A stretch of DNA of 64,000 bases from an uncultured Rickettsiales bacterium. Its GTDB lineage: Bacteria; Pseudomonadota; Alphaproteobacteria; Rickettsiales; SXRF01. How positions within the stretch are numbered: position 1 is the first letter of the stretch; each line of letters begins with the position of its first letter. The notes beneath the pieces are model-generated. The model had not been told where the DNA came from. It made no database searches and was given only the letters and a program-made list of their open reading frames with translations. The stretch lies in assembly GCA_964405685.1 (NCBI GenBank), contig CAYOOP010000001.1:270922-334921 (forward strand). The letters are read 5' to 3'. Both the position numbers and the translations under genes were made by a program. This document shows, piece by piece, positions 1 through 64,000 of the stretch.

Positions 1-1
1 C

Positions 2-400
2 TTACCCGTGTTTCGTCTGGCCAGGGAGAAAATGCAGTTCTTGAGTGAGCGCCAGGTGGTGCTTGCTCAAAACGTCGCCAATGTCGACACACCCGGCTAT
101 GCCGCTAAAGATTTGAAAACGCCAAATTTTAAAGCGATGGTCAGCGGCGGGATGAGCGACCTTGGGATTATGCGCACCAACCCGATGCATTTTGATGTGC
201 AGCCAGCAACCAAAGGTGGGCATTACAAAGCCGCCAATGATGCTGGCGATGAACGCAACCCGGATGACAGCCGCGTTTCGCTTGATGATGAACTCAAAAA
301 AGTCGCGCAGACGCAGATGGAATATAACATCGCCACCAGCGTCTACCGCAAGCAAATCGGCATGTTCAAGCTGGCGCTTGGCAATACGAACGCAGGATAA
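2..400 (+). CDS. flgB: Flagellar basal-body rod protein FlgB, 5' end probably cut by the window edge
   Basis: The translation ...LPVFRLAREKMQFLSERQVVLAQNVANVDTPGYAAKDL matches the FlgB N-terminal rod motif (NxAN.DTPGY). The frame stays open to base 2. The ORF track starts it at GTG 8. Confidence 0.9.
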   Translation, partial: LPVFRLAREKMQFLSERQVVLAQNVANVDTPGYAAKDLKTPNFKAMVSGGMSDLGIMRTNPMHFDVQPATKGGHYKAANDAGDERNPDDSRVSLDDELKKVAQTQMEYNIATSVYRKQIGMFKLALGNTNAG

Positions 401-414
401 GAGTAGGATAGACT

Positions 415-822
415 ATGCAAATTACTAATGCCATGGATGTCGCCGCTAGCGGGATGAAAGCCCAGTCGGATCGTTTGCGTGTGATCGCAGAAAACATTGC
501 CAATGCGGAATCGACTGGTGCTACGCCAGGGTCGGAACCTTATCGGCGCCAGATTGTGGTGTTTAAAAATGAGCTGGACCGCAAGCTTGGCGTGCAAGTA
601 GTCAATGTCAAAGAACAGATTAAAGATAAATCCGACTTTAATCTCAAATACATGCCCGGCCATCCGGCGGCGAATGCTGATGGGTACGTCTTGATGCCTA
701 ATGTGAACACGATTATTGAAATGGTGGACATGCGCGAGGCCAGGCGTGGATATGAAGCAAATCTCGGCGTAGTCGAAGTCAGCAAAGCAATGGTGAACCG
801 TACTCTCGAGCTATTGCGCTGA
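415..822 (+). CDS. flgC: Flagellar basal-body rod protein FlgC
   Basis: 135 aa. MQITNAMDVAASGMKAQSDRLRVIAENIANAEST... with C-terminal MVDMREARRGYEANL is the typical FlgC signature. It follows flgB directly. Confidence 0.92.
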   Translation: MQITNAMDVAASGMKAQSDRLRVIAENIANAESTGATPGSEPYRRQIVVFKNELDRKLGVQVVNVKEQIKDKSDFNLKYMPGHPAANADGYVLMPNVNTIIEMVDMREARRGYEANLGVVEVSKAMVNRTLELLR

Positions 823-829
823 TAATTGC

Positions 830-915
830 GTCATCCTGCTTAACCCGGAGGGTTAGAGCAAGATCTCATAAACCCAGGAGATTCTGCCCCATGACTTCGT
901 TGTGAGAAGAATGAC
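830..915. repeat. Intergenic element with GTCATCC...GAATGAC terminal inverted repeats (family copy 1)
   Basis: Starts GTCATCCTGC and ends AGAATGAC. Contains the internal hairpin TAACCC-GGA-GGGTTA and the motif GATTCTGCCC, which the element at 3059-3109 also carries in reverse orientation. Lies between flgC and fliE. Confidence 0.45.
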
Positions 916-951
916 GGTGGAATTAACTGTTATTTAAGGCCAATCTTGTAA

Positions 952-1278
952 GTGAACACTATGGTGGACGTAAATTTATCCCGCGCAGCGAATGCGTACC
1001 AACAGCAAATGAAAATGCTGAGTAGCATGGATGCGGGCGCGGACAGTGAAGCAACCAGCGGCCCGAGCTTCGGTGATTTTTTAGGTCAAGCGATTGAACA
1101 TGTGGTCGACACCGGTAAAAAAGCCGAGAAAGCACAGCTTGCGGCACTCACCGGCGAAGGGGATTTGAGCACGCTGGTTTCGGCAGTTGCAGAAGCGGAG
1201 TTGACACTCAACACCGTGGTTGCCGTACGTGACCGGGTGATTTCTGCGTATCAGGAAATTCTGAGAATGCCGATCTAG
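952..1278 (+). CDS. fliE: Flagellar hook-basal body complex protein FliE
   Basis: About 105 aa. The C-terminus LTLNTVVAVRDRVISAYQEILRMPI is the conserved FliE tail. The true start may be ATG 961. Confidence 0.85.
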   Translation: MNTMVDVNLSRAANAYQQQMKMLSSMDAGADSEATSGPSFGDFLGQAIEHVVDTGKKAEKAQLAALTGEGDLSTLVSAVAEAELTLNTVVAVRDRVISAYQEILRMPI

Positions 1279-1526
1279 TAGCGGCTGAAGACTTCTTTGA
1301 CGAGCAAGATAAACCATTGAATAATATGATCACCGACGCCTTTGAGAACGTCGGTGGCATACATCGCGTAGTCCACGCATTGAGGGATTTTGCTGGTGTC
1401 AAATAAACAGACCGAAAAGCCAGCGAATAATGCAATCAGTCCCACACCACTCAGTGCATGAAACACTTTGAAGATGGCGGGAGGAGTGGGGACGGGATGT
1501 TGCATAGACGATGTAATAAATGCCAT
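1275..1526 (-). CDS. Hypothetical small membrane protein
   Basis: 83-aa ORF with one hydrophobic stretch (GVGLIALFAGFSVCLF) and AGAGG about 8 nt upstream of the ATG. It fills the fliE-trmL gap convergently. No recognisable family. Confidence 0.3.
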   Translation of the reverse strand: MAFITSSMQHPVPTPPAIFKVFHALSGVGLIALFAGFSVCLFDTSKIPQCVDYAMYATDVLKGVGDHIIQWFILLVKEVFSRY

Positions 1527-1622
1527 GTTTAACCTCTCGCTTGATTATCTCAAATGAGGCTCGCTTCGTACAGGGATTTCGGCTAATTCTCGTCAAACTT
1601 CATCAAGTTGTCACAATTGCTT

Positions 1623-2069
1623 ATGCCCTCCATTGCCCTCTATCAGCCTGATATTGCTCAAAATGTTGGTGCCGTTATTCGCACCTGCGCCTGTTTTGGC
1701 GCTCCGCTACACATCATTGAACCGTGCGGGTTTATCTTCGATATGGCGCGGATTAAAAAGGCAGCGCTTGATTATGTGGAACATGCGGACGTTATCCGCC
1801 ACAGCAGTTTTGAGGTGTTTAGGAAAGATCGGCCGGCAGGGAAATTGGTGCTCTTTTCCACCAAGGCAACGCTTGATTATGATCAACACGCATTTGCACC
1901 CAATGATCTACTTCTCTTCGGGCGCGAGAGCGCGGGAGTGCCGGAAGATGTTGCGGCGGCAGCAGATGTATGTGTACGTATTCCGATGCGTGAAGGCATG
2001 CGTTCGCTTAATGTGGCGCAAACTGCGGCGATTGGAATTTCAGAAGCAATGAGGCAACACCGAGCATGA
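1623..2069 (+). CDS. trmL: tRNA (cytidine/uridine-2'-O)-methyltransferase TrmL (SpoU family)
   Basis: [34 protein letters not shown]... and C-terminal [15 protein letters not shown] are SpoU/TrmL motifs. I chose ATG 1623 inside the 1608 ORF. Confidence 0.85.
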
Positions 2070-3055
2070 TTAAAGACCAACAGGAAAAAGCAGCCGCGTG
2101 GTTTCGCGATTTACGCAACCGCATTTGCGCAGAATTTGAGAAGATCGAACAAGAATATAATATGTGGTCAGCAGACCACACCAGCCATGAGCCTACGAAG
2201 CAGCGCCCCATGGAATGTTCTCCTGAACATTCCATGGGGCTTTTCAAAAGAACACCCTGGAACCGCGAAGGCGGTGGGGGCGGTGAAATGTCGGTGATGA
2301 AAGGACGTGTGTTTGAAAAAGTAGGTGTGAATATTTCAACCGTACACGGTGAGTTTACACCTGAATTCCGCAAAGAAATGCCCAACGCACAAGAATATCC
2401 CTTCTTCTGGGCGAGCGGAATTTCCTTGGTTGCACATATGTGTTCCCCGAAGGTTCCGGCGGTGCATATGAATACAAGGATGATAGTGGTGTCGAAAGTA
2501 CCATTTAGTGATTCGAGGCCAGAAGGCCGAGTCAGCCCTGAGCTGCGCCTCATGGCGGATTCAGCAGAATCCGCCGGAGGCAATCAATATAAACTCTGGT
2601 TTGGTGGAGGTGCGGACCTCACGCCGATGAAGCCCGATGCCAAAGATACGGAGGATTTTCATGCGGCGTTTAAGGCCGCGTGCGATGCGCATGATGCAGG
2701 CTATTACCCCAAATTCAAACAATGGTGTGATGAGTATTTTTTCCTGAAACACCGTAATGAACCGCGCGGCGTGGGCGGGATTTTTTATGACTATGTGAAC
2801 ACCGGGAATTGGGATGCCGATTTTGCATTTACGCAATCCGTTGGCGAAGCGTTTTTGAATATCTACCCGCAATTAGTGCGGCGATATTACAAAGAAACAT
2901 GGACGAAGGAAGACCGAGAACACCAGCTGATGCGGCGCGGGAGGTATGTGGAGTTTAATTTGCTGTATGATCGCGGCACGCGGTTTGGGCTTATGACCGG
3001 TGGCAATACGGAGGCGATTTTGATGAGTCTTCCTCCAGAGGTGATGTGGCCATAA
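2066..3055 (+). CDS. hemF: Oxygen-dependent coproporphyrinogen III oxidase HemF, carrying two extra in-frame segments
   Basis: Motifs [66 protein letters not shown] and EAILMSLPP are present. ATGA overlap with trmL. At 329 aa it is longer than the roughly 280-300 aa I recall for HemF. Confidence 0.92.
2206..2239. repeat. Perfect palindrome (15-bp arms, 4-nt loop) inside the hemF coding sequence
   Basis: CCCCATGGAATGTTC-TCCT-GAACATTCCATGGGG read directly from the sequence. It encodes [12 protein letters not shown] in the hemF frame. Confidence 0.85.
2507..2587 (+). repeat. 81-bp hairpin-rich repeat element, in-frame copy 1 (inside hemF)
   Basis: An ungapped hand alignment to the reverse complement of 29421-29501 gives 57/81 identities. 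Hairpins are GGCC-AGAA-GGCC and GGCGGATTC-AGCA-GAATCCGCC. It encodes [27 protein letters not shown]. Confidence 0.7.
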
Positions 3056-3058
3056 ATT

Positions 3059-3109
3059 ATCATCCCGCCGAAGGGCAGAATCCGGATCCCGCGACAAGCG
3101 CAGGATGAC
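3059..3109. repeat. Intergenic element with ATCATCC...GGATGAC terminal inverted repeats (family copy 2)
   Basis: ATCATCCCGCC...GCAGGATGAC with a central ATCCGGAT palindrome and GGCAGAATC motif. Lies just after the hemF stop. Confidence 0.45.
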
Positions 3110-3139
3110 AGATGAAGTGCGGGCTGCTATAAGCACACT

Positions 3140-4237
3140 ATGTCTGCTTACATCATCCGCCGTTTGTTATTTATGATTCCGACGTTGTTGGGGATCATGG
3201 CGCTGAATTTCGCGATTGTGCAAGCAACTCCCGGCGGGCCAGTCGAACAGATGGTGGCAAAACTCACCCATATTGATCAAAGCAGCACCTCGCGCATTTC
3301 CAGCGGTGGGAGCGATTTTGCGGGTGCGTCGCAAGTCGCCATGAATGCAGAGACCGCTTATCGCGGCGCGCGGGGACTCGACCCCGAATTGATTGAACGA
3401 TTGGAAAAAATGTATGGGTTCGATAAGCCGCCGCTGACGCGATTTTTCTTGATGCTAAAAAACTATGCGACGCTTGATTTTGGTGAGAGTTTTTTTCGCA
3501 ATGAGCGCGTAACCACGCTGATTTGGAACACCCTGCCTGTCACCATTTCGCTGGGCTTATGGACGACGCTGCTCATCTACGGCATTTCGATTCCACTGGG
3601 CATTAAAAAAGCCGTGCGCGATGGTAGCACGTTTGATGTAGCAACCAGCACCTTGATTATCGTCGGCTATGCCATTCCCAGCTTCTTATTTGCGATTTTG
3701 CTCATCATTGTATTTGCCGGTGGCAATTATTTTCAGTGGTTCCCGCTGAAGGGTTTGAGTTCGGACAATGCTGCCGAGCTTGGATTTTTCGCACGGATTG
3801 GCGATTATTTTTGGCACATCACCCTGCCCGTTGTTGCCATGGTGCTAAGCGGATTCGCAAGCCTTACCATGCTCACCAAAAATTGTTTCTTAGATGAAAT
3901 CAGCAAGCAATATGTGTTAACCGCGCGTGCCAAAGGCCTGGCCGAACGCAAGGTGCTCTATGGCCATGTGTTTAGGAATGCGATGTTGATTATAATTGCA
4001 GGATTTCCGAGTGCACTGCTTGGGATTATGTTTACCTCGGCGCTGCTGATTGAAATTATTTTTTCGCTCAACGGGCTGGGGCTCTTGGGCTACGAAGCGG
4101 TGATCTCGCGGGATTACCCGATTATTTTCGGCACATTGTTTATCTTCACCTTACTCGGCCTCATCTCCAATTTAATTGGCGATTTGGTCTATATGTGGGT
4201 CGACCCGCGGATTGATTTTGATCGGAGGGGGGAATGA
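3140..4237 (+). CDS. yejB: ABC transporter permease, YejB-like (peptide/microcin C type)
   Basis: 365 aa. The N-terminus YIIRRLLFMIPTLLGIMALNFAIVQATPGGP is typical of OppB/YejB-type permeases. Multiple TM helices. First gene of a 3-gene overlapping operon. Confidence 0.85.
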   Translation: MSAYIIRRLLFMIPTLLGIMALNFAIVQATPGGPVEQMVAKLTHIDQSSTSRISSGGSDFAGASQVAMNAETAYRGARGLDPELIERLEKMYGFDKPPLTRFFLMLKNYATLDFGESFFRNERVTTLIWNTLPVTISLGLWTTLLIYGISIPLGIKKAVRDGSTFDVATSTLIIVGYAIPSFLFAILLIIVFAGGNYFQWFPLKGLSSDNAAELGFFARIGDYFWHITLPVVAMVLSGFASLTMLTKNCFLDEISKQYVLTARAKGLAERKVLYGHVFRNAMLIIIAGFPSALLGIMFTSALLIEIIFSLNGLGLLGYEAVISRDYPIIFGTLFIFTLLGLISNLIGDLVYMWVDPRIDFDRRGE

Positions 4238-5262
4238 CTTTTTCTCCGATTACGCAAAAACGCATCACCAAATTCCGCTCTAACAAGCGCGGCATTGTTT
4301 CGCTCTGGATTTTTCTTGCGCTGTTTATAGTCACGCTGTTTGCGGAGGTGATTGCCAACGATAAACCGCTGCTGCTTTCCTATCAGGGCAAGCTCTATGT
4401 GCCGATGGTAAAAACCTATAGTGAGCAAGCGTTTGGTGGGGATTTTGAGACAGAGGCGGTCTATCGCGATCCGGAATTTATCAAGCGGGTTAATGCGGAT
4501 GGGTGGATGGTGTGGCCGCTGTTGCACTACAGCTATTCTACCATCAATTACGATCTCGGACGTTCGACGCCAACGGCACCGGATGTGGCGAATCTGCTCG
4601 GGACGGATGATCAGGGGCGCGATGTATTGGCACGGGTGATTTATGGGTTCCGGATTTCGATTTTGTTTGCGCTGACGTTAACCTCGGTGAGTGCCGTGGT
4701 GGGGATTGTTACCGGCGCGTTACAAGGCTATTTTGGGGGGTGGACGGATTTGTTGTTTCAGCGGTTTATCGAGATTTGGTCGGGCCTGCCGGTGTTGTTT
4801 ATGCTGATTATTTTATCGAGTTTTGTGGAGCCGAATATTTTTTGGTTGCTGCTCATCATGCTACTTTTTTCGTGGATGAATTTAACCGGCGTGGTGCGCG
4901 CAGAATTTTTGCGTGCACGGAATTTTGATTATGTGAAAGCAGCGCGGGTGCTTGGAGTCTCCGAATGGCGGATTATGCTTAGGCATGTGCTGCCCAATGC
5001 GCTCACGGCGGCGCTTACCATTTTGCCGTTCATGCTTTCGCATGGGGTGACAGCGCTTACCACCCTGGATTTTCTGGGGTTTGGGTTGCCGCCGGGGTCG
5101 CCATCGCTTGGGGAATTACTGCTGCAGGGGAAAAATAATCCGCAAGCGCCGTGGCTGGGGATTACGGGCTTTCTGGTGATTGCATCGCTCTTAGTGCTGA
5201 TTATCTTTATCTCAGAAGCGGTGCGCGATGCGTTTGATGATCGGAAAGGAATGCGGCGATGA
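4234..5262 (+). CDS. yejE: ABC transporter permease, YejE-like
   Basis: 342 aa. LLGTDDQGRDVLARVIYGFRISILF is the OppC/YejE signature. 4-nt overlaps with both neighbours. Confidence 0.85.
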   Translation: MTFSPITQKRITKFRSNKRGIVSLWIFLALFIVTLFAEVIANDKPLLLSYQGKLYVPMVKTYSEQAFGGDFETEAVYRDPEFIKRVNADGWMVWPLLHYSYSTINYDLGRSTPTAPDVANLLGTDDQGRDVLARVIYGFRISILFALTLTSVSAVVGIVTGALQGYFGGWTDLLFQRFIEIWSGLPVLFMLIILSSFVEPNIFWLLLIMLLFSWMNLTGVVRAEFLRARNFDYVKAARVLGVSEWRIMLRHVLPNALTAALTILPFMLSHGVTALTTLDFLGFGLPPGSPSLGELLLQGKNNPQAPWLGITGFLVIASLLVLIIFISEAVRDAFDDRKGMRR

Positions 5263-6827
5263 GCTTGCTTTCGGTCGAACATTTAACGGTGGCGCTGGAG
5301 GATGAGCGCAAGCTCGTAAACGATGTTTCGTTTGCCATTGAGCGTGGGGAGATGCTGGCACTCGTGGGTGAATCCGGTTCGGGAAAATCGCTGACGGCGC
5401 TTTCGGTGATGCGGTTGTTGGCGCGACAGTTTCACGTTTCGGGGTCGATTGCGTTTGATGGGAAAACACTTTCTGAGCTTTCTGAACGTGAGATGCGCGG
5501 GATTCGTGGCGCGGATATTGGGATGATTTTCCAGGAGCCGATGACGGCGCTGAATCCGCTGCATACGATTGGGAAACAAATTGGCGAGGCGATTACGATT
5601 CATCATTCGCGTGAGCCGGAGTTGCGTGCACGGATTATGCAGTTGCTCGAGGATGTGGGGTTGCCGTATTTGAAGGAGCGACTGGGTGCTTATCCGCATG
5701 AGCTTTCGGGCGGAGAGCGACAGCGGGTGATGATTGCGATGGCGATTGCGAATAACCCGAAGCTCTTGATTGCTGATGAACCGACGACGGCGGTGGATGT
5801 GACCATTCAGGCGACGCTTTTGACACTGCTTAAAAAACTCCAGCGCGAGCGCAGCATGGCGATGTTGTTTATTACGCATGATCTCTCACTGGTTAAGCAC
5901 ATGGCGGAGCGGGTGGCGATTATGAAACAGGGCGAGTTGGTGGAGGTGGGCGAGGTGAAGACGGTGTGGGCGGCACCGCAACATCCCTATACGCAGGCGT
6001 TGCTTAAAAGTGAGCCTAAGGGTGAGGCGGTGACGCTGCCGGCCGATGCGGAAGTGTTGCTGGAGGCGAAGAGTGTGAATGTTGGGTTTCCGGTCAAAGC
6101 CGGGGTGTTGCGGCGGGTGACGGGGGTGAATGTTGCGGTGAAGGGTGTGTCGCTAACGCTTAAAAAAGGGGAGACGCTGGGGATCGTCGGCGAATCGGGC
6201 TCGGGGAAAACGACGTTGGCATTTGCACTGATTCGGATGCTGAAGGCGAGCGGCACGGTGGTGTTTGCGGGACGGGAGATTAGTGCGCTCACTCGCAAGC
6301 AATTGCATCCGCTCAGGAGGGAAATGCAACTCGTGTTTCAGGACCCGTTTGGGAGCTTGAATCCGCGGATGACGGTGGGGCAGATTATTGGCGAGGGACT
6401 GCGCGTGCATGAGCCGGATGCGCGCGACCACGAGGCGCGGATTGCGCAGATGCTCATCGATGTCGGGCTTTCGCCCGAAATGGCTGGCCGCTATCCGCAT
6501 GAATTTTCCGGCGGGCAGCGGCAGCGGATTTCGATCGCCCGCGCGCTGGTGCTAAGGCCCAAGCTGGTGGTGCTTGATGAGCCGACAAGCGCGCTTGATG
6601 TGACCGTGCAAAGTCAGATTTTGGAGTTGCTAAAGAGCTTTCAGCTGCGAGACGGCATCAGCTTCCTGCTGATTTCTCACGATTTACGCGTCATCCGCGC
6701 GATTGCACACCGGATTTTGGTGCTGAGGCGCGGGGAAATGGTGGAGATGGAGACAACGAAAACCCTATTTACAAAGCCAGGAAACACCTATACCAAATCC
6801 ATGATTCAAGCGGCCTGGCTCAGCTAG
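5259..6827 (+). CDS. yejF: ABC transporter ATP-binding protein with duplicated ATPase domains, YejF-like
   Basis: Two Walker A sites ([16 protein letters not shown]), two LSGG(E/Q)RQR signatures and two Walker B sites ([16 protein letters not shown]). Confidence 0.88.
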
Positions 6828-6922
6828 GGTGTTTGGGTAACCGATCCGCCTACGCTCCCTTGAAAGTGCGAGCTACGTCGGGGTCAAGATTTTTTAAGGC
6901 GCGCCGCGCCAGAAAATCTAAC

Positions 6923-7010
<88 letters not shown>

Positions 7011-7082
7011 TTCCCTGTTTTGACCCCCGAAAATGCCCCGTGGTCCACTGGTGGTCCAGTTGGAAAAAAATAGTGGCAACAC

Positions 7083-7349
7083 ATGGCGAAAGATGGACTT
7101 GAAATTCAGATGCCCAAACCCAAAGGACATATCATCTACGAAGGCCCATCATTGATCAACAGCAAATCCATTGTTGTCGTTGCAACACAACAGTCGAACA
7201 ATCTCAAAACCGGCAACATGATTCAGACCTATATCCTGCGCGGACATGGACCCGATTTCGGCCAATAAATCCGGCGAGGATTTTCTATTTGTGGCGGTTG
7301 CGATATGCGCAGCGAACCGACGGATGATCCGAATCTGGTTCGCCGGTGA
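7083..7349 (+). pseudogene. Frameshifted remnant of a phage-type conserved hypothetical gene
   Basis: Frame 1 gives KGHIIYEGPSLINSKSIVVVATQQSNNLKTGNMIQTYILR and then a stop at 7266. A shifted frame continues RGFSICGGCDMRSEPTDDPNLVRR. From memory, the KTG.M.QT.IL and ICG.C motifs occur in a family of phage or prophage proteins of unknown function. Lies 73 bp after tRNA-Ser. Confidence 0.4.
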
Positions 7350-7434
7350 GACGCTGGCAGGCCGCGCCGAGCAATACAAAGCTCTGGTTCAGTAAAATAA
7401 GAATTCATGAGCCTGAAACAGATAGCCCTGAAGA

Positions 7435-8037
7435 CTAACCGGCAATCACTTTTCTAAACGTCTGTGAAATACGACGGCTGCGATGAAGTGTGGTGCCATT
7501 ATATCGGTCGGTTTTGCGCCCAATAATGGCATGTTGCCAGACATAACGCGCATCGCCAGTGAGGACGAGCAGGCTACGCGGTTCCAGTAGCAGTGATGAT
7601 TTCTCGCCTGTTTTGCTGTGCGTGAAATCCATCACGCACGGCGAGCCTAAACTCAGACTGGCGATGGTTTCGGCAAAACAAGGTACACAGTCGATATGCG
7701 CGGAAATACCTTGCCCAGGCTGATATTCATTGATGATAACCTGATCGGGCGTGCGAGAGAAAATGTCCTCGGCGCTCAGGTGCTCGCATAGTCCGACCAG
7801 CCAATCCGGGATGGTGCCGATGCGTAAATCCTGTGTGATACCGCCTGCCTTATAATCGTACCGCCAGCCGTAATGTTGCACGCGGCGCTTCAGCTCTGTT
7901 ATCCACGGCTGGGCATCGATAGTTTGGATGAGTGCTTCTTCAGTGGCTGCATCGATAAAATCGGCAATGTACACCAGCCCAGAAACTGCTGGTTGCGGCG
8001 TTTCAAACAACGATGATTGCAAAAACATTTGGCGCAT
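7435..8037 (-). CDS. AlkB-family Fe(II)/2-oxoglutarate-dependent dioxygenase
   Basis: Motifs NEYQPGQGISAHIDC (HxD), YVWQHAI (distal His) and RISQTFR (RxSxTFR) are present. I prefer ATG 8037. The ORF track extends to a TTG at 8112. Confidence 0.8.
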   Translation of the reverse strand: MRQMFLQSSLFETPQPAVSGLVYIADFIDAATEEALIQTIDAQPWITELKRRVQHYGWRYDYKAGGITQDLRIGTIPDWLVGLCEHLSAEDIFSRTPDQVIINEYQPGQGISAHIDCVPCFAETIASLSLGSPCVMDFTHSKTGEKSSLLLEPRSLLVLTGDARYVWQHAIIGRKTDRYNGTTLHRSRRISQTFRKVIAG

Positions 8038-8232
8038 AGCAAAAACTATTCTATCTTGCAGTCGTTTATATTCAAACGAAAGAATCCAAGCGATGAAAAA
8101 ATCGCCCACCAAACAATCGATACAAAAGGGTGAAAAAGCTCAAGAAACAAGCGGCGTTTGCTTGATCAAAGGGTGGGTTGACTTCTGATGCATTATGGGC
8201 TAATCTAAAATGCAACCTTATATTAGCACCAT

Positions 8233-9471
8233 ATGTCTCCCTCTATTAAACGCACCCTTTCCAAGTCTATTGTCCGCGTCAGCGGTGGGTTTAAGGTGCT
8301 ACTTCTCACTGGGCCAAGGCAGGTAGGCAAGACCACCCTGCTGCAAAACGTCGATAAGAAAAAGCGCACGTATGTAACACTCGACGATTTAACGCAGCGT
8401 GCGGCGGCGTTATCCGATCCTGCCGGGTTTATTCAAAACTTGGAACTCCCCGTTCTGATTGACGAAGTGCAGTATGCGCCTGACTTGTTTCCTTATATCA
8501 AGATAGCCGTGGATAGGAGCCAAAGGCCCGGTGAATTCTGGCTTACCGGTTCACAGCAATTTGAGATGATGAAGAATGTGACCGAATCACTCGCCGGTCG
8601 CGTAGGCATCTTGCAGCTTCAGGGCATTACGCTGGCCGAAGAACAAGGAAGAACAAGCGCTCCCCCCTTTTTGCCGGAAGCAAAGTTGCTTAAAAAACGC
8701 GGGGAATTGGCGCAACCGCTGAGTGCGCACCAAGCCTTTCAGAAAATATGGCGCGGATCATATCCGGCAATGGTCATACAAAAAGGGAAGCATTCAGCTG
8801 AAAACTGGGAACAGTTCTATGATTCCTATGTTTCTACTTATATCCAGCGTGATGTGCAGGACTATCTTGGTGTGAAAAGCAAAGCGACGTTTTTGAAGTT
8901 CATGCAGATCGCCGCTGCGCGCACGGCACAACTCGTCAATTACGCAGATATTGCAAGCGATGTTGGCGTCAGTCAGGTAACGATTAAGTCCTGGCTTAAT
9001 GTTCTGCAAGCCTCCGGCATCGTCAGATTGCTACAACCTTATTACCGAAACCAAACCAAGCGTTTAGTAAAAACACCCAAGCTCTATTTCATGGATACCG
9101 GGCTGTGTGCGTTCCTGACTGGCTGGCTGAACGCACAGGTGCTGGAGCGCGGCGCGATGGCCGGTGCGATGCTGGAAACCTATGTGGTATCGGAAATCAT
9201 CAAGTCATACCTCCACAATGGTCGTAATCCTCGTGTGTATTTTTACCGTGACAATAAAAAGAACGAGGTGGATTTTCTGATTGAGGAAAACGGCACGCTC
9301 TACCCGCTAGAAATTAAAAAAACCGCGTCGCCATCCCGCGCCGATTGCAAAGTCTTTGATTATCTTAAGGGTGTTAAAACCCCTGTCGGGCATGGTGGCG
9401 TCATTTGTTTTGTGTCAACACTTGTGCCGCTCGTCGAAGACATTGACGCCATCCCGGTTGGGTATCTGTAG
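8233..9471 (+). CDS. AAA+ ATPase of the AAA_14/DUF4143 type
   Basis: 412 aa. Walker A LLLTGPRQVGKTTLL and Walker B VLIDEVQYAP. The C-terminal part (YFYRD....EVDFLIE...YPLEIK) is the restriction-endonuclease-like DUF4143 module as I recall it. Confidence 0.8.
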   Translation: MSPSIKRTLSKSIVRVSGGFKVLLLTGPRQVGKTTLLQNVDKKKRTYVTLDDLTQRAAALSDPAGFIQNLELPVLIDEVQYAPDLFPYIKIAVDRSQRPGEFWLTGSQQFEMMKNVTESLAGRVGILQLQGITLAEEQGRTSAPPFLPEAKLLKKRGELAQPLSAHQAFQKIWRGSYPAMVIQKGKHSAENWEQFYDSYVSTYIQRDVQDYLGVKSKATFLKFMQIAAARTAQLVNYADIASDVGVSQVTIKSWLNVLQASGIVRLLQPYYRNQTKRLVKTPKLYFMDTGLCAFLTGWLNAQVLERGAMAGAMLETYVVSEIIKSYLHNGRNPRVYFYRDNKKNEVDFLIEENGTLYPLEIKKTASPSRADCKVFDYLKGVKTPVGHGGVICFVSTLVPLVEDIDAIPVGYL

Positions 9472-9763
9472 GATTTTTACGCCTCATCCAGCACCGCGAT
9501 GCGGAAATCTACGGTAGGATCGAGGTGGTTGCGTGTTTCGGTGGTTGCCATAAGGGTCTCCTTGGTTGAAATGAGTCGGCGTAGCCATAAAAGGGTGGAA
9601 CCGGAGAATACCTATGCAAATCGTTCAACGATGTTGACGCACTTCTCCAGCTCCGGCCTGCCTGCCTAAGAGGGGTGCCTTGAGCAGGGAAACCATAGGA
9701 TGTTGGAAGCAGAATAAGAAAGAAAAACGGGAAATAAAGAGAAGATATCAAGAGCCTATAAAA

Positions 9764-11092
9764 TCACTTTTTGGCGTAGGGATTTTCGCCCTTTTTGATT
9801 TGCATGCGGATGGGGATGCCGGGGAGGTTAAACGCCTCGCGCAGATCGGTAATCAGGTAGCGTAAATAATGGCCGGGGACGTCGTCTAGATTCACAAATA
9901 GACGAAAGCTCGGCGGGCGGATGCCGGTTTGGGTGATGTAGCGAATTTTGAGACGACGGCCGTTAATGAGCGGCGGTGCGTGACGCTCGAGGGCACCTTC
10001 TAACCAGCGGTTTAGGCTACCGGTGGTGAGCTTGGTGTTCCAGAGAGCGTGTTGGGTAAAGGCGGTGGTCATCAAGGCTTTGAGGCCTTGTTTTTTGAGG
10101 CCCGACACGGGGATGACGGGCACGCCGCGCACTTGCGGCAGCACGTCGGTGATGCGTTCGGAAATATCTTCGATGAGCAATGGCACTTGCTCGGCCTGAT
10201 CGCATTTATTCACCGCGATGATAAGCGCGCGGCCTTCTTCGGCAGCGTCTGATGCGATCGTCAGATCTTGTTTTTCCATAGGCGCGCCAGCGTCGACCAT
10301 CAGCACCACGACTTCGGCGAAATTGACCGAGCGGCGCGTATCCATGGCGGCCAGTTTTTCAAGCACGTCGGAGACACGGCCGGATTTGCGCAAGCCCGCG
10401 GTGTCGATTAGCTCGACGGGTTTATTGTCCCACGTAAATGGAATCGCAATGGCATCGCGGGTGATGCCGGCTTCGGGGCCGGTGAGGACGCGTTCGTCTC
10501 TGAGCAATGCGTTGATGAGGGTGGATTTTCCAGCGTTCGGGCGGCCAACGATGGCGAGTTTGAGGGGGCGCTCTTTGGTTTTCTTTTCGGTTTCTTCGTC
10601 ATCGGGCATGAGGACGAGTACGGCTTGCAATAAATCGGAAATGCCTTCGCCGTGTTCGGCAGCAACAGGGATGGCCTCGCCGAAACCGAGGGAATACATG
10701 TCTCCCAAATTGCCGCGTGCGGCTTTGGTTTCGGATTTATTGGCGAGCAAAATGACTTTTTTGGCTTTGGTGCGTAAGAGTTTGGCGAAACGCTGATCTT
10801 CGGCATTGATGCCCGCGTTGGCATCCACCACAAACAGCGTAACACCAGCTTCGGCGACGGCTTTCAAAGATTGTTCGGTCATGCGTTCTTCAAGTGAATG
10901 CTTGCCTGCGAACTCAAGCCCGGCGGTATCGACTAGCTTGAACTCGATGCCGCCGATTGCGACGATACCTTCTTTGCGGTCGCGCGTGAGGCCGGGTTGA
11001 TCATGCACCAGCGCTGCGCGCGTTTTGGTAAGACGGTTAAACAGAGTGGATTTGCCGACGTTGGGGCGGCCTGCGATGGCGACGGTGAACAT
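9764..11092 (-). CDS. der: Ribosome-associated GTPase Der (EngA)
   Basis: Two G domains (GRPNVGKSTLFN and GRPNAGKSTLIN) followed by a KH-like C-terminus. Confidence 0.95.
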   Translation of the reverse strand: MFTVAIAGRPNVGKSTLFNRLTKTRAALVHDQPGLTRDRKEGIVAIGGIEFKLVDTAGLEFAGKHSLEERMTEQSLKAVAEAGVTLFVVDANAGINAEDQRFAKLLRTKAKKVILLANKSETKAARGNLGDMYSLGFGEAIPVAAEHGEGISDLLQAVLVLMPDDEETEKKTKERPLKLAIVGRPNAGKSTLINALLRDERVLTGPEAGITRDAIAIPFTWDNKPVELIDTAGLRKSGRVSDVLEKLAAMDTRRSVNFAEVVVLMVDAGAPMEKQDLTIASDAAEEGRALIIAVNKCDQAEQVPLLIEDISERITDVLPQVRGVPVIPVSGLKKQGLKALMTTAFTQHALWNTKLTTGSLNRWLEGALERHAPPLINGRRLKIRYITQTGIRPPSFRLFVNLDDVPGHYLRYLITDLREAFNLPGIPIRMQIKKGENPYAKK

Positions 11093-11093
11093 A

Positions 11094-12380
11094 TCAATAC
11101 AATGCCACGAGTTCGGCGTTTTTGCGCACGACGATCATCCGCATACCACTGACAAGCGGTGTGGCGTAGATATCATCGGGGATTTCGATGGTGCCTATTT
11201 CGCTGCCGTTTGTGGGGTTAAACGCTTTCATTTCGCCGTGAGCACCGGCGACATAGAGCTTGCCGCCAGCCATGACGGGGCCGCTCCAATGGTAGGGATC
11301 TTTTTTATCTTTCGCATCTTCGTAGCGCGGCAAGGTCGCCACCCAAAACACGCGGCCATCGAGACGGTTAAAAGCGATGAGTGTAGCATCTGAGGACAAG
11401 AGGAATAAGGCGTTGCCAACCACCAGCGGGGTTTGCATAGACACGACCGGCTGCTCCCATACGCGCAGACCGTTATCCAGGCGGTAAGCGGCCAAGATGC
11501 CGGAGGCGCTTGCGACATAAAGTGCATTGCCAGCGATCACCGGGTCGCCACCGAAGCCGTTGAAATCGGACGTAGCGATCATGCGTTTGGAGGCGCTCAC
11601 CATATCCGACCAAATTTCGCTGCCGTCGGATTGCTGCACGACTTTGAGTTCGCCGGAGGATAGCGGTGCGATGAGGCCGCCGTTGACGGTAAGGGGTGAG
11701 GCGAGTGCGAGGAAACTTGAGCCTTCGTCGATCCCGCGCGTGGTCCACACACTAGCACCAGTAGCAGCATCGAGCGCAAAAATTTGGCTATCGACGGTGA
11801 CGATGAACACGCGACCGCCATCCACCGCGGGAGTGGAGCGCACGGGGATTTTAATATCCTGCCGCCAGAGTTCGCGGCCGGTAGCAGCATCCAGGGCGGC
11901 GATCAATCCATTGCCAGAAACGGCGTAAAGCACGCCGCCGCTCATGGTAAGGCCGCCGGTTAACATGGTATTTTCATCTTCATCGGCAACGCCGGCAGCG
12001 CGCCAGAGGACGCGAGAAATGTTTTGCGCATCGTGAGCGGAAATATTTCCTGCGGCATCCATGACATAGATGACGTTGCTGGCGATGACAGGTTGCGGTG
12101 TGACGCCGTAGGTGAAATCGCGGCCGTTGCCGATCGTTTCAGAGACACGCACGCTTAGGGTTTCGGGAAAGCTCTCGGCCGGTGGAAGCTCCGGCGGCGT
12201 GGCCGCAAGCGAGCTATCGGGCACCAGCTGTGTATCAGACTTCAAAGCTTCAAGGCGTGTGCCTTCAGCTTTTTTGGTTTCGGCCGGCGTGTCGATCGAG
12301 CGCCACCAGCTGCATGCACAGAGGCTTAGAATCAGCGCTGTTGTAACGAGGAGTTTAGTGCTTGGCAAGGGCATCGGCAT
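11094..12380 (-). CDS. bamB: PQQ-repeat beta-propeller lipoprotein, BamB-like
   Basis: Signal peptide and lipobox (LILSLCAC), then repeated ...G.LYV....G.L.A.D..TG...W blades. The conserved yfgM-bamB-der order holds. I chose the internal start at 12380 (ORF extends to 12443). Confidence 0.75.
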   Translation of the reverse strand: MPMPLPSTKLLVTTALILSLCACSWWRSIDTPAETKKAEGTRLEALKSDTQLVPDSSLAATPPELPPAESFPETLSVRVSETIGNGRDFTYGVTPQPVIASNVIYVMDAAGNISAHDAQNISRVLWRAAGVADEDENTMLTGGLTMSGGVLYAVSGNGLIAALDAATGRELWRQDIKIPVRSTPAVDGGRVFIVTVDSQIFALDAATGASVWTTRGIDEGSSFLALASPLTVNGGLIAPLSSGELKVVQQSDGSEIWSDMVSASKRMIATSDFNGFGGDPVIAGNALYVASASGILAAYRLDNGLRVWEQPVVSMQTPLVVGNALFLLSSDATLIAFNRLDGRVFWVATLPRYEDAKDKKDPYHWSGPVMAGGKLYVAGAHGEMKAFNPTNGSEIGTIEIPDDIYATPLVSGMRMIVVRKNAELVALY

Positions 12381-12909
12381 GTTGCTCGGTAAAGCGGGAA
12401 AGGGCTTCGGCGCGTTCACGCATGGTAGGTGGCACGTTCTCATTGGCTTTCAAGGCTGCGAGTGATTTTTTAGCATCCTCCACCTTGTTTTTTTCCATCG
12501 CTTGCACGGCCTGATTTTCTAACATCACCGGCGCAAAAGCTTCGTTGTTACTTTTGGGGGCTTCTTGCGCATAGGCGCGGGCGAAGGATTGCAGCGCCGG
12601 GTCGGTGGCGGCTTTGGCGGCTTCCGCATAAGCGCCGGTGTTGAGCAAGGCAATGGCTTGGGCGTTGCCGGTGGTGTTTTTAGCAGCGTCTTTCCAGGCT
12701 TCAGGTGTATTTTTCTCAGCAGCCACGAGCAGCACATCGGTTGCTTTCATGTGGGCATTAAGCCGCATGGTTTTCCAGGCTTGCACGCCAACAGTTGCAA
12801 CCACAATAGCAATCGCCGCCGCGATACCAAAACTGCCATAGCGCTGCCAGAGCACGCGGTATTTTTCGCGCACCATGTCTTCTTGTACTTCGCGGAGGAA
12901 TTCTTCCAT
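12355..12909 (-). CDS. Membrane-anchored TPR-like protein (YfgM-like)
   Basis: 184 aa with one N-terminal TM helix (GIAAAIAIVVATVGVQAW) and an Ala-rich helical C-terminus. Sits immediately upstream of bamB-der, as in other Proteobacteria. Confidence 0.55.
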   Translation of the reverse strand: MEEFLREVQEDMVREKYRVLWQRYGSFGIAAAIAIVVATVGVQAWKTMRLNAHMKATDVLLVAAEKNTPEAWKDAAKNTTGNAQAIALLNTGAYAEAAKAATDPALQSFARAYAQEAPKSNNEAFAPVMLENQAVQAMEKNKVEDAKKSLAALKANENVPPTMRERAEALSRFTEQHADALAKH

Positions 12910-12961
12910 GCCTAACTCCTAAGTTGAGAGCCATGCATCATAGTGCAAAATGCGAGAGTGT

Positions 12962-13462
12962 CTAGGCTCTACTGTGGGCTGAAACCACCATGGTTTTGGT
13001 TATTTTATCGTAGAGCGCCTGCCTGTTTTTGTTTAGAAAAACAGAGCCATAGTTCAAGAGGCTATAAAGAGTAAAAACGATAAGTCCTACACTTTTTGCT
13101 GCATCTCCCCACGACACGGCAAAGAGTACAAGCGCCCCAAAACTCATAAATAATAGAATGGGCAGCATTTTAAGTGCGCTTCTTTGATATGCTTTACTAA
13201 AGGATAGGCTTTTTCCGTTCTCATCCACCACTTGTAATTTCATCACTCTTTTACCAAGAGTGGAACGCGTCAAGGGGCCTTCCAGCAGCGCAAAGTAAGA
13301 TACGATGAATACCACCACCAACATCAAATCAACTATCCAGGCGCTATTCGATGTATGAGGAAGAAACGCTTTATTGATTAAGAAGACTATTGTCCGATAG
13401 ATCAGAAAATCAATTGCAAATGCTATCGCTCGATGTGTAAGGGGTGCGGGCGTTAATGTCAT
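12962..13462 (-). CDS. RDD-family membrane protein
   Basis: The N-terminal HRAIAFAIDFLIYRTIVFLI (R..A..iD) pattern and 3-4 TM helices. 4-nt overlap with trxB. Confidence 0.65.
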   Translation of the reverse strand: MTLTPAPLTHRAIAFAIDFLIYRTIVFLINKAFLPHTSNSAWIVDLMLVVVFIVSYFALLEGPLTRSTLGKRVMKLQVVDENGKSLSFSKAYQRSALKMLPILLFMSFGALVLFAVSWGDAAKSVGLIVFTLYSLLNYGSVFLNKNRQALYDKITKTMVVSAHSRA

Positions 13463-14406
13463 AGCTTGCCGGTGTTAGACAGCCAGCGCTCGGCTTCGAG
13501 TGCCGCCATACAGCCGGTGCCAGCGGCGGTGACGGCCTGGCGGAAGGTTTTATCCTGCACGTCGCCTGCGGCGAAGACGCCGGGGATGTTGGTGCGGGTG
13601 CTACCGGGGACAGTTTCGATATAGCCTTCGGCATCCACATGGATTTGGCCTTTGAACAAATCCGTATTGGGCACATGACCAATGGCGATAAAGGCACCGG
13701 TGACGGAGAGCTCAGAGAGCTTGCCGGTAATCACATTGCGTAGGCGTAGTGTGGTAAGCGAAGGTGGGTTTTGCGTGCCGACAAATTCATCGATCACCGA
13801 ATCCCAGATCACAGAGATTTTCGGGTGTTTAAGCAAGCGTTCTTGCCCAATTTTTTCGGCGCGCAGTTTATCACGGCGATGAATTAGCGTCACCTTGCTT
13901 GCGATATTGGAAAGATAAAGCGCTTCTTCCACCGCGCTGTTGCCGCCGCCGATGACGGCCACTTCCTGGTCTTTGAAGAAAAATCCATCGCAGGTCGCGC
14001 AAGCCGAAATGCCGAAACCGGCAAAATCTTTTTCACTTGGAATTCCGAGCCAGCGGGCGGTGGCCCCGGTTGCAATGACTACGGTATCGGCGGTGTAGGT
14101 GTTTCCGGAATCACCTTTAGCGGTGAAGGGGGTCGCATTAAGGTCGATTTCAATGATCGTATCGTCAAAGATTTCAGTGCCGACGTGAGCGGCTTGTTTT
14201 TCCATTTGCTCCATGAGCCACGGACCTTGAACAGCGTGTTCAAAACCAGGATAGTTTTCAACATCGTTAGTGATGGTAAGCTGGCCACCTGGTTGTAAGC
14301 CCCTGACCATGATCGGTTTTAACATGGCGCGGGCGGCATAAATAGCGGCGGTGCAACCGGCAGAGCCAGAGCCGATGACGAGGAGTTTCGTGTGATGTGC
14401 GGTCAT
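13459..14406 (-). CDS. trxB: Thioredoxin-disulfide reductase
   Basis: GSGSAGCTAAIYAAR FAD site, redox-active CATCDG, GGGNSAVEEALYL NADPH site and C-terminal GDV.D..FRQAVTAAGTGCMAALEAE. Confidence 0.96.
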   Translation of the reverse strand: MTAHHTKLLVIGSGSAGCTAAIYAARAMLKPIMVRGLQPGGQLTITNDVENYPGFEHAVQGPWLMEQMEKQAAHVGTEIFDDTIIEIDLNATPFTAKGDSGNTYTADTVVIATGATARWLGIPSEKDFAGFGISACATCDGFFFKDQEVAVIGGGNSAVEEALYLSNIASKVTLIHRRDKLRAEKIGQERLLKHPKISVIWDSVIDEFVGTQNPPSLTTLRLRNVITGKLSELSVTGAFIAIGHVPNTDLFKGQIHVDAEGYIETVPGSTRTNIPGVFAAGDVQDKTFRQAVTAAGTGCMAALEAERWLSNTGKL

Positions 14407-14428
14407 GGCCTTTGAGACTAAGAGGTGG

Positions 14429-15238
14429 TTAGATAAATTGCAAGCAGTCTAAATTCGCAACATTCATGCGCGCATTGGTTTCGGCCTGCACTTTGGGTTT
14501 CGCACGGAAGGCAACGCCGAGACCGGCGGTTTTCAGCATCGGCAAATCATTCGCGCCGTCGCCGATTGCGAGCACTTCGGTGGTAGAAATTCCGATTTTT
14601 CTTACAGTTGAGTGCAATGTTTCCAGCTTGGCTTCCTTGCCGAGGATTGGGGGGATGACGTTGCCGGTTAGTTTGCCACCCGCCACTTCTAAGCGGTTGG
14701 CGTGGTCTTCGTCAAAGCCGAGGGCTTTAGCAACACGAGAGGTAAAAAACGTAAATCCGCCGGAGACGAGGACGCTATAGCCACCGCGTGTTTTAAACGT
14801 GTGCACGAGTGTTTCAGCGCCGGGCATCATCTTCACGCGCGTGGCGTAGCATTCTTCCAACGTAGATTCGGGCAAGCCTTTGAGGAGGGCGACACGTTCG
14901 GTGAGTGCCGCTTCAAAATCAAGTTCGCCGCGCATGGCTTTTTCGGTGATGGCGGCGACATGTGCTTTTTTGCCAACAAAATCGGCCAGTTCGTCGATGC
15001 ACTCGACGGTGATCATCGTCGAATCCATATCCGAAATGATCAAGCGTTTCTGTGGAAACGGGTGGGTTTGTGTGATGACATCCATGGTTGCAGTAGCATC
15101 CGGCGCGGAAGCCGCAACGTAGCTATAGGCAATGCCTGGGGTGTGAATGGTAAAAGAGTCGCCATTTGTTGCAAGCGCTTTGGCAGCATCAAGCGCGAGC
15201 GGTGCGTTGGGATGGGCAAATAGGGAAATATGCAGCAT
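14429..15238 (-). CDS. serB: Phosphoserine phosphatase SerB (HAD family)
   Basis: DMDSTMI (DxDxT), VSGGF, GDGANDLPML and a C-terminus typical of SerB. Confidence 0.85.
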   Translation of the reverse strand: MLHISLFAHPNAPLALDAAKALATNGDSFTIHTPGIAYSYVAASAPDATATMDVITQTHPFPQKRLIISDMDSTMITVECIDELADFVGKKAHVAAITEKAMRGELDFEAALTERVALLKGLPESTLEECYATRVKMMPGAETLVHTFKTRGGYSVLVSGGFTFFTSRVAKALGFDEDHANRLEVAGGKLTGNVIPPILGKEAKLETLHSTVRKIGISTTEVLAIGDGANDLPMLKTAGLGVAFRAKPKVQAETNARMNVANLDCLQFI

Positions 15239-15345
15239 TAGTGGAAGCGGACGAGGGTAATGCCGAAAAAGGTGAGCGCAAGCAGAACCAACACTGCAAC
15301 CATCGCCAAATTCTTTGAGCGCTTACGCTGATGGAGCTCAGTCAT
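15238..15345 (-). CDS. Hypothetical 35-aa single-TM protein
   Basis: MTELHQRKRSKNLAMVAVLVLLALTFFGITLVRFH. Its start overlaps the upstream ORF's stop (ATGACTGA), suggesting translational coupling. Confidence 0.35.
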   Translation of the reverse strand: MTELHQRKRSKNLAMVAVLVLLALTFFGITLVRFH

Positions 15346-15532
15346 TGGCATCGGGCGTGCTTTCATCATAGGCGGCAACGTCTTCGGAATTTTTAAAGCC
15401 ACCGCTTCGGGCGATGCGGATAAAGTCGAGTACAATCAGGATCAAAATGGTGCTGAGGCTGCCCAGCACGAAGCTCATACCCATCAGGTAGACGGTCATG
15501 TTTGTCAGTGAATGTACGGTCGATGGATTCAT
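15338..15532 (-). CDS. Hypothetical 64-aa membrane protein
   Basis: Starts 4 nt before the ctaB stop. One TM segment (VYLMGMSFVLGSLSTILILIVLDF) and an acidic tail. Confidence 0.4.
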   Translation of the reverse strand: MNPSTVHSLTNMTVYLMGMSFVLGSLSTILILIVLDFIRIARSGGFKNSEDVAAYDESTPDAND

Positions 15533-16413
15533 AAGCCTCCCAAAAAATCTACCAGCATCATAGCAAGCAGTGCGAATAAATAAAGGATAGAATAGCCGAA
15601 GAGTTTTTTGGCAGGAAGATCGCTCTCACTGCGCACAACCTGGTAAGTACGGGTGACGAATAGACCGCCGAGGATGGCGGCACTCACACCATAAACCATA
15701 CCCAGATCACCCATCAAACTGGGCACAAGCGTAATGGCAACAAGAAGAATGCTATAACGCAACATCAGTTTTTTGGTGGCCGGAAGACCGGCAACGACCG
15801 GCATCATTGGAATACCGGCGCGTTTGTAATCCGAGTTGCGGTAGAGCGCGAGTGCCCAGAAATGCGGTGGCGTCCACAGGAAAATGATCAGGAATAAAAT
15901 CCATGGCAACACGGCCATTTGCCCACAAGCGGCAAGCCAGCCGATGACAGGAGGGAAGGCACCTGCTGCGCCGCCAATCACGATGTTTTGCGGCGTAGCA
16001 CGTTTGAGCCACATGGTGTAAATCACTGCATAAAAGAAAATGGCGAAAGCGAGCATGCCTGCAGCAGTCCAGTTGGTCGCCAAACCTAACGTCATCACTG
16101 CGAAAATACCGAGAATGATACCAAATCCGAGCGCGTTGTGAGAATTAATGCGGCCGGCAGGCACCGGGCGGCCCATAGTGCGCAGCATTTGCGCGTCGAT
16201 ATCGCGGTCGAACCACATGTTGATCGCCCCGCCGGCGCCGGAACCGGCGGCGATCGTTAGGATAATAATGAATTGGATAAAGGGGTGGACCGTACCGGGA
16301 GCCAGCCACATACCAACCGCGCCGGAAAAGACCACAAGCGACATCACACCGGGTTTGAGTAGTGTGATATAGTCGCCGACGCTGGATTCGAGGGGGAGAG
16401 TGGTTGATTGCAT
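15529..16413 (-). CDS. ctaB: Protoheme IX farnesyltransferase (heme O synthase)
   Basis: 294 aa, UbiA-type polytopic protein. DYITLLKPGVMSLVVF, NMWFDRDIDAQM..T..RP and TPPHFWALAL are heme O synthase motifs. Confidence 0.92.
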   Translation of the reverse strand: MQSTTLPLESSVGDYITLLKPGVMSLVVFSGAVGMWLAPGTVHPFIQFIIILTIAAGSGAGGAINMWFDRDIDAQMLRTMGRPVPAGRINSHNALGFGIILGIFAVMTLGLATNWTAAGMLAFAIFFYAVIYTMWLKRATPQNIVIGGAAGAFPPVIGWLAACGQMAVLPWILFLIIFLWTPPHFWALALYRNSDYKRAGIPMMPVVAGLPATKKLMLRYSILLVAITLVPSLMGDLGMVYGVSAAILGGLFVTRTYQVVRSESDLPAKKLFGYSILYLFALLAMMLVDFLGGL

Positions 16414-16508
16414 GGAGGGGTTAAACCACAGCTTGTGTAAGGGTCCAAGGAGTTTTTGAGTCTTGAATGTTTGCAGAGCCTGTGCGATAGGCTAGAGCCT
16501 CTGATAAT

Positions 16509-16582
16509 GCGGGTGTAGTTCAATGGTAGAACGGCAGCCTTCCAAGCTGCATACGAGGGTTCGATTCCCTTCACCCGCTCCA
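16509..16582 (+). tRNA. tRNA-Gly (anticodon UCC)
   Basis: Acceptor GCGGGTG/CACCCGC, anticodon loop CTTCCAA, T-arm GAGGG-TTCGATT-CCCTT, and T-CCA encoded. Confidence 0.93.
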
Positions 16583-16695
16583 CCCTTCGCCTACGGCTTC
16601 GGGTGGCTTACGCCACTTGCGTAAGACGCACGAAGGCCGTGCTTAGGCGAAGGAGTGTCCGTCGTAGCTCGCGAAGTGAGCGAAGTCGGACTATA
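16583..16695. repeat. Nested-hairpin structured element immediately 3' of tRNA-Gly
   Basis: CCTTCGCCTACGGC pairs with GCCGTGCTTAGGCGAAGG. Inner hairpin CTTACGC-CACTT-GCGTAAG, plus GTCCG...CGGAC. Confidence 0.4.
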
Positions 16696-16839
16696 TTGAC
16701 TGGGTCCATCTTTCCACCCGCTTCATCAAACACATCATCATAAATAATGGTATGTTTTACATCAATAATATAGATGTTTATTAAAATATTAACCATAAAG
16801 ATGGTATTATCGATAGGCAGTTAAACAAGGGATTCCATC

Positions 16840-17334
16840 ATGTCTGATAATTTGCCGTCATCGCGTCGAGAAATTAGACCTGCGCAAAACGCTCTACAGA
16901 AATCCGAATCTGATTGCGTTAAAAATGCCTCTATTAAATACGACAACACACTCGCTTCTGAGGGTAATAAATATCCTTCAGCGTGCCACAGTTTTGTGTT
17001 TGATATAGAGCTTGATCCAGGGCAGTGGCGCACAATGAATGCTGAACAACGCCAAGCCGTAAGGGATCATTTTGCAAAAATTATATATGAAGATATCCCG
17101 GCTACAGCAATGGAAAATCTAGATATACGTGATTATAACGATTCAAGCAAACCTGCGAAAAGTTTACAACGTAGCTTTTGTAGAGATGCAATTGATTTAG
17201 GTGGCAGACTAGTTTTAAGTGGTAGCGTTATGTTTTTTGATCACCAAGTGACAAATAAAGCAGCATTGCCAGGAGTAATTGGCAGCATCGAAGGAATGGG
17301 TTCTCAAGCACCCTCCCTCCGGTTAGGGTCATAA
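16840..17334 (+). CDS. Hypothetical protein (orphan, in an AT-rich segment)
   Basis: 164-aa ORF preceded by a very AT-rich 140-bp region. I see no recognisable domain. Confidence 0.5.
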   Translation: MSDNLPSSRREIRPAQNALQKSESDCVKNASIKYDNTLASEGNKYPSACHSFVFDIELDPGQWRTMNAEQRQAVRDHFAKIIYEDIPATAMENLDIRDYNDSSKPAKSLQRSFCRDAIDLGGRLVLSGSVMFFDHQVTNKAALPGVIGSIEGMGSQAPSLRLGS

Positions 17335-17395
17335 AAGCAATAACTCAAAATTCTTCACTTTTCCAGAATCTAGTTTAAATTTTCGTGACGCCTCA

Positions 17396-18100
17396 TTAGC
17401 TATTCGCCAACAGATAGAGCCCTATCGCACACGCGTTGGAAACATTCAAGCTTTCCATGCGCGAGGAGATGGGGAATTTGACGAGTTGGTCGCAGCGTTC
17501 AGCGACCAAGCGGCGCAAGCCCTCGCCTTCCGCGCCCATCACAAGCGCGGTGTTACGCTTCAGTTTGGCCTCCTGGAAGGTGGTTTTCGTGTGGCCGTCC
17601 AATCCCACCACCCAATAGCCTTTGTCTTTGAGTTCGAGCAGAGCGTTGGAAATATTGGTGACGTAGACCATGGGCACGATGTCGAGCGCGCCGCTGGCGG
17701 CTTTGGCGAGTACGCCGGATTCTTGCGGGGAGTGGCGTTCTTGGACGATGACACAGGCCACATCAAACGCGGCGGCGGTGCGCAGCATCGCGCCGACATT
17801 GTGGGGATCGGTAACCTGATCGAGCACCAAGATAGGTTTTTCGGACTTGGTGACGACATCATCAAGCGTGAGGGGCTCTAGGTTTTCGACTAGTGCTGCA
17901 ACTCCTTGATGTACAGCATCTTTTCCAACGTATTTTTCAATATCGGTTGGCTTGGCGATTTCGCATTTGAGTTTGCGGGTTTGCGCGAGAGCTTGTAGTT
18001 TGGGAGCCTGCTGATCACTCACCAATACGCGCTTAATGCGCCGCTCGGGGTGATTCAGCGCCGCTTCCACGCTATGAAAACCGTAGAGCCAATAGGTCAT
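17396..18100 (-). CDS. rlmB: 23S rRNA (guanosine-2'-O)-methyltransferase RlmB (TrmH/SpoU family)
   Basis: YGFHSVEAAL N-terminal substrate-binding domain, then LDQVTDPHNVGAMLRTAAAF, LVMGAEGEGLR and ESLNVSNACAI SpoU motifs. Confidence 0.85.
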   Translation of the reverse strand: MTYWLYGFHSVEAALNHPERRIKRVLVSDQQAPKLQALAQTRKLKCEIAKPTDIEKYVGKDAVHQGVAALVENLEPLTLDDVVTKSEKPILVLDQVTDPHNVGAMLRTAAAFDVACVIVQERHSPQESGVLAKAASGALDIVPMVYVTNISNALLELKDKGYWVVGLDGHTKTTFQEAKLKRNTALVMGAEGEGLRRLVAERCDQLVKFPISSRMESLNVSNACAIGLYLLANS

Positions 18101-18269
18101 ACACATTCAAGGGAGATAGGTGAATTGACTTTTAGATGCCCGTTGGTGTACAAGCTTGCTTCCCTAAAGGCAAGGCTTGCCTTAACAAGGGCGACAGCCC
18201 ATCCTACGCCCTTTGGGCTTCGGAGGGCACAATGTTTTCTAGCGCGCGTTGCGCGCAAGAAAACCTAGT

Positions 18270-18355
18270 GGTGGAGTGGCCGAGTGGTCAATGGCAGCAG
18301 ACTGTAAATCTGCCCGCGTAAGCGTTCGCTGGTTCAAATCCAGCCTCCACCACCA
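18270..18355 (+). tRNA. tRNA-Tyr (anticodon GUA)
   Basis: Acceptor GGTGGAG/CTCCACC, anticodon loop CTGTAAA, long variable arm, T-arm GCTGG-TTCAAAT-CCAGC, and A-CCA encoded. Confidence 0.93.
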
Positions 18356-18490
18356 TAACTTCGTTAAGCGTATCTATTTGTATTTAAATAATAGATATTG
18401 CTCCTTCAGTTGTAATAAAAGCTTAATTTTTATTATAAATAAGGCTGTGGTAGAATTGAGAGTGAACATCACTCTAACCGTAAAACTTCT

Positions 18491-20491
18491 ATGAGTACCA
18501 TACCCTACGAAGCATTATTGTGTCGCCAAACTCCTGACATTAAAACACGCGCCGTAGCGTTGCGGCAAAAAGTAATTGATGCGGTACAAACAGGCAAAAT
18601 TCCCGTAGTAAGCAATGATAGAAGGATGGAGTTTGAACCCGAACACGACACCATCATCTATCTAGCGCTTCATGAGCCATCATCCTTAAAAGATCATTTA
18701 GCCACCACACGCTCCACTGCGGGTCAGCGTGAAGCATTGGATGCCTTAGAAACAGAATACATCGCCTTACACCAACGTCTCAATAATGCGTGGCCTGAAA
18801 AGAAAGCATTGCTGAAGTTAGAGAAAGAAAGCATCGATTCTACCATTGCGAAATGGTTATCAGCAGAAGAAATTGGAAATAGTGAAGTAGTCAACAAAGC
18901 AGCATTGCACCTTAAACAATACCGTTCTTATAATCCCCCTCATCTTACACACAAGAAGTCTTTTGTAGAAATGATTGCAGAGGGAGAGAGTGTTAAGGCC
19001 CCCTATGAACAAATTATAAAAGATATTCTTGAAGAGTGGTCATGTCCTGGAAAGAGATTTACCCTTAAAAACCTTGCAACACATCTACTCTCAGGCAGCA
19101 CTGAATTATCTCAAAGAGAAATAGAGTTATGGCTTCAAAGCCCGGGTAAGGATGGCAAAATTCGTGACAAAGTAACCGAACAAGTCTGCAACGCGACAGG
19201 TATGAGCAATGAAGATGAGGCTATGTTTTGGCGTGTGGCGCGCGGGAATCCTTCTATCCAGATTGATAGCAATCTATCGGCAACGGAGGTTTATGAACAG
19301 CTCACGAAGAAAATTGGTGCTCCCATCTTTCGTCTCCATCGGATGATAGGATCCTATGAAGATGTTATGCATAATGGAAGCCGTAGCGAAGACAGAATTT
19401 TCCATATGCCTGAAGCGCAAACATTATTGTCTTTTGCGCAACCATCAAAGCCCTGGTTATCACAAACCGCAGATCCTAAACAATGGCGTCAGAATTGGCT
19501 GATTGCGAGAAAACTATCCGGTGACTCACATCCCAAATTATTTGAGGATATGATTATGGATGCCGTTGCTTCGGACAATCCACGCAAGACATTGCTCAAA
19601 AGTATTCTAAATAGATCCGGTATCCATCCCGAGACCACGGAATCATTGCAAGGAAAATGGCAACATGTGAACCCGGACGGGCAATATGGGATAGACCATG
19701 TAAAAGCTCTGCGCGTGGGTCAATCCAGACCACTTACACGTCTAGAAGCGCAAGTGATTGTAGATGGTGCCCGCGAAGCATGCCCAACCTTAAATGCGGC
19801 CGCACAAGAGACGTGTATTGAAATGCTGATGGACTGCCCGCCGCGCGATATTCTTATTGATCGCTACATTCATCAGATAGATGCCAGCGGGCATCCTGCA
19901 AAAGTGCCTCTTAAATCGACGCTTAAAACGATTGCCGACAGTGAGCAAAAAACATTGACGTCAAGAGATCGCAATCAAAGATTTGTGCCAGAAGTGACAG
20001 AAGAATTTCATGATATTCTCACAAAAAATGATAGATTAACGCACGTAGGAGCTCCTTTATTTGCCAATAAATTGGGGCTTGAGGGGCCTCGTCGCAGGAA
20101 ATTTCTAGTGAGAGCAAAAGGCATTGCTGAGCAGGATCCGGAAACGGTTATCGACGATGTGCTTGGTAATAAAATCTCAGCGGCAGCCGGCTTAACCACA
20201 TTGATGGAGCAAACCGGGCATACCCAAACTAGCTTTGCTAAGGTTGCAGGTGAAGATCCACGCACTATTATGAATTGGTGCAAAAAGGGGTTTTCTATGA
20301 AAACGGGACTGGCACAGCATTTAGCAAATGAACTTCACCGCCCTGATCTTGCCGAAAGGATTCAGAAAACGTTTTGTCGTCGCACCAAAATAAATGATTC
20401 TAGCTTTGAACAAGCCCAAACAGAACGGGTGCATCATTTCCAAAATCTTGTTGCAAGTCAGATTGATGCACTGGGTCAAAACAAGCGCTAA
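18491..20491 (+). CDS. Hypothetical 666-aa protein (islet cargo)
   Basis: Long uninterrupted ORF in AT-rich DNA. Contains helix-turn-helix-like stretches (e.g. TQTSFAKVAGEDPRTIMNWCKKG). I cannot assign a family. Confidence 0.7.
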   Translation: MSTIPYEALLCRQTPDIKTRAVALRQKVIDAVQTGKIPVVSNDRRMEFEPEHDTIIYLALHEPSSLKDHLATTRSTAGQREALDALETEYIALHQRLNNAWPEKKALLKLEKESIDSTIAKWLSAEEIGNSEVVNKAALHLKQYRSYNPPHLTHKKSFVEMIAEGESVKAPYEQIIKDILEEWSCPGKRFTLKNLATHLLSGSTELSQREIELWLQSPGKDGKIRDKVTEQVCNATGMSNEDEAMFWRVARGNPSIQIDSNLSATEVYEQLTKKIGAPIFRLHRMIGSYEDVMHNGSRSEDRIFHMPEAQTLLSFAQPSKPWLSQTADPKQWRQNWLIARKLSGDSHPKLFEDMIMDAVASDNPRKTLLKSILNRSGIHPETTESLQGKWQHVNPDGQYGIDHVKALRVGQSRPLTRLEAQVIVDGAREACPTLNAAAQETCIEMLMDCPPRDILIDRYIHQIDASGHPAKVPLKSTLKTIADSEQKTLTSRDRNQRFVPEVTEEFHDILTKNDRLTHVGAPLFANKLGLEGPRRRKFLVRAKGIAEQDPETVIDDVLGNKISAAAGLTTLMEQTGHTQTSFAKVAGEDPRTIMNWCKKGFSMKTGLAQHLANELHRPDLAERIQKTFCRRTKINDSSFEQAQTERVHHFQNLVASQIDALGQNKR

Positions 20492-20510
20492 CCCAAAGAC
20501 TTCCTATAAT

Positions 20511-20542
20511 GTTCGCTGGTTCAAATCCAGCCTCCACCACCA
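20511..20542 (+). repeat. Duplicated tRNA-Tyr 3' fragment (att-like right repeat)
   Basis: Identical to 18324-18355 over 32 bp. The flanking bases differ on both sides. Confidence 0.9.
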
Positions 20543-20619
20543 CGCTTCGCCCCGATGGGGCTACGTGTGGCGCTGCCACTTTTGCTAGACAAGTGGGTTG
20601 GTGGCGTTAGAGTCCTCCC

Positions 20620-21366
20620 ATGCACAATCTACTTCTCATCATTGAAGATGATATCCTGTTCTATCCGCAGTTTGTGGCACGGCTTATCCAACAGTCGCCG
20701 ATGCCGGTTGTAGGCATTATTATCGCGCGGGCGGCGGCCAAGCATAATCGCTATCGCCATGCGCTTAAAACCATTCGTTATTTTAAAATCGCCGAGCTGT
20801 TGAAGTTGCTGGTGTGGCACGCACGCGCAATGGCATCCGGCAATTCGGTCGCGCATGTAGCGCAAAAGCGGACTATCCCGGCCATCATTGCCAAGGGAAG
20901 CGTGAATACGCCGGAGATCATCGCATGGGTGAAGGAACGTAACCCAGATGTTATTTTTTCGGCGAGTCCGCTGATTGTCGGCACCCAGCTGCTCGCAATG
21001 GCGCCGCTTGCAGTCAATATGCATTTCTCGCTGCTGCCGGCGTATAAGGGCATCATGCCGCTGTTTCATGCGATGGCGCATGAAGAGACCATGGCGGGCA
21101 TTTCGCTGCATGAAATGACGGAGAAAATTGATGAGGGGGCGCTGGTATATCAGCGACCGGTGGCGCTAGACTATAACCGTTCGCTGATGGACAATTACAG
21201 AAATTTTTTCGGCTTGGCAGTGGAGTGTGTTATAGCGTTTTTAAACGATGTTAAAAACGGTAACCGCACGATGCCAACACCTTCCGGACAAGCGCCTTCT
21301 TATTTTCGCCATCCCGATGCCGACGCGTGGAAGCAATTTCGAACCAGGCGTGTGCCGTTTATATGA
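20620..21366 (+). CDS. Stand-alone formyltransferase (Fmt/ArnA N-domain-like)
   Basis: VNMHFSLLPAYKG (N/H of the catalytic triad, SLLP motif) and EKIDEGALVYQ (catalytic Asp region). Has no C-terminal Fmt or dehydrogenase domain. Confidence 0.75.
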   Translation: MHNLLLIIEDDILFYPQFVARLIQQSPMPVVGIIIARAAAKHNRYRHALKTIRYFKIAELLKLLVWHARAMASGNSVAHVAQKRTIPAIIAKGSVNTPEIIAWVKERNPDVIFSASPLIVGTQLLAMAPLAVNMHFSLLPAYKGIMPLFHAMAHEETMAGISLHEMTEKIDEGALVYQRPVALDYNRSLMDNYRNFFGLAVECVIAFLNDVKNGNRTMPTPSGQAPSYFRHPDADAWKQFRTRRVPFI

Positions 21367-22589
21367 TGCTGACCCCTAGGCTTCGGCTGTACACCAAGAA
21401 TATTTCCTACTGGCGCGCAGCGCAAGAATTGTTGGGTGCGGGCAACCCGGCGGCTATTGCGCGCACTGAGAAAATAATTGCCGACCATACCCATGCGCGT
21501 CACGCGGTGCTGACCTCGATGGGGCGAATGGCGATTTACGAAGGCTTGCGGGCGCTTGGTGAAACAGGTGAAATTATTGTTTCGCCGATTACCGTGCCAG
21601 AGGTGATTAGCCTCGTGGTGCTCGCTGGGTTCACACCCGTGTTTTGCGACGTGGCGCCGGGTGCGTGGAATATGGATGTAGAAAAAGTAGAAGCGTTGAT
21701 TACCGATAAAACTGTCGCGATTATGACCACGTATTTTTACGGCAATATGGGTAGTGCAAACGCAGTGCGGGTACTTTGCGATAAGCACGACCTATGGATG
21801 ATTGAAGATGCCGCGCAGGCAATCGGTGCGTGGCAAGATGGCAAGCACGCGGGGACGATTGGCGATTTCGGCATACTCAGTTTTAGCTATCCCAAAAATG
21901 TGACCTCGTTTTATGGTGGTTGCTTGGTAACCAATAGCGATGCAATTGCCGCACGGGTACGTAGTCAAATTGCGAACTATCCGCCGGTGGATAAAACCTG
22001 GCTCGCCAAAAAAGTGATGGGGTGTATTATTAAAGATGTGAGTACATTTTTCCCTGTGTTTCAATTGGTCGGGAGATTGATTCGTTACGGCTATGCCCAC
22101 GACATTCCCGCGATTAAAAAATTGGTGACGCAGGATTTAAATGAAGGCTTTACGCATATACCTCGGACCTATCTCACCCGAATTTCGCCGCAACAGGCAC
22201 AGGCGGTCGCCGATAAATGGCCGGAGGTGGATGAGGATGCTGCGCACCGGATTGCGTGCGCGGACATCTATGCGCGCGTGTTAAAAGATGTGCCGCAAGT
22301 CTTGTGCCCTGCGCTTCCTGGTGATCGTTCGCATACGTTTTTATATTTCCCGGTGCAGGTGCCGGATAAATATGCATTGCAGCATTATTTAATTGCGCAT
22401 TACTGCGACGTGGCTGTGCAACATGCGCAAAACTGCGCAGATCTGGACATCTATACACAATGGAAGCGCGAGTGCCCGAATGCGCGCGCAGCCTATGCGG
22501 GCACGCTGATGCTCCCGACCTATCGCGGGTTTCCGCTGAAGGAAGCGGAGCACTACGCGCAAACCATTCGAAAGTATTTTAACGCATGA
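21363..22589 (+). CDS. DegT/DnrJ/EryC1/StrS-family PLP-dependent sugar aminotransferase
   Basis: IEDAAQAIGA...GDFGILSFSYPKNVTSFYGG carries the family's conserved Lys context. ATGA overlap with the formyltransferase gene (ORF track start 21327). Confidence 0.85.
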   Translation: MMLTPRLRLYTKNISYWRAAQELLGAGNPAAIARTEKIIADHTHARHAVLTSMGRMAIYEGLRALGETGEIIVSPITVPEVISLVVLAGFTPVFCDVAPGAWNMDVEKVEALITDKTVAIMTTYFYGNMGSANAVRVLCDKHDLWMIEDAAQAIGAWQDGKHAGTIGDFGILSFSYPKNVTSFYGGCLVTNSDAIAARVRSQIANYPPVDKTWLAKKVMGCIIKDVSTFFPVFQLVGRLIRYGYAHDIPAIKKLVTQDLNEGFTHIPRTYLTRISPQQAQAVADKWPEVDEDAAHRIACADIYARVLKDVPQVLCPALPGDRSHTFLYFPVQVPDKYALQHYLIAHYCDVAVQHAQNCADLDIYTQWKRECPNARAAYAGTLMLPTYRGFPLKEAEHYAQTIRKYFNA

Positions 22590-24079
22590 CAATTATCATC
22601 GCCGGTTCTGGGCCTGCAGGCGCATTTGCCGCACTCGGTGCGCTCGAGGCGGGTGCGGATGTATTGATGATTGATGCGGGATTGGTGCCGGATGCTGCAG
22701 CGGCAACATTTAAAACGCGGCTCGCGGCAACGCCTTCGCAAGACTGGAGCACTGAGGACCGCGCGGCGCTTATGGGAGGTGCGATTTCAGGCACCAAGGG
22801 ACTCGCGCAAAAACGTCTGTTCGGATCGGATTTTGCAACGCGACCGTTGCAGGATTTTACCGAGCACCATTGCCGGATTATGCCGTCCTATGCGCTCGGT
22901 GGGCTTTCGAATGTGTGGGGTAGAGGTGTTGAGCCACCGTATGATAGAGAAGCCGAGCATTGGCCAGAACATGCAGCGTTTTTAAAATCGCTGCGCACGG
23001 TGCTTATGCACCTGCCCTTTTGCGCCGAGGTGGATAATCTTGCGGAAGTGTTGCCGGTGTTTACCAAGCCAAGCGCACCTCATGCGATTACTGCGGCGGC
23101 ACAAGCCTTGCTGAGCCATTGGAACGCACGGGCCGAGCAGCTGAATACTGATGGCATTCATTTCGGTAAAACGCGGTTGGCGCTCAATACCTCCACGTGC
23201 CAAAAATGCGGGATGTGTTTTTATGGCTGTGCGTATGATGCGATGTGGAGCAGTAGTGAGCTGATTGCGGCGTTGAAAAAACGCTATTCCAATTTCTCCT
23301 ATCGATCGGGCGTGTTGCTGAAGCGCTTTGCAGCAAGTGAGGCAGGTGTCGATGTAACGGTGGAATCTATCACCGAAAAAACGGAAACAACGTGGCAGGC
23401 GGCACGGCTTATTCTTGCTGCTGGCGCGCCGCAAACGACCGCGATTGCCATGCGAAGCTTAAGGATAGAAAAAGCGGTGCTTAAAAATAGCGATCTGATT
23501 CGCATTCCGTTTATCAGCCTGCGGCGTGCGCCGCTTGAGAGCAATTGTCATGCGCTTAGCCCGTTGACGCTCGCGATCAATCGGCGGGCGCTTTCTAAAA
23601 AAGCGATGGTGATGCATCTGTTCGGACAAAACCCAGCGATTGAGAATGCGGTGCTCTCCGCACTTCCGAAATGGGCCCATAGCATGGCGCGGAAATGTGT
23701 GACGCGGTTGTGGGTGGGGATGTGCTTTTTGCATTCCAGTGACTCAGGCAGGATTCTTGTGGAAGAACGTGATGGCACCATGCACTACACCGGACAGCGC
23801 AGAAAACAGGCACGAAACACTTACCTTAAACTGATGCTGTTTCTTGCATTGCGCATGTTTAAAACGGGACTAATACCACTGCCCGTTCCTGGCAGTCTCA
23901 CCCTGCCTGGCAGCTCGGTACACTACGGCGCATCGCTAGCTGTGGATGGGTATGGACGATTACAAGAACATGTTTACGTCGCGGATGCAAGCGGGTTGCC
24001 AGAGATTCCGGCGGGATCGTTTACGCTGTCTATTATGGCGCACGCGCACCGTGTGGGTGCTATGGTTGGCGCGGCTTGA
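22586..24079 (+). CDS. FAD-dependent oxidoreductase, GMC-like
   Basis: N-terminal IIIAGSGPAGAFAA dinucleotide fold, CQKCGMCFYGCAYDAMW motif and C-terminal VYVADASGLPEIPAGSFTLSIMAHAHRVG. This resembles the GMC oxidoreductase layout. Confidence 0.65.
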   Translation: MTIIIAGSGPAGAFAALGALEAGADVLMIDAGLVPDAAAATFKTRLAATPSQDWSTEDRAALMGGAISGTKGLAQKRLFGSDFATRPLQDFTEHHCRIMPSYALGGLSNVWGRGVEPPYDREAEHWPEHAAFLKSLRTVLMHLPFCAEVDNLAEVLPVFTKPSAPHAITAAAQALLSHWNARAEQLNTDGIHFGKTRLALNTSTCQKCGMCFYGCAYDAMWSSSELIAALKKRYSNFSYRSGVLLKRFAASEAGVDVTVESITEKTETTWQAARLILAAGAPQTTAIAMRSLRIEKAVLKNSDLIRIPFISLRRAPLESNCHALSPLTLAINRRALSKKAMVMHLFGQNPAIENAVLSALPKWAHSMARKCVTRLWVGMCFLHSSDSGRILVEERDGTMHYTGQRRKQARNTYLKLMLFLALRMFKTGLIPLPVPGSLTLPGSSVHYGASLAVDGYGRLQEHVYVADASGLPEIPAGSFTLSIMAHAHRVGAMVGAA

Positions 24080-24998
24080 GGTTGGGATTGTTTTGCATAT
24101 CGACCGTCAGGAAGAAAATCAAAAACTGAATTGCAAGAATAAGGCTGAGTGCGGAGAGCATGACCGTTCCGGAGGCACGCGCATGGCCGGTTGCAAGGGT
24201 AGCCATCCAGTTGATCGAACCATAAATGGTACCCAGCGTTCCCAGTACAAAGGCGAGCACTAGTGCTAGGGAACCTGCATTGAAATCGCGTACGAAATAG
24301 GTGTAGATAATCCGTTTGAAGGTATTGCAACTATGCTTACGCAGGAAACGCCAAATTTCGCGCAGCGGTTTTAAATTGCTTTTTTCATCGGCGTATTTAG
24401 CACGCATCGGAAATTCACGCACCACCGCACCCAGCAGATAAAGTTTGCACAGCATATCGGATTCGAAGAAATAGCGGTTGTCGATTTCGGCAAGATCCAG
24501 ATCTTCGAGCATGGGGCGCGAGATCGCCACGAATCCATTGGTCGGATCCATCAGATCCCAATAGCCGGAAGAGAGTTTGGTGAAAAATGAGAGCACGCCG
24601 TTACCCACCAAACGCGCCCAAGGCATGCCTTTTAAATAGCGCAAATAATAGAAGCGGTTGCCTTTGACGTAATCCGCACGGCCTTCGGCAATGGGTTTGA
24701 TTAATTCAAAAACTTGGTGCGTGGGCATCTGCCCGTCACCATCGATTTTAACAAAAATATCAGCATCGCTATGGGTGAGTGCATAGGCAAAACCAGCCTT
24801 CACAGCACCGCCGACGCCGAGGTTTTGCGGGTTGGTGAGCACGGTGACGTTGGGGAGATTTAGCTGTTCAATGAATGACCCGCTGGCTTCGGGGCAAGCG
24901 TCATCCACGCAAATAATAGCGACGTCAGGAAGGCTTTCCAATACATCCTTGATTTTGGATTTTACCTTATAGCACGGAATGATAGCGGCGATTTTCAT
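24060..24998 (-). CDS. Family 2 glycosyltransferase with C-terminal TM helices (ArnC/GtrB/DPM1-like polyprenyl-phosphate glycosyltransferase)
   Basis: KIAAIIPCYKV start, VDDACPE, KIDGDGQM (DxD) and two C-terminal TM helices. Size and architecture match ArnC-type enzymes. Confidence 0.82.
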   Translation of the reverse strand: MKIAAIIPCYKVKSKIKDVLESLPDVAIICVDDACPEASGSFIEQLNLPNVTVLTNPQNLGVGGAVKAGFAYALTHSDADIFVKIDGDGQMPTHQVFELIKPIAEGRADYVKGNRFYYLRYLKGMPWARLVGNGVLSFFTKLSSGYWDLMDPTNGFVAISRPMLEDLDLAEIDNRYFFESDMLCKLYLLGAVVREFPMRAKYADEKSNLKPLREIWRFLRKHSCNTFKRIIYTYFVRDFNAGSLALVLAFVLGTLGTIYGSINWMATLATGHARASGTVMLSALSLILAIQFLIFFLTVDMQNNPNLKPRQP

Positions 24999-25004
24999 AG
25001 GCGT

Positions 25005-27107
25005 TTAAAACCCCATATAGCTACGGCACGAGGGGAAATTGCGATCGATAAACCAACGCACAGCTTGACCGGATTGTACGAGACACAAGCCTGTAGTAGT
25101 GTTTTTGTCTTGGATAAAGTAAAGTGTCTCACTCCCGCGCGCAGCGGTTTGAACGTCGTAGTTATTCCCCAACGTTTTAACCCAAGGCACAATCGCCTCA
25201 CCCGGATAGTAGCGCCGCAACTCTGCGCCTCCTTTTACCGGATGGTGGGGCATGCCCATGTAAAAGGCTGAGGGCACCACATTGCCAAATGTGCCATAGG
25301 TTCTGCCCATGGGGGTAAATTCGCCTTGGGGCGAGGGCACGGGCAACAACCAGAAATCATTGTGCCAATTGATGGATTTAGAATAGGTTTTCGGAAGCGC
25401 GATGACGTTGGTGGCATTTTCCATGAGTTCATTTTTGGCCCATACATCCACAGCCGGAATAGCACGCAGCAGGGTATAAAAGGACATCAGATCATTGAAG
25501 TAGATGTTGACCCTGCCCTCTTTCAATTGATGCAGCTTGGGCACGACATCTTTTGCCATATGCGTTAGGCGATCGCCGCGGAAGATGTATTGCGGAATAT
25601 GATCGGCCAGGGTGATGAAGATAAAACAAGGCGGTAGCAGCAGTAACCAGGCAATCGCGCGTTGGATGCGGATATGATAGCGTTCGATTGCCTCCAGGGT
25701 GATGAGGAATGCTGGTAACAGCATTACTACGCCGATCATGAAATAGCGGCCAGTGCCCGACCAGAACATGAGCTTGACGCTGTAGACTGCCGTTGAAATT
25801 AAAAACAATGCCCAACATGCGGCTGCCAGGGGTTTGGATTTCGGGCGCGCTAAGAAAAGAGCGGCGAAGGCTACAATCGGAATCAATCCAAATTGCGAAT
25901 TTTCGCGCGTGAGGGAGAAAGGCATGAAGTATTCGATCAGCGCTGTGGAATCAAACACGCAACGCGAGGGCATTAAATCAATGCCGTTTCCAGGAATGTA
26001 CGAGGTGACGTGCAGGCGCAAAAAGGTGATGTAGTTGCGGATGCCGTCAATACCGAGCTCAAACAAGCGCAGATAAAAATGCGCCGCCGCGCAGCCCATA
26101 TCGCCATGCGATTTGTGATAGGCAGCAAGGCGTTTCATTTGCCCGTCAAAGGTAATGCCGTGGTTGGCGTTGGTGAGTTGGTCAGGTAGCAATGCTAGCA
26201 AGATGATCGGCACTAAGGCCACGAGCGCCAAGCCGATGACACGCGGGTGGAACCATTGCACCAAGCGTTCTTTGCCGCCAAAATAAAGAAGTAACATGAG
26301 TAGGGCACCGGGTAAAAAGATGCCGGTGGTTAGTTTGACCGAAACGGCAATGGCGCTGCATAGCAGTAAGAAAAATATCGCCCGGAAATCTAGCGGTTTG
26401 ACGATTAGCCACACGGCGGCGCGGGTGACGAGAAATAGTGTCAGTGCCTCTTCGTGGCCGCCGAGGCCGGAAAATAAAAATTGTGGTGCGGCGATGAATA
26501 GCGTGACCCAGAATAGGTGTTTGAGGGTGCGTTCGCGGCCAAACAAAAGCCAAAGATTGAGTAAGGAGGCAACCACCAGCACGGCGTTGATAATAGCATA
26601 AAAGATGGGGATTAGGTGCAGGGCGTGGATGGCGGTAAACACAACATAGTACACCGATGGGAAAAAATACATGACCGACAGGCTATCGACGTGCGAGGTT
26701 TCCCAGGCGGAGCCGGTTTTGGTGGCAAACACCATGCGGGCAAGTTTGACGCGTTGTTCATCCGCCGAATCGGGCGACATGAAACAAGCAAGCAGCACGA
26801 GACCGAGGACAATACCACCGATGGCGTAGTAATAAAACCGCGGGCCTTCGGCAGGGGCTTGGGTGGTGGGAGCGATGCGTGGGACACCGATTAAATGAAT
26901 GAACACGATGGTTGAGGCAGCAAAGCACCCGGCATAAAGCATGGGTGAGCCTAGTAGGCCGTAAAACGACAGCAGCATGGTAGTAAGAAACGCACCAAAA
27001 ATAGCGCTTTCGGCACCGCCGGTGATTGGCTCCGCGGCTCGGCACAGCCAATTTACGAAACGTTTGAGAATAGAAAACATGGCGGGACTTTGGCGTAAAT
27101 ACCCCAA
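25005..27107 (-). CDS. Large polytopic membrane protein with a roughly 200-aa C-terminal soluble domain (possible GT-C-fold glycosyltransferase)
   Basis: 700-aa ORF. More than 12 predicted hydrophobic helices over the first roughly 480 aa, then a soluble tail. Lies directly upstream of the GT2 gene and co-oriented with it. The function call is inferred from architecture only. Confidence 0.55.
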   Translation of the reverse strand: MGYLRQSPAMFSILKRFVNWLCRAAEPITGGAESAIFGAFLTTMLLSFYGLLGSPMLYAGCFAASTIVFIHLIGVPRIAPTTQAPAEGPRFYYYAIGGIVLGLVLLACFMSPDSADEQRVKLARMVFATKTGSAWETSHVDSLSVMYFFPSVYYVVFTAIHALHLIPIFYAIINAVLVVASLLNLWLLFGRERTLKHLFWVTLFIAAPQFLFSGLGGHEEALTLFLVTRAAVWLIVKPLDFRAIFFLLLCSAIAVSVKLTTGIFLPGALLMLLLYFGGKERLVQWFHPRVIGLALVALVPIILLALLPDQLTNANHGITFDGQMKRLAAYHKSHGDMGCAAAHFYLRLFELGIDGIRNYITFLRLHVTSYIPGNGIDLMPSRCVFDSTALIEYFMPFSLTRENSQFGLIPIVAFAALFLARPKSKPLAAACWALFLISTAVYSVKLMFWSGTGRYFMIGVVMLLPAFLITLEAIERYHIRIQRAIAWLLLLPPCFIFITLADHIPQYIFRGDRLTHMAKDVVPKLHQLKEGRVNIYFNDLMSFYTLLRAIPAVDVWAKNELMENATNVIALPKTYSKSINWHNDFWLLPVPSPQGEFTPMGRTYGTFGNVVPSAFYMGMPHHPVKGGAELRRYYPGEAIVPWVKTLGNNYDVQTAARGSETLYFIQDKNTTTGLCLVQSGQAVRWFIDRNFPSCRSYMGF

Positions 27108-27122
27108 AATAGCAACCAGGAT

Positions 27123-28781
27123 ATGCGAGACTTCGCACTTGGAAATGCGCTTTTTATCAGTATGCTGGCCCCCATGTTACTGGATGCTGTTTTCTTTCCT
27201 GTTTTCTTGGGTTGTGCCTATGTGCTGGGCATCGGGGCACTGCGCCTTTTTCCTGGAGATAGGGTGACGGAGCCGCTTTATCTCCCGTTTGTGGTTGCGT
27301 TTTTGACGTTGGGAAGCGTTGCCTTGGGTGTTAATTTTTTCACCGGTGTCGATTCGCTGGTGTATTATGAAATCATGGGCGCAATTGGTTTGGGGGGGAT
27401 TTTACAATTCCGAAAAACAGATTGGCAGCGCTTGTGGCCCCTGTTGCCATTTAGTCTTTTGTTGGTGCCACTCGCAGCCCAAATGCCAGCGGGTGCGGAT
27501 GCGGGATTGTACCATATTCCGCACCAGGTGTTAATTCGGGATGAGAAAATTATTTTTGGTCTCGCCAATCTTCATAGCCGTTATGGGTTTTCCTCCATGA
27601 TGGAATATGTGCTAGCGCCGCTATGGATTGGGGAGCAATTCAAGCTACTGTCCTATGCCCACGCTGCTTTTGTGGCGGCGTGGTTGTTGTTTTTGTGGGA
27701 GTGGATTTCGTCCTCCCAAAAAACAATCGCCGCGCTCGGATGGCTGACGCTGATTTCCATGCTGTGCTACTGTATGTATTTCGATTTTGGCTATACTTCG
27801 ACCGATACGCCGTCTGGCATTATGTTCGCCATCGCATTTTTAAATGGTGTCGCCCTGCTGCTGGGCGAAGGGCCCGTTAGCAGGCGGCAGCTTTTAGTGT
27901 TTTTTCTTTGCGCCGTGTTCGCATACACCTGCAAACTCAGCAACATCACCGTGGTGCTTTGGGCGGGATTTGTAGTGGCGAAACTGCTGCATCAGCGACG
28001 CATCGCTTGGAAGCCCTTGATGCAAGCTGCTGCTTTGCCTACGCTACTTATGAGTATGTGGTTGATGAAGAACTTTATTGTCAGCGGTTGCCTGCTTTAT
28101 CCAAGTGCGGGTACGTGTTTGGATGTGTCGTGGGCGGCGAAAGCGAATGCAATTGAAAATGCCAACGGCATCACCGCCTGGGCGCGCCACCCGCAGGATG
28201 ATTTGCGGCCACTGCACAGTTGGAATTGGTTGTGGGAGTGGTGGTGGCCGAACCAACGCGTCTTTTTAGTGTTTATGGCCGCCACCTTTACCGCCGTTGC
28301 GAGTGGCTACTGGGTGTTTTGCAAAACCGAGAAACATCACCGCCGCGATGTGATGTTGCCTGCCTTGGTCATCACCCTTCTGGGATTAGCGCTCTGGTTT
28401 TTCAAGGCACCAACCCCGCGGTTTGGGATTGGTGTGTTTATCATAGTGGTGCCGGTGGTGGTGGTAACGTTGTTTGGATTCCGTTGGACAGCGCACACGT
28501 GGCTGCTCAAGCTGCGGCTTGTTGTTCTGCTATTACTTGCGGCACGGCTTGGAATGATGGCAAATACGCATGTCATTCGCCATCTCAATTTAAATACAGA
28601 CATCGATATGATGCCGGCACCGATGGTGGAAGTAAAACTCGACAAAAACTTCGGATTCCGCCCGGCAGGCAACACACCGGGGGCGGATTGCATTTGTTGG
28701 ACCGTGCATTATTGCGCACCTGATGCACGCCCCCCCATCAGCGAAGCGCACGGTTATAAATTCTTCAAGCAGCCATTATAG
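27123..28781 (+). CDS. Large polytopic membrane protein (possible glycan polymerase, ligase or GT-C)
   Basis: 552-aa ORF, hydrophobic throughout, with a periplasmic-looking loop LYHIPHQVLIRDEKIIFGLANLHSRYGFSS. No confident family assignment. Confidence 0.5.
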   Translation: MRDFALGNALFISMLAPMLLDAVFFPVFLGCAYVLGIGALRLFPGDRVTEPLYLPFVVAFLTLGSVALGVNFFTGVDSLVYYEIMGAIGLGGILQFRKTDWQRLWPLLPFSLLLVPLAAQMPAGADAGLYHIPHQVLIRDEKIIFGLANLHSRYGFSSMMEYVLAPLWIGEQFKLLSYAHAAFVAAWLLFLWEWISSSQKTIAALGWLTLISMLCYCMYFDFGYTSTDTPSGIMFAIAFLNGVALLLGEGPVSRRQLLVFFLCAVFAYTCKLSNITVVLWAGFVVAKLLHQRRIAWKPLMQAAALPTLLMSMWLMKNFIVSGCLLYPSAGTCLDVSWAAKANAIENANGITAWARHPQDDLRPLHSWNWLWEWWWPNQRVFLVFMAATFTAVASGYWVFCKTEKHHRRDVMLPALVITLLGLALWFFKAPTPRFGIGVFIIVVPVVVVTLFGFRWTAHTWLLKLRLVVLLLLAARLGMMANTHVIRHLNLNTDIDMMPAPMVEVKLDKNFGFRPAGNTPGADCICWTVHYCAPDARPPISEAHGYKFFKQPL

Positions 28782-28811
28782 CGAATTTACAAAATTGGTT
28801 TTATTGATTAT

Positions 28812-30062
28812 TTAGAGTTCGACTTTTTGACCTTTTTTACGTTCGGAATCAGACTTAAGCTGCCCGCAGGCTGCAAAAATATCCCGCCCGCGGGGGGTGC
28901 GGATCGGGGAAATATAGCCTGCTTTGTAGATGATTTCGGCGAAGGCGTTGATGCGCGCATCGTCCGAGCATTCGTAGTCCGAGCCGGGCCATGGGTTGAA
29001 AGGAATGAGGTTTACTTTCGCATGGACGCCTTTGAGTAGACGGACCAATTCCTTAGCGTCCGCATCGGTGTCGTTTACGCCTTTAAGCATCACATATTCA
29101 AAGGTAATGCGGCGGGCGTTGGTGGCACCGGGGTATTTTTTGCAGGCTTCGAGCAATTCTTCTATCGGGTATTTTTTATTGAGCGGCACCAGCACGTTCC
29201 GCAAATCATCGCGCACGGCGTGGAGCGAAATGGCGAGGTTGACGCCGAGCTCGGTGCCGACGCGCTCAATCATCGGCACGACGCCGGAGGTCGAAAGGGT
29301 GATGCGGCGTTTGGACATGGCGATGCCGTCGGTATCCATGATAATGCGCAGTGCTTTGGCCACATTGTCGTAGTTAAACAGTGGCTCGCCCATGCCCATC
29401 AGGACGATGTTTGTGAACCTTGCGTTGCTCCCAGCGACTTCTTCTGAAGTCGCTATGGAGCGCGGCTCAGGGCTGGCGCGGTCTGCTGACCGCGCATAAC
29501 GCGGCCATTCTTTGAGGCCATCGCGCGCGACGAGGACTTGCGAAACAATCTCGCCGGGTTTGAGGTTGCGCACCAGCGGCATGGTGCCGGTGTGGCAGAA
29601 AGAACATGAGAGGGTGCAGCCGACTTGTGATGATATGCACAGCGCGCCTCGTTCCGTTTCCGGAATGAATACGGATTCGACTTTGTTGCCGTCGGGAAAT
29701 CCGAGCAACCATTTGCGCGTGCCATCGACCGAGGTGAGATCCCGCACGGACTCGGGCCGAGAAATCGTGAAATGTTCTTCCAGCAAGGGGCGCTTGGTTT
29801 TGGCGATGTTGGTCATCTCATCGAAGCTCGTCGCCCCGCGCGCATAGATCCAGTTCCACACCTGCTTGGCGCGGTATGGTTCCAAGCCAACGCTGGTCAG
29901 CGCCACCGTCAATTCTTCCAGCGTCAAACCAACCAATGAGGGCTTGGAACTGGGCGCGGCCAAGGGTACCTGCGGCGTTTTGGTAATCACACCATCATAG
30001 GTAGTAAGTGCCGCCGGATAATGGTGCACCTCGGCTTCGTTATGAATGGTTTCCGGTTCCAT
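28812..30062 (-). CDS. rlmN: Dual-specificity 23S rRNA/tRNA adenine-C2 methyltransferase RlmN (radical SAM), carrying an in-frame repeat insertion
   Basis: [11 protein letters not shown], radical-SAM CxxxCxxC (GCTLSCSFC), [13 protein letters not shown] and C-terminal ACGQL. I chose internal ATG 30062 because the longer ORF overlaps the upstream gene. Confidence 0.9.
29421..29501 (-). repeat. 81-bp hairpin-rich repeat element, in-frame copy 2 (inside rlmN)
   Basis: Its reverse complement aligns ungapped with 2507-2587 (57/81). Hairpins are GCGCGGTC-AGCA-GACCGCGC and GCGACTTC-AGAA-GAAGTCGC. It encodes [27 protein letters not shown]. Confidence 0.7.
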
Positions 30063-30492
30063 GGAATTGATACCCAAAAGCCGTGGTTCTAATGTATTCT
30101 GGCTCCCCCGGCAAGGTTTTAAGCTTGGCACGAAGGCGGTGAATGTGGGTTTCGAGCGTGTGGGTGTCGATATCGTCAGCATAACCCCACACGGTTTTAA
30201 GCAGGGTTTCGCGTGGCACTTCCGTGTCGGCATCCAGCAGGGTTTTCAGCAATAAGGCTTCTTTTTCAGTCAGTTCGATCGAAATTTCTCCGCACGTCAC
30301 GCTTTTTTTTGCGCTGTCAAAAAAAATGCCGGGGGCGAGGGGCACGCTCTCGCTCTTCAGCTTTTTAAGTAGATCCCGCAGAGGGATAGGCCCGTTTTCA
30401 AACAGGCTTTCTGGAACAGCGGCGTCTATCCCAAAGGGCTCTAATACTTCTACAATGGCGGTATTAAAACGTGGGTCGGTTGCGCTTGACAT
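30040..30492 (-). CDS. Winged-helix (OmpR/PhoB C-terminal type) DNA-binding protein lacking a receiver domain
   Basis: [13 protein letters not shown]....[33 protein letters not shown]...[11 protein letters not shown] is a Trans_reg_C-like domain. The N-terminal 60 aa is too short for a receiver. Confidence 0.7.
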
Positions 30493-30572
30493 GCCAATGA
30501 GTCTACGCCTTTGCTTGCAGCTTGGGCAAGAATTATGTAGTAGAAGACCTCCAAACGTTACGAGGACAATTC

Positions 30573-31499
30573 ATGGCCATCATCCCCCTCCACTTCATGC
30601 AGAAAAAAACCAGCTTTGACTTTATGGGCAAGCGCTGGATTGGGTTTATCGCCTCGATCGTGCTCACCCTTGCCGCATTCGGATTGATGGCGACCAAAGG
30701 CCTAAACCTCGGGATTGATTTCACCGGCGGGATTTTAATGGAAGCGCGGACGACCGAAGTGGCCGATCTCGGTAAAATGCGTGAGGCGTTAAACGACCAG
30801 AGATTTGGCGAGATTAGCCTGCAAAGTTTTGGCAGCGAGAAAGACGTGCTGATTCGGATTCAAACAAGCAAGGATGTGGAACAAGCACAGGTCGTGCATC
30901 ATGCGAAAGAATTGCTGACGGCAGCCATTCCAAACATTGAATATCGCAAACTCGACTATGTAGGGCCAACAGTGGGCGCCGAGTTGGTGCAAAGCGGGAT
31001 TATGGCAACGCTCCTCGCTTTCGGTGCCATCATGGCCTATGTGTGGTTTCGGTTTGAGTGGCAATACGGCATCGGTGCGATTTTGGCACTCTTGCATGAC
31101 TCCATTATGGTGATGGGTTTTTTCGCGGTAACGCGGTTTGAATTCGGCCTGCCCGCACTCGCCGCCGTGCTTACCATCATCGGCTATTCAATCAACGACT
31201 CGGTGGTCATTTACGATCGCATCCGTGAAAACATGCGTAAATACAAAAAAATGTCGGTCTCTGATTTGCTTAACTTAAGCATCAACGAAACGATCTCGCG
31301 CACAATTTTAACCGCCTCTACCACCTTGCTCGCCTCGCTTTCGCTCGCGCTTTTTGGTGGCGAAGTGCTTGCCGGTTTTAGCTGGGCGATGGTATTTGGC
31401 ATTTTAATCGGCACCTATTCGTCGATTTATATCTCCGCGCCCGCACTCATTTATCTAAACCTGCGTGCTAACACGCAAACTCAGGCCGCTGCCGCGTAA
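30573..31499 (+). CDS. secF: Protein translocase subunit SecF
   Basis: FDFMGKRWIGFIASIVL..LNLGIDFTGG start and the C-terminal YDRIRENMRKY... region. I chose ATG 30573 within the 30522 ORF. Confidence 0.9.
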   Translation: MAIIPLHFMQKKTSFDFMGKRWIGFIASIVLTLAAFGLMATKGLNLGIDFTGGILMEARTTEVADLGKMREALNDQRFGEISLQSFGSEKDVLIRIQTSKDVEQAQVVHHAKELLTAAIPNIEYRKLDYVGPTVGAELVQSGIMATLLAFGAIMAYVWFRFEWQYGIGAILALLHDSIMVMGFFAVTRFEFGLPALAAVLTIIGYSINDSVVIYDRIRENMRKYKKMSVSDLLNLSINETISRTILTASTTLLASLSLALFGGEVLAGFSWAMVFGILIGTYSSIYISAPALIYLNLRANTQTQAAAA

Positions 31500-31500
31500 G

Positions 31501-32382
31501 ATGAAACGCGTCATCGCCATCGGCAATTTTGACGGCGTACATGCAGGCCACAAGGCCATTTTTGCGGAAACCTGCCGCGTCGCGCGTGCGAAAAAAGCGG
31601 TGCCGGCCGTGCTAACGTTTGCGCCCAATCCGCGCGAATATTTTAATCCTGTGTTTGCACCGCTTAACATTATGAGTGTGGATGAGAAAGTTGAGGCGAT
31701 GAAGGCCTGCGGCATTCGCGAAGTTATCATTGCCGAGTTTAATGCGAAGCTGGCGGCAGTAACAGCAGAGGATTTTGCAAAAGACGTGCTTAAAAAACGC
31801 CTACACGCCACGCATGTGGTGACGGGGGAGACGTTTGTGTTTGGGCACAAGCGCAGCGGCAATGCAGTGCTGCTTAAAAAATGGCTGGGAGAAGTAGGCG
31901 TAGGTTACACCGCCGTTGCTGCCGTCAAAGATGGTGGCAGCATTCTTTCCAGTTCACGCATTCGCACGGCGCTGACACAGGGGGATATCGCAGAAGCAGG
32001 TCGCGTATTGGGTGCACCTTATATCATTAGCGGCGAAGTGGTGCACGGCCACAAACGCGGGAAGACGATGGGATTTCCAACGCTTAATCTTCCGCTGTCG
32101 GGGCGCTTGGCACCTCAATTCGGGATTTATACCGCGACGATTGCGGTGGGCAACAAAATCTACGCGGGGGTAGCGAGTGTAGGCGTTAATCCTACCTTCG
32201 GTGATACAGCGCCATTGTTAGAAGCGCACGCTTTTACGCCCCTGCCCCAACTTTATGGTCAATATATTCGTGTTGCACTTCACCATTTTCTTCGCCCTGA
32301 ACAGCGGTTTGAAAATATCGATCAGTTGATAGACCAGATCCGTCGCGATGTGGTAGAAGCGAAGAAACGTTTGAAGGGTTAG
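31501..32382 (+). CDS. ribF: Bifunctional riboflavin kinase / FMN adenylyltransferase
   Basis: IAIGNFDGVHAGH start, then the kinase part GEVVHGHKRGKTMGFPTLNL and GVASVGVNPTF. Confidence 0.92.
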   Translation: MKRVIAIGNFDGVHAGHKAIFAETCRVARAKKAVPAVLTFAPNPREYFNPVFAPLNIMSVDEKVEAMKACGIREVIIAEFNAKLAAVTAEDFAKDVLKKRLHATHVVTGETFVFGHKRSGNAVLLKKWLGEVGVGYTAVAAVKDGGSILSSSRIRTALTQGDIAEAGRVLGAPYIISGEVVHGHKRGKTMGFPTLNLPLSGRLAPQFGIYTATIAVGNKIYAGVASVGVNPTFGDTAPLLEAHAFTPLPQLYGQYIRVALHHFLRPEQRFENIDQLIDQIRRDVVEAKKRLKG

Positions 32383-32853
32383 ATGATGCGCAGGCTAGGA
32401 CTGCTGACGGCACTGTTTATTTTAGTCCTCGACCAGGTGAGCAAGCACTGGATTCTGGCGCTGCTGCTTGGCCAAGAACCGCCGGTGCGGCTTACCGCCT
32501 TTGCCAATTTGGTGGTGGTGTGGAACCGCGGTATTAGTTTTGGCATTCTTTCACACCATCCGGAAAATCTGACTATTGTGTGGATTGTTTTAGCGCTTGG
32601 CATTAGCGTGTTGCTGCTGCGCTGGTTGTGGAAAGCACATACCCAGCAAGTGGCGTTGGCGCTCGGGTTGATATTGGGCGGGGCGATTGGCAATGTGGTT
32701 GACCGCCTGCGGTTTAATGCGGTATTTGATTTCCTGGATTTGCACGCAGGCGATCTCCATTGGCCGGCGTTTAATGTTGCCGATAGCGCAATTGTCGTCG
32801 GTGTGTTACTTCTGATGTTGGATAGTCTATGCAACAAGTCAAAACCCTCTTAG
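32383..32853 (+). CDS. lspA: Lipoprotein signal peptidase II
   Basis: LVLDQVSKHW, VWNRGISFG, GGAIGNVVDR and FNVADSAIVVG motifs. Confidence 0.9.
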   Translation: MMRRLGLLTALFILVLDQVSKHWILALLLGQEPPVRLTAFANLVVVWNRGISFGILSHHPENLTIVWIVLALGISVLLLRWLWKAHTQQVALALGLILGGAIGNVVDRLRFNAVFDFLDLHAGDLHWPAFNVADSAIVVGVLLLMLDSLCNKSKPS

Positions 32854-33389
32854 CGCTTAGTTTATTGTTTGCCCTCGCCGCGTGCGGGGATGGCTCTTTG
32901 CGTGAAAAAGTAGGGTTAGAGCGCAAACCCATGGATGAATTCAAGGTGCTTTCGCGCCCACCACTCACTGTGCCGCCTGAGTTTTCGCTGCGCCCGCCGG
33001 CGGATGACAGCACGGCGGCCAGCACGTCTAATATCAGCAATGAAGCGCGCACACTTTTGATTGGTGATGCGCCCAAACCGGCCGAACCCAAAGCTTCCTC
33101 AGCACCTGCTACGGCTGATGGTGTGTTCTTGCAACGTGCGGGGGCTGCCAATGTGGATGATTCAGTGCGCAAAACCATTCGCGAGGAAAGCGGCGAGACG
33201 GAAGATGAAAACGAAAAATCTTCGCTGGAGAAATTGCGCGAACCTCTCAAAAGATCCGATCCTGTGGTTAATCCGGCTGGGGAGAAACAACGCATTCTTG
33301 ATAACAAAGCCCAGGGCAAAGACATCACGGAAGGCGAAACACCAACCACCAAGCCCAAAGGCGAAAACGTTTTGGATCGCATTTTTTAG
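32829..33389 (+). CDS. DUF3035-type lipoprotein
   Basis: Lipobox LFALAAC, then PMDEFKVLSRPPLTVPPEFSLRPP, which I recall as the DUF3035 core. The position after lspA is conserved in Alphaproteobacteria. Confidence 0.65.
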   Translation: MQQVKTLLALSLLFALAACGDGSLREKVGLERKPMDEFKVLSRPPLTVPPEFSLRPPADDSTAASTSNISNEARTLLIGDAPKPAEPKASSAPATADGVFLQRAGAANVDDSVRKTIREESGETEDENEKSSLEKLREPLKRSDPVVNPAGEKQRILDNKAQGKDITEGETPTTKPKGENVLDRIF

Positions 33390-33398
33390 AAGGAAGTT

Positions 33399-34727
33399 AT
33401 GCGCCTATTTTGGCTGTTGTGGTTTGCGCCTTTTTCCCTGCCTGCCTATGCAGCCGCACCGGTCATTGACAGCTTTACACTACACAATGGGCTGGAAGTG
33501 GTGGTGATTGAAAACCACCGCGTACCGGCGATCAGCCACATGATCTGGTATCGTATTGGCGGGGCGGATGATCCACTCGGGAAATCTGGTCTCGCGCATT
33601 TTCATGAGCACACAATGTTTAAAGGCACCAAGCAATATCCCGCGGGTGCGTATGAGGATATTATTTCACGGCTGGGCGGTGTGCAAAATGCATTTACGGG
33701 GTTTGATATGACCTCGTACTACGTCAACATCAACAAGGAAAATCTGCCTAAGGCGATGGAGTTGGAAGCGGACCGTATGCGCAGCCTCGCGCCGGTACCG
33801 GCCGATATGCTCAAAGAACGCGAAGTGATACTTGAAGAGCGGCGGATGCGGATTGATAATGTGCCGCAGGCGATTCTTTCCGAACAGATGAGTGCAGTAC
33901 TGTTTGTGCACCACCCGTATGGCACGCCGCTGATTGGCTGGAAACATGAGATGGTGGGACTGACAATGGCCGACGTGTTGGCGTTTCATGCCAAATACTA
34001 TCACCCTAATAACGCGGTGCTTGTGCTTTCGGGCGATATCACTGCGAAAGAAGCCAAGCCGCTGGTTGAAAAATACTATGGCAATTTGAAACGCGCGGAG
34101 ATTCCCAAACGCATGTGGGTGGTTGAACCGGAAGATATCGCCGCCAAGCGCGTGGCGATGACGCATCCGTTGGTGAAAAGACCGGTGTTCTCGCGCGAAT
34201 ATATCGCTCCAAGCCTGCACTATGGCGATGCAGCGCAGGTGATGCCCCTCATGCTGTTTGCAAAATACTTTGGCGGGGGTGACACCAGCGTACTTTACCG
34301 CGAATTGGTGATGAATCAAAAACTCGCAACCTCCATTTCTGCGGACTACGATGGGTTTGCGCTTGGGCCGGAAACGTTTAGCATTGCTGCGGTTCCAGCC
34401 GATGGCGTGAGCCTGGAGACCTTAGAAAAAGCGATTGATGAAACTATTCAAAAAACACTTAATGCTCCCATCGTGGCGGATGATTTTGCGCGGGCGAAAG
34501 TGTTGTTTAAAGCGGATTCTATTTATTCGCGTGAGGGTTTGCAGGGCATGGCCAATATTGTCGGCACGTTGCGCATGTTGGATTTGCCTGCAACCTGGTT
34601 TGAAACGTGGGATGCACAAGTGGATGCGGCAACGGACGAACAAGCGCTCGCTGCCGCCAAAGCAGTGTTGGTGTTAAATCACTCGGTTACCGGCACGCTT
34701 ATGCCGCAAAATAAGGAGGGGAAATGA
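33399..34727 (+). CDS. M16-family zinc peptidase (active subunit)
   Basis: Signal peptide and inverted zinc motif HFHEHTMFKG (HxxEH). Confidence 0.87.
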   Translation: MRLFWLLWFAPFSLPAYAAAPVIDSFTLHNGLEVVVIENHRVPAISHMIWYRIGGADDPLGKSGLAHFHEHTMFKGTKQYPAGAYEDIISRLGGVQNAFTGFDMTSYYVNINKENLPKAMELEADRMRSLAPVPADMLKEREVILEERRMRIDNVPQAILSEQMSAVLFVHHPYGTPLIGWKHEMVGLTMADVLAFHAKYYHPNNAVLVLSGDITAKEAKPLVEKYYGNLKRAEIPKRMWVVEPEDIAAKRVAMTHPLVKRPVFSREYIAPSLHYGDAAQVMPLMLFAKYFGGGDTSVLYRELVMNQKLATSISADYDGFALGPETFSIAAVPADGVSLETLEKAIDETIQKTLNAPIVADDFARAKVLFKADSIYSREGLQGMANIVGTLRMLDLPATWFETWDAQVDAATDEQALAAAKAVLVLNHSVTGTLMPQNKEGK

Positions 34728-36025
34728 TGCGTATTCTCCTGCGTGTTTTGGTGTTGCTGTGTGTTTGGGTTGCGCCCGCGCACGCGAAAGTGGAAACGTT
34801 GACGTCGCCAAGCGGTGTCAGTTTCTGGTTCGCGCAGGATACTACTCAACCTGTTTTTACACTGCGGCTCGTATTTACAGATACGGGATTTGCCTATGAT
34901 CCTGAGGATAGCGCAGGCCTTGCGACACTTGTAACCTCGATGCTAACCGAAGGTGCAGGCGAAATGGATGCGCTAGCGTTTAAACAAGCGCTCGACAGCA
35001 AAGCGATTAAGCTCTCTCTTGCTGCAGATGCGGATCATGTATTTATAACTGTGACATCGCTTTCGGAACATCAGAGTCAAGCGCTGAACTTGCTCACTGC
35101 CATGCTTACTCATCCGCGGTTTGATGCGGCAGCGCTGACGCGTGTGAAAAGCGCAACACTGGCAACACTGGCACGTGCGGAAGAAGAGCCGGGTTATGTA
35201 GCAAACCGTGCGTGGAGCGAACATTATTTCGGTGCACACCCTTATGCCAAACCGCGCATCGGCACAAAAGCGGGTATTGAGTCCATCGGAGTTGAAGACT
35301 TGAATGCCTATGTGAAACGCTCTTTTACCTCCAGAAATTTAGTGGTCTCGGTTGCAGGAGATATTGATATAGAGACGCTGGGCGTGGCGCTGGATGGGTT
35401 GACGAGCGCTCTGCCTTCGGAATTTACACCCGCAGTGCAAATAGAAGATGCGGCAGTAGCAGCTAATCACCCGCCGGAAGTGATTCAAAGAGATATTCCG
35501 CAGACTGTCATTCAATTCGGTGGACCGGGGCTGAAACGTTCCGACCCCAAATACATCACGGGGTATGTGCTGAATGAAATTGTCGGCGGTAGCACGTTAA
35601 AGTCTCGACTGGGTGATGCGCTTCGCGAGAAATCCGGCCTCACCTATACGGTAGGCACAGACTTGACGCCCATGCAACACACAGGACTTTTTTGGGGCGC
35701 GTTCGCCACGCGCAATGACAAGGTGGCCGATGCGATGGCAATAGTAGAGGCCACGATCAAAAATGTTGCTGAAAAGGGTGTGACGGAGAAAGAGCTCGCC
35801 GACGCGAAGGCTTATATCACTGGTTCGTTTCCACTGTCGCTCGATACCAACGCCGAACTCGCTGGATTTATGACGGGGATGCAGATTTATCATTTGGGAT
35901 CGGATTATTTAGAAAAGCGCAACGCGCTGATTAATGCGGTCACCAAACACGATGTCGATCAACTCGCCAAAGAAATGTTGAAGTGGGATGCATGGCAGGT
36001 GGTGCAGGTCGGGGCCAAACCATGA
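34724..36025 (+). CDS. M16-family peptidase-like protein (non-catalytic partner; no HxxEH seen)
   Basis: Signal peptide and M16 fold-like sequence. 4-nt overlap with the upstream M16 gene. Confidence 0.82.
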   Translation: MMRILLRVLVLLCVWVAPAHAKVETLTSPSGVSFWFAQDTTQPVFTLRLVFTDTGFAYDPEDSAGLATLVTSMLTEGAGEMDALAFKQALDSKAIKLSLAADADHVFITVTSLSEHQSQALNLLTAMLTHPRFDAAALTRVKSATLATLARAEEEPGYVANRAWSEHYFGAHPYAKPRIGTKAGIESIGVEDLNAYVKRSFTSRNLVVSVAGDIDIETLGVALDGLTSALPSEFTPAVQIEDAAVAANHPPEVIQRDIPQTVIQFGGPGLKRSDPKYITGYVLNEIVGGSTLKSRLGDALREKSGLTYTVGTDLTPMQHTGLFWGAFATRNDKVADAMAIVEATIKNVAEKGVTEKELADAKAYITGSFPLSLDTNAELAGFMTGMQIYHLGSDYLEKRNALINAVTKHDVDQLAKEMLKWDAWQVVQVGAKP

Positions 36026-37176
36026 ATATGCATTTTGCAAGCTGGCCTATTGCGCAAACAGCGCTGGGGCTTAACGCAAAGCGGCCGGACGCACACGCTT
36101 TTCTCTCGCTCGCAGGAAAAACGGATGATCTAGGAAGCATTCAAACGCTAGCAAATACATTGCGCGCACGATTCTCTGACATGGTCGTAGTAGGCGCGGG
36201 TGGCTCGGGCATGAGCGGGAAATTGCTCGCCTCGCTCTCACATGAAAGCTCGCATCATGTGCATGTGTTGGATAATCTGGATATTTTGCCGTTTGATCGG
36301 CTGACAAAGAACCTCGACCCTAAACGCACCTGTGTTGCCTTCATCAGTAAATCCGGCACCACACCGGAAGTGATTGTGACGGTAGACTTACTGAGCGATT
36401 GGCTAAAACGAAGCGGTATCAATCCGACCGATCATTTTTGTGTTATCACCACACCCGATGGCAACGCACTTCACCGCTTTGCTGAGACCAATCAATTACG
36501 CACGCTCGCTTGCGATCCTGATTTGGGTGGACGGTTTTCAGTGCTTTCAAGTGTGGGTTTGCTGCCCGCAGCGTTTGCAGGTGTGGATATTAAAAAGCTT
36601 CGCGAAGGCGCGTCTAATATCGATGTGCAGGCACTTGGGGCTTCTGTTGCAGCACAAAAACAATTGATTGCTGAAGGCAAAACCAATCAGGTGATGATGG
36701 TGTATGATGAGGCGCTGGTGCCGCTGGCGCTGTGGTGGCAACAGGTGTTTTCAGAAAGTTTGGGTAAAGATGGGAAGGGAGCTGGGGGCGTTGTGGCATT
36801 GGGCCCGCGTGATCAGCACAGCCAATTGCAACTCTACATGCAAGGCCCACCAAATTATTATTTCACGTTTCTTTCCTGCGCGCGCAATCCAGCGACGCAT
36901 GTTATTTCTAATGATGCCTTGCTGCCGGAATTTCGCGGCAAGCCGCTCGCAGCGGTGATTGATGCGATGCACCGCGGGACAATGGATAGCATGATCGCAG
37001 CGGGCAAGCCGGTGCGCCACATTCATTTCGATAGCTTGAATGAAACCTCCGTCGCCGCGTTTTTGCAAAGCATGATGGTAGAAATTGTAGCGCTCGGCGA
37101 AGCGCTCGACATCAACCCCTTCGGCCAGCCAGCGGTGGAGGCGAGTAAGCAGTTAACGAAACAGTATCTCACATGA
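36022..37176 (+). CDS. pgi: Glucose-6-phosphate isomerase (short form)
   Basis: VVVGAGGSGMSGK, FISKSGTTPEV, GGRFSVLSSVGLLPAA and QHSQLQLYMQGP motifs. ATGA overlap with the upstream gene. Confidence 0.85.
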   Translation: MNMHFASWPIAQTALGLNAKRPDAHAFLSLAGKTDDLGSIQTLANTLRARFSDMVVVGAGGSGMSGKLLASLSHESSHHVHVLDNLDILPFDRLTKNLDPKRTCVAFISKSGTTPEVIVTVDLLSDWLKRSGINPTDHFCVITTPDGNALHRFAETNQLRTLACDPDLGGRFSVLSSVGLLPAAFAGVDIKKLREGASNIDVQALGASVAAQKQLIAEGKTNQVMMVYDEALVPLALWWQQVFSESLGKDGKGAGGVVALGPRDQHSQLQLYMQGPPNYYFTFLSCARNPATHVISNDALLPEFRGKPLAAVIDAMHRGTMDSMIAAGKPVRHIHFDSLNETSVAAFLQSMMVEIVALGEALDINPFGQPAVEASKQLTKQYLT

Positions 37177-38933
37177 CGATCCGTATTCTTCCTAGCAATC
37201 TTGTCAATCAAATCGCTGCGGGTGAGGTGATCGAGCGGCCTGCGTCGGTTGTGAAAGAGCTGGTAGAAAATGCAATTGACGCCGGAGCAACGCGCGTGGA
37301 CGTTGCGCTTGAGCAAGGCGGCAAGGCGCTGATTCAGGTGAGCGATAACGGCAAGGGCATGAAGCCCGATGAGTTGGCGCTCGCCGTCACGCGCCACGCG
37401 ACATCAAAATTACCACAGGATGATTTGGCGGCGATTTGCGCACTGGGGTTTCGCGGCGAGGCCTTACCGTCCATTGGTTCGGTAAGCCGTTTAAGCATTG
37501 CCAGCCGCACGCAAGATGCCGCGCAAGGGGCGATGATTACGGTGGAAAACGGTGCAATTTCAGCACCTGAGCCCGTAGCTTTACCGCAAGGCACACGCGT
37601 GATCGTGCGCGATTTGTTTTTTGCAACACCGGCACGACTTAAGTTTTTGAAAAGCGATCGTTCGGAGTTGCAGGCAGTAGAAGATATGATCGAGCGCTTG
37701 GCACTGACACGTCCGGATATTTCTTTTTCGTTGATGGACGGCGAACGTGTGCGCCTGAAAGCTGATGGGCGTCAGGGCGAGCTGCTCGATGCGCTGGCGA
37801 TACGCACCCAGGCGGTGCTCGGCGATGAATTCATCCGCAACAGCCTGCCCATTCACGCGGTGCGCGAGCAGATTTCGATTTATGGTTTTATTAGCTTGCC
37901 GACCTACCACCGCGCTACCAGCACCATGCAACATATTGTTGTGAATGGCCGCGCGATTCGCGACCGGCAACTGCTTTCAGCCATTCGTGCCGGGTATATG
38001 GATGTACATCCGCATGGACGGCACGCGGCAGTAAATCTATTTATTGACGTGCCGGTCACCGAAGTGGATGTGAATGTGCACCCCGGCAAGGCTGAGGTAC
38101 GCTTTCGTGATAGTAGCTATGTGCGCTCGTGTTTGATTAGTACGATTCGAAATGCCCTTGCAACCGCAGAAGCCAAAACCATTGCAACTACGGTGCACGC
38201 ATCAGCAACGCAGCGGTTTACACCTGAAATTGAGTACCGCGAACCGGTGACCCTTAGCTTTAGCTTGCGGGATTCTGGTGCACCCGCGCCGCTACCGCGT
38301 TATGCGAGTGTGGGCGCAACAGCCTTGGCTACAGCACCTGTAGCGGAGCCGGATTATCCGCTCGGACATGCGCGAGCGCAATTGTTTGATACCTACATCA
38401 TCGCAGAAACCGAAGAAGGCCTCGTGATCGTCGATCAGCATGCGGCCCATGAGCGCTTGGTTTATGAACAGTTGAAGGCCACTAAAGAAAGTGAGTCTCC
38501 AGCAACACAAGCCTTGCTGGTGCCGCTGATCGTTGAGCTTTCGGCGAGGCAGTGCGATGCATTGATACGTAGCGCCCCGGCACTGGCTAGGTTTGGGCTC
38601 ATGATTGAGCATTTTGGTGCAAGCGCGATTGCCGTGCGCGAAGTGCCACAATTGCTTGCGAGTGCTGATATGGCACGGCTCGTAAATGACATTGCTGATG
38701 AATTGCTGGAGCATGGTGCGGCCACAGCATTGGAAGAGCGTTTAAATGAGGTGCTCTCCAGCATGGCCTGCCACGGCAGTGTGCGCGCAGGCCGAAGCCT
38801 AAGCATCTCAGAAATGAACGCGCTGCTACGCCACATGGAAACTACACCCAAAAGCAGCCAATGCAACCACGGACGGCCTACCTATGTAAAACTAAGCCGC
38901 GCGGATATGGAACGGCTGTTCGGGCGGACGTAG
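37173..38933 (+). CDS. mutL: DNA mismatch repair protein MutL
   Basis: IAAGEVIERPASVVKELVENAIDAGA, FRGEALPSI and C-terminal QCNHGRPTY. Confidence 0.96.
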   Translation: MTIRILPSNLVNQIAAGEVIERPASVVKELVENAIDAGATRVDVALEQGGKALIQVSDNGKGMKPDELALAVTRHATSKLPQDDLAAICALGFRGEALPSIGSVSRLSIASRTQDAAQGAMITVENGAISAPEPVALPQGTRVIVRDLFFATPARLKFLKSDRSELQAVEDMIERLALTRPDISFSLMDGERVRLKADGRQGELLDALAIRTQAVLGDEFIRNSLPIHAVREQISIYGFISLPTYHRATSTMQHIVVNGRAIRDRQLLSAIRAGYMDVHPHGRHAAVNLFIDVPVTEVDVNVHPGKAEVRFRDSSYVRSCLISTIRNALATAEAKTIATTVHASATQRFTPEIEYREPVTLSFSLRDSGAPAPLPRYASVGATALATAPVAEPDYPLGHARAQLFDTYIIAETEEGLVIVDQHAAHERLVYEQLKATKESESPATQALLVPLIVELSARQCDALIRSAPALARFGLMIEHFGASAIAVREVPQLLASADMARLVNDIADELLEHGAATALEERLNEVLSSMACHGSVRAGRSLSISEMNALLRHMETTPKSSQCNHGRPTYVKLSRADMERLFGRT

Positions 38934-38970
38934 AGCTTGCACGGAAGTTCCTCTCACTTTATAAGATCGT

Positions 38971-39918
38971 ATGCTTTATCAGTCCTTCATTGCGCTTGCC
39001 GCCTTTCTGATTACCTTGCTTGGAACGCGGGTAATTGTCCTTAGACTGCGTGAGAAATCACCCACCCAATTCTTGCCCTCAGCTCCACGCAGCAGCGGTA
39101 TTGCGATTATGGTAGCGCTCGCAGCCTATATGATTGCAACCGACGCGAGCTATGCTCTTATTCTCAGTATGGCCGTGCTCGGCGGCCTTGCTTTTTTGGG
39201 AGAGTGGGTGGCGGTACCGCCTGTCGTTCGGCTGCTGACACAATTATTGGTGATCGCCTGTATTGTATATGCCGAACAGTTCTCGCTGGGCGTTTCCTGG
39301 TTGCCGGCGTGGGTAGACACGGTCTTGATTCTACTGGGATGGACCTGGTTTGTTAATCTATATGAAACCATGGACGGCATTGACGGCATGGCAACCACCG
39401 AGGCTATTTGCGTGACGATTGGCATTTGCTTAGTGCTCGCCATGACTGAAAATGCCAGCGAGCCTCTCTTCATCCACAGTCTGATTATTGCGGCAGCCGC
39501 CAGTGGTTTTTTGTGGTGGAATTGGTACCCAGCGAAAATCCGTTTGGGGGCGGTAGGTAGTACGTCATTTAGCTTGGTGGTGGGTTATGCGCTTCTGTCG
39601 CTGGTCAATCAAGGATACGGTATTTCTGCGTTTATTCTAGCGAGTTATTTTCTGATGGAATCGCTATTTACGAACCTTAAACCCTTACTCAAAGATTTGG
39701 AATACGAACATTACTACCGGCTTGCCGCGCGTGCGGGGACATCGCATGGCGTGATTGTTCGGCATGTGTTTGGGGCCAATATCATGTTGATTGCCCTGGC
39801 GATATTTGCAGCACTTTACCCTGCCCTTGCTGTTTATACCTTGCTAGCTGCCATTTTAATGGTCGGCATCGTCCTGCTCTTTTTTGAACGTCTCTACCAT
39901 CGGCGAAGCGGCGCATGA
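38971..39918 (+). CDS. Family 4 glycosyltransferase (WecA/WbpL/MraY-like polyprenyl-phosphate sugar-1-phosphate transferase)
   Basis: Polytopic protein with the NLYETMDGIDGMA motif (the N..N.mDG.DGla signature). Confidence 0.8.
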   Translation: MLYQSFIALAAFLITLLGTRVIVLRLREKSPTQFLPSAPRSSGIAIMVALAAYMIATDASYALILSMAVLGGLAFLGEWVAVPPVVRLLTQLLVIACIVYAEQFSLGVSWLPAWVDTVLILLGWTWFVNLYETMDGIDGMATTEAICVTIGICLVLAMTENASEPLFIHSLIIAAAASGFLWWNWYPAKIRLGAVGSTSFSLVVGYALLSLVNQGYGISAFILASYFLMESLFTNLKPLLKDLEYEHYYRLAARAGTSHGVIVRHVFGANIMLIALAIFAALYPALAVYTLLAAILMVGIVLLFFERLYHRRSGA

Positions 39919-41771
39919 GCACGAAAACCAAATGGTTCCAGCATGGCGCGCTTGCGTTTGTGCATGATTGTATTATGGCATTCCTCAGTTTCGGGCTATC
40001 GCTTAGCCTGCGCGTAGGAACGGTAGATGCGCTGCACCTGCCCCATGTGATGTATGGCGCGGGGTTGTTTGCGCTCGTATGCGCAGCGGTGTTTGCGCAT
40101 ATGCGTTTGTACCGCGGCATTTGGCACTTTGCGTCTGTGGAAGACTTGTTCGCGATTGTTAAAGCCGTGTCGCTCGCTATTCTTATTTTCGCGGCCGGTA
40201 TGTTTTTGGCGCATCGTTTAGAAGGTCTACCGCGCTCGGTGCTGATTATTAATTGGATTGTGCTGATTGTCTTGCTTGGTGCACCGCGATTTGCATACCG
40301 CATGGCAAAAGATCGCACCTTGGTGGCTCCCAAGCGTGATCGCCATATTGTGCCGCTACTCATGGTGGGTATGGATAGCAACACCGATCTCTTCCTGCGC
40401 GATATTATGCGCGACAAATACAGCATGTATGAAGTGATAGCGATCATCGACTTAGAGAGTAATATTCACCGCCGTAGCCTGCATGGCATACCGGTGTACG
40501 GGCGTGTGTCGTCGATTGGTGCCGTCGTCAATAAACTCAAACGCAAAGGCAAACCTCCTCAGCGCCTCGTGCTCACCAGCATTGCCGATGCGGCGCTACT
40601 CGAGCAGTGCATCAAAGTGGCGGATGAACACGGTCTGAGCTTAGGCCAACTGCCGCGCCTCCAGGAGTTGGGAGCGGCGGCTGATACGACATCCCACGTG
40701 TTAAAACCTATTGCGGTTGAAGATTTATTGGGGCGCAGCCAAACCGTGCTTGATACCAGCGCCATGAGCGCCTTTGTTAAAAACAAAACGGTGCTGATTA
40801 CCGGCGCGGGCGGTTCAATTGGCGGCGAGCTGTGCCGACAGCTGGCGGGGTTTGCACCCGCCAAGCTGGTGCTGCTCGATAATAGCGAATACGCGCTTTA
40901 TGCAATTGATCAAGTGTTAGCAGACACCGCACCGCATATTCCGCGCGTACCCGTTTTAGGTGATGTAAAAAACCCAAGCCAGGTGGAGCGAATCTTCCAG
41001 GAGTTTGCGCCCGTATTGATCTTTCATGCCGCAGCGGTGAAGCATGTGCCGCTGTCCGAACAAAATCCCCTGCAGGCGATTGAAACCAATGTGTTTGGTA
41101 CGGGCTGTGTGCTCGATGCGGCCATAAAGCACAACGCGCAAGCGGTGGTGTTGATCTCCACCGATAAGGCGGTAAACCCTACCAATATTATGGGTGCAAC
41201 CAAGCGTTTGGCGGAAAAGCTTTTGATTGCGCGTCAGGCCAAAGCGGGAATGACACGACTGGTGGCGGTGCGGTTTGGCAATGTGCTTGGTTCGACCGGT
41301 TCAGTGGTGCCCAAATTCCACAAACAGCTGGCCAGCGGCAGCCCATTAACGGTGACACACCAAGATATGACGCGTTATTTCATGACGCTGAAAGAAGCCT
41401 CGCAACTAGTGATTCGCGCAGCCTCCCTCAAACATCCTAGCCCGCTGTATGTGCTCGATATGGGAACGCCGATGAAGATCATCGATCTGGCCCGCAATAT
41501 GATTCGCCTGTCCGGTCAAATTCCGGATAAGGATGTGGCGATTAGTTTTACCGGCCTGCGTCCTGGTGAAAAGCTCTATGAGGAATTGTTTTATCCATCT
41601 GAAAAGCCTGAAAAAACTGAAGCATCTGGGGTGCTTTCCGGTACGGCGTGCACTCTGGATGCTGATTTTGAGGCGGCCCTTGCAAGTTTGGATGCATGGT
41701 GTAAGCAAGGCGCGGTGGATAAGGCTTCCGCCCAACTGAAACAACTGGTTCCTGAATATACACCCCTATGA
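39915..41771 (+). CDS. Membrane-anchored nucleotide-sugar 4,6-dehydratase (CapD/WbpM/PglF-like)
   Basis: N-terminal TM helices, then VLITGAGGSIGGELCRQ, the HAAAVKHVP/STDKAVNP/GATKR catalytic region and RFGNVLGSTGSV. Confidence 0.88.
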   Translation: MSTKTKWFQHGALAFVHDCIMAFLSFGLSLSLRVGTVDALHLPHVMYGAGLFALVCAAVFAHMRLYRGIWHFASVEDLFAIVKAVSLAILIFAAGMFLAHRLEGLPRSVLIINWIVLIVLLGAPRFAYRMAKDRTLVAPKRDRHIVPLLMVGMDSNTDLFLRDIMRDKYSMYEVIAIIDLESNIHRRSLHGIPVYGRVSSIGAVVNKLKRKGKPPQRLVLTSIADAALLEQCIKVADEHGLSLGQLPRLQELGAAADTTSHVLKPIAVEDLLGRSQTVLDTSAMSAFVKNKTVLITGAGGSIGGELCRQLAGFAPAKLVLLDNSEYALYAIDQVLADTAPHIPRVPVLGDVKNPSQVERIFQEFAPVLIFHAAAVKHVPLSEQNPLQAIETNVFGTGCVLDAAIKHNAQAVVLISTDKAVNPTNIMGATKRLAEKLLIARQAKAGMTRLVAVRFGNVLGSTGSVVPKFHKQLASGSPLTVTHQDMTRYFMTLKEASQLVIRAASLKHPSPLYVLDMGTPMKIIDLARNMIRLSGQIPDKDVAISFTGLRPGEKLYEELFYPSEKPEKTEASGVLSGTACTLDADFEAALASLDAWCKQGAVDKASAQLKQLVPEYTPL

Positions 41772-43312
41772 TCAAGCGCGCACTGCTTTCCGTCTCTGAC
41801 AAAACCCATCTACTTTCGCTCGCGCAATTTTTGCAATCAGCAGGTGTAGAAATTGTGTCAACGGGAGGCACCGCAAAAATGCTCCGCGATGCTGGCGTTG
41901 CTGTTAAAGACGTCAGTGAATTAACGGGCACGCCGGAGATGCTTGATGGGAGGGTAAAAACTTTGCACCCGAAAGTGCACGGCGGCTTGCTTGGTATTCG
42001 TAGCAACGCGGAACACCAAGCGACGATGAAAGAGCATGCGATTCCAGCCATTGATCTTGTCGTCATTAATCTTTATCCCTTCGAAGCAACGCTCGCCAAA
42101 GGCGGTTCTTACGACGAATGTATCGAAAATATCGACATTGGCGGCCCGGCGATGATTCGCTCAAGCGCCAAGAACCATACGGATGTCACGGTGATTGTCG
42201 ATCCTGCGGATTACGTTACCTTGAAACACGAAATGCAAACCGGCAGTGGTGCTACGACGCTCGCCTTCCGCCAGAAAATGGCGTCCAAAGCGTTTGCACG
42301 TACCGCAGCCTATGATGCAACGATCAGCGGCTATTTCCGCCATTTACTGGACGACCCCCTGCCCGAATCCGTCACCGTGGGTGGCACACGCAAAGCGGTG
42401 CTTCATTACGGCGAAAACCCACACCAAAAAGCGGGGCTTTATGCGATCGCGGCCGAAGGCCCATCCCTCCTTTCCGCCACGCAGGTGCAGGGCGAGACTT
42501 TAAGCTACAACAATGTGAACGATGCAGCGGCAGCGCTCGAGCTTGCCGCAGAATTTTCGGACCCATGTGTTGCGATTATTAAACATGCAAATCCTTGCGG
42601 CGTTGCGATTGGTAAAGGCTTGGATGATGCGTATGAGCGGGCGTTTGCATGCGATAAAGTGAGCGCGTATGGCGGGATTATTGCCGTCAACCGCCCCATT
42701 GATGTGGCCTTTGCGGAGGCAATTAAATCGCTGTTTTTAGAAGTCTTGATTGCACCGAGTGTTGCCCCTGAAGCGCTGGCGCTGCTTGCCGCCAAAAAGA
42801 AGTTAAAATTGCTGACGCTGGGGGATATGCCTAAGGCAACTGCGCCACGCATGGCGATGAAACTGTTGCGCGGTGGCTTCTTGCTGCAGGAAGAAGATCT
42901 GCTCATTTACGATGAGGCGCAAGCCGAAGTGGTCACCCAAACCAAGCCGGGTGAAGCGCAATTGAAAGATTTGCGTTTTGCCTTCACAATTGCCAAGCAT
43001 GTGAAATCAAACGCGATCGTACTCGCTAAAGACGCGGCAACGATTGGTGTGGGTGCCGGGCAAATGAGCCGGATTGATTCCACGAATATCGCCGTGCAAA
43101 AGGCCGCCAGCATGGAGCTTTCGACCAAGGGTGCGGTGCTCGCATCGGACGCCTTCTTCCCCTTCCCTGACAATGTGGAACTTGCCGCTAAATCTGGGAT
43201 TAACGCCATCATCCAACCGGGTGGTTCGATTCGTGACAAAGAAGTCATTGCGGCGGCAGATGCGCATGGCATTGCCATGGTTTTCACCGGCAAACGCCAC
43301 TTCAGGCATTAG
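41768..43312 (+). CDS. purH: Bifunctional AICAR transformylase / IMP cyclohydrolase
   Basis: RALLSVSDKT, GRVKTLHPKVHGG, VVINLYPF, IENIDIGGPAMIRSSAKN and C-terminal GKRHFRH. Confidence 0.97.
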   Translation: MIKRALLSVSDKTHLLSLAQFLQSAGVEIVSTGGTAKMLRDAGVAVKDVSELTGTPEMLDGRVKTLHPKVHGGLLGIRSNAEHQATMKEHAIPAIDLVVINLYPFEATLAKGGSYDECIENIDIGGPAMIRSSAKNHTDVTVIVDPADYVTLKHEMQTGSGATTLAFRQKMASKAFARTAAYDATISGYFRHLLDDPLPESVTVGGTRKAVLHYGENPHQKAGLYAIAAEGPSLLSATQVQGETLSYNNVNDAAAALELAAEFSDPCVAIIKHANPCGVAIGKGLDDAYERAFACDKVSAYGGIIAVNRPIDVAFAEAIKSLFLEVLIAPSVAPEALALLAAKKKLKLLTLGDMPKATAPRMAMKLLRGGFLLQEEDLLIYDEAQAEVVTQTKPGEAQLKDLRFAFTIAKHVKSNAIVLAKDAATIGVGAGQMSRIDSTNIAVQKAASMELSTKGAVLASDAFFPFPDNVELAAKSGINAIIQPGGSIRDKEVIAAADAHGIAMVFTGKRHFRH

Positions 43313-44522
43313 GTTTTAACTTCCGCAAAATCCAAAAGGCGGGAATAGCGAAACACGCCGAGACCACAAAGAATGGTGCCCACCCGAAACTTTGCGCAAC
43401 AAAACCTGAGGGTGTAGAAAGCCAAGTGCGGCCGAAGCTGGCGAAAGAATTAAGCAGTGCATATTGCGTGGCGGTGAACTCGCGGTTGCATAGGCCGCTA
43501 AGATACGCAACGAAGGCTGTCGTGCCAATACCGCCCGCAAAGTTTTCGGCCGTGATAACGGCGGCGAGCAGGCCTTTATCGGCACCGTGCGGAATAAGAG
43601 CAATGTAAAACACATTGGTAAGCGCTTGCAAAATGAGGCCTATGTAGAGCATTTTCATAATGCCGAAGCGTTTCACTGCGTAGCCACCGGCAAACCCGCC
43701 AACGATGGTGGCGATTAATCCATAAAGCTTCACGATGCTTGCAATACCCACCTTGGTAAAGCCGAGCTGCAATAAAAACGGCGTTGTCATCATGCCGAGG
43801 AACGCATCGGTGAGTTTGTAGCAGATGATAAAGGCGAGTATCCATACCGCGCCGCTACGCTTCAGGAAATCCGCAAAGGGCAGCACCACATATTCACGGA
43901 CCCACAAACGCCAGGCTTGGGTGGCAACGGGAACCGCTTGCGGTTCACGCGCGAGCAGGACGGCGATGATGCCGATGCCAAGCGCGAGCGACATGAGCTG
44001 ATAGGTCGCTTCCCAACCAAGTACAGAAGAGAGAAACAATGCTCCGGCGCTCGAGGCGATCATGCCGACGCGGTAACCGAATACGAAGGTGGCAGCGCCT
44101 AAGCCTTGATCCTCTTGCGGCAGCATTTCGATGCGTAAAGCGTCCAGTACGATGTCTTGAGTGGCGGAAAAGAAAGCGACGGCAAAGGCGCATAAAGCAA
44201 GTGTGGAAAGATGGGTTGTTGGGTCTTGCAACGCCATTGCGTAGAGGCTGGCACCTAAGCACAGTTGGCTTGCGATCAACCAGCCGCGGCGCTTGCCGAG
44301 GAGACGGCAGAAGAGTGGGAGACGCACACCATCAACGAGCGGTGACCATAGAAATTTAAGCGTATAGGGCGTTGCAAGCACCGCAAAAACGCCGATCATT
44401 TTCATGCTGACACCGGACTCGGCTAACCACGCACTTAAAGACGATGCGGTCAGCGCAAGCGGCAAGCCGCTCGCGAAACCGAGGAATAGCAATAGGGCAA
44501 ATTCACGCCGCCAGAGCATCAT
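43302..44522 (-). CDS. ampG: AmpG-family muropeptide MFS permease
   Basis: LLLFLGFASGLPLALTASSLSAWL and TPYTLKFLWSPLVD are AmpG hallmarks. I chose internal ATG 44522 (ORF extends to 44735 over the kinase gene). Confidence 0.85.
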   Translation of the reverse strand: MMLWRREFALLLFLGFASGLPLALTASSLSAWLAESGVSMKMIGVFAVLATPYTLKFLWSPLVDGVRLPLFCRLLGKRRGWLIASQLCLGASLYAMALQDPTTHLSTLALCAFAVAFFSATQDIVLDALRIEMLPQEDQGLGAATFVFGYRVGMIASSAGALFLSSVLGWEATYQLMSLALGIGIIAVLLAREPQAVPVATQAWRLWVREYVVLPFADFLKRSGAVWILAFIICYKLTDAFLGMMTTPFLLQLGFTKVGIASIVKLYGLIATIVGGFAGGYAVKRFGIMKMLYIGLILQALTNVFYIALIPHGADKGLLAAVITAENFAGGIGTTAFVAYLSGLCNREFTATQYALLNSFASFGRTWLSTPSGFVAQSFGWAPFFVVSACFAIPAFWILRKLKPNA

Positions 44523-45495
44523 GCAATGGCTTAAGCGGGGTTTGGCTGCGGGGCCCGAGTTGCTGGATGATGTGCCCGGCAAGCGCATGGCCAAGCTTGG
44601 CGGATTGCACCGTGCCATGCCCGCGCAAATGACCGAACAAGAACCCCGCAGCAAATAAATCACCCGCGCCAGTCGTATCCACGACATTTGGAACATACGC
44701 GGTGGGAACGCGCGTGATAGCTCCGCCCTGCACAACTACTGCACCTTCCGCCGAGCATGTGATGACCGCAAGCGAAGCGTCTATTTTCAGACGGGCGAGC
44801 GCCTCATCCAGCGTACTGACCTCATACAACGCGCAAACCTCCGCCTCGTTCGCAAAAAGAATATCCACGCGCGAAACCAGCTGTTTAAATGCTTCACGAT
44901 GACGAGTAACACAGAAGGTATCCGACAAGGTAAATGCGGTTTTGACCTTGGATGTTGCCGCCACGCTAAGCGCTTCTTCAATGGCGGAGATGGCGTCAAG
45001 CCGGTCCCACAAATAGCCCTCAATATAAAGAAGCTTAGCACGCCGGATGAGGCCGGCGTCGATATCCCCCTTCGCCAACGTGCCGCACGCGCCGAGATAG
45101 GTGGCCATGGTGCGCTCGCCGTCCGGTGTTACATAGACGAGGCAGCGGCCGGTGCCGGGACCTTCGGTTGCAGGGGGGGTTGGGAATTCAACGCCGAGGG
45201 CCTTTAAATCGTGACGAAAAAATGCACCGAGAGCGTCCTCTTTTACTTTGCCGATGAAACCACAAGCGGTACCTAAGCTTGCCATGCCGGCAATCGTATT
45301 CGCCGCTGAACCGCCGGAGCATTGGATGGATTGGCCTAAGCTTTCGTAGAGCGTGTTGCCCTGCGCTTCGTCGATTAACCCCATCGTGCCTTTTTTAAGG
45401 CCGAGGTTGCTCACCACGTGGTCTTCCACATGGCTTAAAACATCGACGATGGCATTGCCGATAGCGACGATGTCCAGGTTTCGTGATTCGGTCAT
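44503..45495 (-). CDS. PfkB-family carbohydrate/nucleoside kinase (adenosine kinase-like)
   Basis: GGSAANT and DTTGAGDLFAAGFL motifs. The overall layout matches alphaproteobacterial adenosine kinases. Confidence 0.85.
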   Translation of the reverse strand: MTESRNLDIVAIGNAIVDVLSHVEDHVVSNLGLKKGTMGLIDEAQGNTLYESLGQSIQCSGGSAANTIAGMASLGTACGFIGKVKEDALGAFFRHDLKALGVEFPTPPATEGPGTGRCLVYVTPDGERTMATYLGACGTLAKGDIDAGLIRRAKLLYIEGYLWDRLDAISAIEEALSVAATSKVKTAFTLSDTFCVTRHREAFKQLVSRVDILFANEAEVCALYEVSTLDEALARLKIDASLAVITCSAEGAVVVQGGAITRVPTAYVPNVVDTTGAGDLFAAGFLFGHLRGHGTVQSAKLGHALAGHIIQQLGPRSQTPLKPLHDALAA

Positions 45496-46214
45496 GCGAA
45501 TGCCTTTCTTGCTCTTTCGAGCCCTTCTTGCGTATCTACTCCCAGCGGTACAGCATCCACCACCGCTACGTCAATACGCATGCCATTTTCCAGCGCGCGC
45601 AGTTGCTCCAGCTTTTCAGCTTTCTCGCGCGGGCTGGGCGGTAAGGATACAAATCGTTTTAGCGCGGCGCGCCGATACGCATAAAGCCCGATGTGGTGAT
45701 AATAGGCTTCCGCATTTGCAGCTGCATTGCGCGAGAAATCAATCGCACGACCGCTCTTGCCTGGAACCGCCCATTCAATGGTGGGTTTAACAACCGAGGG
45801 GTCTGTAATTTCTGCGGGATCTGTAATTCTTGCTGCAAGGGTTGCGATGTCGACGTCCGGGTTCTCAAGTAATGTGAGTGCGGTTTTGATGATGGAAGCA
45901 TCAATGGTTGGCATATCTCCTTGGACGTTTACAACCACGTCATATGTTTCATCGGGATCAATGTAGCACAATGCTTCGTAGATACGGTCGGAACCACTGG
46001 GACAATTAACACTCGTCATCACCACACGAATGCCTTCGGCTTCGACCGCTTGCTGGATAGAAATGTCATCCGTTGCAACCACAGGAGTCAGGCCTGCGTC
46101 CACCACGCGGGCACACACTTGGACAATCATGGGCTTGCCGCCAACGTCGGCCAGCGCCTTACGCGGCAAGCGCGTGGAACCAATGCGAGCGGGAATGAGA
46201 ATGATGGGATTCAT
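45492..46214 (-). CDS. kdsB: 3-deoxy-manno-octulosonate cytidylyltransferase
   Basis: IILIPARIGSTRLPRKALADVGGKPMI, NVQGDMP and HIGLYAYRR motifs. Confidence 0.93.
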   Translation of the reverse strand: MNPIILIPARIGSTRLPRKALADVGGKPMIVQVCARVVDAGLTPVVATDDISIQQAVEAEGIRVVMTSVNCPSGSDRIYEALCYIDPDETYDVVVNVQGDMPTIDASIIKTALTLLENPDVDIATLAARITDPAEITDPSVVKPTIEWAVPGKSGRAIDFSRNAAANAEAYYHHIGLYAYRRAALKRFVSLPPSPREKAEKLEQLRALENGMRIDVAVVDAVPLGVDTQEGLERARKAFA

Positions 46215-46313
46215 GGGTTGGTAGCATACCCCACACCGCAGTATTTGCGAAGTTGATATTTGTATGGTAGGAGGCTATAAGCCTCTTAAGTAACCCCTTC
46301 ATTTATTTGTTCT

Positions 46314-46964
46314 ATGTCTTTTAAAATCATTTTTTCTGCCGTTAAAAAAATAGCGTTGGCACCCGCTCAACTTCTCATCAAAACCCTGGAAAATTGGGAT
46401 TTAGAGGTCAATAAAATCTCTGCTTCTATCCTTCTTGCTGGCATCCTTGCGATGGCGGCCGGTTTAGTCGCCGAAGGGCTTTACGGCGGCAGTGAGCATG
46501 GAGCACACAAAGCAGAAACCAAGCGTGGCTACACCATTCCCGGCGCGGAAGCGTTTGCTTCCGGCGGCGGTGCAGCGGCACCCGCAGCTGAAGAGGGGCC
46601 GGTTGATATTGCACCGTTTTTGGCTACCGCAGATGCGGCGGCCGGTGCGGGCTTAATCAAACGTTGCACAGCATGCCACACCTTTGATAAAGGCGGTAAA
46701 CACGGCGTTGGTCCGAACAACTATAGCATTATTGGCAACCACCATGCGCACGCGTCTGACTTTGCCTATTCCGAGGCTCTCGCTGGCAACAAAGATAAAA
46801 AATGGGGCTTCCAAGAAATGTCTGACTTTTTAGCCAATCCGAAGAAATACTTGCCGGGCACCAAAATGGCCTTCGCTGGGATTAAAAACCCGCAAGAGCG
46901 CGCCAATTTGATTGCCTATATCAATAGCCAGAGCGACAGCCCACTTTCACTACCGAAAAAATAG
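46314..46964 (+). CDS. Membrane-anchored class I c-type cytochrome (CycM-like)
   Basis: N-terminal TM anchor, Ala/Gly-rich linker, heme site CTACH, and GTKMAFAG with the sixth-ligand Met. Confidence 0.82.
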   Translation: MSFKIIFSAVKKIALAPAQLLIKTLENWDLEVNKISASILLAGILAMAAGLVAEGLYGGSEHGAHKAETKRGYTIPGAEAFASGGGAAAPAAEEGPVDIAPFLATADAAAGAGLIKRCTACHTFDKGGKHGVGPNNYSIIGNHHAHASDFAYSEALAGNKDKKWGFQEMSDFLANPKKYLPGTKMAFAGIKNPQERANLIAYINSQSDSPLSLPKK

Positions 46965-46973
46965 GAGCGGCGC

Positions 46974-47438
46974 ATGAACATGCTGAGTCCCCCCTTCATT
47001 TGGTTGATTGTCGGGGTCGTTTGTGTCGCGCTTGAGGCGCTGGGTGTTTCCGGTGTTGGGTTTTTCTTTGCGGGGCTTGCTGCACTTTGCGTCGGCGTAT
47101 TAGTAGAGCTGGGCTTGATTGGGGTTGACGGCACGGTTATGCAACTGGCCGCGTTTTTCGGCCTTACAGCGATATGGACATTTTTACTCTGGGCACCCTT
47201 ACGCAAATTCCGCATGAACCTCGGCAAAAAAGAGCATGGTTATTCTAACATGATCGGCGACACCGCAATCGTCAGCGGCGCGGGTCTAAAACCGGGCATC
47301 ACGGGCGATGTCATCTGGTCCGGCACGGTGATGAAGGCAGAGCTTGCGCCAAGTGCGGGAGAGATTGAGGTTGCCGCAGGCAGCCAGGTGGTGATTGTAT
47401 CGGTACGCGGTGCTACGCTGATTGTTGAACCTAAGTAA
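46974..47438 (+). CDS. NfeD-family membrane protein
   Basis: Three N-terminal TM helices plus a C-terminal OB-like domain (G.TAIV...G.V...G....A......I..G..V.VV...G..L.V). Precedes an SPFH gene as in typical nfeD-SPFH operons. Confidence 0.75.
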   Translation: MNMLSPPFIWLIVGVVCVALEALGVSGVGFFFAGLAALCVGVLVELGLIGVDGTVMQLAAFFGLTAIWTFLLWAPLRKFRMNLGKKEHGYSNMIGDTAIVSGAGLKPGITGDVIWSGTVMKAELAPSAGEIEVAAGSQVVIVSVRGATLIVEPK

Positions 47439-47447
47439 GAGGATTAT

Positions 47448-48404
47448 ATGGATTTTTTCTCATTTCTGCTATTTGCCATTGCTATTCTCATCTTCATGGT
47501 GGTCTGGCGCGGGCTTAAGATTGTGCCGCAACAGGAAGCGTGGATTGTCCAATATTTAGGTAAATTCGAGCGCAAGCTGGAGCCGGGGCTTAACATCATC
47601 AATCCGTTTTTCGCCGAAGTGGCCTATAAGCATTCGTTGAAAGAAATGGCCGTGGAAGTGCCAGAACAAGCAGGTATTACGCGTGATAACGTGACGCTGG
47701 CGATGGATGGGATTATTTATGTGCGCATTGTTGATCCGGTTGCCGCATCCTATGGTGTGTCTGACCCAATCTTGGCCGTATCGCTACTCGCGCAAACCAC
47801 CATGCGTTCGGAAATCGGCAAGCTGACGCTCGATAAAACCTTCGAAGAACGCGAGACGTTAAACGCCAATATCGTGTCCGCCATCAACCAGGCTGCACAA
47901 ACATGGGGCATTCAGTGCATGCGCTATGAAATTAAAAACATCAACCCACCACAATCGGTGTTAAAAGCCATGGAATTGCAAATGGCGGCGGAGCGGCAAA
48001 AACGCGCGACGATTTTGGAATCCGAAGGCAAACAACAAGCGCAAATCAATGCCGCGCAAGGTGCCAAACAACAAATTGTACTGCAATCCGAAGCCGCGCA
48101 AACGGATCAAGAAAACCGCGCCAAGGGTGAAGCATCTGCCATTCTTGCTGTTGCCGAAGCGACCGCTAAAGGGATCGAATTGGTCGCCAGCTCCATCCAA
48201 AAAACGGGCGGTAGTGATGCGGTAGCGCTTAAAATTGCCGAACAATATGTCAGCGCCTTTAAGGAATTGGCGCGCACCTCGACCACCGTGCTGATGCCAG
48301 CCAATGTCGGGGATGCTGGCGGCATGGTGGCCCAAGCGCTCACCGTGTTTGATGCAATTAAAAACAAACAAGTCGCCCCCGGTCCGTGGCAAAAACCCGC
48401 TTAG
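47448..48404 (+). CDS. SPFH/Band 7 (stomatin/paraslipin-like) protein
   Basis: N-terminal anchor, IVPQQEAWIVQYLGKF, the TRDNV.L..DG..Y.RI.DP core and a coiled-coil A/Q-rich region. Confidence 0.88.
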   Translation: MDFFSFLLFAIAILIFMVVWRGLKIVPQQEAWIVQYLGKFERKLEPGLNIINPFFAEVAYKHSLKEMAVEVPEQAGITRDNVTLAMDGIIYVRIVDPVAASYGVSDPILAVSLLAQTTMRSEIGKLTLDKTFEERETLNANIVSAINQAAQTWGIQCMRYEIKNINPPQSVLKAMELQMAAERQKRATILESEGKQQAQINAAQGAKQQIVLQSEAAQTDQENRAKGEASAILAVAEATAKGIELVASSIQKTGGSDAVALKIAEQYVSAFKELARTSTTVLMPANVGDAGGMVAQALTVFDAIKNKQVAPGPWQKPA

Positions 48405-50164
48405 TCTTTGCGCTATTTCTTCTTTGGCCATCGCTTGGCTTTGCCGAATATCGCCACGCGCTCACACTGTACGAAGCACCGAAATACCCGCCGGGGTTTT
48501 CGCACTTCGAATACGTCAATCCCAATGCACCGAAACAGGGAAATGTAAAACTCGCCGAAAGCGGCACGTTTGATTCGCTGAACACTTTTATTTTGAAAGG
48601 TGTGAAAGCGCCGGGCCTGCTTATGACGGTGGAAACGCTGATGGCACCCGCGCAGGATGAGCCGCAATCCTACTACGGGTGGGTGGCTGAAGCGGTGAAT
48701 ATCGGCGAGGGCGGCAAGACCATTGCCTTTCGCATGCGCCCCGAAGCGCGCTGGCAGGATGGCAAACCGATTATGCCTGAGGATATTATTTTCTCACTTA
48801 ATACGCTTAAGACCAAAGGCGATCCGACCTATGCGCTGCTATACAAAGACGTGGCAGATGTCAAACAGACCGGCGCGCATGAGGTGACGTTTTATTTAAG
48901 CAGTGCGAACCATGATCTCTATTTCTTCGTAGCCCAAATGCCGATTTTGCCGAAGCATTATTACGAAACGCATGATTTTGAAAAAACCACGCTGGAGCCG
49001 CCACTCGCGAGTGGCCCGTACCGTATTAAAAGTGTCGACCCGGGCCGCTCGATTGTTTACGAGCGCGTGAAGGATTACTGGGCGAAAGATTTGCCGGCAC
49101 TCATCGGCCAGTATAATTTCGATGAAATTCGCTACGATATGTACCGCGACGAAAACGTTGCGCTCGAAGCGTTTAAGGCCGGGGAATATGATTTCCGGCA
49201 GGAATTCGTGGCTCGCAATTGGGCACGTGCCTATGAATCGCCGGCGTTGAAAGAGGGAAAGTTTATCAAGCGCAAGGTGGATCACTCGATCCCGCAAGGC
49301 ATGCAGGCCTTTGTGTTTAATGTGCGCAAGCCTCAGTTTAAAGATCGCCGCGTGCGTGAGGCGGTGGCATTGGCGATGGATTTTGAGTGGCTCAACAAAA
49401 ACCTCTTTTTTGATGCCTACGCGCGCAACACCAGTTTTTTTAAAGCGACACCATTTGAATCCAAAGGACTTCCAGGCAAAGATGAGCTTGCGATTTTGGA
49501 GCCGTATAAACAAGATCTGCCCGAGCAGCTATTCACCGAACCGTTTACGCTTCCAGTCAATGATGGCTCCGGCAATACGCGCGCGAATTTGCTCAAAGCC
49601 CAGGCGTTGCTGAATGAAGCAGGATGGAAGGTGAAAGACGGCAAGCGTGTGGACCCGGAAACCGGCAAGCCGATGGCAATTGAGTTTATGCTCCGACAAC
49701 CGACCATGGAGCGTGTGCTGGGCGCTATGCGCAAAAATCTGGAGCGTTTGGGCATCACCTCCAGCGTTCGCCGAATTGACGACGCGCAGTACCAAAAACG
49801 CACCGACAATTTCGATTTCGACATCGTCTCCATCTGGGTGAACCAAGGTGTGTTTTACCCCGGCAACGAGCAAATGTTGCTGTGGCACTCCTCCCAAGCG
49901 GATATTAAGGGTAGCAATAACTTGAGCGGACTTAAAAACCCGGCCGTGGATGCGGCGCTACAAGCGCTGATAGATGCTAAAAATATCAATAACTTAACTG
50001 CAGCTGGGCGGACGCTTGACCGGGCGCTTTTATGGGAATGGGTGGTGATTCCCAACTGGCATTCCCAGAATTTCCGCATCGCCTATTGGGATAAATTCGG
50101 CCAACCGGTCGTTTCGCCAAAATATGCGATCGGATTTCAAACTTGGTGGCTGAAGCAGCCCTGA
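48386..50164 (+). CDS. Family 5 extracellular solute-binding protein, YejA-like
   Basis: 592 aa with a signal peptide. The LYEAPKYPPGFSHFEYVNPNAPKQG start is typical of YejA-type binding proteins. GTG start overlaps the SPFH gene end. Confidence 0.83.
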   Translation: MAKTRLVFALFLLWPSLGFAEYRHALTLYEAPKYPPGFSHFEYVNPNAPKQGNVKLAESGTFDSLNTFILKGVKAPGLLMTVETLMAPAQDEPQSYYGWVAEAVNIGEGGKTIAFRMRPEARWQDGKPIMPEDIIFSLNTLKTKGDPTYALLYKDVADVKQTGAHEVTFYLSSANHDLYFFVAQMPILPKHYYETHDFEKTTLEPPLASGPYRIKSVDPGRSIVYERVKDYWAKDLPALIGQYNFDEIRYDMYRDENVALEAFKAGEYDFRQEFVARNWARAYESPALKEGKFIKRKVDHSIPQGMQAFVFNVRKPQFKDRRVREAVALAMDFEWLNKNLFFDAYARNTSFFKATPFESKGLPGKDELAILEPYKQDLPEQLFTEPFTLPVNDGSGNTRANLLKAQALLNEAGWKVKDGKRVDPETGKPMAIEFMLRQPTMERVLGAMRKNLERLGITSSVRRIDDAQYQKRTDNFDFDIVSIWVNQGVFYPGNEQMLLWHSSQADIKGSNNLSGLKNPAVDAALQALIDAKNINNLTAAGRTLDRALLWEWVVIPNWHSQNFRIAYWDKFGQPVVSPKYAIGFQTWWLKQP

Positions 50165-50228
50165 ACTTGAATTACCCCCGTGATTTCCTGCTGGATTTGA
50201 ATAACATAGGGTAGTAGATTCCCGCGCT

Positions 50229-50879
50229 ATGACCTTGATTTTTGCACTCCCTAAAGGCCGCATTGGTGAAGAACTCGTACCGCTTTTTAAGCGCTTCGGC
50301 GTTGAACCGGAACCCGCCTTTTTTGCGAGTGACGACCGGGCGCTTGAATTCGCAACGAACAATCCGAACATTCGCCTCGTGCGTGTGCGCTCGTTCGATG
50401 TGCCCAGCTTTGTTGCTCATGGCGCAGCGCAAGTGGGCGTGGCAGGGAGCGACGTGCTTTCCGAATTCAGCTATGGCGAGCTTTATGCGCCGCTCGATCT
50501 TGGTATTGGCAAATGCCGCTTGTCGCTCGCCGCGAAAAAGGGCGAGGTGCTGGAGCCGTTGGAGCGCATGAGTCACGTAAAAATCGCCACCAAATACCCT
50601 AACATCACCAGCCGCTTGTTTGCCGCACGCGGCATTCAGGCCGAATGCATCAAGCTTTCCGGCGCCATGGAGCTTGCGCCCAAGCTTGGTCTTGCACCGT
50701 ATATCGTTGATCTGGTTTCCACCGGTTCGACACTCAAAGCCAACGGATTAGAAGAGCGCGAAGTGCTGATGGAAGTATCCTCCAAACTCATTATTAATCG
50801 CACCGCATTTAAAACGCGCGGGAGCGAATTGCAACCGCTGCTTGCCGCATTTACGGAGGCCGTCGGTGCAAAGGCTTAA
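50229..50879 (+). CDS. hisG: ATP phosphoribosyltransferase, short form
   Basis: LIFALPKGRI..E, GVAGSDVL and DLVSTGSTLKANGL motifs. 216 aa (HisZ-dependent type). Confidence 0.92.
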   Translation: MTLIFALPKGRIGEELVPLFKRFGVEPEPAFFASDDRALEFATNNPNIRLVRVRSFDVPSFVAHGAAQVGVAGSDVLSEFSYGELYAPLDLGIGKCRLSLAAKKGEVLEPLERMSHVKIATKYPNITSRLFAARGIQAECIKLSGAMELAPKLGLAPYIVDLVSTGSTLKANGLEEREVLMEVSSKLIINRTAFKTRGSELQPLLAAFTEAVGAKA

Positions 50880-52155
50880 GTCATCTGCCACCGATTTTAG
50901 TGCCAAGCTAAAGGCGCTGCTTGCGACTCGCAGTGCGGATACGAGCAGCGTCACAGATACGGTGCGCGAGGTGATTGCCGATGTGCGCGCACGTGGGGAT
51001 ACGGCGTTACTGCACTATACCAAACAATGGGATAAGCTTGATACAAACGCGGCAAGTTTGCGTGTGAGCGCAAGTGCATTAAACGATGCCGTTAAGCAAA
51101 CCTCTCCGGCCTTGCGCAAGGCGCTCGAAACGGCAGCCGCGCGGATTGAGGTCTATAGCAAAACGCAGCTCCCTGCAGATCATCAAACCCAAGACGAACT
51201 GGGAAACATGCTCGGTTGGCGCTGGAGTGCGATTGCAAGCGCGGGGCTCTATGTGCCCGGTGGCAAGGCTTCGTATCCTTCTTCCGTGCTGATGAACGCA
51301 GTGCCTGCGAAAGTGGCGGGAGTGAAGCGCTTGGTCGCCGTCGTGCCTGCGCCGGAGGGGGTGCTGAATCCTGTCGTTCTCACGGCGTGCGTGGTTGCTG
51401 GTATTGATGAGATTTATACCATCGGTGGTGCGCAAGCGATCGCCGCACTTGCTTATGGTACTGAAACGATTGCGCCCGTGGATAAAATCGTAGGCCCTGG
51501 CAATGCGTATGTGGCGGAAGCCAAGCGGCAGGTGTTTGGCACGGTCGGGATTGATATGATCGCCGGGCCTTCCGAGGTTCTGGTGGCGGCGGATGCTTCG
51601 CAAAATCCCAAGCACATCGCCGCGGATTTACTTTCGCAAGCCGAACACGATGAGTTGGCGCAGGCGATTTTGATTACCGATAGTGCGGCACTCGCAGATG
51701 CGGTGGAAAAAGAAGTGGCAGTGCTGCTTGAAACCCTCCCGCGCAAAACGATCGCCGGAGCCTCGTGGAGAGATTTTGGTGCTGTGATTGTCGTGCCTGC
51801 GCTGGCAGAGGCTGCAGCCATTATCAACACCATCGCCCCGGAACATTTGGAATTGATGGTAGAAAAACCGGCAACACTGCTACCGCACATTAGGCACGCG
51901 GGTGCGATTTTCATTGGCGGCTATACGCCCGAAGCGGTTGGCGATTACATCGCCGGGCCTTCGCATGTGCTGCCTACGTCGCAAACGGCACGCTTTGCCT
52001 CGGGCCTTAGCGTGTTTGATTTTTTAAAACGCACTTCGCTGATTGGCTGCAGCAAGGCCGGGTTTGAAGCTTTGGCAGGCGATGCCATCCAGCTTGCCGA
52101 TAGCGAAGGGTTGACTGCCCATGCGCTCTCGATGCGTCTAAGGCAAGCACCATGA
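50866..52155 (+). CDS. hisD: Histidinol dehydrogenase
   Basis: GLYVPGGKASYPSSVLM, GPGNAYVAEAKR, QAEHDE and the GDY.AGPSHVLPT motif. I chose GTG 50866 (ORF extends to 50842). Confidence 0.95.
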   Translation: MQRLKSSATDFSAKLKALLATRSADTSSVTDTVREVIADVRARGDTALLHYTKQWDKLDTNAASLRVSASALNDAVKQTSPALRKALETAAARIEVYSKTQLPADHQTQDELGNMLGWRWSAIASAGLYVPGGKASYPSSVLMNAVPAKVAGVKRLVAVVPAPEGVLNPVVLTACVVAGIDEIYTIGGAQAIAALAYGTETIAPVDKIVGPGNAYVAEAKRQVFGTVGIDMIAGPSEVLVAADASQNPKHIAADLLSQAEHDELAQAILITDSAALADAVEKEVAVLLETLPRKTIAGASWRDFGAVIVVPALAEAAAIINTIAPEHLELMVEKPATLLPHIRHAGAIFIGGYTPEAVGDYIAGPSHVLPTSQTARFASGLSVFDFLKRTSLIGCSKAGFEALAGDAIQLADSEGLTAHALSMRLRQAP

Positions 52156-52613
52156 CGGGGAGTATTCGCACCATCACCTTGGATGAAGCGAGCGCGCCGA
52201 CGCGTAACAACGACTATGCACATGAGGTCAAAGTCGCCATCAACGACCTGTTGCATGAGCATGAATTTAAGCCTGTGGGGCTGGATAAGCCGCCGTATGA
52301 TATTGTGCTAAAAACCGAGGAGCAGCGCTTGGTGTTTTTGATTACCTCTGCGGGCAGTAATCACACCAGTAGGGTTGTCCTTTCCATTCAGCCGCTCAAG
52401 CGACTGATTCGCGATTATTTTATTGTCTGCGAAAGTTATTTCGAGGCGCTGAAAAATAGCGACACGCGAAAATTGGAAGCGATCGACATGGGCCGGCGCG
52501 GGCTTCACAACGAGGGTTCAGAGCAATTGCAAGAGATGCTAAAAGGAAAAATCGATGTCGATTTTTGTACGGCTCGGCGACTTTTTACGCTGATAGCCGT
52601 GTTGCATCTTTAG
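52152..52613 (+). CDS. UPF0262-family protein
   Basis: EVKVAINDLLHEHEFKPVG...PYDIVLKTEEQRLVFLI resembles the UPF0262 pattern. The position after hisD is conserved in Alphaproteobacteria as I recall. Confidence 0.72.
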   Translation: MTGSIRTITLDEASAPTRNNDYAHEVKVAINDLLHEHEFKPVGLDKPPYDIVLKTEEQRLVFLITSAGSNHTSRVVLSIQPLKRLIRDYFIVCESYFEALKNSDTRKLEAIDMGRRGLHNEGSEQLQEMLKGKIDVDFCTARRLFTLIAVLHL

Positions 52614-53908
52614 AGCGGTAATTGAATAACCACGCGCAAGCCACCCTTGGCGCTTTCACCCAATGTTATGTCACCGCCGTGGGAGCGAACGATGTCGCGG
52701 GCGATGGTAAGGCCTAAGCCTACGCCGCCGGCGTTCAAGTTGCGGGCTTGATCCATGCGCGTGAAGGGGCGGAAGACGTCTTCTCGCATGGTTTCGGGAA
52801 TGCCGGGGCCTTCATCGTCAATCCACATTTCAAGGCGCGATGGGGTGGTAAGCCGTGCGGAAACGGTGCAATCCTTGCCGTAGCGCAGGGCATTGCTGAT
52901 CACATTCGTTAGCGCGCGCTTGATCGCCTGTTCGCGCACGGTGAGGTTGACCTCGGGCATAGATTCTAACGTCACATGCTCTTTCGCGCGCGCAAAGGCG
53001 GCAACGACCGATTGCATCAAGTCACTGAAGGGAAGAATGCTGGTCTCTTCGCCGTGCCCTTCCTTGGTATAGTCAAGATAAGCATTCACCATGGCTTCCA
53101 TTTGCTCAATGTCCTCGTGCAAGCCTTGCTGTTCTTTGCCCTCGGGCAACAGCGCCAATTGCAATTTCATGCGCGTCAGCGGCGTGCGCAGATCATGGCT
53201 GATGCCATCGAGCATTTGCATGCGCGTGCGAATCTGGCGCTCGATGCGTTCGCGCATGCCCAAAAAAGCGCGTCCGGCGCGGCGGACTTCGGAAGCGCCG
53301 GAAGGTTTAAACAACGAGCTATCCTGCCCGCGCCCGAATTTTTCGGAGGCTTCGGCGAGTTCGCGAATCGGACGCACTTGGTTGCGCAAAAATTGCAGCG
53401 CGACTAATAAAAAGAACAGGGAAGAGCCCAGCGACCACCACAGGAAAATATCTACCGTTTGGGATTCCAAACGTTTGGGTGTGGTTGAAAATTTTAGCAC
53501 GCCGTCTTTGAATTGCACGAGGATGATCAGCGTATCGGCATCCTGAAAATAAAGCTGCGAAGGCTGGGCAATGCGGCGGGAAAGATCACGCTGAAAGACT
53601 TTGAAACGCTTGGACTTAGGGTAATCTTTCAGGGTTTTGCCGTAGACAAATTGGGTGGCGATTTGGGTGTTGGTTGCAAACTGGCTGGCCACCTCTTCCT
53701 TCGGCAAACGGCTATTTTCGCCGATCAATTCGCTCAAGAAAGCAATTTCGCCTACCAGCGAGGTGCGCATGTATTTGCTGACGCTGTCGACATGCCGATC
53801 AAAAAACACATAGACGGTGGTGAGCTGCACGAGCACAAGCGGCAGCGCTACGATCAGCAGTCCGCGCCAAAACAGGCTTTTGGGCATGATGCGCTTCAAC
53901 CATTTCAT
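52610..53908 (-). CDS. Two-component sensor histidine kinase (EnvZ-like)
   Basis: Two TM segments, a HAMP-like region, H-box SHDLRTPLTRM, N-box ISNALRY and G-boxes DDEGPGI / GGVGLGL. Confidence 0.88.
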   Translation of the reverse strand: MKWLKRIMPKSLFWRGLLIVALPLVLVQLTTVYVFFDRHVDSVSKYMRTSLVGEIAFLSELIGENSRLPKEEVASQFATNTQIATQFVYGKTLKDYPKSKRFKVFQRDLSRRIAQPSQLYFQDADTLIILVQFKDGVLKFSTTPKRLESQTVDIFLWWSLGSSLFFLLVALQFLRNQVRPIRELAEASEKFGRGQDSSLFKPSGASEVRRAGRAFLGMRERIERQIRTRMQMLDGISHDLRTPLTRMKLQLALLPEGKEQQGLHEDIEQMEAMVNAYLDYTKEGHGEETSILPFSDLMQSVVAAFARAKEHVTLESMPEVNLTVREQAIKRALTNVISNALRYGKDCTVSARLTTPSRLEMWIDDEGPGIPETMREDVFRPFTRMDQARNLNAGGVGLGLTIARDIVRSHGGDITLGESAKGGLRVVIQLPL

Positions 53909-54585
53909 GGATAAAGCCCATAGCCCGCGCCGCGCACGGTTTGAATGAAAACGGGTTGCGATTGCTGTTCAATTTTTTTGCGTAGCCGCGTAATTTGTAC
54001 ATCCACGCTGCGTTCGCTCCCAAGCGATGCAAGCTCAGCCAGTTCCGCGCGACTTACCGCCTGACCCGCATGTTCGGCCAGAATTTTAAGCAACGTTGCC
54101 TCGGTGGAGGTGAGGTAAATGGGGGCACCTTCTAATTGCAGTTGGTGGTTTTTCAAATCGAATTGATACGAGCCAAAGGTCAGATGTTGTTTGGATGTGT
54201 TTAATGCCTGCGCGCGTTTTAATATGGCACGGATGCGAAGGATAAGTTCTTTGGGTTCGAACGGCTTGGTAAGGTAGTCATCGACCCCCGCCTCCAGGCC
54301 ATTGATACGATCCTCAGGCTCTGAGCGTGCGGACAGCATGAGAATGGGCAGCATGGGTTTGGTGAGGCTACCCGCAAATTCCAGGCCGGATTCACCGGGA
54401 ATCATCACATCAAGCACTATCAAGTCGAACGCAAACAGGGACATCAAATAGCGCGCGTCGTTCGTGCTTGCCGCGGTGCTCACGGCATAGTCATGATCGT
54501 GCAAAAAGCGTTTCAGCAAATCGCGCAGGCGATCATCGTCATCGACCACCAAAATGTGGGCTTCCATGGTTTCAGGCGTAAGCAT
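53905..54585 (-). CDS. OmpR-family response regulator
   Basis: Receiver (VVDDD...DLIVLDVMIPG...KPF) plus a winged-helix output domain (LTSTEATLLKILA...VDVQITRLRKKIE...IQTVRGAGY). Confidence 0.93.
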   Translation of the reverse strand: MLTPETMEAHILVVDDDDRLRDLLKRFLHDHDYAVSTAASTNDARYLMSLFAFDLIVLDVMIPGESGLEFAGSLTKPMLPILMLSARSEPEDRINGLEAGVDDYLTKPFEPKELILRIRAILKRAQALNTSKQHLTFGSYQFDLKNHQLQLEGAPIYLTSTEATLLKILAEHAGQAVSRAELAELASLGSERSVDVQITRLRKKIEQQSQPVFIQTVRGAGYGLYP

Positions 54586-54589
54586 CCCG

Positions 54590-55087
54590 CTATCCTAGCG
54601 ATTTCTTCTTCAGCAGCAAGGTAAAGGCGCCGGTGCCGCCTTGGGCTTGCTGGGCATAGGCAAACGCCAGAATATGCGGGCGAATTTCAGGCAGATTAAG
54701 CCAGCCTGGCAAGGCCTTTTTAAGCACGCCGCCCGCGCCATCGCGCCCCTTGCCGGTCACAATCAGCGCCACACGTAACCCCCGGGTTTGGGCGCACGCT
54801 AAGGTTTTGGTAAGCGCAGCGAAGGCTTCTTCCTGCGTCATGCCATGGAGATCAAGCGTTGCTTCAATCGGTAGCTCGCCGCGTTTTAGTTTCTTTGCTT
54901 TGCCCGCATCGACTCCTGAAAATTCCCCGCATTGAAGCAACGGTAGATGGGTGGAGGGTTGATAGGAAAGCCTCGGTTCGCCAATCGGAGCGGTGCGTTT
55001 GTTCAGGGGTCTTGGTTTAGTGACATGGCGGGGCTTGGCGCGGAGTTTGCGCACATTTTTTGTTTCTTTTTCCCAATCGTCACTCAT
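54590..55087 (-). CDS. Smr-domain protein
   Basis: LDLHGMTQEEA......G.R.ALIVTGKG....GVLK..LP.WL is the Smr/MutS2 C-terminal domain. I chose the internal start at 55087. Confidence 0.8.
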   Translation of the reverse strand: MSDDWEKETKNVRKLRAKPRHVTKPRPLNKRTAPIGEPRLSYQPSTHLPLLQCGEFSGVDAGKAKKLKRGELPIEATLDLHGMTQEEAFAALTKTLACAQTRGLRVALIVTGKGRDGAGGVLKKALPGWLNLPEIRPHILAFAYAQQAQGGTGAFTLLLKKKSLG

Positions 55088-56174
55088 CGTTTGGCAGGCT
55101 GTCTTTGATTTCTTCGTAGACGGGTTTGGGAATAAGTAAAGTATAACGTCCACGCTGTTTCATATTTCCCGCTTTGCGCTCAGCGCTCGAGCCTTTGCCG
55201 AAATAAACATCGCCCCGCACAGGCCCACGAATGGCACCGCCCGTATCTTGTGCGATCATCAGCTGGTGGAAATTGCGTGGTGCGTCCATCACCGTTTCGG
55301 GCAATTCCGTATCGAGGTAAAGCGGCATGCCGTAGGGAATGAAGCGCGTGTCGATGGCAAGTGAACGTTCGTCGGCGAGTCCCACGCCCTGCCCCCCGCG
55401 AATGACATCGTCCGCTAAGTGTTTGAAGAATACGAACGACGGGTTAGCTTCCATCACACCACGTGCTTCGTCCGGGTGATCGTAAAGCCATTGTTTGATG
55501 GTCCCAAGCGTTACGCTGTCTATCAGGTTTTGCTCCGCCATCACCCGGCCGATTGGAATAAATGCCCGGTTGTTTTTGCCGGCGTATCCGATCGTAAAGA
55601 TCGAGCCGTCTTGCAGCCGCAACATGCCGGAGCCTTGAATTTCGATGAAGAAGAGGGCAATTGGGTCATCCACCCAGGCAATTACTTTGGCTTTATCTTT
55701 AAGCGCACCACCATTGATTTCGGCGCGCGTGTAATAGGGCTCGGTGGTTAAATCCTCCGGTACGCCGTAGACTGGAGTGGTGAATGCACCCGTGCGGGTG
55801 AGCGAACCGCGGGTTTCAGGAATATAGTAGCCGGTAAACAAACCTTCGGCCGTGCCATTGTTGGTGGCAAGGTAAGGCACGAACTCGGTTTTGAAAAACG
55901 CTTTTGCGGGTGCAGGTATGAGCGGTACGTCGAGCGCTTTTGTGCAGCTTTCTTTCCAGGCTTTTGCCGAAGTGGCAATGGGTGGTTTGCCAATCACCCC
56001 ATCATCGGCACGTTTGAGTATCGCCTCGCAGGAATTGAGGTAGACGCTTAAAGCCGCCACGTGGTCTTCCACATCGAAATCGCTTAGGGAGTCAAACTTG
56101 GCGGGTTTTAGTACCAACGCATCGCCGCAGGCGGTAAGCGCAAGCAGCAGTAAGAGGGGTGCCCACTGTCTCAT
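55080..56174 (-). CDS. mltA: Membrane-bound lytic murein transglycosylase A
   Basis: Lipoprotein signal LLLLALTACG, then FFIEIQGSG.L.L.DGS, IAIDTRFIPYG.PL and GGAIRGP.R.D.YFG (3D domain). Confidence 0.88.
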   Translation of the reverse strand: MRQWAPLLLLLALTACGDALVLKPAKFDSLSDFDVEDHVAALSVYLNSCEAILKRADDGVIGKPPIATSAKAWKESCTKALDVPLIPAPAKAFFKTEFVPYLATNNGTAEGLFTGYYIPETRGSLTRTGAFTTPVYGVPEDLTTEPYYTRAEINGGALKDKAKVIAWVDDPIALFFIEIQGSGMLRLQDGSIFTIGYAGKNNRAFIPIGRVMAEQNLIDSVTLGTIKQWLYDHPDEARGVMEANPSFVFFKHLADDVIRGGQGVGLADERSLAIDTRFIPYGMPLYLDTELPETVMDAPRNFHQLMIAQDTGGAIRGPVRGDVYFGKGSSAERKAGNMKQRGRYTLLIPKPVYEEIKDSLPNDE

Positions 56175-56854
56175 GTATCGATCACGGGCCAGTTCGGATT
56201 TTTGGAATTCATGTCGCGCTCGAACGTCCATTCGTCCTCCACGCGTTCAATGTGCGAGGCGTTGCCTTCAATGATCTTGCCGTCCTTATCGCGCACGACG
56301 GTTACTTGCTCGCTGATGAAGGTTACGGTGATCTGTGCTTTAGGCGCACTGTAATTCGCGGATTTAATAGTAGCGGATTCCACAGCTACCAGCGTGGTTT
56401 CAGTAATGCGATCCGTTTTGGTGCGCGCTTCGGCTTCGCTCAAGAAATGTTTGGCAACATCAGGAGCAAGGAGCATTTCTAGGTTCGAGCGATCGTTTTT
56501 CAAGAACGCATCAAACACCATTTCAAATGCACCCTTAGCACCTCGCAGAAATTCATTCACGCTGAAGTTGAGATCAGCCACGCGCATGGCTTCAATGGCG
56601 CGTTTGCTATCATCGGTCAATTCTTCAGGTAGTGGGAGATCCGCTTTTTGGGCGACTTGTTCTTGTTTGATGGCGCGCAGTTTTTCGGAAAGCTGGATGA
56701 CGATGTCTTCTTTGCGCTTGGCGTCTGGGTTCATGGGTTTGGGCGTGCCGTCAAACCCGGTTTGCTGACCCAAGATGCTGCGCAGGCGCAGTAAAATAAA
56801 CCCAGCAACGAGGGCTAAGATAATAATATCGGCGAAGGGAACGGAAGGAGACAT
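56171..56854 (-). CDS. Tim44-like domain protein
   Basis: N-terminal TM anchor, then a C-terminal Tim44-like fold region (FLRGAKGAFEMVFDAF...W.F.RD). The neighbourhood with mltA is typical of Alphaproteobacteria. Confidence 0.72.
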   Translation of the reverse strand: MSPSVPFADIIILALVAGFILLRLRSILGQQTGFDGTPKPMNPDAKRKEDIVIQLSEKLRAIKQEQVAQKADLPLPEELTDDSKRAIEAMRVADLNFSVNEFLRGAKGAFEMVFDAFLKNDRSNLEMLLAPDVAKHFLSEAEARTKTDRITETTLVAVESATIKSANYSAPKAQITVTFISEQVTVVRDKDGKIIEGNASHIERVEDEWTFERDMNSKNPNWPVIDT

Positions 56855-56940
56855 ACGGGCAGTATATAGGCCAAGAACAGCGAACCGCAAGAGCAATTCT
56901 GGCGTTGCGTGAGAGCCTGTCTCCCGCTAGGCTTCTACGC

Positions 56941-57870
56941 ATGTCCGCCATTTCTGTTTCCCATTTACAAAAAACCTATCTCACCAAAAAAGGCCCGCCC
57001 AAAGAAGCGCTGAAAGGCGTCTCGCTCGAGGTGCCGGAAGGTTCGTTTTTTGCCCTGCTTGGGCCCAATGGCGCTGGGAAATCGACCCTGATTAATATCC
57101 TGGCTGGCCTGGTTATTAAAACGGCGGGTGAGGCAAAGGTGATGGGGTTTGATATTGAAAAAGACATGTTTCAGGCACGCACTAACCTCGGTGTGGTGCC
57201 GCAGGAATTGGTGCTGGATACGTTTTTTACGGTGCGCCAAGCGCTTGATATCCATGCCGGTTATTACGGTGTGCCCAAGGAAAAACGCCGCACACAGGAA
57301 ATTATTGACGCGATGGGGCTTGGTGATAAAGCCGATATTCATGCGCGCCGCCTTTCGGGCGGTATGCGCAGGAGGCTTTTGGTAGCCAAGGCTTTGGTGC
57401 ATTCGCCAAAGGTCTTGATTTTGGATGAGCCGACAGCCGGGGTAGACGTAGAACTGCGCGAACAGTTGTGGGCGTATGTGCGTAATCTCAATACAAACGG
57501 CACCACCGTGCTGCTAACTACGCACTATCTCGAAGAAGCCGAAGAATTGTGCGACCAGATTGCGATCATCAATCACGGCGAGGTGGTGGCCAATGATAAA
57601 AAGACGACGTTGCTGCAGGGGTTTGATAGCAAGGAATGCGTTATTACTCTTAGCAATCCTATTGCAGATCTACCTGAAAAACTCAAACAAGCGGGTGCAG
57701 AACTGACGCCTGATGGCATGTTGCTGGTTCACTATAAACCCAGTAAAACCGTGATCGGTGATATGATCGCGCTGATACAAGCCGAAGGGTTTCACATCCG
57801 CGATATTACTACCGAGCAGGCGAGGCTCGAAGAAGTGTTCAAGCACCTCACGAGTAAAAAAGCAGCTTAA
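56941..57870 (+). CDS. ABC transporter ATP-binding protein (ABC-2/DrrA-like)
   Basis: Walker A GPNGAGKST, signature LSGGMRRR and Walker B ILDEPTAG. No permease gene is adjacent. Confidence 0.88.
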   Translation: MSAISVSHLQKTYLTKKGPPKEALKGVSLEVPEGSFFALLGPNGAGKSTLINILAGLVIKTAGEAKVMGFDIEKDMFQARTNLGVVPQELVLDTFFTVRQALDIHAGYYGVPKEKRRTQEIIDAMGLGDKADIHARRLSGGMRRRLLVAKALVHSPKVLILDEPTAGVDVELREQLWAYVRNLNTNGTTVLLTTHYLEEAEELCDQIAIINHGEVVANDKKTTLLQGFDSKECVITLSNPIADLPEKLKQAGAELTPDGMLLVHYKPSKTVIGDMIALIQAEGFHIRDITTEQARLEEVFKHLTSKKAA

Positions 57871-57877
57871 ACACATC

Positions 57878-57963
57878 GTCATTCCCGCGTAGGCGGGGAC
57901 CCATTCGCGATACAATATGATTTGTCTTTTGCGAGTAGATTCCTGACCTCACCCGGGGATGAT
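57878..57963. repeat. Intergenic element with GTCATTCCC...GGGGATGAT terminal inverted repeats (family copy 3)
   Basis: Starts GTCATTCCCGC-GTAG-GCGGGGA (hairpin) and ends CCGGGGATGAT. Lies between the convergent ABC ATPase gene and cysK. Confidence 0.45.
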
Positions 57964-57965
57964 GG

Positions 57966-58910
57966 CTAAGATATAAACAAATCCGTGCTCAAATAGCGCT
58001 CGGCGCTGGAAGCAGCGATTGCGACAATGCGCTTGCCTTTCATTTCCGGGCGGGCAGCGATTTTGAGTGCTGCCGCGATCGCAGCACCAGAAGAAATGCC
58101 GACGGGCAAGCCCTCCAGTTTCGCAACTTTGCGGGCGACATCAAAGGCTTCCTCATTGGTAATTTGGATGACTTCGTCGATCAATTCGCGTTTTAAAATC
58201 GCAGGCACGAATCCTGCACCGATGCCTTGAATTTTATGCTGGCCGGGCGCACCGCCGGAAAGAATGGGGCTGCCGGCAGGTTCCACGGCAACGATTTGAA
58301 TCGCCACATTGCGGTTTTTGAGTGCGTTGCCGACGCCGGTAAGCGTGCCGCCGGTACCTACCCCAGTGACGAATACGTCCACCTTCCCACCCGTATCATG
58401 CCAAATTTCCTCCGCCGTGGTGCGTTCGTGAATTGCGGGATTGGCGGGGTTTTCAAATTGTTGGAGCATGAGTGCATGGGGATTGCTCGCAACCATCTCC
58501 TGTGCGCGGGCAATGGCTGCTTTCATACCGCCGGTAGCGGGCGTAAGTTCCAGGTTAGCGCCCAAGTGGGTTAGTATTTTGCGGCGCTCAAGTGACATGG
58601 TCTCCGGCATACAAATAGTGAGCTTGTAGCCCTTGGCCGCGCAGATGAAAGCGAGCGCAATACCGGTGTTACCGGAAGTGGGCTCTACGAGTAGTGTATC
58701 CTTCGTAAGTCTGCCGCTACGTTCTGCCGCTTCAATCATCGAATAAGCAATGCGGTCTTTGATGGAAGAAAGCGGATTGAAAAACTCGCATTTGACCAAT
58801 ACTTCACCCGGCAAATTTTTAGCCAGTGCGTTCAAACGCACGAGCGGCGTGTTGCCGATCGTGTCCACTATCGAATCATACACCTTGCCCCGAAGAGGCT
58901 TATCAAGCAT
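57966..58910 (-). CDS. cysK: Cysteine synthase A (O-acetylserine sulfhydrylase)
   Basis: [20 protein letters not shown] (PLP Lys), EPTSGNTG and GTGGT motifs. Confidence 0.95.
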
Positions 58911-59373
58911 TTGCTGCTTCTTTTTGCTTCACGCCGGTAGACCCAAACCCGCCGGTGCCGCGTGCGGTTTCATCCAGGCTTGCAACGGGCGTAAAGGCGC
59001 TTTGCACCACCGGCGCAATCACCATTTGGGCAATGCGCATGCCGCGCTCAATCGTAAAAGGCTCTGCACTTAAATTCACCAAGATTACCTTTACTTCGCC
59101 GCGGTAATCCGCATCAATCGTGCCGGGGGAATTGAGTACCGTAATGCCGTTTTTGGCAGCCAGACCCGAACGTGGACGCACCTGTGCCTCAAACCCTTCG
59201 GGCAACGCCATCGCAAACCCACACGGCACCAGCGCGCGCTCCATAGGCCTCAGCGTCATCGGCGCATCAATCGCTGCGGGCAAATCCAGCCCGGCGCTGT
59301 GAGAAGTGGCATACGCCGGAAGCGGCAGGCCTTCGCCGTGGGGAAACACTGTAATACGAGTAGTTATGTCCAT
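58903..59373 (-). CDS. dut: dUTP diphosphatase
   Basis: [31 protein letters not shown] and GFGSTG. I chose internal ATG 59373. Confidence 0.93.
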
Positions 59374-60095
59374 TGTTCGATAATCTTTCGTGTAAGTTGT
59401 TCGGCGATTTTTTTCTTGCTGCCGTGCCAGGTTTCTGACGTGTCGGCGGTTATCCATAGCACCGTTGTTGCCTCAGCATCAAATATTTTTCCGTCCGAAA
59501 CGTCATTGGCAATCATCCAATCGCAGCCTTTGGCTTTGCGTTTTTGCTTAGCACGTGCCTCCAACTGTTCTGTCTCGGCTGCAAAACCAATCACCAGCTT
59601 GGGGCGCGGATTGCTTCTGGCGATGGCTTTTAAAATATCCGGGTTTTGCACCAGTTCTATGGCAGGCGCTGCATCTGTTTTCTTGATTTTCTGACGCGCT
59701 ACTTTCTTAGGCCGCCAGTCCGAAACCGCCGCTGCGCTGATGAAAATATCAACGGGCAATACGCTTTTGCACGCCGCCAGCATCTCTTTGGCGGTCGTCA
59801 CCTTAATCACACTCAATTGTTTCGGATCCGGAATGGAAACTGGGCCGGAGACCAAAATAACCTCCGCGCCTGCATCGCGCAGCGCCTCCGCAATCGCATG
59901 GCCTTGCTTGCCGGAGGAACGATTGCCAAGAAAACGCACAGGATCCAGCGGTTCGTGCGTGGGGCCGCTGGTGACGAGTACTTTTAAGCCTTTCAAGGAG
60001 TTCATACCCTTAAGAATATCATCGTAGCCTTCGGACTTTGCAAGCGCATTATGATTGTATTTTATATTTGACATTATGTATTTTATATCATACAA
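59364..60095 (-). CDS. coaB: Phosphopantothenate-cysteine ligase (CoaB domain as a separate ORF)
   Basis: [37 protein letters not shown] and GFAAET motifs of the Dfp C-terminal domain. The start codon is uncertain (candidates 60095, 60074, 60005). Confidence 0.85.
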
Positions 60096-60096
60096 T
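60068..60096 (+). promoter_or_regulatory. Sigma-70-like promoter for the toxin-antitoxin pair, embedded in operator-like repeats
   Basis: TTGACA (60068-60073), a 17-nt spacer, then TACAAT (60091-60096), 6 nt before ATG 60103. Flanked by the inverted repeat GATTGTAT/ATACAATC and two TGTATTTTATAT direct repeats 21 bp apart. Confidence 0.5.
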
Positions 60097-60102
60097 CAAA
60101 CG

Positions 60103-60399
60103 ATGTTCCAAATCCTTCAAACGACAGTGTTTGAAAAATGGTTGCGCGGTATGAGGGACAGGCGGGCGAAAGATCGTATCCTCGCGCGCCTGGTGCGTAT
60201 GGGTGCAGGAAACCTTGGGGACGTGAAGTCCGTGGGCGAGGGTGTAACCGAGGCGCGTATTGACTATGGGCCGGGCTATCGCCTCTATTTTATTCGCCAC
60301 AAGAAGACCGTGCTGGTGATGCTGGGTGGAGGAGATAAATCCTCACAAGCCAGAGATATTAAACGCGCCAAGGAATTGGCGAAGGGATGGGAGATATAA
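60103..60399 (+). CDS. Type II toxin, RelE/HigB superfamily ('addiction module killer protein' type)
   Basis: FEKWLRGMRDRRAKDRILARLVRMGAGNLGDVKSVGEGVTEARIDYGPGYRLYF....VLVMLGGGDKSSQARDIKRAKELA matches the killer-protein family pattern I recall (GN.GD.K.VGEGV.E.RID.GPGYR.YF, GGDKS.Q..DI..A). Confidence 0.85.
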   Translation: MFQILQTTVFEKWLRGMRDRRAKDRILARLVRMGAGNLGDVKSVGEGVTEARIDYGPGYRLYFIRHKKTVLVMLGGGDKSSQARDIKRAKELAKGWEI

Positions 60400-60690
60400 G
60401 TGATGAAAAAAACAAAAACCACCGTATTCGATGCAGCCGATTACCTCAAAACCGAACGCGATATGCTGGGGTTTTTAAGCGCCTGTTTTGAAGAAGCGGG
60501 GGATGATGCCGCCTATATTGCCGCTGCACTCGGCGTGGTTGCGCGCGCTAAGGGAATGACAAAACTGGCCAAAGAAACCGGCGTCACCCGTGCAGCGCTT
60601 TACCACGCACTGTCTAAAAAGGGGAATCCTGAATTCAGCACCGTGCTCAAGGTGATTCACGCGCTGGGCCTGAAACTGCAGGTGGCGTAA
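60400..60690 (+). CDS. Type II antitoxin, HTH 'addiction module antidote protein' (HigA-like)
   Basis: FDAADYLKTERDMLGFLSACFEEAGDDAAYIAAALGVVARAKGMTKLAKETGVTRAALYHALSKKGNPEFSTVLKVIHALGLKL is the family pattern. Abuts the toxin stop (GTG 60400 / ATG 60403). Confidence 0.85.
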   Translation: MMKKTKTTVFDAADYLKTERDMLGFLSACFEEAGDDAAYIAAALGVVARAKGMTKLAKETGVTRAALYHALSKKGNPEFSTVLKVIHALGLKLQVA

Positions 60691-60695
60691 AGCTT

Positions 60696-61109
60696 TTAGC
60701 GGGTCAATTGATTGGGAGAATCTTGTGCCACACGGTCACGGTGTGTGGTGGTTTCGACATGCGGCGTTTCATTCATGGGGGTGGGGTAACGGATTTCTTC
60801 GGCACCAAGTGCAGTGCGCTGCTTTTCGATTTCGGCGGCCTTATTTCTGCTGCTAAACCAAGATATCAAACCAGTAACTCCCCCAGCCAACCCTACCCAC
60901 GTAGCAACCGTATAAAATCCCATTCTGAAAGAAGACGGGGTTTTGTTCTTGAGTGTTTCTAGCTCCTTAACCGCACTCCCTGCAGCAGTGACTAAGGCAC
61001 CAGTCATTATTTGGCTATTTGAAGTATTCATATCATTACGCGTCTGCTCGGCTTGTTTTGCAAGTTTGTCGCGTTCAACGTCTAGCGGTGTTTCGTATAT
61101 TTTTGCCAT
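60696..61109 (-). CDS. Hypothetical protein with a central hydrophobic segment
   Basis: 137-aa ORF between coaC and the TA pair, on the coaC strand. Contains GFYTVATWVGLAGGVTGLISWF, a TM-like stretch. No family recognised. Confidence 0.45.
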   Translation of the reverse strand: MAKIYETPLDVERDKLAKQAEQTRNDMNTSNSQIMTGALVTAAGSAVKELETLKNKTPSSFRMGFYTVATWVGLAGGVTGLISWFSSRNKAAEIEKQRTALGAEEIRYPTPMNETPHVETTTHRDRVAQDSPNQLTR

Positions 61110-61153
61110 TCGATCAGTTTAACTAGGTCTGCAGGGCTTTAATAGTGAAAGTT

Positions 61154-61678
61154 TTATGACAGAATCGCTTTCACAATCGCTTCCGGTTCACTCATGCGGC
61201 CGAAGCCCTCTTCCCCGCACGCAAGATCACCCTTGGCGGGGGCAATGATTTTTACACCATCTGCTTCAATTTGCTTGATATTGCGCTGGGTGGCCTTGTG
61301 TTCCCACATAGCCGCATTCATCGCCGGGGCCACAAAAATGGGGCAGCGGGCAGCAAGCAGCGCACAACTCGCCAGATCATCGGCCACGCCATGCGCCATT
61401 TTGGCGACGATATCGGCAGAAGCTGGAGCTACAAGTACACAGTCGGCCTCTCGAGAAAGGCGGATATGACCCATTTCCACTTCGTCTTTAAGGCTAAATA
61501 TGTCTTGATATACAGGGTGTTCAGAAAGTGCCGCGACACTTAATGGGGTTACAAATTCAGCCCCTCCGCGCGTTAAAATACAACGCACTTGCACTCCCCG
61601 CTTTTTCAGCAAGCGGATGATTTCAAGCGATTTATAGGCAGCAATGCTGCCGGTGATGATGAGCAAAATAGATTTCAT
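61154..61678 (-). CDS. coaC: Phosphopantothenoylcysteine decarboxylase (CoaC flavoprotein domain as a separate ORF)
   Basis: ILLIITGSIAAYKSLEIIRLL, VAPASADIVAKMAHGVADDL, APAMN..MW, and LACGEEGFGRMSEP at the end. This matches the Dfp N-terminal domain and stops where the linker normally starts. Confidence 0.88.
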   Translation of the reverse strand: MKSILLIITGSIAAYKSLEIIRLLKKRGVQVRCILTRGGAEFVTPLSVAALSEHPVYQDIFSLKDEVEMGHIRLSREADCVLVAPASADIVAKMAHGVADDLASCALLAARCPIFVAPAMNAAMWEHKATQRNIKQIEADGVKIIAPAKGDLACGEEGFGRMSEPEAIVKAILS

Positions 61679-61698
61679 GACAATTCCAATGACACCCC

Positions 61699-61727
61699 TT
61701 GCAAAACTGCGGTAATGCTAGTATATT
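61699..61727 (+). promoter_or_regulatory. Candidate promoter of the tmRNA gene
   Basis: TTGCAA (61699-61704), a 17-nt spacer, then TATATT (61722-61727), upstream of the tRNA-like acceptor piece. Confidence 0.4.
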
Positions 61728-61732
61728 AGTAG

Positions 61733-62058
61733 CTGTCACGCAAGTGGCTATGGCAATAAACGCTGCTTAGAATAGACGATTTGGACCCGGGGGCAGAGCC
61801 CGGCATCTCCACCTGATCCGGCAAAGCCGGATCAGGTGGGGATGAATCAGTTTCGACAGACGTAATAAAAATTCAGTTTTTGCCAAGCATGACACCGCTT
61901 TAAAGGGTCATTTTATAAATGCTAACGACAACGTTGCATTTGTTGCTGCTAACGACAACAACGTCGCTGCAGTTGCTGTAGCTGCCTAAGTGGCACTTCA
62001 GTAGCTCTTAGCTCAACGCGGTTTGGGGTGTACCGGGCAACAGAAACACCCCACTTTT
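61733..62058 (+). ncRNA. ssrA: Two-piece (circularly permuted) tmRNA gene: acceptor piece, excised hairpin, coding piece
   Basis: The upstream piece ends GGAC-CCGGG-GGCAGAG-CCCGG-CATCTCC-A-CC (T-arm plus 3' acceptor strand, to 61813). A hairpin spacer ACCTGATCCGGC-AAA-GCCGGATCAGGT follows. The downstream piece starts GGGGATG (61838) and pairs with CATCTCC, giving a G3:U70 wobble. Then come the UUCGAC motif and a tag ORF GCT AAC GAC AAC ... GCT GCC TAA. The 5' boundary is approximate. Confidence 0.8.
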
Positions 62059-62059
62059 T
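62025..62059 (+). terminator. Putative intrinsic terminator at the end of the tmRNA coding piece
   Basis: GGGGTGT-(14-nt loop)-ACACCCC followed by ACTTTTTA. Confidence 0.5.
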
Positions 62060-62259
62060 ACCCCATAAACTCTACTGCGCCTAACAAGCGCTTTGTTTTC
62101 TGCGCTTCCGCTGCGCATGTACGCTTACGTACATTTGCGCTGCGGTTCTCGAAAGCCTCGCTTCTTGTTAGACGGCGCAGCGAGTTTCTGAAGTAAAAAG
62201 CGTTCCTATCCTCACCGATTGACTCTTGTATCTTACTCAAATTCCGGTACAATAAACCC

Positions 62260-62736
62260 ATGAGCGAAGACCAAATCCACTATTCTGAACTGATTGACAC
62301 CGCGATGCGTGGTGTCGTGCGCGAGGTGTTGCGCAAGATTCATAAAACTGGTCTGCCGGGTCAGCACCATTTTTATATTACGTTTTATACCAACCATCCG
62401 GATGTAGAAGTCTCTGAGTCGCTCAAAGTGCGCTATCCACGCGAGATGACGATTGTCCTGCAGCACCAGTTCTGGGATTTTGCGGTGGAAGACACATATT
62501 TTACCGTGACGCTAAGCTTCGGCGGCATTCCGGAAAAATTGGTAATTCCGTATGCAGCACTCGCAGCCTTTGCCGATCCAAGCATCAAATTCGGCCTGCA
62601 GTTCCAAACGAAGTGGGACGCGGCGGCTCTGCCTACCAGCCCACTGACATACGAGAACGAATCCAAGACTGAGCCCGCGGAAGAAGACGTTGGCTCTGCA
62701 GAAATCATCTCGCTCGACGCATTCCGCAAGAAATAA
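62260..62736 (+). CDS. sspB: ClpXP adaptor SspB (alphaproteobacterial type)
   Basis: MRGVVREVLRKIHKTGLPGQHHFYITF.T..P.V..S..L...YP.EMTIVLQHQFWD..V....F.V.LSF.G.PE.L.IPY.A...F.DPS..FGLQF matches the SspB family pattern. It has an acidic tail ending in a short basic motif. Confidence 0.8.
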   Translation: MSEDQIHYSELIDTAMRGVVREVLRKIHKTGLPGQHHFYITFYTNHPDVEVSESLKVRYPREMTIVLQHQFWDFAVEDTYFTVTLSFGGIPEKLVIPYAALAAFADPSIKFGLQFQTKWDAAALPTSPLTYENESKTEPAEEDVGSAEIISLDAFRKK

Positions 62737-62739
62737 GCC

Positions 62740-64000
62740 ATGCGCTACATTTCTACCCGCGGGCAAGCGCCCACTCTTGCCTTTGCTGACGTATTGCTTG
62801 CGGGCCTCGCAAATGATGGCGGGCTTTATGTCCCCGAAACCATCCCCACATTGTCACTCGCTGAAATTGAGACGCTACGCGGGTTGCCGTACCCTGAACT
62901 AGCCGCAAAAATCATGTTGCCGTTTTTGGAGGGGTTTTTGGATTACGAAGGCTTGCTTGCGTGCACGACTAAGGCCTATGCCGCGTTTGATCATCCCGCA
63001 ATCGCGCCACTGAAACCGCTCGAAACTAACCACTATGTGCTGGAATTATTTCATGGACCAACGCTTGCGTTCAAAGATTTCGCGCTGCAATTGCTTGGGC
63101 ATTTTTTAGATGTCGCTTTTACCAAGCGTGCACAAAAAGCCGTGGTGCTGGGCGCCACTTCAGGCGATACCGGCTCCGCTGCGCTTGCCGGCGTCAAAGG
63201 CCGCGCGAATATCGAAAGCTTTATTTTATTCCCGCACGGCCGCGTTTCTGAAGTGCAACGCCGACAGATGACGACGATTGCAGATAAAAACGTGCATTGC
63301 CTGGCGGTACAAGGTACGTTTGATGATTGCCAAAACATCGTGAAAACATTGTTTGCGGACGCTGAGTTTAGGGCGCAAGTGCCGCTGATTGCGGTGAATT
63401 CCATCAACTGGGCGCGGGTGCTGGCGCAAGTGGTCTATTATTTTTACGCTGTCTTGCAACTACCTTCTCCCATCAAGCCGGTGCGGTTTTGTGTGCCCAC
63501 GGGCAATTTTGGGGATATTTATGCAGGCTACATCGCCAAACGTATGGGCCTACCCATTGAAAAACTCATCATCGCCAGCAACGCGAATGATATTCTCACC
63601 CGCTGTTTAAACACCGGCACTTACGCAATGAATGGCGTAACGCCGACACTTTCACCCAGCATGGATATTGAAATCTCCAGCAATTTTGAACGGCTGCTGT
63701 TTGATCTGTATGCACGCGATGGCGAAGCTGTGTCCAGGCTGATGCAGGACTTTAAAACCACGCGCTCGCTTACGCTAACGCCTGAAGCTCATGCACAGTT
63801 TAGAGCACTGTTTGCCGCCCATGCGTGCGACGATGCAGCAACGCTTACTACCATGAAAGATGTCTACGCAACCGCAGGTATGTTGCTTGATCCGCACACC
63901 ACTGTTGGCGTAAAGGCCGCGCGCAAGGAGATAGCAAGCAGCGCCCCACCTATCATCACACTCGCCACCGCCCACCCAGCCAAATTCCCGGATGCGGTGG
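62740..64000 (+). CDS. thrC: Threonine synthase, 3' end beyond the window
   Basis: Absent from the ORF track because no stop is reached. Translation from ATG 62740 gives MRYISTRGQAPTLAFADVLLAGLANDGGLYVPE... and HYVLELFHGPTLAFKDFALQLLG (PLP-Lys motif). The frame is open to base 64000. Confidence 0.93.
   Translation, partial: MRYISTRGQAPTLAFADVLLAGLANDGGLYVPETIPTLSLAEIETLRGLPYPELAAKIMLPFLEGFLDYEGLLACTTKAYAAFDHPAIAPLKPLETNHYVLELFHGPTLAFKDFALQLLGHFLDVAFTKRAQKAVVLGATSGDTGSAALAGVKGRANIESFILFPHGRVSEVQRRQMTTIADKNVHCLAVQGTFDDCQNIVKTLFADAEFRAQVPLIAVNSINWARVLAQVVYYFYAVLQLPSPIKPVRFCVPTGNFGDIYAGYIAKRMGLPIEKLIIASNANDILTRCLNTGTYAMNGVTPTLSPSMDIEISSNFERLLFDLYARDGEAVSRLMQDFKTTRSLTLTPEAHAQFRALFAAHACDDAATLTTMKDVYATAGMLLDPHTTVGVKAARKEIASSAPPIITLATAHPAKFPDAV

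Follow-up and report, generated by a model that had tools for sequence, protein, structure and literature searches.

The question raised by the 64,000-nucleotide stretch of DNA analysed here (the window, from an uncultured Rickettsiales bacterium) is why its rlmN gene, on the minus strand at 28812-30062, carries an extra segment of 81 nucleotides in its reading frame, and what kind of sequence this segment is. The gene encodes a dual-specificity radical-SAM RNA methyltransferase of 416 residues that is identical to the database protein P0001; the start most likely is at 30062 rather than at the first ATG at 30233. Its identity as RlmN follows from the NCBIfam equivalog model TIGR00048 (395.7 bits; the cutoff is 290), the match to which is broken into two stretches by the insert, and from a phmmer search of the PDB (3rf9, 5.9e-88). 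The CxxxCxxC cluster motif and both catalytic cysteines are kept: C142, C149, C153, C156, and C399 are invariant in our alignment A1, and the cysteines align to the motifs of E. coli RlmN, whose mechanistic cysteines are C118 and C355. Judged by these residues the host gene looks intact. The sequence-only reading of this locus had called the enzyme essential, which is overstated because RlmN is dispensable in E. coli.

The extra residues map between residues 153 and 163 of E. coli RlmN (3rf9), in a connector that the sequence-only reading had described as short in other RlmNs. The alignment bears this out: among the 119 closest homologues, 99 have a connector of 8-10 residues, whereas ca. 17% of the close homologues have a longer one, in one way or another. 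Relative to the canonical connector the net gain is 21-22 residues, not 27. The segment might have turned out to be a conserved part of RlmN, with no nucleotide-level repeat at other loci; instead, the nearest ortholog (P0002; ca. 90% amino acid and 79% nucleotide identity) lacks it and reads ...EWNVKGEDRIFTNIV..., and repeats of it occur elsewhere. In a nearest-neighbour census the element-bearing RlmNs usually are closer to an empty-site neighbour than to any filled one (0.93 versus 0.75 for P0001). The net length of the insert varies from +18 to +29 residues between sites, so that the mobile unit and its ends can be placed only approximately. In other lineages, a different insert family ("...GGSVPP") fills the same rlmN and hemF loops. 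Whether the 27 residues form an excursion from the fold was addressed with an AlphaFold (AF2) model, in which they bulge out with low confidence: pLDDT stays below 50 for residues 190-212, and the insert is flanked by helix 169-183 and strand 216-221. The remainder of the predicted fold is RlmN-like (Foldseek to 3rfa_B, E = 2.5e-35, target-normalised TM 0.84). The insert is thus predicted to be a disordered loop in the helix-to-strand connector of RlmN.

At the nucleotide level, the segment (29421-29501, minus strand) is an in-frame copy of a double-hairpin repeat, recognized by our covariance model R1 (85.9 bits, E = 8e-21) and by nhmmer (E = 1e-22), and it holds no stop codon in the frame of rlmN. 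Its boundaries are approximate: the covariance-model footprint covers 29412-29505, the part kept across copies ca. 29427-29497, and conservation begins at the base of hairpin 1 and extends as far as ...GGGAGCAA, over some 71-75 nt. The two perfect 8-bp hairpins noticed earlier are both present (all features that follow are on the minus strand). Hairpin 1 (29476-29495) reads GCGCGGTC-AGCA-GACCGCGC in gene sense and GCGCGGTC-TGCT-GACCGCGC on the plus strand. The core CAGCCCTGAGC (29465-29475), which is made up of invariant columns of alignment A2, encodes S-P-E in the reading frame that rlmN and hemF share; its +1 frame holds a TGA. Hairpin 2 (29427-29461) has a whole stem of ca. 15 bp with one bulge, composed of an outer stem GCTCC/GGAGC and an inner perfect stem, GCGACTTC-AGAA-GAAGTCGC (29434-29453), which on the plus strand is GCGACTTC-TTCT-GAAGTCGC. 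The 81 nt fold with -43.8 kcal/mol as RNA (z = -5.8) and with -27.1 kcal/mol as DNA (z = -5.9); none of 200 shuffles was as stable.

Covariance model R1 identifies three in-frame copies in the window (E = 3e-22, 8e-21, and 1.8e-08), one in rlmN and two in hemF; the earlier count had been two. The hemF gene (2066-3055, plus strand; NCBIfam NF003727, 377 bits, in two stretches) encodes oxygen-dependent coproporphyrinogen oxidase. Its copy at site 2 (2503-2596, plus strand; R1 91.4 bits, E = 3e-22) is well preserved and lies in-frame immediately before the ..LWFGGG motif; hemF positions 2508-2583 are 73.7% identical to the rlmN copy over 76 nt and share its reading frame, which upholds the claim that the rlmN element recurs elsewhere. 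Site 2 also is filled in loci L009 and L038 and in many HemF homologues. The copy at site 1 (2152-2255, plus strand; R1 38.4 bits, E = 1.8e-08; nhmmer E = 3e-05) is in-frame, longer, and degenerate, its core being mutated to CAGCCATGAGC; the copy at this site is forward in the window but reverse in L009/P0130. An exact and near-exact search of the window gave no further match to the rlmN segment within 3 mismatches; this search and a generic repeat finder both missed the ca. 74%-identical hemF copies, which were found by low-stringency blastn and nhmmer. Weak model matches at 20319-20398, 50085-50178, 30356-30418, and 54585-54660 were inspected and dismissed. With Rfam 15, only tmRNA and tRNAs were detected in the window, and no family at 29412-29505 or 2152-2596. 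The tmRNA is of the alpha type, which marks the source as an alphaproteobacterium, one related to the MAGs labelled Rickettsiales.

Beyond the window, copies of the family recur both inside single genomes and throughout a clade of uncultured alphaproteobacteria that carry the label Rickettsiales. An exact-pattern scan of the GTDB species genomes, with the core CAGCCCTGAGC as part of the pattern, returned 76 loci, nearly all from Rickettsiales or Alphaproteobacteria MAGs, against ca. 0.5 chance matches estimated from the information content of the pattern and the size of the collection; the window's own genome was not among the genomes returned. In 605 kb of MAG loci named "Rickettsiales/Alphaproteobacteria bacterium", R1 finds 125 copies (48 intergenic, 14 overlapping gene ends, 50 intragenic on the same strand, and 13 on the opposite strand), a density and context fractions that are biased because the loci were selected by the element's own pattern, and in which an orthologous copy is counted once for each MAG that holds it. 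The model gives no match in 477 kb of control loci that contain rlmN, taken from a metagenome scan for relatives of this rlmN. About half of the copies are intergenic, and the other half reside in genuine housekeeping genes, the reading frame of which they leave unbroken: the 50 same-strand intragenic copies comprise 31 in the S-P-E frame, 8 in another open frame, and 11 with a variant core, and the TGA frame of the core is used by none of them. The twenty host ORFs that could be named by Pfam include RecJ, HisF/A, HemF, class-I aaRS, UbiD, CarB, GlyQ, RibF, TlyA, and acyl-CoA dehydrogenase. The short form (ca. 71-81 nt) consists of an 8-bp hairpin, the core CAGCCCTGAGC, and a second hairpin of 14-16 bp; long forms (ca. 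103-107 nt) carry an additional middle hairpin. In intergenic DNA, head-to-head (-)(+) inverted doublets, a few nt apart, are present in L057, L069, L010, L049, L032, L044, L031, L051, and L065. Single MAGs hold near-identical subfamilies, such as the copies in CAYMGS01, at least nine of which have ...CATCTGCCGAGCAGGAGGCGAGGCGGGGAGACAAT in common, and these subfamilies point to recent proliferation. A search of a plasmid collection gave no match to the element, and we found no earlier description in the available literature on the core motif and on palindromic repeats in Rickettsiales MAGs.

Compensatory changes show that the stems of these copies are maintained, so that structure, and not sequence, is conserved. 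In alignment A2, 76% of the cells are paired versus 62% in shuffles (none of 500 reaches 76%), with a covariation score of 0.40 versus 0.18; in alignment A3, 83% are paired versus 61% in shuffles and 26-51% in slid controls, and both-side changes occur at all 22 of 22 stem pairs. Helix 1 is 80% paired, with both-side changes at 8 of its 8 pairs (A3); the inner GGYC/GRCC pairs of hairpin 1 are kept family-wide, and its outer pairs covary or become tandem G.A mismatches, which also are conserved, as is a T.G wobble pair found in 82 of ca. 112 copies. The stem letters of hairpin 2 differ from copy to copy with complementarity retained, and its outer helix, 94-96% paired, covaries (GCTCC/GGAGC, GCCTC/GAGGC, GCCCC/GGGGC, GTCTC/GAGAC, and others). 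Even where the hosts are only ca. 70% identical, the copies at orthologous sites keep the 11-nt core unchanged; this could reflect selection on each copy for some function, or gene conversion that homogenizes the copies.

The reading that we prefer, with a probability of roughly 80%, is that the rlmN segment belongs to a family of dispersed, non-autonomous palindromic repeats that act like Rickettsia palindromic elements (RPEs) or like selfish DNA of the MITE/REP type. The copy would have inserted into the DNA for the connector that leads from the first barrel helix to the next strand of RlmN, probably at the barrel end away from the Fe-S/SAM site, a placement that follows from how TIM-barrel-type radical-SAM folds are generally built. 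Frame 0 of the element is open, and the copy would therefore be translated, as frame statistics suggest, into a disordered loop of 22-27 residues, with much Ser, Pro, Glu, Arg, and Ala, that is tolerated by the enzyme and may lack a function. In rlmN as in hemF, many independent insertions would have refilled the same loops, under selection for permissive loops and possibly with a target preference. The sequence-only reading regarded the tolerance of a single RlmN as notable in itself; more notable is that this loop and two HemF loops are repeatedly filled across the whole clade, apparently by independent hits, as the different orientations, frames, and element families suggest.

The occupancy of a single connector in all element-bearing RlmNs could also stem from one ancient rlmN insertion in the ancestor of the clade, followed by vertical descent and by later precise losses, including one in the nearest ortholog. 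P0078/P0084 and P0007/P0034 are mutual nearest filled relatives, the RlmNs of the "P..LL" subclade have the HEQEAS subtype of hairpin 2 in common, and palindromes are prone to slippage deletion, all of which would fit such a history. We consider it unlikely, however: at least six filled sequences have a closer empty neighbour, which would demand many precise in-frame losses restoring 8-10 residues; the host genes are 21% apart in nucleotides, yet the copy in the window, with 86 bits and perfect stems, is close to the consensus; and the hemF loops of the clade have been filled in either orientation, in two frames, and by different families, which one event cannot have produced. That the extra residues are a native, lineage-specific elaboration of RlmN, with a coincidental likeness to hemF, is hardly conceivable. 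Loop length often differs among radical-SAM enzymes, as the longer connectors of ca. 17% of the close RlmNs illustrate, but the 74% nucleotide identity to the hemF copy with its compensatory stem changes, and the 125 model matches in related genomes against zero in the controls, would then be left unexplained; we regard this explanation as refuted by the closest ortholog, which is devoid of the segment, and by the repeat copies in hemF and in the MAGs.

Two further explanations concern the fate of the segment rather than its origin. Selection might keep it as a co-opted part of rlmN, either for its mRNA hairpins (ca. -44 kcal/mol), which would tune rlmN translation, co-translational folding, or mRNA stability, or for its peptide as a useful flexible or interaction loop. 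The core CAGCCCTGAGC and the stems are kept even in old orthologous copies, the T.G wobble and the G.A mismatches of hairpin 1 are conserved, and the ratio of S-P-E frame to other open frame to reverse orientation is 31:8:13, counts that are inflated by orthologous copies. Yet the element also occurs in unrelated enzymes and in intergenic DNA, so that any function would be generic; close orthologs do without the segment; the insert is predicted to be disordered; its position is without an Rfam family; and there is no strand asymmetry of folding, both strands folding equally well (top -34.4 versus bottom -34.1 kcal/mol, p = 0.52). Together these points make co-option quite improbable. A compact, GC-rich double hairpin within a coding region moreover resembles the mitochondrial GC clusters and double-hairpin elements, and the element might be untranslated, being cut from the RNA or bypassed by the ribosome in the manner of the GC-rich hairpin "byp" elements of yeast mitochondria. 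We hold this to be very remote, since the host frame is open in every intragenic copy, the TGA frame is never used, and the net length differences amount to whole codons, constraints that would not bind a removed or bypassed segment. The insert has no intron or intein signatures, and Rfam gave no match there.

To return to the rlmN segment as a copy of a dispersed repeat, its mobility is deduced from the distribution of copies alone because no transposase, terminal inverted repeat, or target duplication was found. Sequence logos of the flanks of 55 copies display neither terminal inverted repeats nor target-site duplications nor direct repeats; the flank information is ca. 0 beyond position -4 and beyond GGGGCAA, with a weak A.GAAG at -9 to -4. 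Among 3516 ORFs (window plus L001-L081, ca. 0.67 Mb), phmmer with RAYT, IS200, and IS608 TnpA queries detected no RAYT gene, which is a weak test. An IS200-like tnpA in L072 was considered as mobilizer and rejected, its ends being no closer to the element than shuffled sequence. In the metagenome scan the best relative of this rlmN was only 70% identical, and hence neither a filled/empty polymorphism inside one population nor precise ends were recovered. A trans-acting enzyme that recognizes the hairpins and the conserved core on single-stranded DNA is our guess for the mobilizer; we give it somewhat less than an even chance, given that the copies show neither terminal inverted repeats nor target duplications.

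Several known systems invite comparison. The RPEs (RPE-1 to RPE-10; Ogata et al. 2000 Science, 2002 Genome Res; via PMC10969869, PMC1779305, PMC1458961) are 100-150 bp long (PMC1779305), and in R. bellii 53 of 526 are intragenic (PMC10969869, PMC1779305, PMC1458961). RPEs and our family have in common that they are dispersed palindromes found in intergenic DNA and in-frame in unrelated housekeeping genes; that they contribute a stretch of peptide which the host fold accommodates (in our family, presumably); that they show lineage-specific proliferation of subfamilies, some inserts being common to orthologs; and that they have no known associated transposase and alphaproteobacterial hosts classified with the Rickettsiales. 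Our family differs in its base composition (64% GC in a genome of ca. 52% GC, RPEs being AT-rich), in its shorter length (71-81 nt, long form ca. 105 nt), and in its intragenic fraction (ca. 50%, in a biased sample, versus the 53 of 526 in R. bellii). It further stands apart from RPEs by its defined two-hairpin architecture with an invariant 11-nt core, and by the refilling of the same protein loops, in both orientations and by several families. It also appears to be unrelated in sequence to the described RPEs: six insert peptides, compared at the peptide level with NCBIfam, matched no family at E <= 10, and the NCBI annotation models presumably include RPE-domain models.

Like REP/BIME/REPIN sequences (RAYT, IS200/IS605-like HUH), the family consists of short imperfect palindromes with compensatory change, has a conserved unpaired motif that adjoins the stem, frequently forms head-to-head inverted doublets in intergenic DNA, and has neither inverted terminal repeats nor target duplications. 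REPs are extragenic by definition and form a single hairpin of 20-40 nt, whereas half of the copies here lie within genes, in-frame. Bacterial MITEs have been found intragenically (ERIC, Correia, Nezha, and others; PMC10969869), and classical MITEs resemble our family in being small and non-autonomous, with strong secondary structure and occasional in-frame fusions with host ORFs (PMC10969869). Unlike classical MITEs, the family has neither detectable terminal inverted repeats or target-site duplications nor a known parent IS, and in-frame occupation is the rule here and occasional there. The double-hairpin elements and GC clusters of fungal mitochondria, organelles that descend from alphaproteobacteria, also are mobile, are composed of two GC-rich hairpins, and reside within coding and rRNA genes; their sequence and hosts differ, some of them are bypassed or disrupt genes, and we know of no evidence for a common descent with our family.

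Up to now, in-frame palindromic repeats have been regarded as something peculiar to the genus Rickettsia. We tentatively propose, with the odds rather against it, that the GC-rich double-hairpin family and at least one or two sister families colonized a clade of uncultured, probably free-living Rickettsiales-like bacteria, re-entering the same few surface loops (in RlmN, HemF, RecJ, aaRS, and others) in either orientation, and that protein-coding palindromes thus are not unique to Rickettsia. If this is true, there would be a target preference at the DNA level, or existing copies would attract new ones or be replaced by them. On the practical side, the inserts split HMM matches in two (RlmN and HemF here) and inflate the apparent divergence of proteins, and the repeats may break MAG assemblies. 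In well-studied enzymes, the family offers dozens of orthologous sites, some filled and some empty, a natural experiment that shows which loops tolerate insertions of ca. 25 residues and that is of use for protein engineering and annotation. If the proposal above is true, the elements would act as a systematic source of diversity in the loops of housekeeping proteins, and the presence of a second, unrelated family in environmental relatives of higher GC content would suggest a general survival route for selfish DNA in gene-dense genomes: to be translatable and to land in permissive loops.

The minus-strand ORF at 28812-30233 translates as the sequence-only reading had it and encodes RlmN: its TIGR00048 score is 395.7 bits (cutoff 290), with the match broken into two stretches. 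The rlmN start likely lies at 30062; the resulting protein of 416 aa matches P0001 in the database exactly. Overlapping this start by ca. 23 nt is a small gene of the Trans_reg_C type (OmpR-type winged helix) at 30040-30492 (minus strand), and the pair it forms with rlmN (28812-30062, minus strand), in which it is upstream, is conserved in loci L001-L004 and L081. The extra residues, encoded by the 81-nt element at 29421-29501 (minus strand), fall between residues 153 and 163 of E. coli RlmN (3rf9). The connector from the conserved Trp to (T/S)NIVxMGMGEP measures 8-10 aa in 99 of the 119 closest homologues, and in the nearest RlmN ortholog, P0002 (ca. 90% protein and 79% DNA identity), it reads EWNVKGEDRIFTNIV, with a clean gap facing the element; the segment is thus an insert and not native to RlmN. 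The insertion had been put at 27 aa: its presence is borne out, its exact size is not, as the net gain is 21-22 aa, and the 81-nt boundaries are therefore approximate. The enzyme had also been called essential, which overstates the matter, since rlmN mutants of E. coli are viable.

In an AF2 model of the window RlmN (mean pLDDT 73) the insert forms a low-confidence stretch (pLDDT below 50 for residues 190-212), which sits between helix 169-183 and strand 216-221. Outside it the fold is RlmN-like (target-normalised TM-score 0.84 to E. coli RlmN), and the enzyme retains its conserved catalytic cysteines. In TIM-barrel-type radical-SAM folds the helix-to-strand connector is found at the barrel end distal to the cluster, and by analogy the insert would be situated there.

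Both perfect 8-bp hairpins noticed earlier are present (29476-29495 and 29434-29453), the latter lying within a ca. 15-bp stem (29427-29461) that contains one bulge. Folded as RNA, the 81 nt reach -43.8 kcal/mol (z = -5.8 versus shuffles), and as DNA z = -5.9; the GC content of the element is 64% versus 52% for the window. The element consists of hairpin 1 (GGYC-AGNA-GRCC on the inside, the pairs further out either covarying or forming tandem G.A); an invariant core, CAGCCCTGAGC; 2-4 nt, replaced by an extra hairpin in long forms of ca. 105 nt; and a second, long hairpin (hairpin 2), in which both the outer stem (GCNNC...GNNGC) and the inner one vary among copies with their complementarity kept. 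Among 29 copies picked by hand, 76% of cells were paired versus 62% in shuffles (0 of 500 equalled this), and the covariation score was 0.40 versus 0.18; slid controls gave 27-43%. In A3, the alignment of 125 copies found with the covariance model R1, all 22 pairs changed on both sides, and paired cells reached 83% versus 61% in shuffles, a figure biased towards structure because A3 was fitted to R1. Three A3 pairs (147-227, 13-68 and 15-67) depart from standard pairing: the inner stem of hairpin 2 has at its base a T.G wobble kept in 82 of ca. 112 copies, and tandem G.A mismatches take the place of two hairpin 1 pairs in ca. 57% of copies; despite these features both strands fold equally well overall.

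Two further window copies, both on the plus strand within hemF (2066-3055), were identified by low-stringency blastn and nhmmer: a good copy at ~2503-2596 (73.7% identity over 76 nt, reading frame as in rlmN) and a degenerate one at ~2152-2255, also recognized by R1, which matches the window exactly three times (E = 3e-22, 8e-21, and 1.8e-08). The rlmN orthologs of L002, L003, and L004 carry the element at the identical site. A pattern built from these copies, GGYCAGNAGRCCNNNNCARCCCTGAGC, retrieved 76 loci from the GTDB species genomes versus ~0.5 chance matches, as estimated from pattern information content and collection size. Nearly all belong to MAGs named "Rickettsiales bacterium" or "Alphaproteobacteria bacterium". 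In the related loci (605 kb) R1 found 125 copies; the control, 477 kb surrounding more distant rlmN genes, yielded none. In some single MAGs the copies are numerous and near-identical, a sign of recent proliferation. Pattern matches in MAGs of unrelated taxa, namely L014 (Roseimaritima), L060 (Filomicrobium; R1 66 bits, within a TPS-domain ORF), and L070 (Azospirillum; 42 bits), may reflect binning contamination or a broader spread. The window itself is assigned to Alphaproteobacteria from its two-piece (permuted) alphaproteobacterial tmRNA (61695-62055; RF01849, 206 bits). Elsewhere in it, the last 32 nt of tRNA-Tyr (18324-18355; gene 18270-18355) recur exactly at 20511-20542, flanking a 666-aa ORF (18491-20491) with no assigned function; the arrangement resembles what an element inserted at the 3' end of the tRNA would leave behind, and no integrase is visible.

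With genes called by a simple longest-ORF-first rule, 48 of the 125 copies are intergenic and 14 overlap a gene end. The intragenic copies lie on the same strand in the S-P-E frame (31), in the other open frame (8), or with a variant core (11), or on the opposite strand (13); the TGA frame is never used on the same strand. The 20 host ORFs checked by Pfam are ordinary housekeeping genes: RecJ (2), HisF/A, HemF (4), RlmN, UbiD, RibF, CarB, GlyQ, TlyA, class-I aaRS with 2-3 copies each, an aminotransferase, an acyl-CoA dehydrogenase, an M20 peptidase, an agmatine deiminase, and a TPS protein. GAGCCWTCAGC is the core of a variant family. Between genes, elements are often paired head to head in inverted orientation; the pairs at L057:148-353, L069:185-388, L010:337-571, L049:1686-1887, L032:47-253, and L044:1188-1408, spaced by a few to ~40 nt, usually combine a canonical copy with a ~105-nt long-form variant bearing this core. 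Flank logos revealed neither terminal inverted repeats nor target duplication, their sole signal being a weak A.GAAG upstream of the element.

Could one ancient insertion account for the occupied loops? A recognisable copy is present in about 10 of 119 RlmN homologues, and for most of these the nearest empty-site neighbour is closer than any filled one (identities of 0.93 versus 0.75 for P0001 and 0.89 versus 0.85 for the homologue P0031). Window hemF carries its two in-frame copies in different loops, canonically 10 aa (site 1) and 6 aa (site 2) long. These are hypervariable across the clade, and over half of the 120 closest homologues have expansions, in a search biased to sequences sharing words with the query. 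The expansions include copies in forward orientation; in-frame copies in reverse, such as that of P0130 (locus L009; 84.5 bits, on the strand opposite to hemF); copies in the other open frame (GGQQTDPALS); and unrelated insert families. One of these families (...GGSVPP; peptide ...AEERSDDLAGGRARSASGGSVPP...), a second in-frame insert type, fills HemF site 2 in P0162 and P0181 and likewise the RlmN connector of three proteins (P0008, P0017, and P0094); its DNA in the P0008 rlmN (L081:10502-10609) is also hairpin-rich, and no additional copy turned up in the loci examined. A single ancient event cannot account for such a distribution. Recurring HemF peptides, EELKNWRNEEKKDSSIPQFPNS... and ...GSTGSQ..DPAQSLRASQD... 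(P0155 and P0163 at sites 1 and 2; P0123, P0139, and P0241 at site 1), suggest additional, putatively translatable repeat families in these genomes.

Among known systems, Rickettsia palindromic elements (RPEs) are 100-150 bp long and occur both between genes and in frame, with 526 copies in R. bellii, 53 of them in genes (PMC1779305, PMC1458961, PMC10969869). Our element matches them in being both intergenic and in-frame, but is shorter, GC-rich, and without sequence relationship to them. The insert peptides had no NCBIfam match at E <= 10, the element had none in the plasmid collection, Rfam places no family at its position, and no description of the family was found in the searchable literature. 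Its inverted doublets and its lack of terminal repeats and target duplications are reminiscent of REP/REPIN elements, and the head-to-head pairs resemble REPIN/BIME doublets. A phmmer search of the ORFs from the window and L001-L081, in itself a weak test, gave no RAYT gene. An IS200/IS605-type TnpA at a contig end in L072 (~6010-6460, minus strand; phmmer E = 2e-23) is flanked by the hairpins CCATGGGGC-TT-GCCCCATGG and CCACGGGCC-TT-GGCCCGTGG; these ends resemble the element no better than shuffled sequence does. The original finding is real and its interpretation essentially right: what rlmN carries is a copy of a selfish double-hairpin repeat, translatable and RPE-like in action, that belongs to no described RPE family. 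The RlmN and HemF loops are hot spots, via selection of permissive sites, targeting, or both.

Follow-up and report, generated by a model that had tools for sequence, protein, structure and literature searches.

Probable insertion of a toxin-antitoxin segment between already separate coaC and coaB genes of an uncultured alphaproteobacterium

The coaC-coaB locus was analysed in a 64-kb stretch of chromosomal DNA (the window) from an uncultured alphaproteobacterium. An ORF check confirmed the four ORFs listed in the first-pass annotation, and the layout proposed there was recovered with the same coordinates: coaC, a 137-aa ORF on the same strand (ORF137), a toxin-antitoxin (TA) pair on the opposite strand, and coaB. 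Downstream of coaB and also on the minus strand are dut, encoding dUTPase (58903-59373; PF00692, E 4e-33), which overlaps the 3' end of coaB by 10 nt, and a gene for a PLP-dependent, cysteine synthase-like enzyme (cysK; 57966-58910; PF00291, E 8e-78), which overlaps dut by 8 nt. Gene calls and synteny place dut in a conserved coaB-dut-cysK run, of which the cysteine synthase-like gene is the final member; its synteny is kept in relatives L001, L002 and L058. On the other side of the locus, a two-piece alphaproteobacterial tmRNA gene (61695-62055, plus strand; Rfam RF01849, 206 bits, E 3e-58) is divergent from coaC and located 16 nt from its start codon, and the same neighbour was found in L002. 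A tmRNA of this type identifies the host as an alphaproteobacterium.

The coaC gene (61154-61678, minus strand) encodes 174 aa that match PF02441 over profile positions 1-159 of 162 (E 8e-36), the N-terminal half of the bifunctional NCBIfam model TIGR00521 (positions 4-174 of 392; 212.7 bits), and residues 6-171 of M. smegmatis CoaBC (6tgv; E 1e-34). All five CoaC motifs (GSIAAYK, MGHI, PASAD, PAMN and ACGEEGFGR) were found, which cover the FMN-binding, His, PAxAN/PAMN and ACGxxGxGR substrate-clamp signatures used to define the family. With a full-length domain and this motif set the product is, as judged from its sequence, a stand-alone CoaC (PPCDC, an HFCD flavoprotein). The coaB gene (59364-60005, minus strand) encodes 213 aa from ATG 60005 that match PF04127 over positions 1-184 of 186 (E 5e-68), the C-terminal half of TIGR00521 (positions 182-391 of 392; 213.2 bits) and E. 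coli CoaB (1u7u; E 1e-41), the last alignment including the Asn of GNRSSGK and KIKK. The marks of a stand-alone CoaB were taken to be GPTxExxDPVRxxxNxSSG, the KIKK lysine, GFAAET and an own start codon. The GPT-type nucleotide-binding motif, the lysine and GFAAET were all found, and by these, the full-length domain and a start Met shared with the stand-alone relatives the product classifies as a stand-alone CoaB (PPCS). The motif check and the alignments to solved CoaB and CoaBC structures bear out the earlier claim that both enzyme halves retain their conserved motifs. The two do not make up a bifunctional CoaBC (Dfp) protein, being encoded by two ORFs 1.15 kb apart that each score below the TIGR00521 whole-protein cut-off of 219.7. 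No second coaBC copy was found within the 64-kb window.

In the first-pass annotation coaB had been drawn as a 243-aa ORF (59364-60095) with a linker-like N-terminus. This ORF is over-extended: homology to the relatives begins at ATG 60005, and the start of coaB was therefore reset to that codon. The opening residues, Met-(Asn/Lys)-x-Leu-Lys-Gly, are common to L001, L002, L053, L054 and L056. The 30 codons upstream of ATG 60005 overlie the TA promoter and presumed operator and have no counterpart elsewhere; what had looked like a linker is an in-frame reading of the TA control region, with no homology to any linker. Public gene calls add a spurious 23-residue N-terminus to CoaB, which bears on automated annotation. 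A TTG at 59996, located 10 nt after AAGGG, is an alternative coaB start.

The toxin gene (60103-60399, plus strand) encodes a 98-aa member of the RelE/ParE superfamily, HI1419 family, and matches TIGR02683 at 126 bits against a cut-off of 62.85 (profile positions 2-95 of 95) as well as phrog_3445, annotated 'toxin' (E 3e-33). Its start is ATG 60103 and not TTG 60055. The antitoxin gene (60400-60690, plus strand) encodes a helix-turn-helix 'addiction module antidote protein' of the HI1420 family, which matches TIGR02684 at 117.4 bits against a cut-off of 53.7 (profile positions 2-88 of 89), PF21716 (E 9e-26), HTH_3 and phrog_4268. The two genes abut on the same strand, the toxin ending at 60399 and the antitoxin beginning at 60400, with the toxin first as in HigBA-like modules. 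By these profile matches the pair is a type II TA system of the HI1419/HI1420 family with both genes full length and intact. The first-pass annotation had read it as a HigB/HigA-type pair with its own promoter, and this holds in that a toxin-first RelE/ParE-type pair scores above curated cut-offs and a promoter with 11/12 matches was predicted upstream of it.

The predicted TA promoter, TTGACA-17-TACAAT (60068-60096, plus strand), is sigma-70-like and sits inside an imperfect palindrome, TGATTGTAT...ATACAATCA (60052-60098), which was found as a 15-nt inverted repeat and for which a DNA fold was also computed. Two 12-nt direct repeats accompany the palindrome in the control region, and together they are presumed to form the antitoxin operator. 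With the end of the -10 element just 6 nt from the toxin ATG, the toxin mRNA is likely to be leaderless. The control region as a whole spans 97 nt and immediately precedes coaB, which is encoded on the opposite strand. Toxin homologues were found on 938 plasmid records, the best of them (55-61% identity) on alphaproteobacterial plasmids, and when the DNA of the insert was searched against plasmids, the TA part alone was matched, at 65-77% identity. The pair resembles the HI1419/HI1420 modules that are common on plasmids in its full-length proteins, toxin-first order, abutting genes and predicted strong promoter within a palindrome, but differs from the plasmid modules in that it is carried on the chromosome, squeezed between two genes for essential biosynthetic enzymes.

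ORF137 (60696-61109, minus strand) encodes 137 aa and is convergent with the antitoxin gene, the two stop codons being 5 nt apart. No match was found in Pfam, NCBIfam or PHROG, and a word-indexed protein search returned only the protein itself, but exhaustive phmmer found 17 full-length homologues (E 2e-15 to 6e-4). They form a sparse, uncharacterised family with a conserved N-terminus (MAKIYET..D.ERD.L in the alignment) and their chromosomal neighbourhoods are unrelated and contain no TA pair. An AlphaFold2 model (pLDDT 71) with helices at residues 8-54 and 60-101 predicts a helical hairpin; its search against PDB folds gave no match at E <= 0.001, only generic non-significant ones. The ORF had been called membrane-like: the ORF itself is present, whereas its membrane nature is weakly supported, by a single stretch of moderate hydrophobicity (highest Kyte-Doolittle average over 19 residues, 1.3).

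Comparison with relatives located the boundaries of the segment between the two enzyme genes. Homology by blastn to L002, L053 and L056 stops at window position 61161 and resumes at 60005, and these breakpoints are only 3 nt apart in the relatives (769|773 in L002, 2258|2262 in L053 and 224|228 in L056); therefore, a net length of about 1,152 nt (60006-61160), comprising ORF137, the TA pair and the TA control region, appears to have been inserted in the stop/start overlap of coaC and coaB. The insert supplies the last coaC codon (TCA, Ser) and a TAA stop where the relatives end in ...AILG-TGA, so that Gly-TGA has become Ser-TAA, and the coaB ATG at 60005 is untouched. The cassette of about 1 kb described between coaC and coaB in the first-pass annotation is thus a genuine insertion of about 1.15 kb that the relatives lack, and coaB has indeed lost its direct link to coaC, the genes now being 1.15 kb apart.

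The central claim attached to that cassette, namely that it had turned a fused coaBC (dfp) gene into two genes, did not survive, since relatives without the cassette are already split. A comparison of dfp loci in relatives had been set beforehand as the test of the claim, and it gave the refuting outcome, an ancestral split. Among the relatives that lack the cassette, six distinct ones have coaC and coaB side by side as separate genes; the overlap is ATGA in four of them, TGATG in one and 10 nt in another. The ATGA overlap of coaC stop and coaB start was seen in L002, L053, L056, L054/L055 and L004; in L006 the genes overlap by the single base of TGATG, and the 10-nt overlap is that of L059. 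In two further genomes coaB is unlinked from coaC, following thyX in L001 and standing in the order mutS, gap, coaB in L058. L002 is 88% identical to the window proteins in CoaC and 79% in CoaB, and L053 is 90% identical in CoaC and 93% in CoaB over the part present. In a census by an automated frame/stop rule, 117 of 139 loci were fused and 15 were split, in a sample chosen by similarity to the window proteins and not as an estimate of prevalence. All sampled relatives with a CoaB at least 60% identical are split, and the nearest fused genes reach at most 58%. In a neighbour-joining tree without support values the stand-alone CoaBs group together, with one fused gene (L015, Micavibrio sp.) inside the split group. 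On these comparisons, the coaC/coaB split is older than the insertion. Because all relatives compared are other species, with flanking DNA 75-81% identical, we infer the state of this genome's own lineage just before the insertion.

The arrangement is thus very probably the result of an insertion of about 1,152 nt, carrying ORF137 and the TA operon, into the stop/start overlap of coaC and coaB genes that were already separate. That a fused coaBC was instead cut at its inter-domain linker in this genome, giving two genes, is very unlikely. The cassette does lie exactly at the domain boundary, the genes are fused in most bacteria (PMC7794376) as in most of the loci sampled here, and a deletion between two ATTCT pentamers near the junctions would restore one in-frame gene. 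The six cassette-free relatives, however, have their stop/start overlap at the same position, with two more unlinked, and the CoaB start is shared by L001, L002, L053, L054 and L056, while the codons upstream of ATG 60005 overlie the TA promoter and have no linker homology. A fused immediate ancestor would also require re-fusion after a clade-wide split.

Still less probable is a cassette that was ancestral at the junction and was lost from the relatives by precise deletion. Loss of TA modules and of small orphan genes is common, but this scenario has no direct support, and it calls for independent precise deletions that each remade the overlap, including those in the distant L054, L059, L004 and L006; the similarity of the TA pair to plasmid-borne pairs above all others and the location of ORF137 homologues elsewhere in other genomes also argue against it. 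The least probable explanation is an assembly artefact by which a 1.15-kb segment was mis-joined into the coaC-coaB junction. The genome is apparently known only from metagenome or short-read assemblies, yet the cassette and the same neighbourhood were found in all five of the contigs examined that encode an identical CoaB, some of which exceed 200 kb, and records of the public protein come from NCBI, ENA and Logan. Moreover, the coaC frame closes cleanly at the new stop inside the insert, and the window holds no second copy of the insert and no repeat of it that could cause a mis-join.

As to how the segment was inserted, it does not qualify as an autonomous or mobilisable element (IS, transposon, MITE or integrative island): its three ORFs include no transposase or recombinase by Pfam, NCBIfam and PHROG, and a repeat search found no inverted repeats at its two ends. 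The search for a target-site duplication, which the first-pass annotation had called for, gave no clean duplication but only the 5-nt ATTCT near both junctions, once at the coaC end and once 9 nt before the coaB ATG. This repeat was rejected as a sign of transposition, as neither copy abuts its junction exactly and such a recurrence would be expected by chance with an estimated probability of about 6% (about 1 in 15). Because there is no recombinase, no terminal repeat and no clear target duplication, we infer that the insertion arose by illegitimate recombination.

In the history favoured here, coaBC of the host lineage had already been split into two genes overlapping by ATGA, an overlap that would allow translational coupling of coaC and coaB. 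Later a segment of about 1,152 nt, with ORF137 and a plasmid-type HI1419/HI1420 TA operon, would have entered the overlap and removed it, leaving the TA operon antisense between coaC and coaB. The coaB-dut-cysK run would then be transcribed in one of two ways, through the insert as read-through of transcripts that start on the coaC side, or from a weak promoter within the AT-rich control region of the TA pair, and ribosomes would initiate de novo on coaB where coupling is no longer available. The TA module may make the insert harder to lose. No terminator was predicted between coaC and coaB, and fold prediction found no terminator-like fold at the convergent ORF137/antitoxin junction (z about 0). 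A promoter scan of the minus strand for coaB found nothing above 9/12 matches. A further and unlikely reading is that the insertion rewired control of this essential operon, with coaB-dut-cysK transcribed from the AT-rich 97-nt control region, divergently from the TA promoter, and its level governed by occupancy of the palindromic operator. If so, binding of the antitoxin, alone or in complex with the toxin, would determine how strongly the genes for CoA synthesis, dUTPase and cysteine synthase are expressed, core metabolism would be tied to the state of the TA module, and the cassette would be doubly hard to lose.

CoaB (PPCS) and CoaC (PPCDC) are also encoded by two genes in Streptococcus pneumoniae, Mycoplasma iowae and M. 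fermentans. In M. iowae and M. fermentans NCTC10117 the two genes are consistently four nucleotides apart (PMC8721197), a tight juxtaposition like the stop/start overlaps of the clade studied here. The streptococcal-type stand-alone models nevertheless fit poorly (TIGR02113, 160 bits against a cut-off of 261; TIGR02114, 72 against 217), and both halves match the bifunctional TIGR00521 far better. From these profile scores a coaBC of the proteobacterial type seems to have been split independently and more recently, and a non-exhaustive literature search found no description of this alphaproteobacterial split. The bifunctional CoaBC (Dfp) of E. coli and M. smegmatis (6TGV) has the same two domains and motifs and gives the best sequence matches. 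In the fused dodecamer a 10-residue connecting loop packs against both domains (PMC7794376), whereas here the loop and any covalent link between the domains are absent, and about 7 residues of CoaB precede the GPT motif region.

Overall, the locus shows a tidy small insertion of an ordinary kind, in a lineage whose coaBC had been split earlier. This corrects the attractive but wrong story of an essential fused gene broken in two by a selfish TA cassette. It also puts on record a lineage of alphaproteobacteria with coaBC divided into overlapping genes and repeatedly unlinked, which bears on the view of the fused dodecameric CoaBC as near-universal in bacteria. The junction described here would be a natural case of lost translational coupling in an essential operon, useful for studying how expression is regained.

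The ORF map and the domain searches revealed the layout that had been read from the sequence, with coaC and coaB as separate genes on the minus strand. Gene coaC (61678-61154) encodes 174 aa and spans the whole flavoprotein domain (PF02441, E 8e-36); in the coaB ORF, which terminates at 59364, the DFP/CoaB domain is likewise complete (PF04127, E 5e-68). Downstream follow dut and cysK (PLP-dependent, cysteine synthase-like), with overlapping ends. Between coaC and coaB lie a minus-strand ORF of 137 aa (ORF137, 61109-60696) and, on the plus strand, a toxin-antitoxin (TA) pair: a 98-aa toxin (60103-60399; TIGR02683, RelE/ParE-family toxin, 126 bits against an NCBIfam cut-off of 62.9) and an abutting 96-aa antitoxin (60400-60690; TIGR02684, antidote protein, 117 bits against 53.7). 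Both proteins score far over the cut-offs of the paired HI1419/HI1420 families to which they belong, and a near-consensus promoter (TTGACA-17-TACAAT, 60068-60096, plus strand) lies upstream of the toxin, in keeping with the earlier proposal of an opposed TA pair with its own promoter. An inverted repeat (60052-60066 / 60084-60098), together with two 12-nt direct repeats, encloses this promoter, an arrangement typical of antitoxin operators and here a putative one. The toxin ATG stands only 6 nt after the -10 hexamer, without a Shine-Dalgarno sequence (60091-60105, plus strand), and this spacing suggests that the TA mRNA is leaderless. A two-piece (permuted) alphaproteobacterial tmRNA gene (61695-62055, plus strand) begins 16 nt away from the start codon of coaC in divergent orientation, so the promoters of these two genes must overlap each other's 5′ regions; a tmRNA gene was also found beside coaC in the related locus L002.

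Comparison by blastn with the loci of the closest relatives (L002, L053 and L056) found that homology is lost at 61161 and regained at 60005, two points that are 3 nt apart in each of the relatives. Therefore, about 1,152 nt entered the stop/start overlap itself. The empty site in these relatives reads gcgattctYggATGAaYtcc, and the same site in the window reads GCGATTCTG / TCATAA...insert...AAGGGT / ATGAACTCC (slashes mark the junctions). As a result, coaC is without its former last codon and TGA and now ends with Ser-TAA from insert sequence, and the coaB ATG is untouched. Neither a recombinase gene nor terminal inverted repeats are present in the insert, and the 64-kb window has no other copy of it. 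A search for a target-site duplication, as proposed in the first-pass annotation, returned only the pentamer ATTCT, at the coaC end and again 9 nt upstream of the start of coaB. Both copies are offset from the junctions and the chance of such a repeat was estimated at about 6%, and the pentamer was not counted as a target duplication.

The 243-aa coaB ORF (TTG at 60095) crosses the TA promoter/operator, as does the gene call in the public record (236 aa, ATG at 60074, P0001). The stand-alone CoaB proteins of relatives begin with Met-(Asn/Lys)-x-Leu-Lys-Gly, which aligns with MNSLKGLK at ATG 60005, exactly where DNA homology with the relatives begins. By conservation, the coaB start is placed at ATG 60005; the N-terminal extension previously described as linker-like is therefore spurious, reflecting a frame that happens to be open across the TA control region, and the call at 60074 in the deposited genome is probably an annotation error. 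An AAGGG lies 1 nt before ATG 60005 and 10 nt before an in-frame TTG at 59996, and a complete CoaB domain is predicted from either start.

The closest CoaB homologues in a collection of 5.8 billion proteins are all about 213-217 aa long, versus about 400 aa for fused proteins. In L002 (CoaC 88%, CoaB 79% identity) the order tmRNA-coaC-coaB-dut-cysK is that of the window without the insert, and the coaC TGA overlaps the coaB ATG (ggATGAaa). The same ATGA overlap was found in L053 (CoaC 90%), L056 (CoaB 75%), L054/L055 (CoaB 64%) and L004, an uncultured Rickettsiales MAG (CoaB 57%), with an overlap of 10 nt in L059 (CoaB 60%) and of 1 nt (TGATG) in L006, an Alphaproteobacteria MAG (CoaB 56%). 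Two relatives have no coaC near coaB, which follows thyX with an ATGA overlap in L001 (69%; 2393-3972) and mutS in L058 (55%; 1340-4684); in both, coaB has moved away from coaC and the coaB-dut linkage is retained. Locus L057 was left out as evidence on coaC because a run of N within its coaC-like gene (about 3830-3845) makes the 140-aa gene call on this NCBI MAG contig unreliable. The split cannot be a sequencing error, since the same junction recurs in assemblies made independently from different samples and two relatives have coaB physically unlinked from coaC. An automated frame/stop rule sorted 117 of 139 fetched loci as fused and 15 as split; all those with CoaB identity of at least 60% were split, and the nearest fused genes reached at most 58%. 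The stand-alone CoaBs cluster in a neighbour-joining tree (without support values), with one fused Micavibrio gene inside an unresolved part of the group.

It had been proposed that the TA cassette cut a fused coaBC (dfp) gene in two at the inter-domain linker. Because a deletion between the two ATTCT pentamers would yield one open frame, we leave this proposal a very slim chance for the present genome, but cassette-free relatives already have separate coaC and coaB genes, the very outcome that the first-pass annotation had set as refuting it, and as the headline reading it is refuted. Judged from these loci, the coaBC split is older than the cassette, and what the window holds is a small TA-bearing insertion located precisely in the overlap of already separate genes.

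TA modules in chromosomal intergenic spots are commonplace. Among 938 plasmid records with a homologue of the toxin, plasmids of Rhizobium, Sphingomonas, Sphingobium and Paracoccus gave the best matches (55-61% identity), and a DNA search of the insert against plasmids matched its TA part alone (65-77% identity); the TA pair thus belongs to a common type of mobile module. ORF137 proved not to be the orphan it was taken for: exhaustive phmmer searching found 17 full-length homologues (31-40% identity over the matched stretch), and the 18 sequences form a sparse, uncharacterised family with a common MAKIYET..D.ERD.L N-terminus, a glycine-rich hydrophobic stretch and LGPEEV. AlphaFold2 models it as a helical hairpin (pLDDT 71), for which no significant PDB fold match was found. 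The homologues occur singly and in unrelated chromosomal contexts: between hom and ctaB-ctaG (L145), before rpmF-plsX-fabH in the samples that also contain the relative L054/L055, and with an integrase fragment, a Tn3 transposase and a ParE toxin as neighbours (L060). Family members were placed at 2513-2938 in L145, 535-969 in L062 and 6001-6441 in L060. The insert therefore combines two modules, ORF137 and the TA pair, that are independent of each other; stabilisation of the insert by the TA module is plausible.

CoaC and CoaB keep the conserved family motifs, as noted in the first-pass annotation, and align along their length with solved CoaB and CoaBC structures. As stand-alone CoaB is also the norm in this clade, the two are expected to function as two proteins. 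The change wrought by the insertion is one of expression: the overlap allowing translational coupling is gone, and coaB-dut-cysK now lies 1.15 kb away from coaC across a gap that includes the antisense TA operon. No terminator-like structure was found at the convergent ends of ORF137 and the antitoxin (z about 0), and such hits are not in excess in the region (6 versus 4.4 expected from shuffling), so transcripts starting on the coaC side could read through into coaB-dut-cysK. Upstream of coaB, the minus strand offers at best a weak promoter candidate (TTGGAA-18-TATAAA, 9/12).

CoaBC is fused as a rule in prokaryotes (PMC7794376), and separate genes are documented in S. pneumoniae, M. iowae and M. 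fermentans, the pair being four nucleotides apart in the latter two (PMC8721197); a limited literature check found no description of the split in this lineage. Compared with the streptococcal stand-alone models, the halves of the bifunctional model fit the proteins here far better, and the split looks like an independent one of a proteobacterial-type gene. Separate coaC and coaB genes were also observed in metagenome loci L109, L115, L126 and L136, with a GTGA overlap (junctions near 1587, 742, 523 and 559, respectively), and in L106, with TGAgATG at 3019. The CoaBs of this second split group are 44-47% identical to that of the window, and coaBC seems to have been split at the linker more than once.
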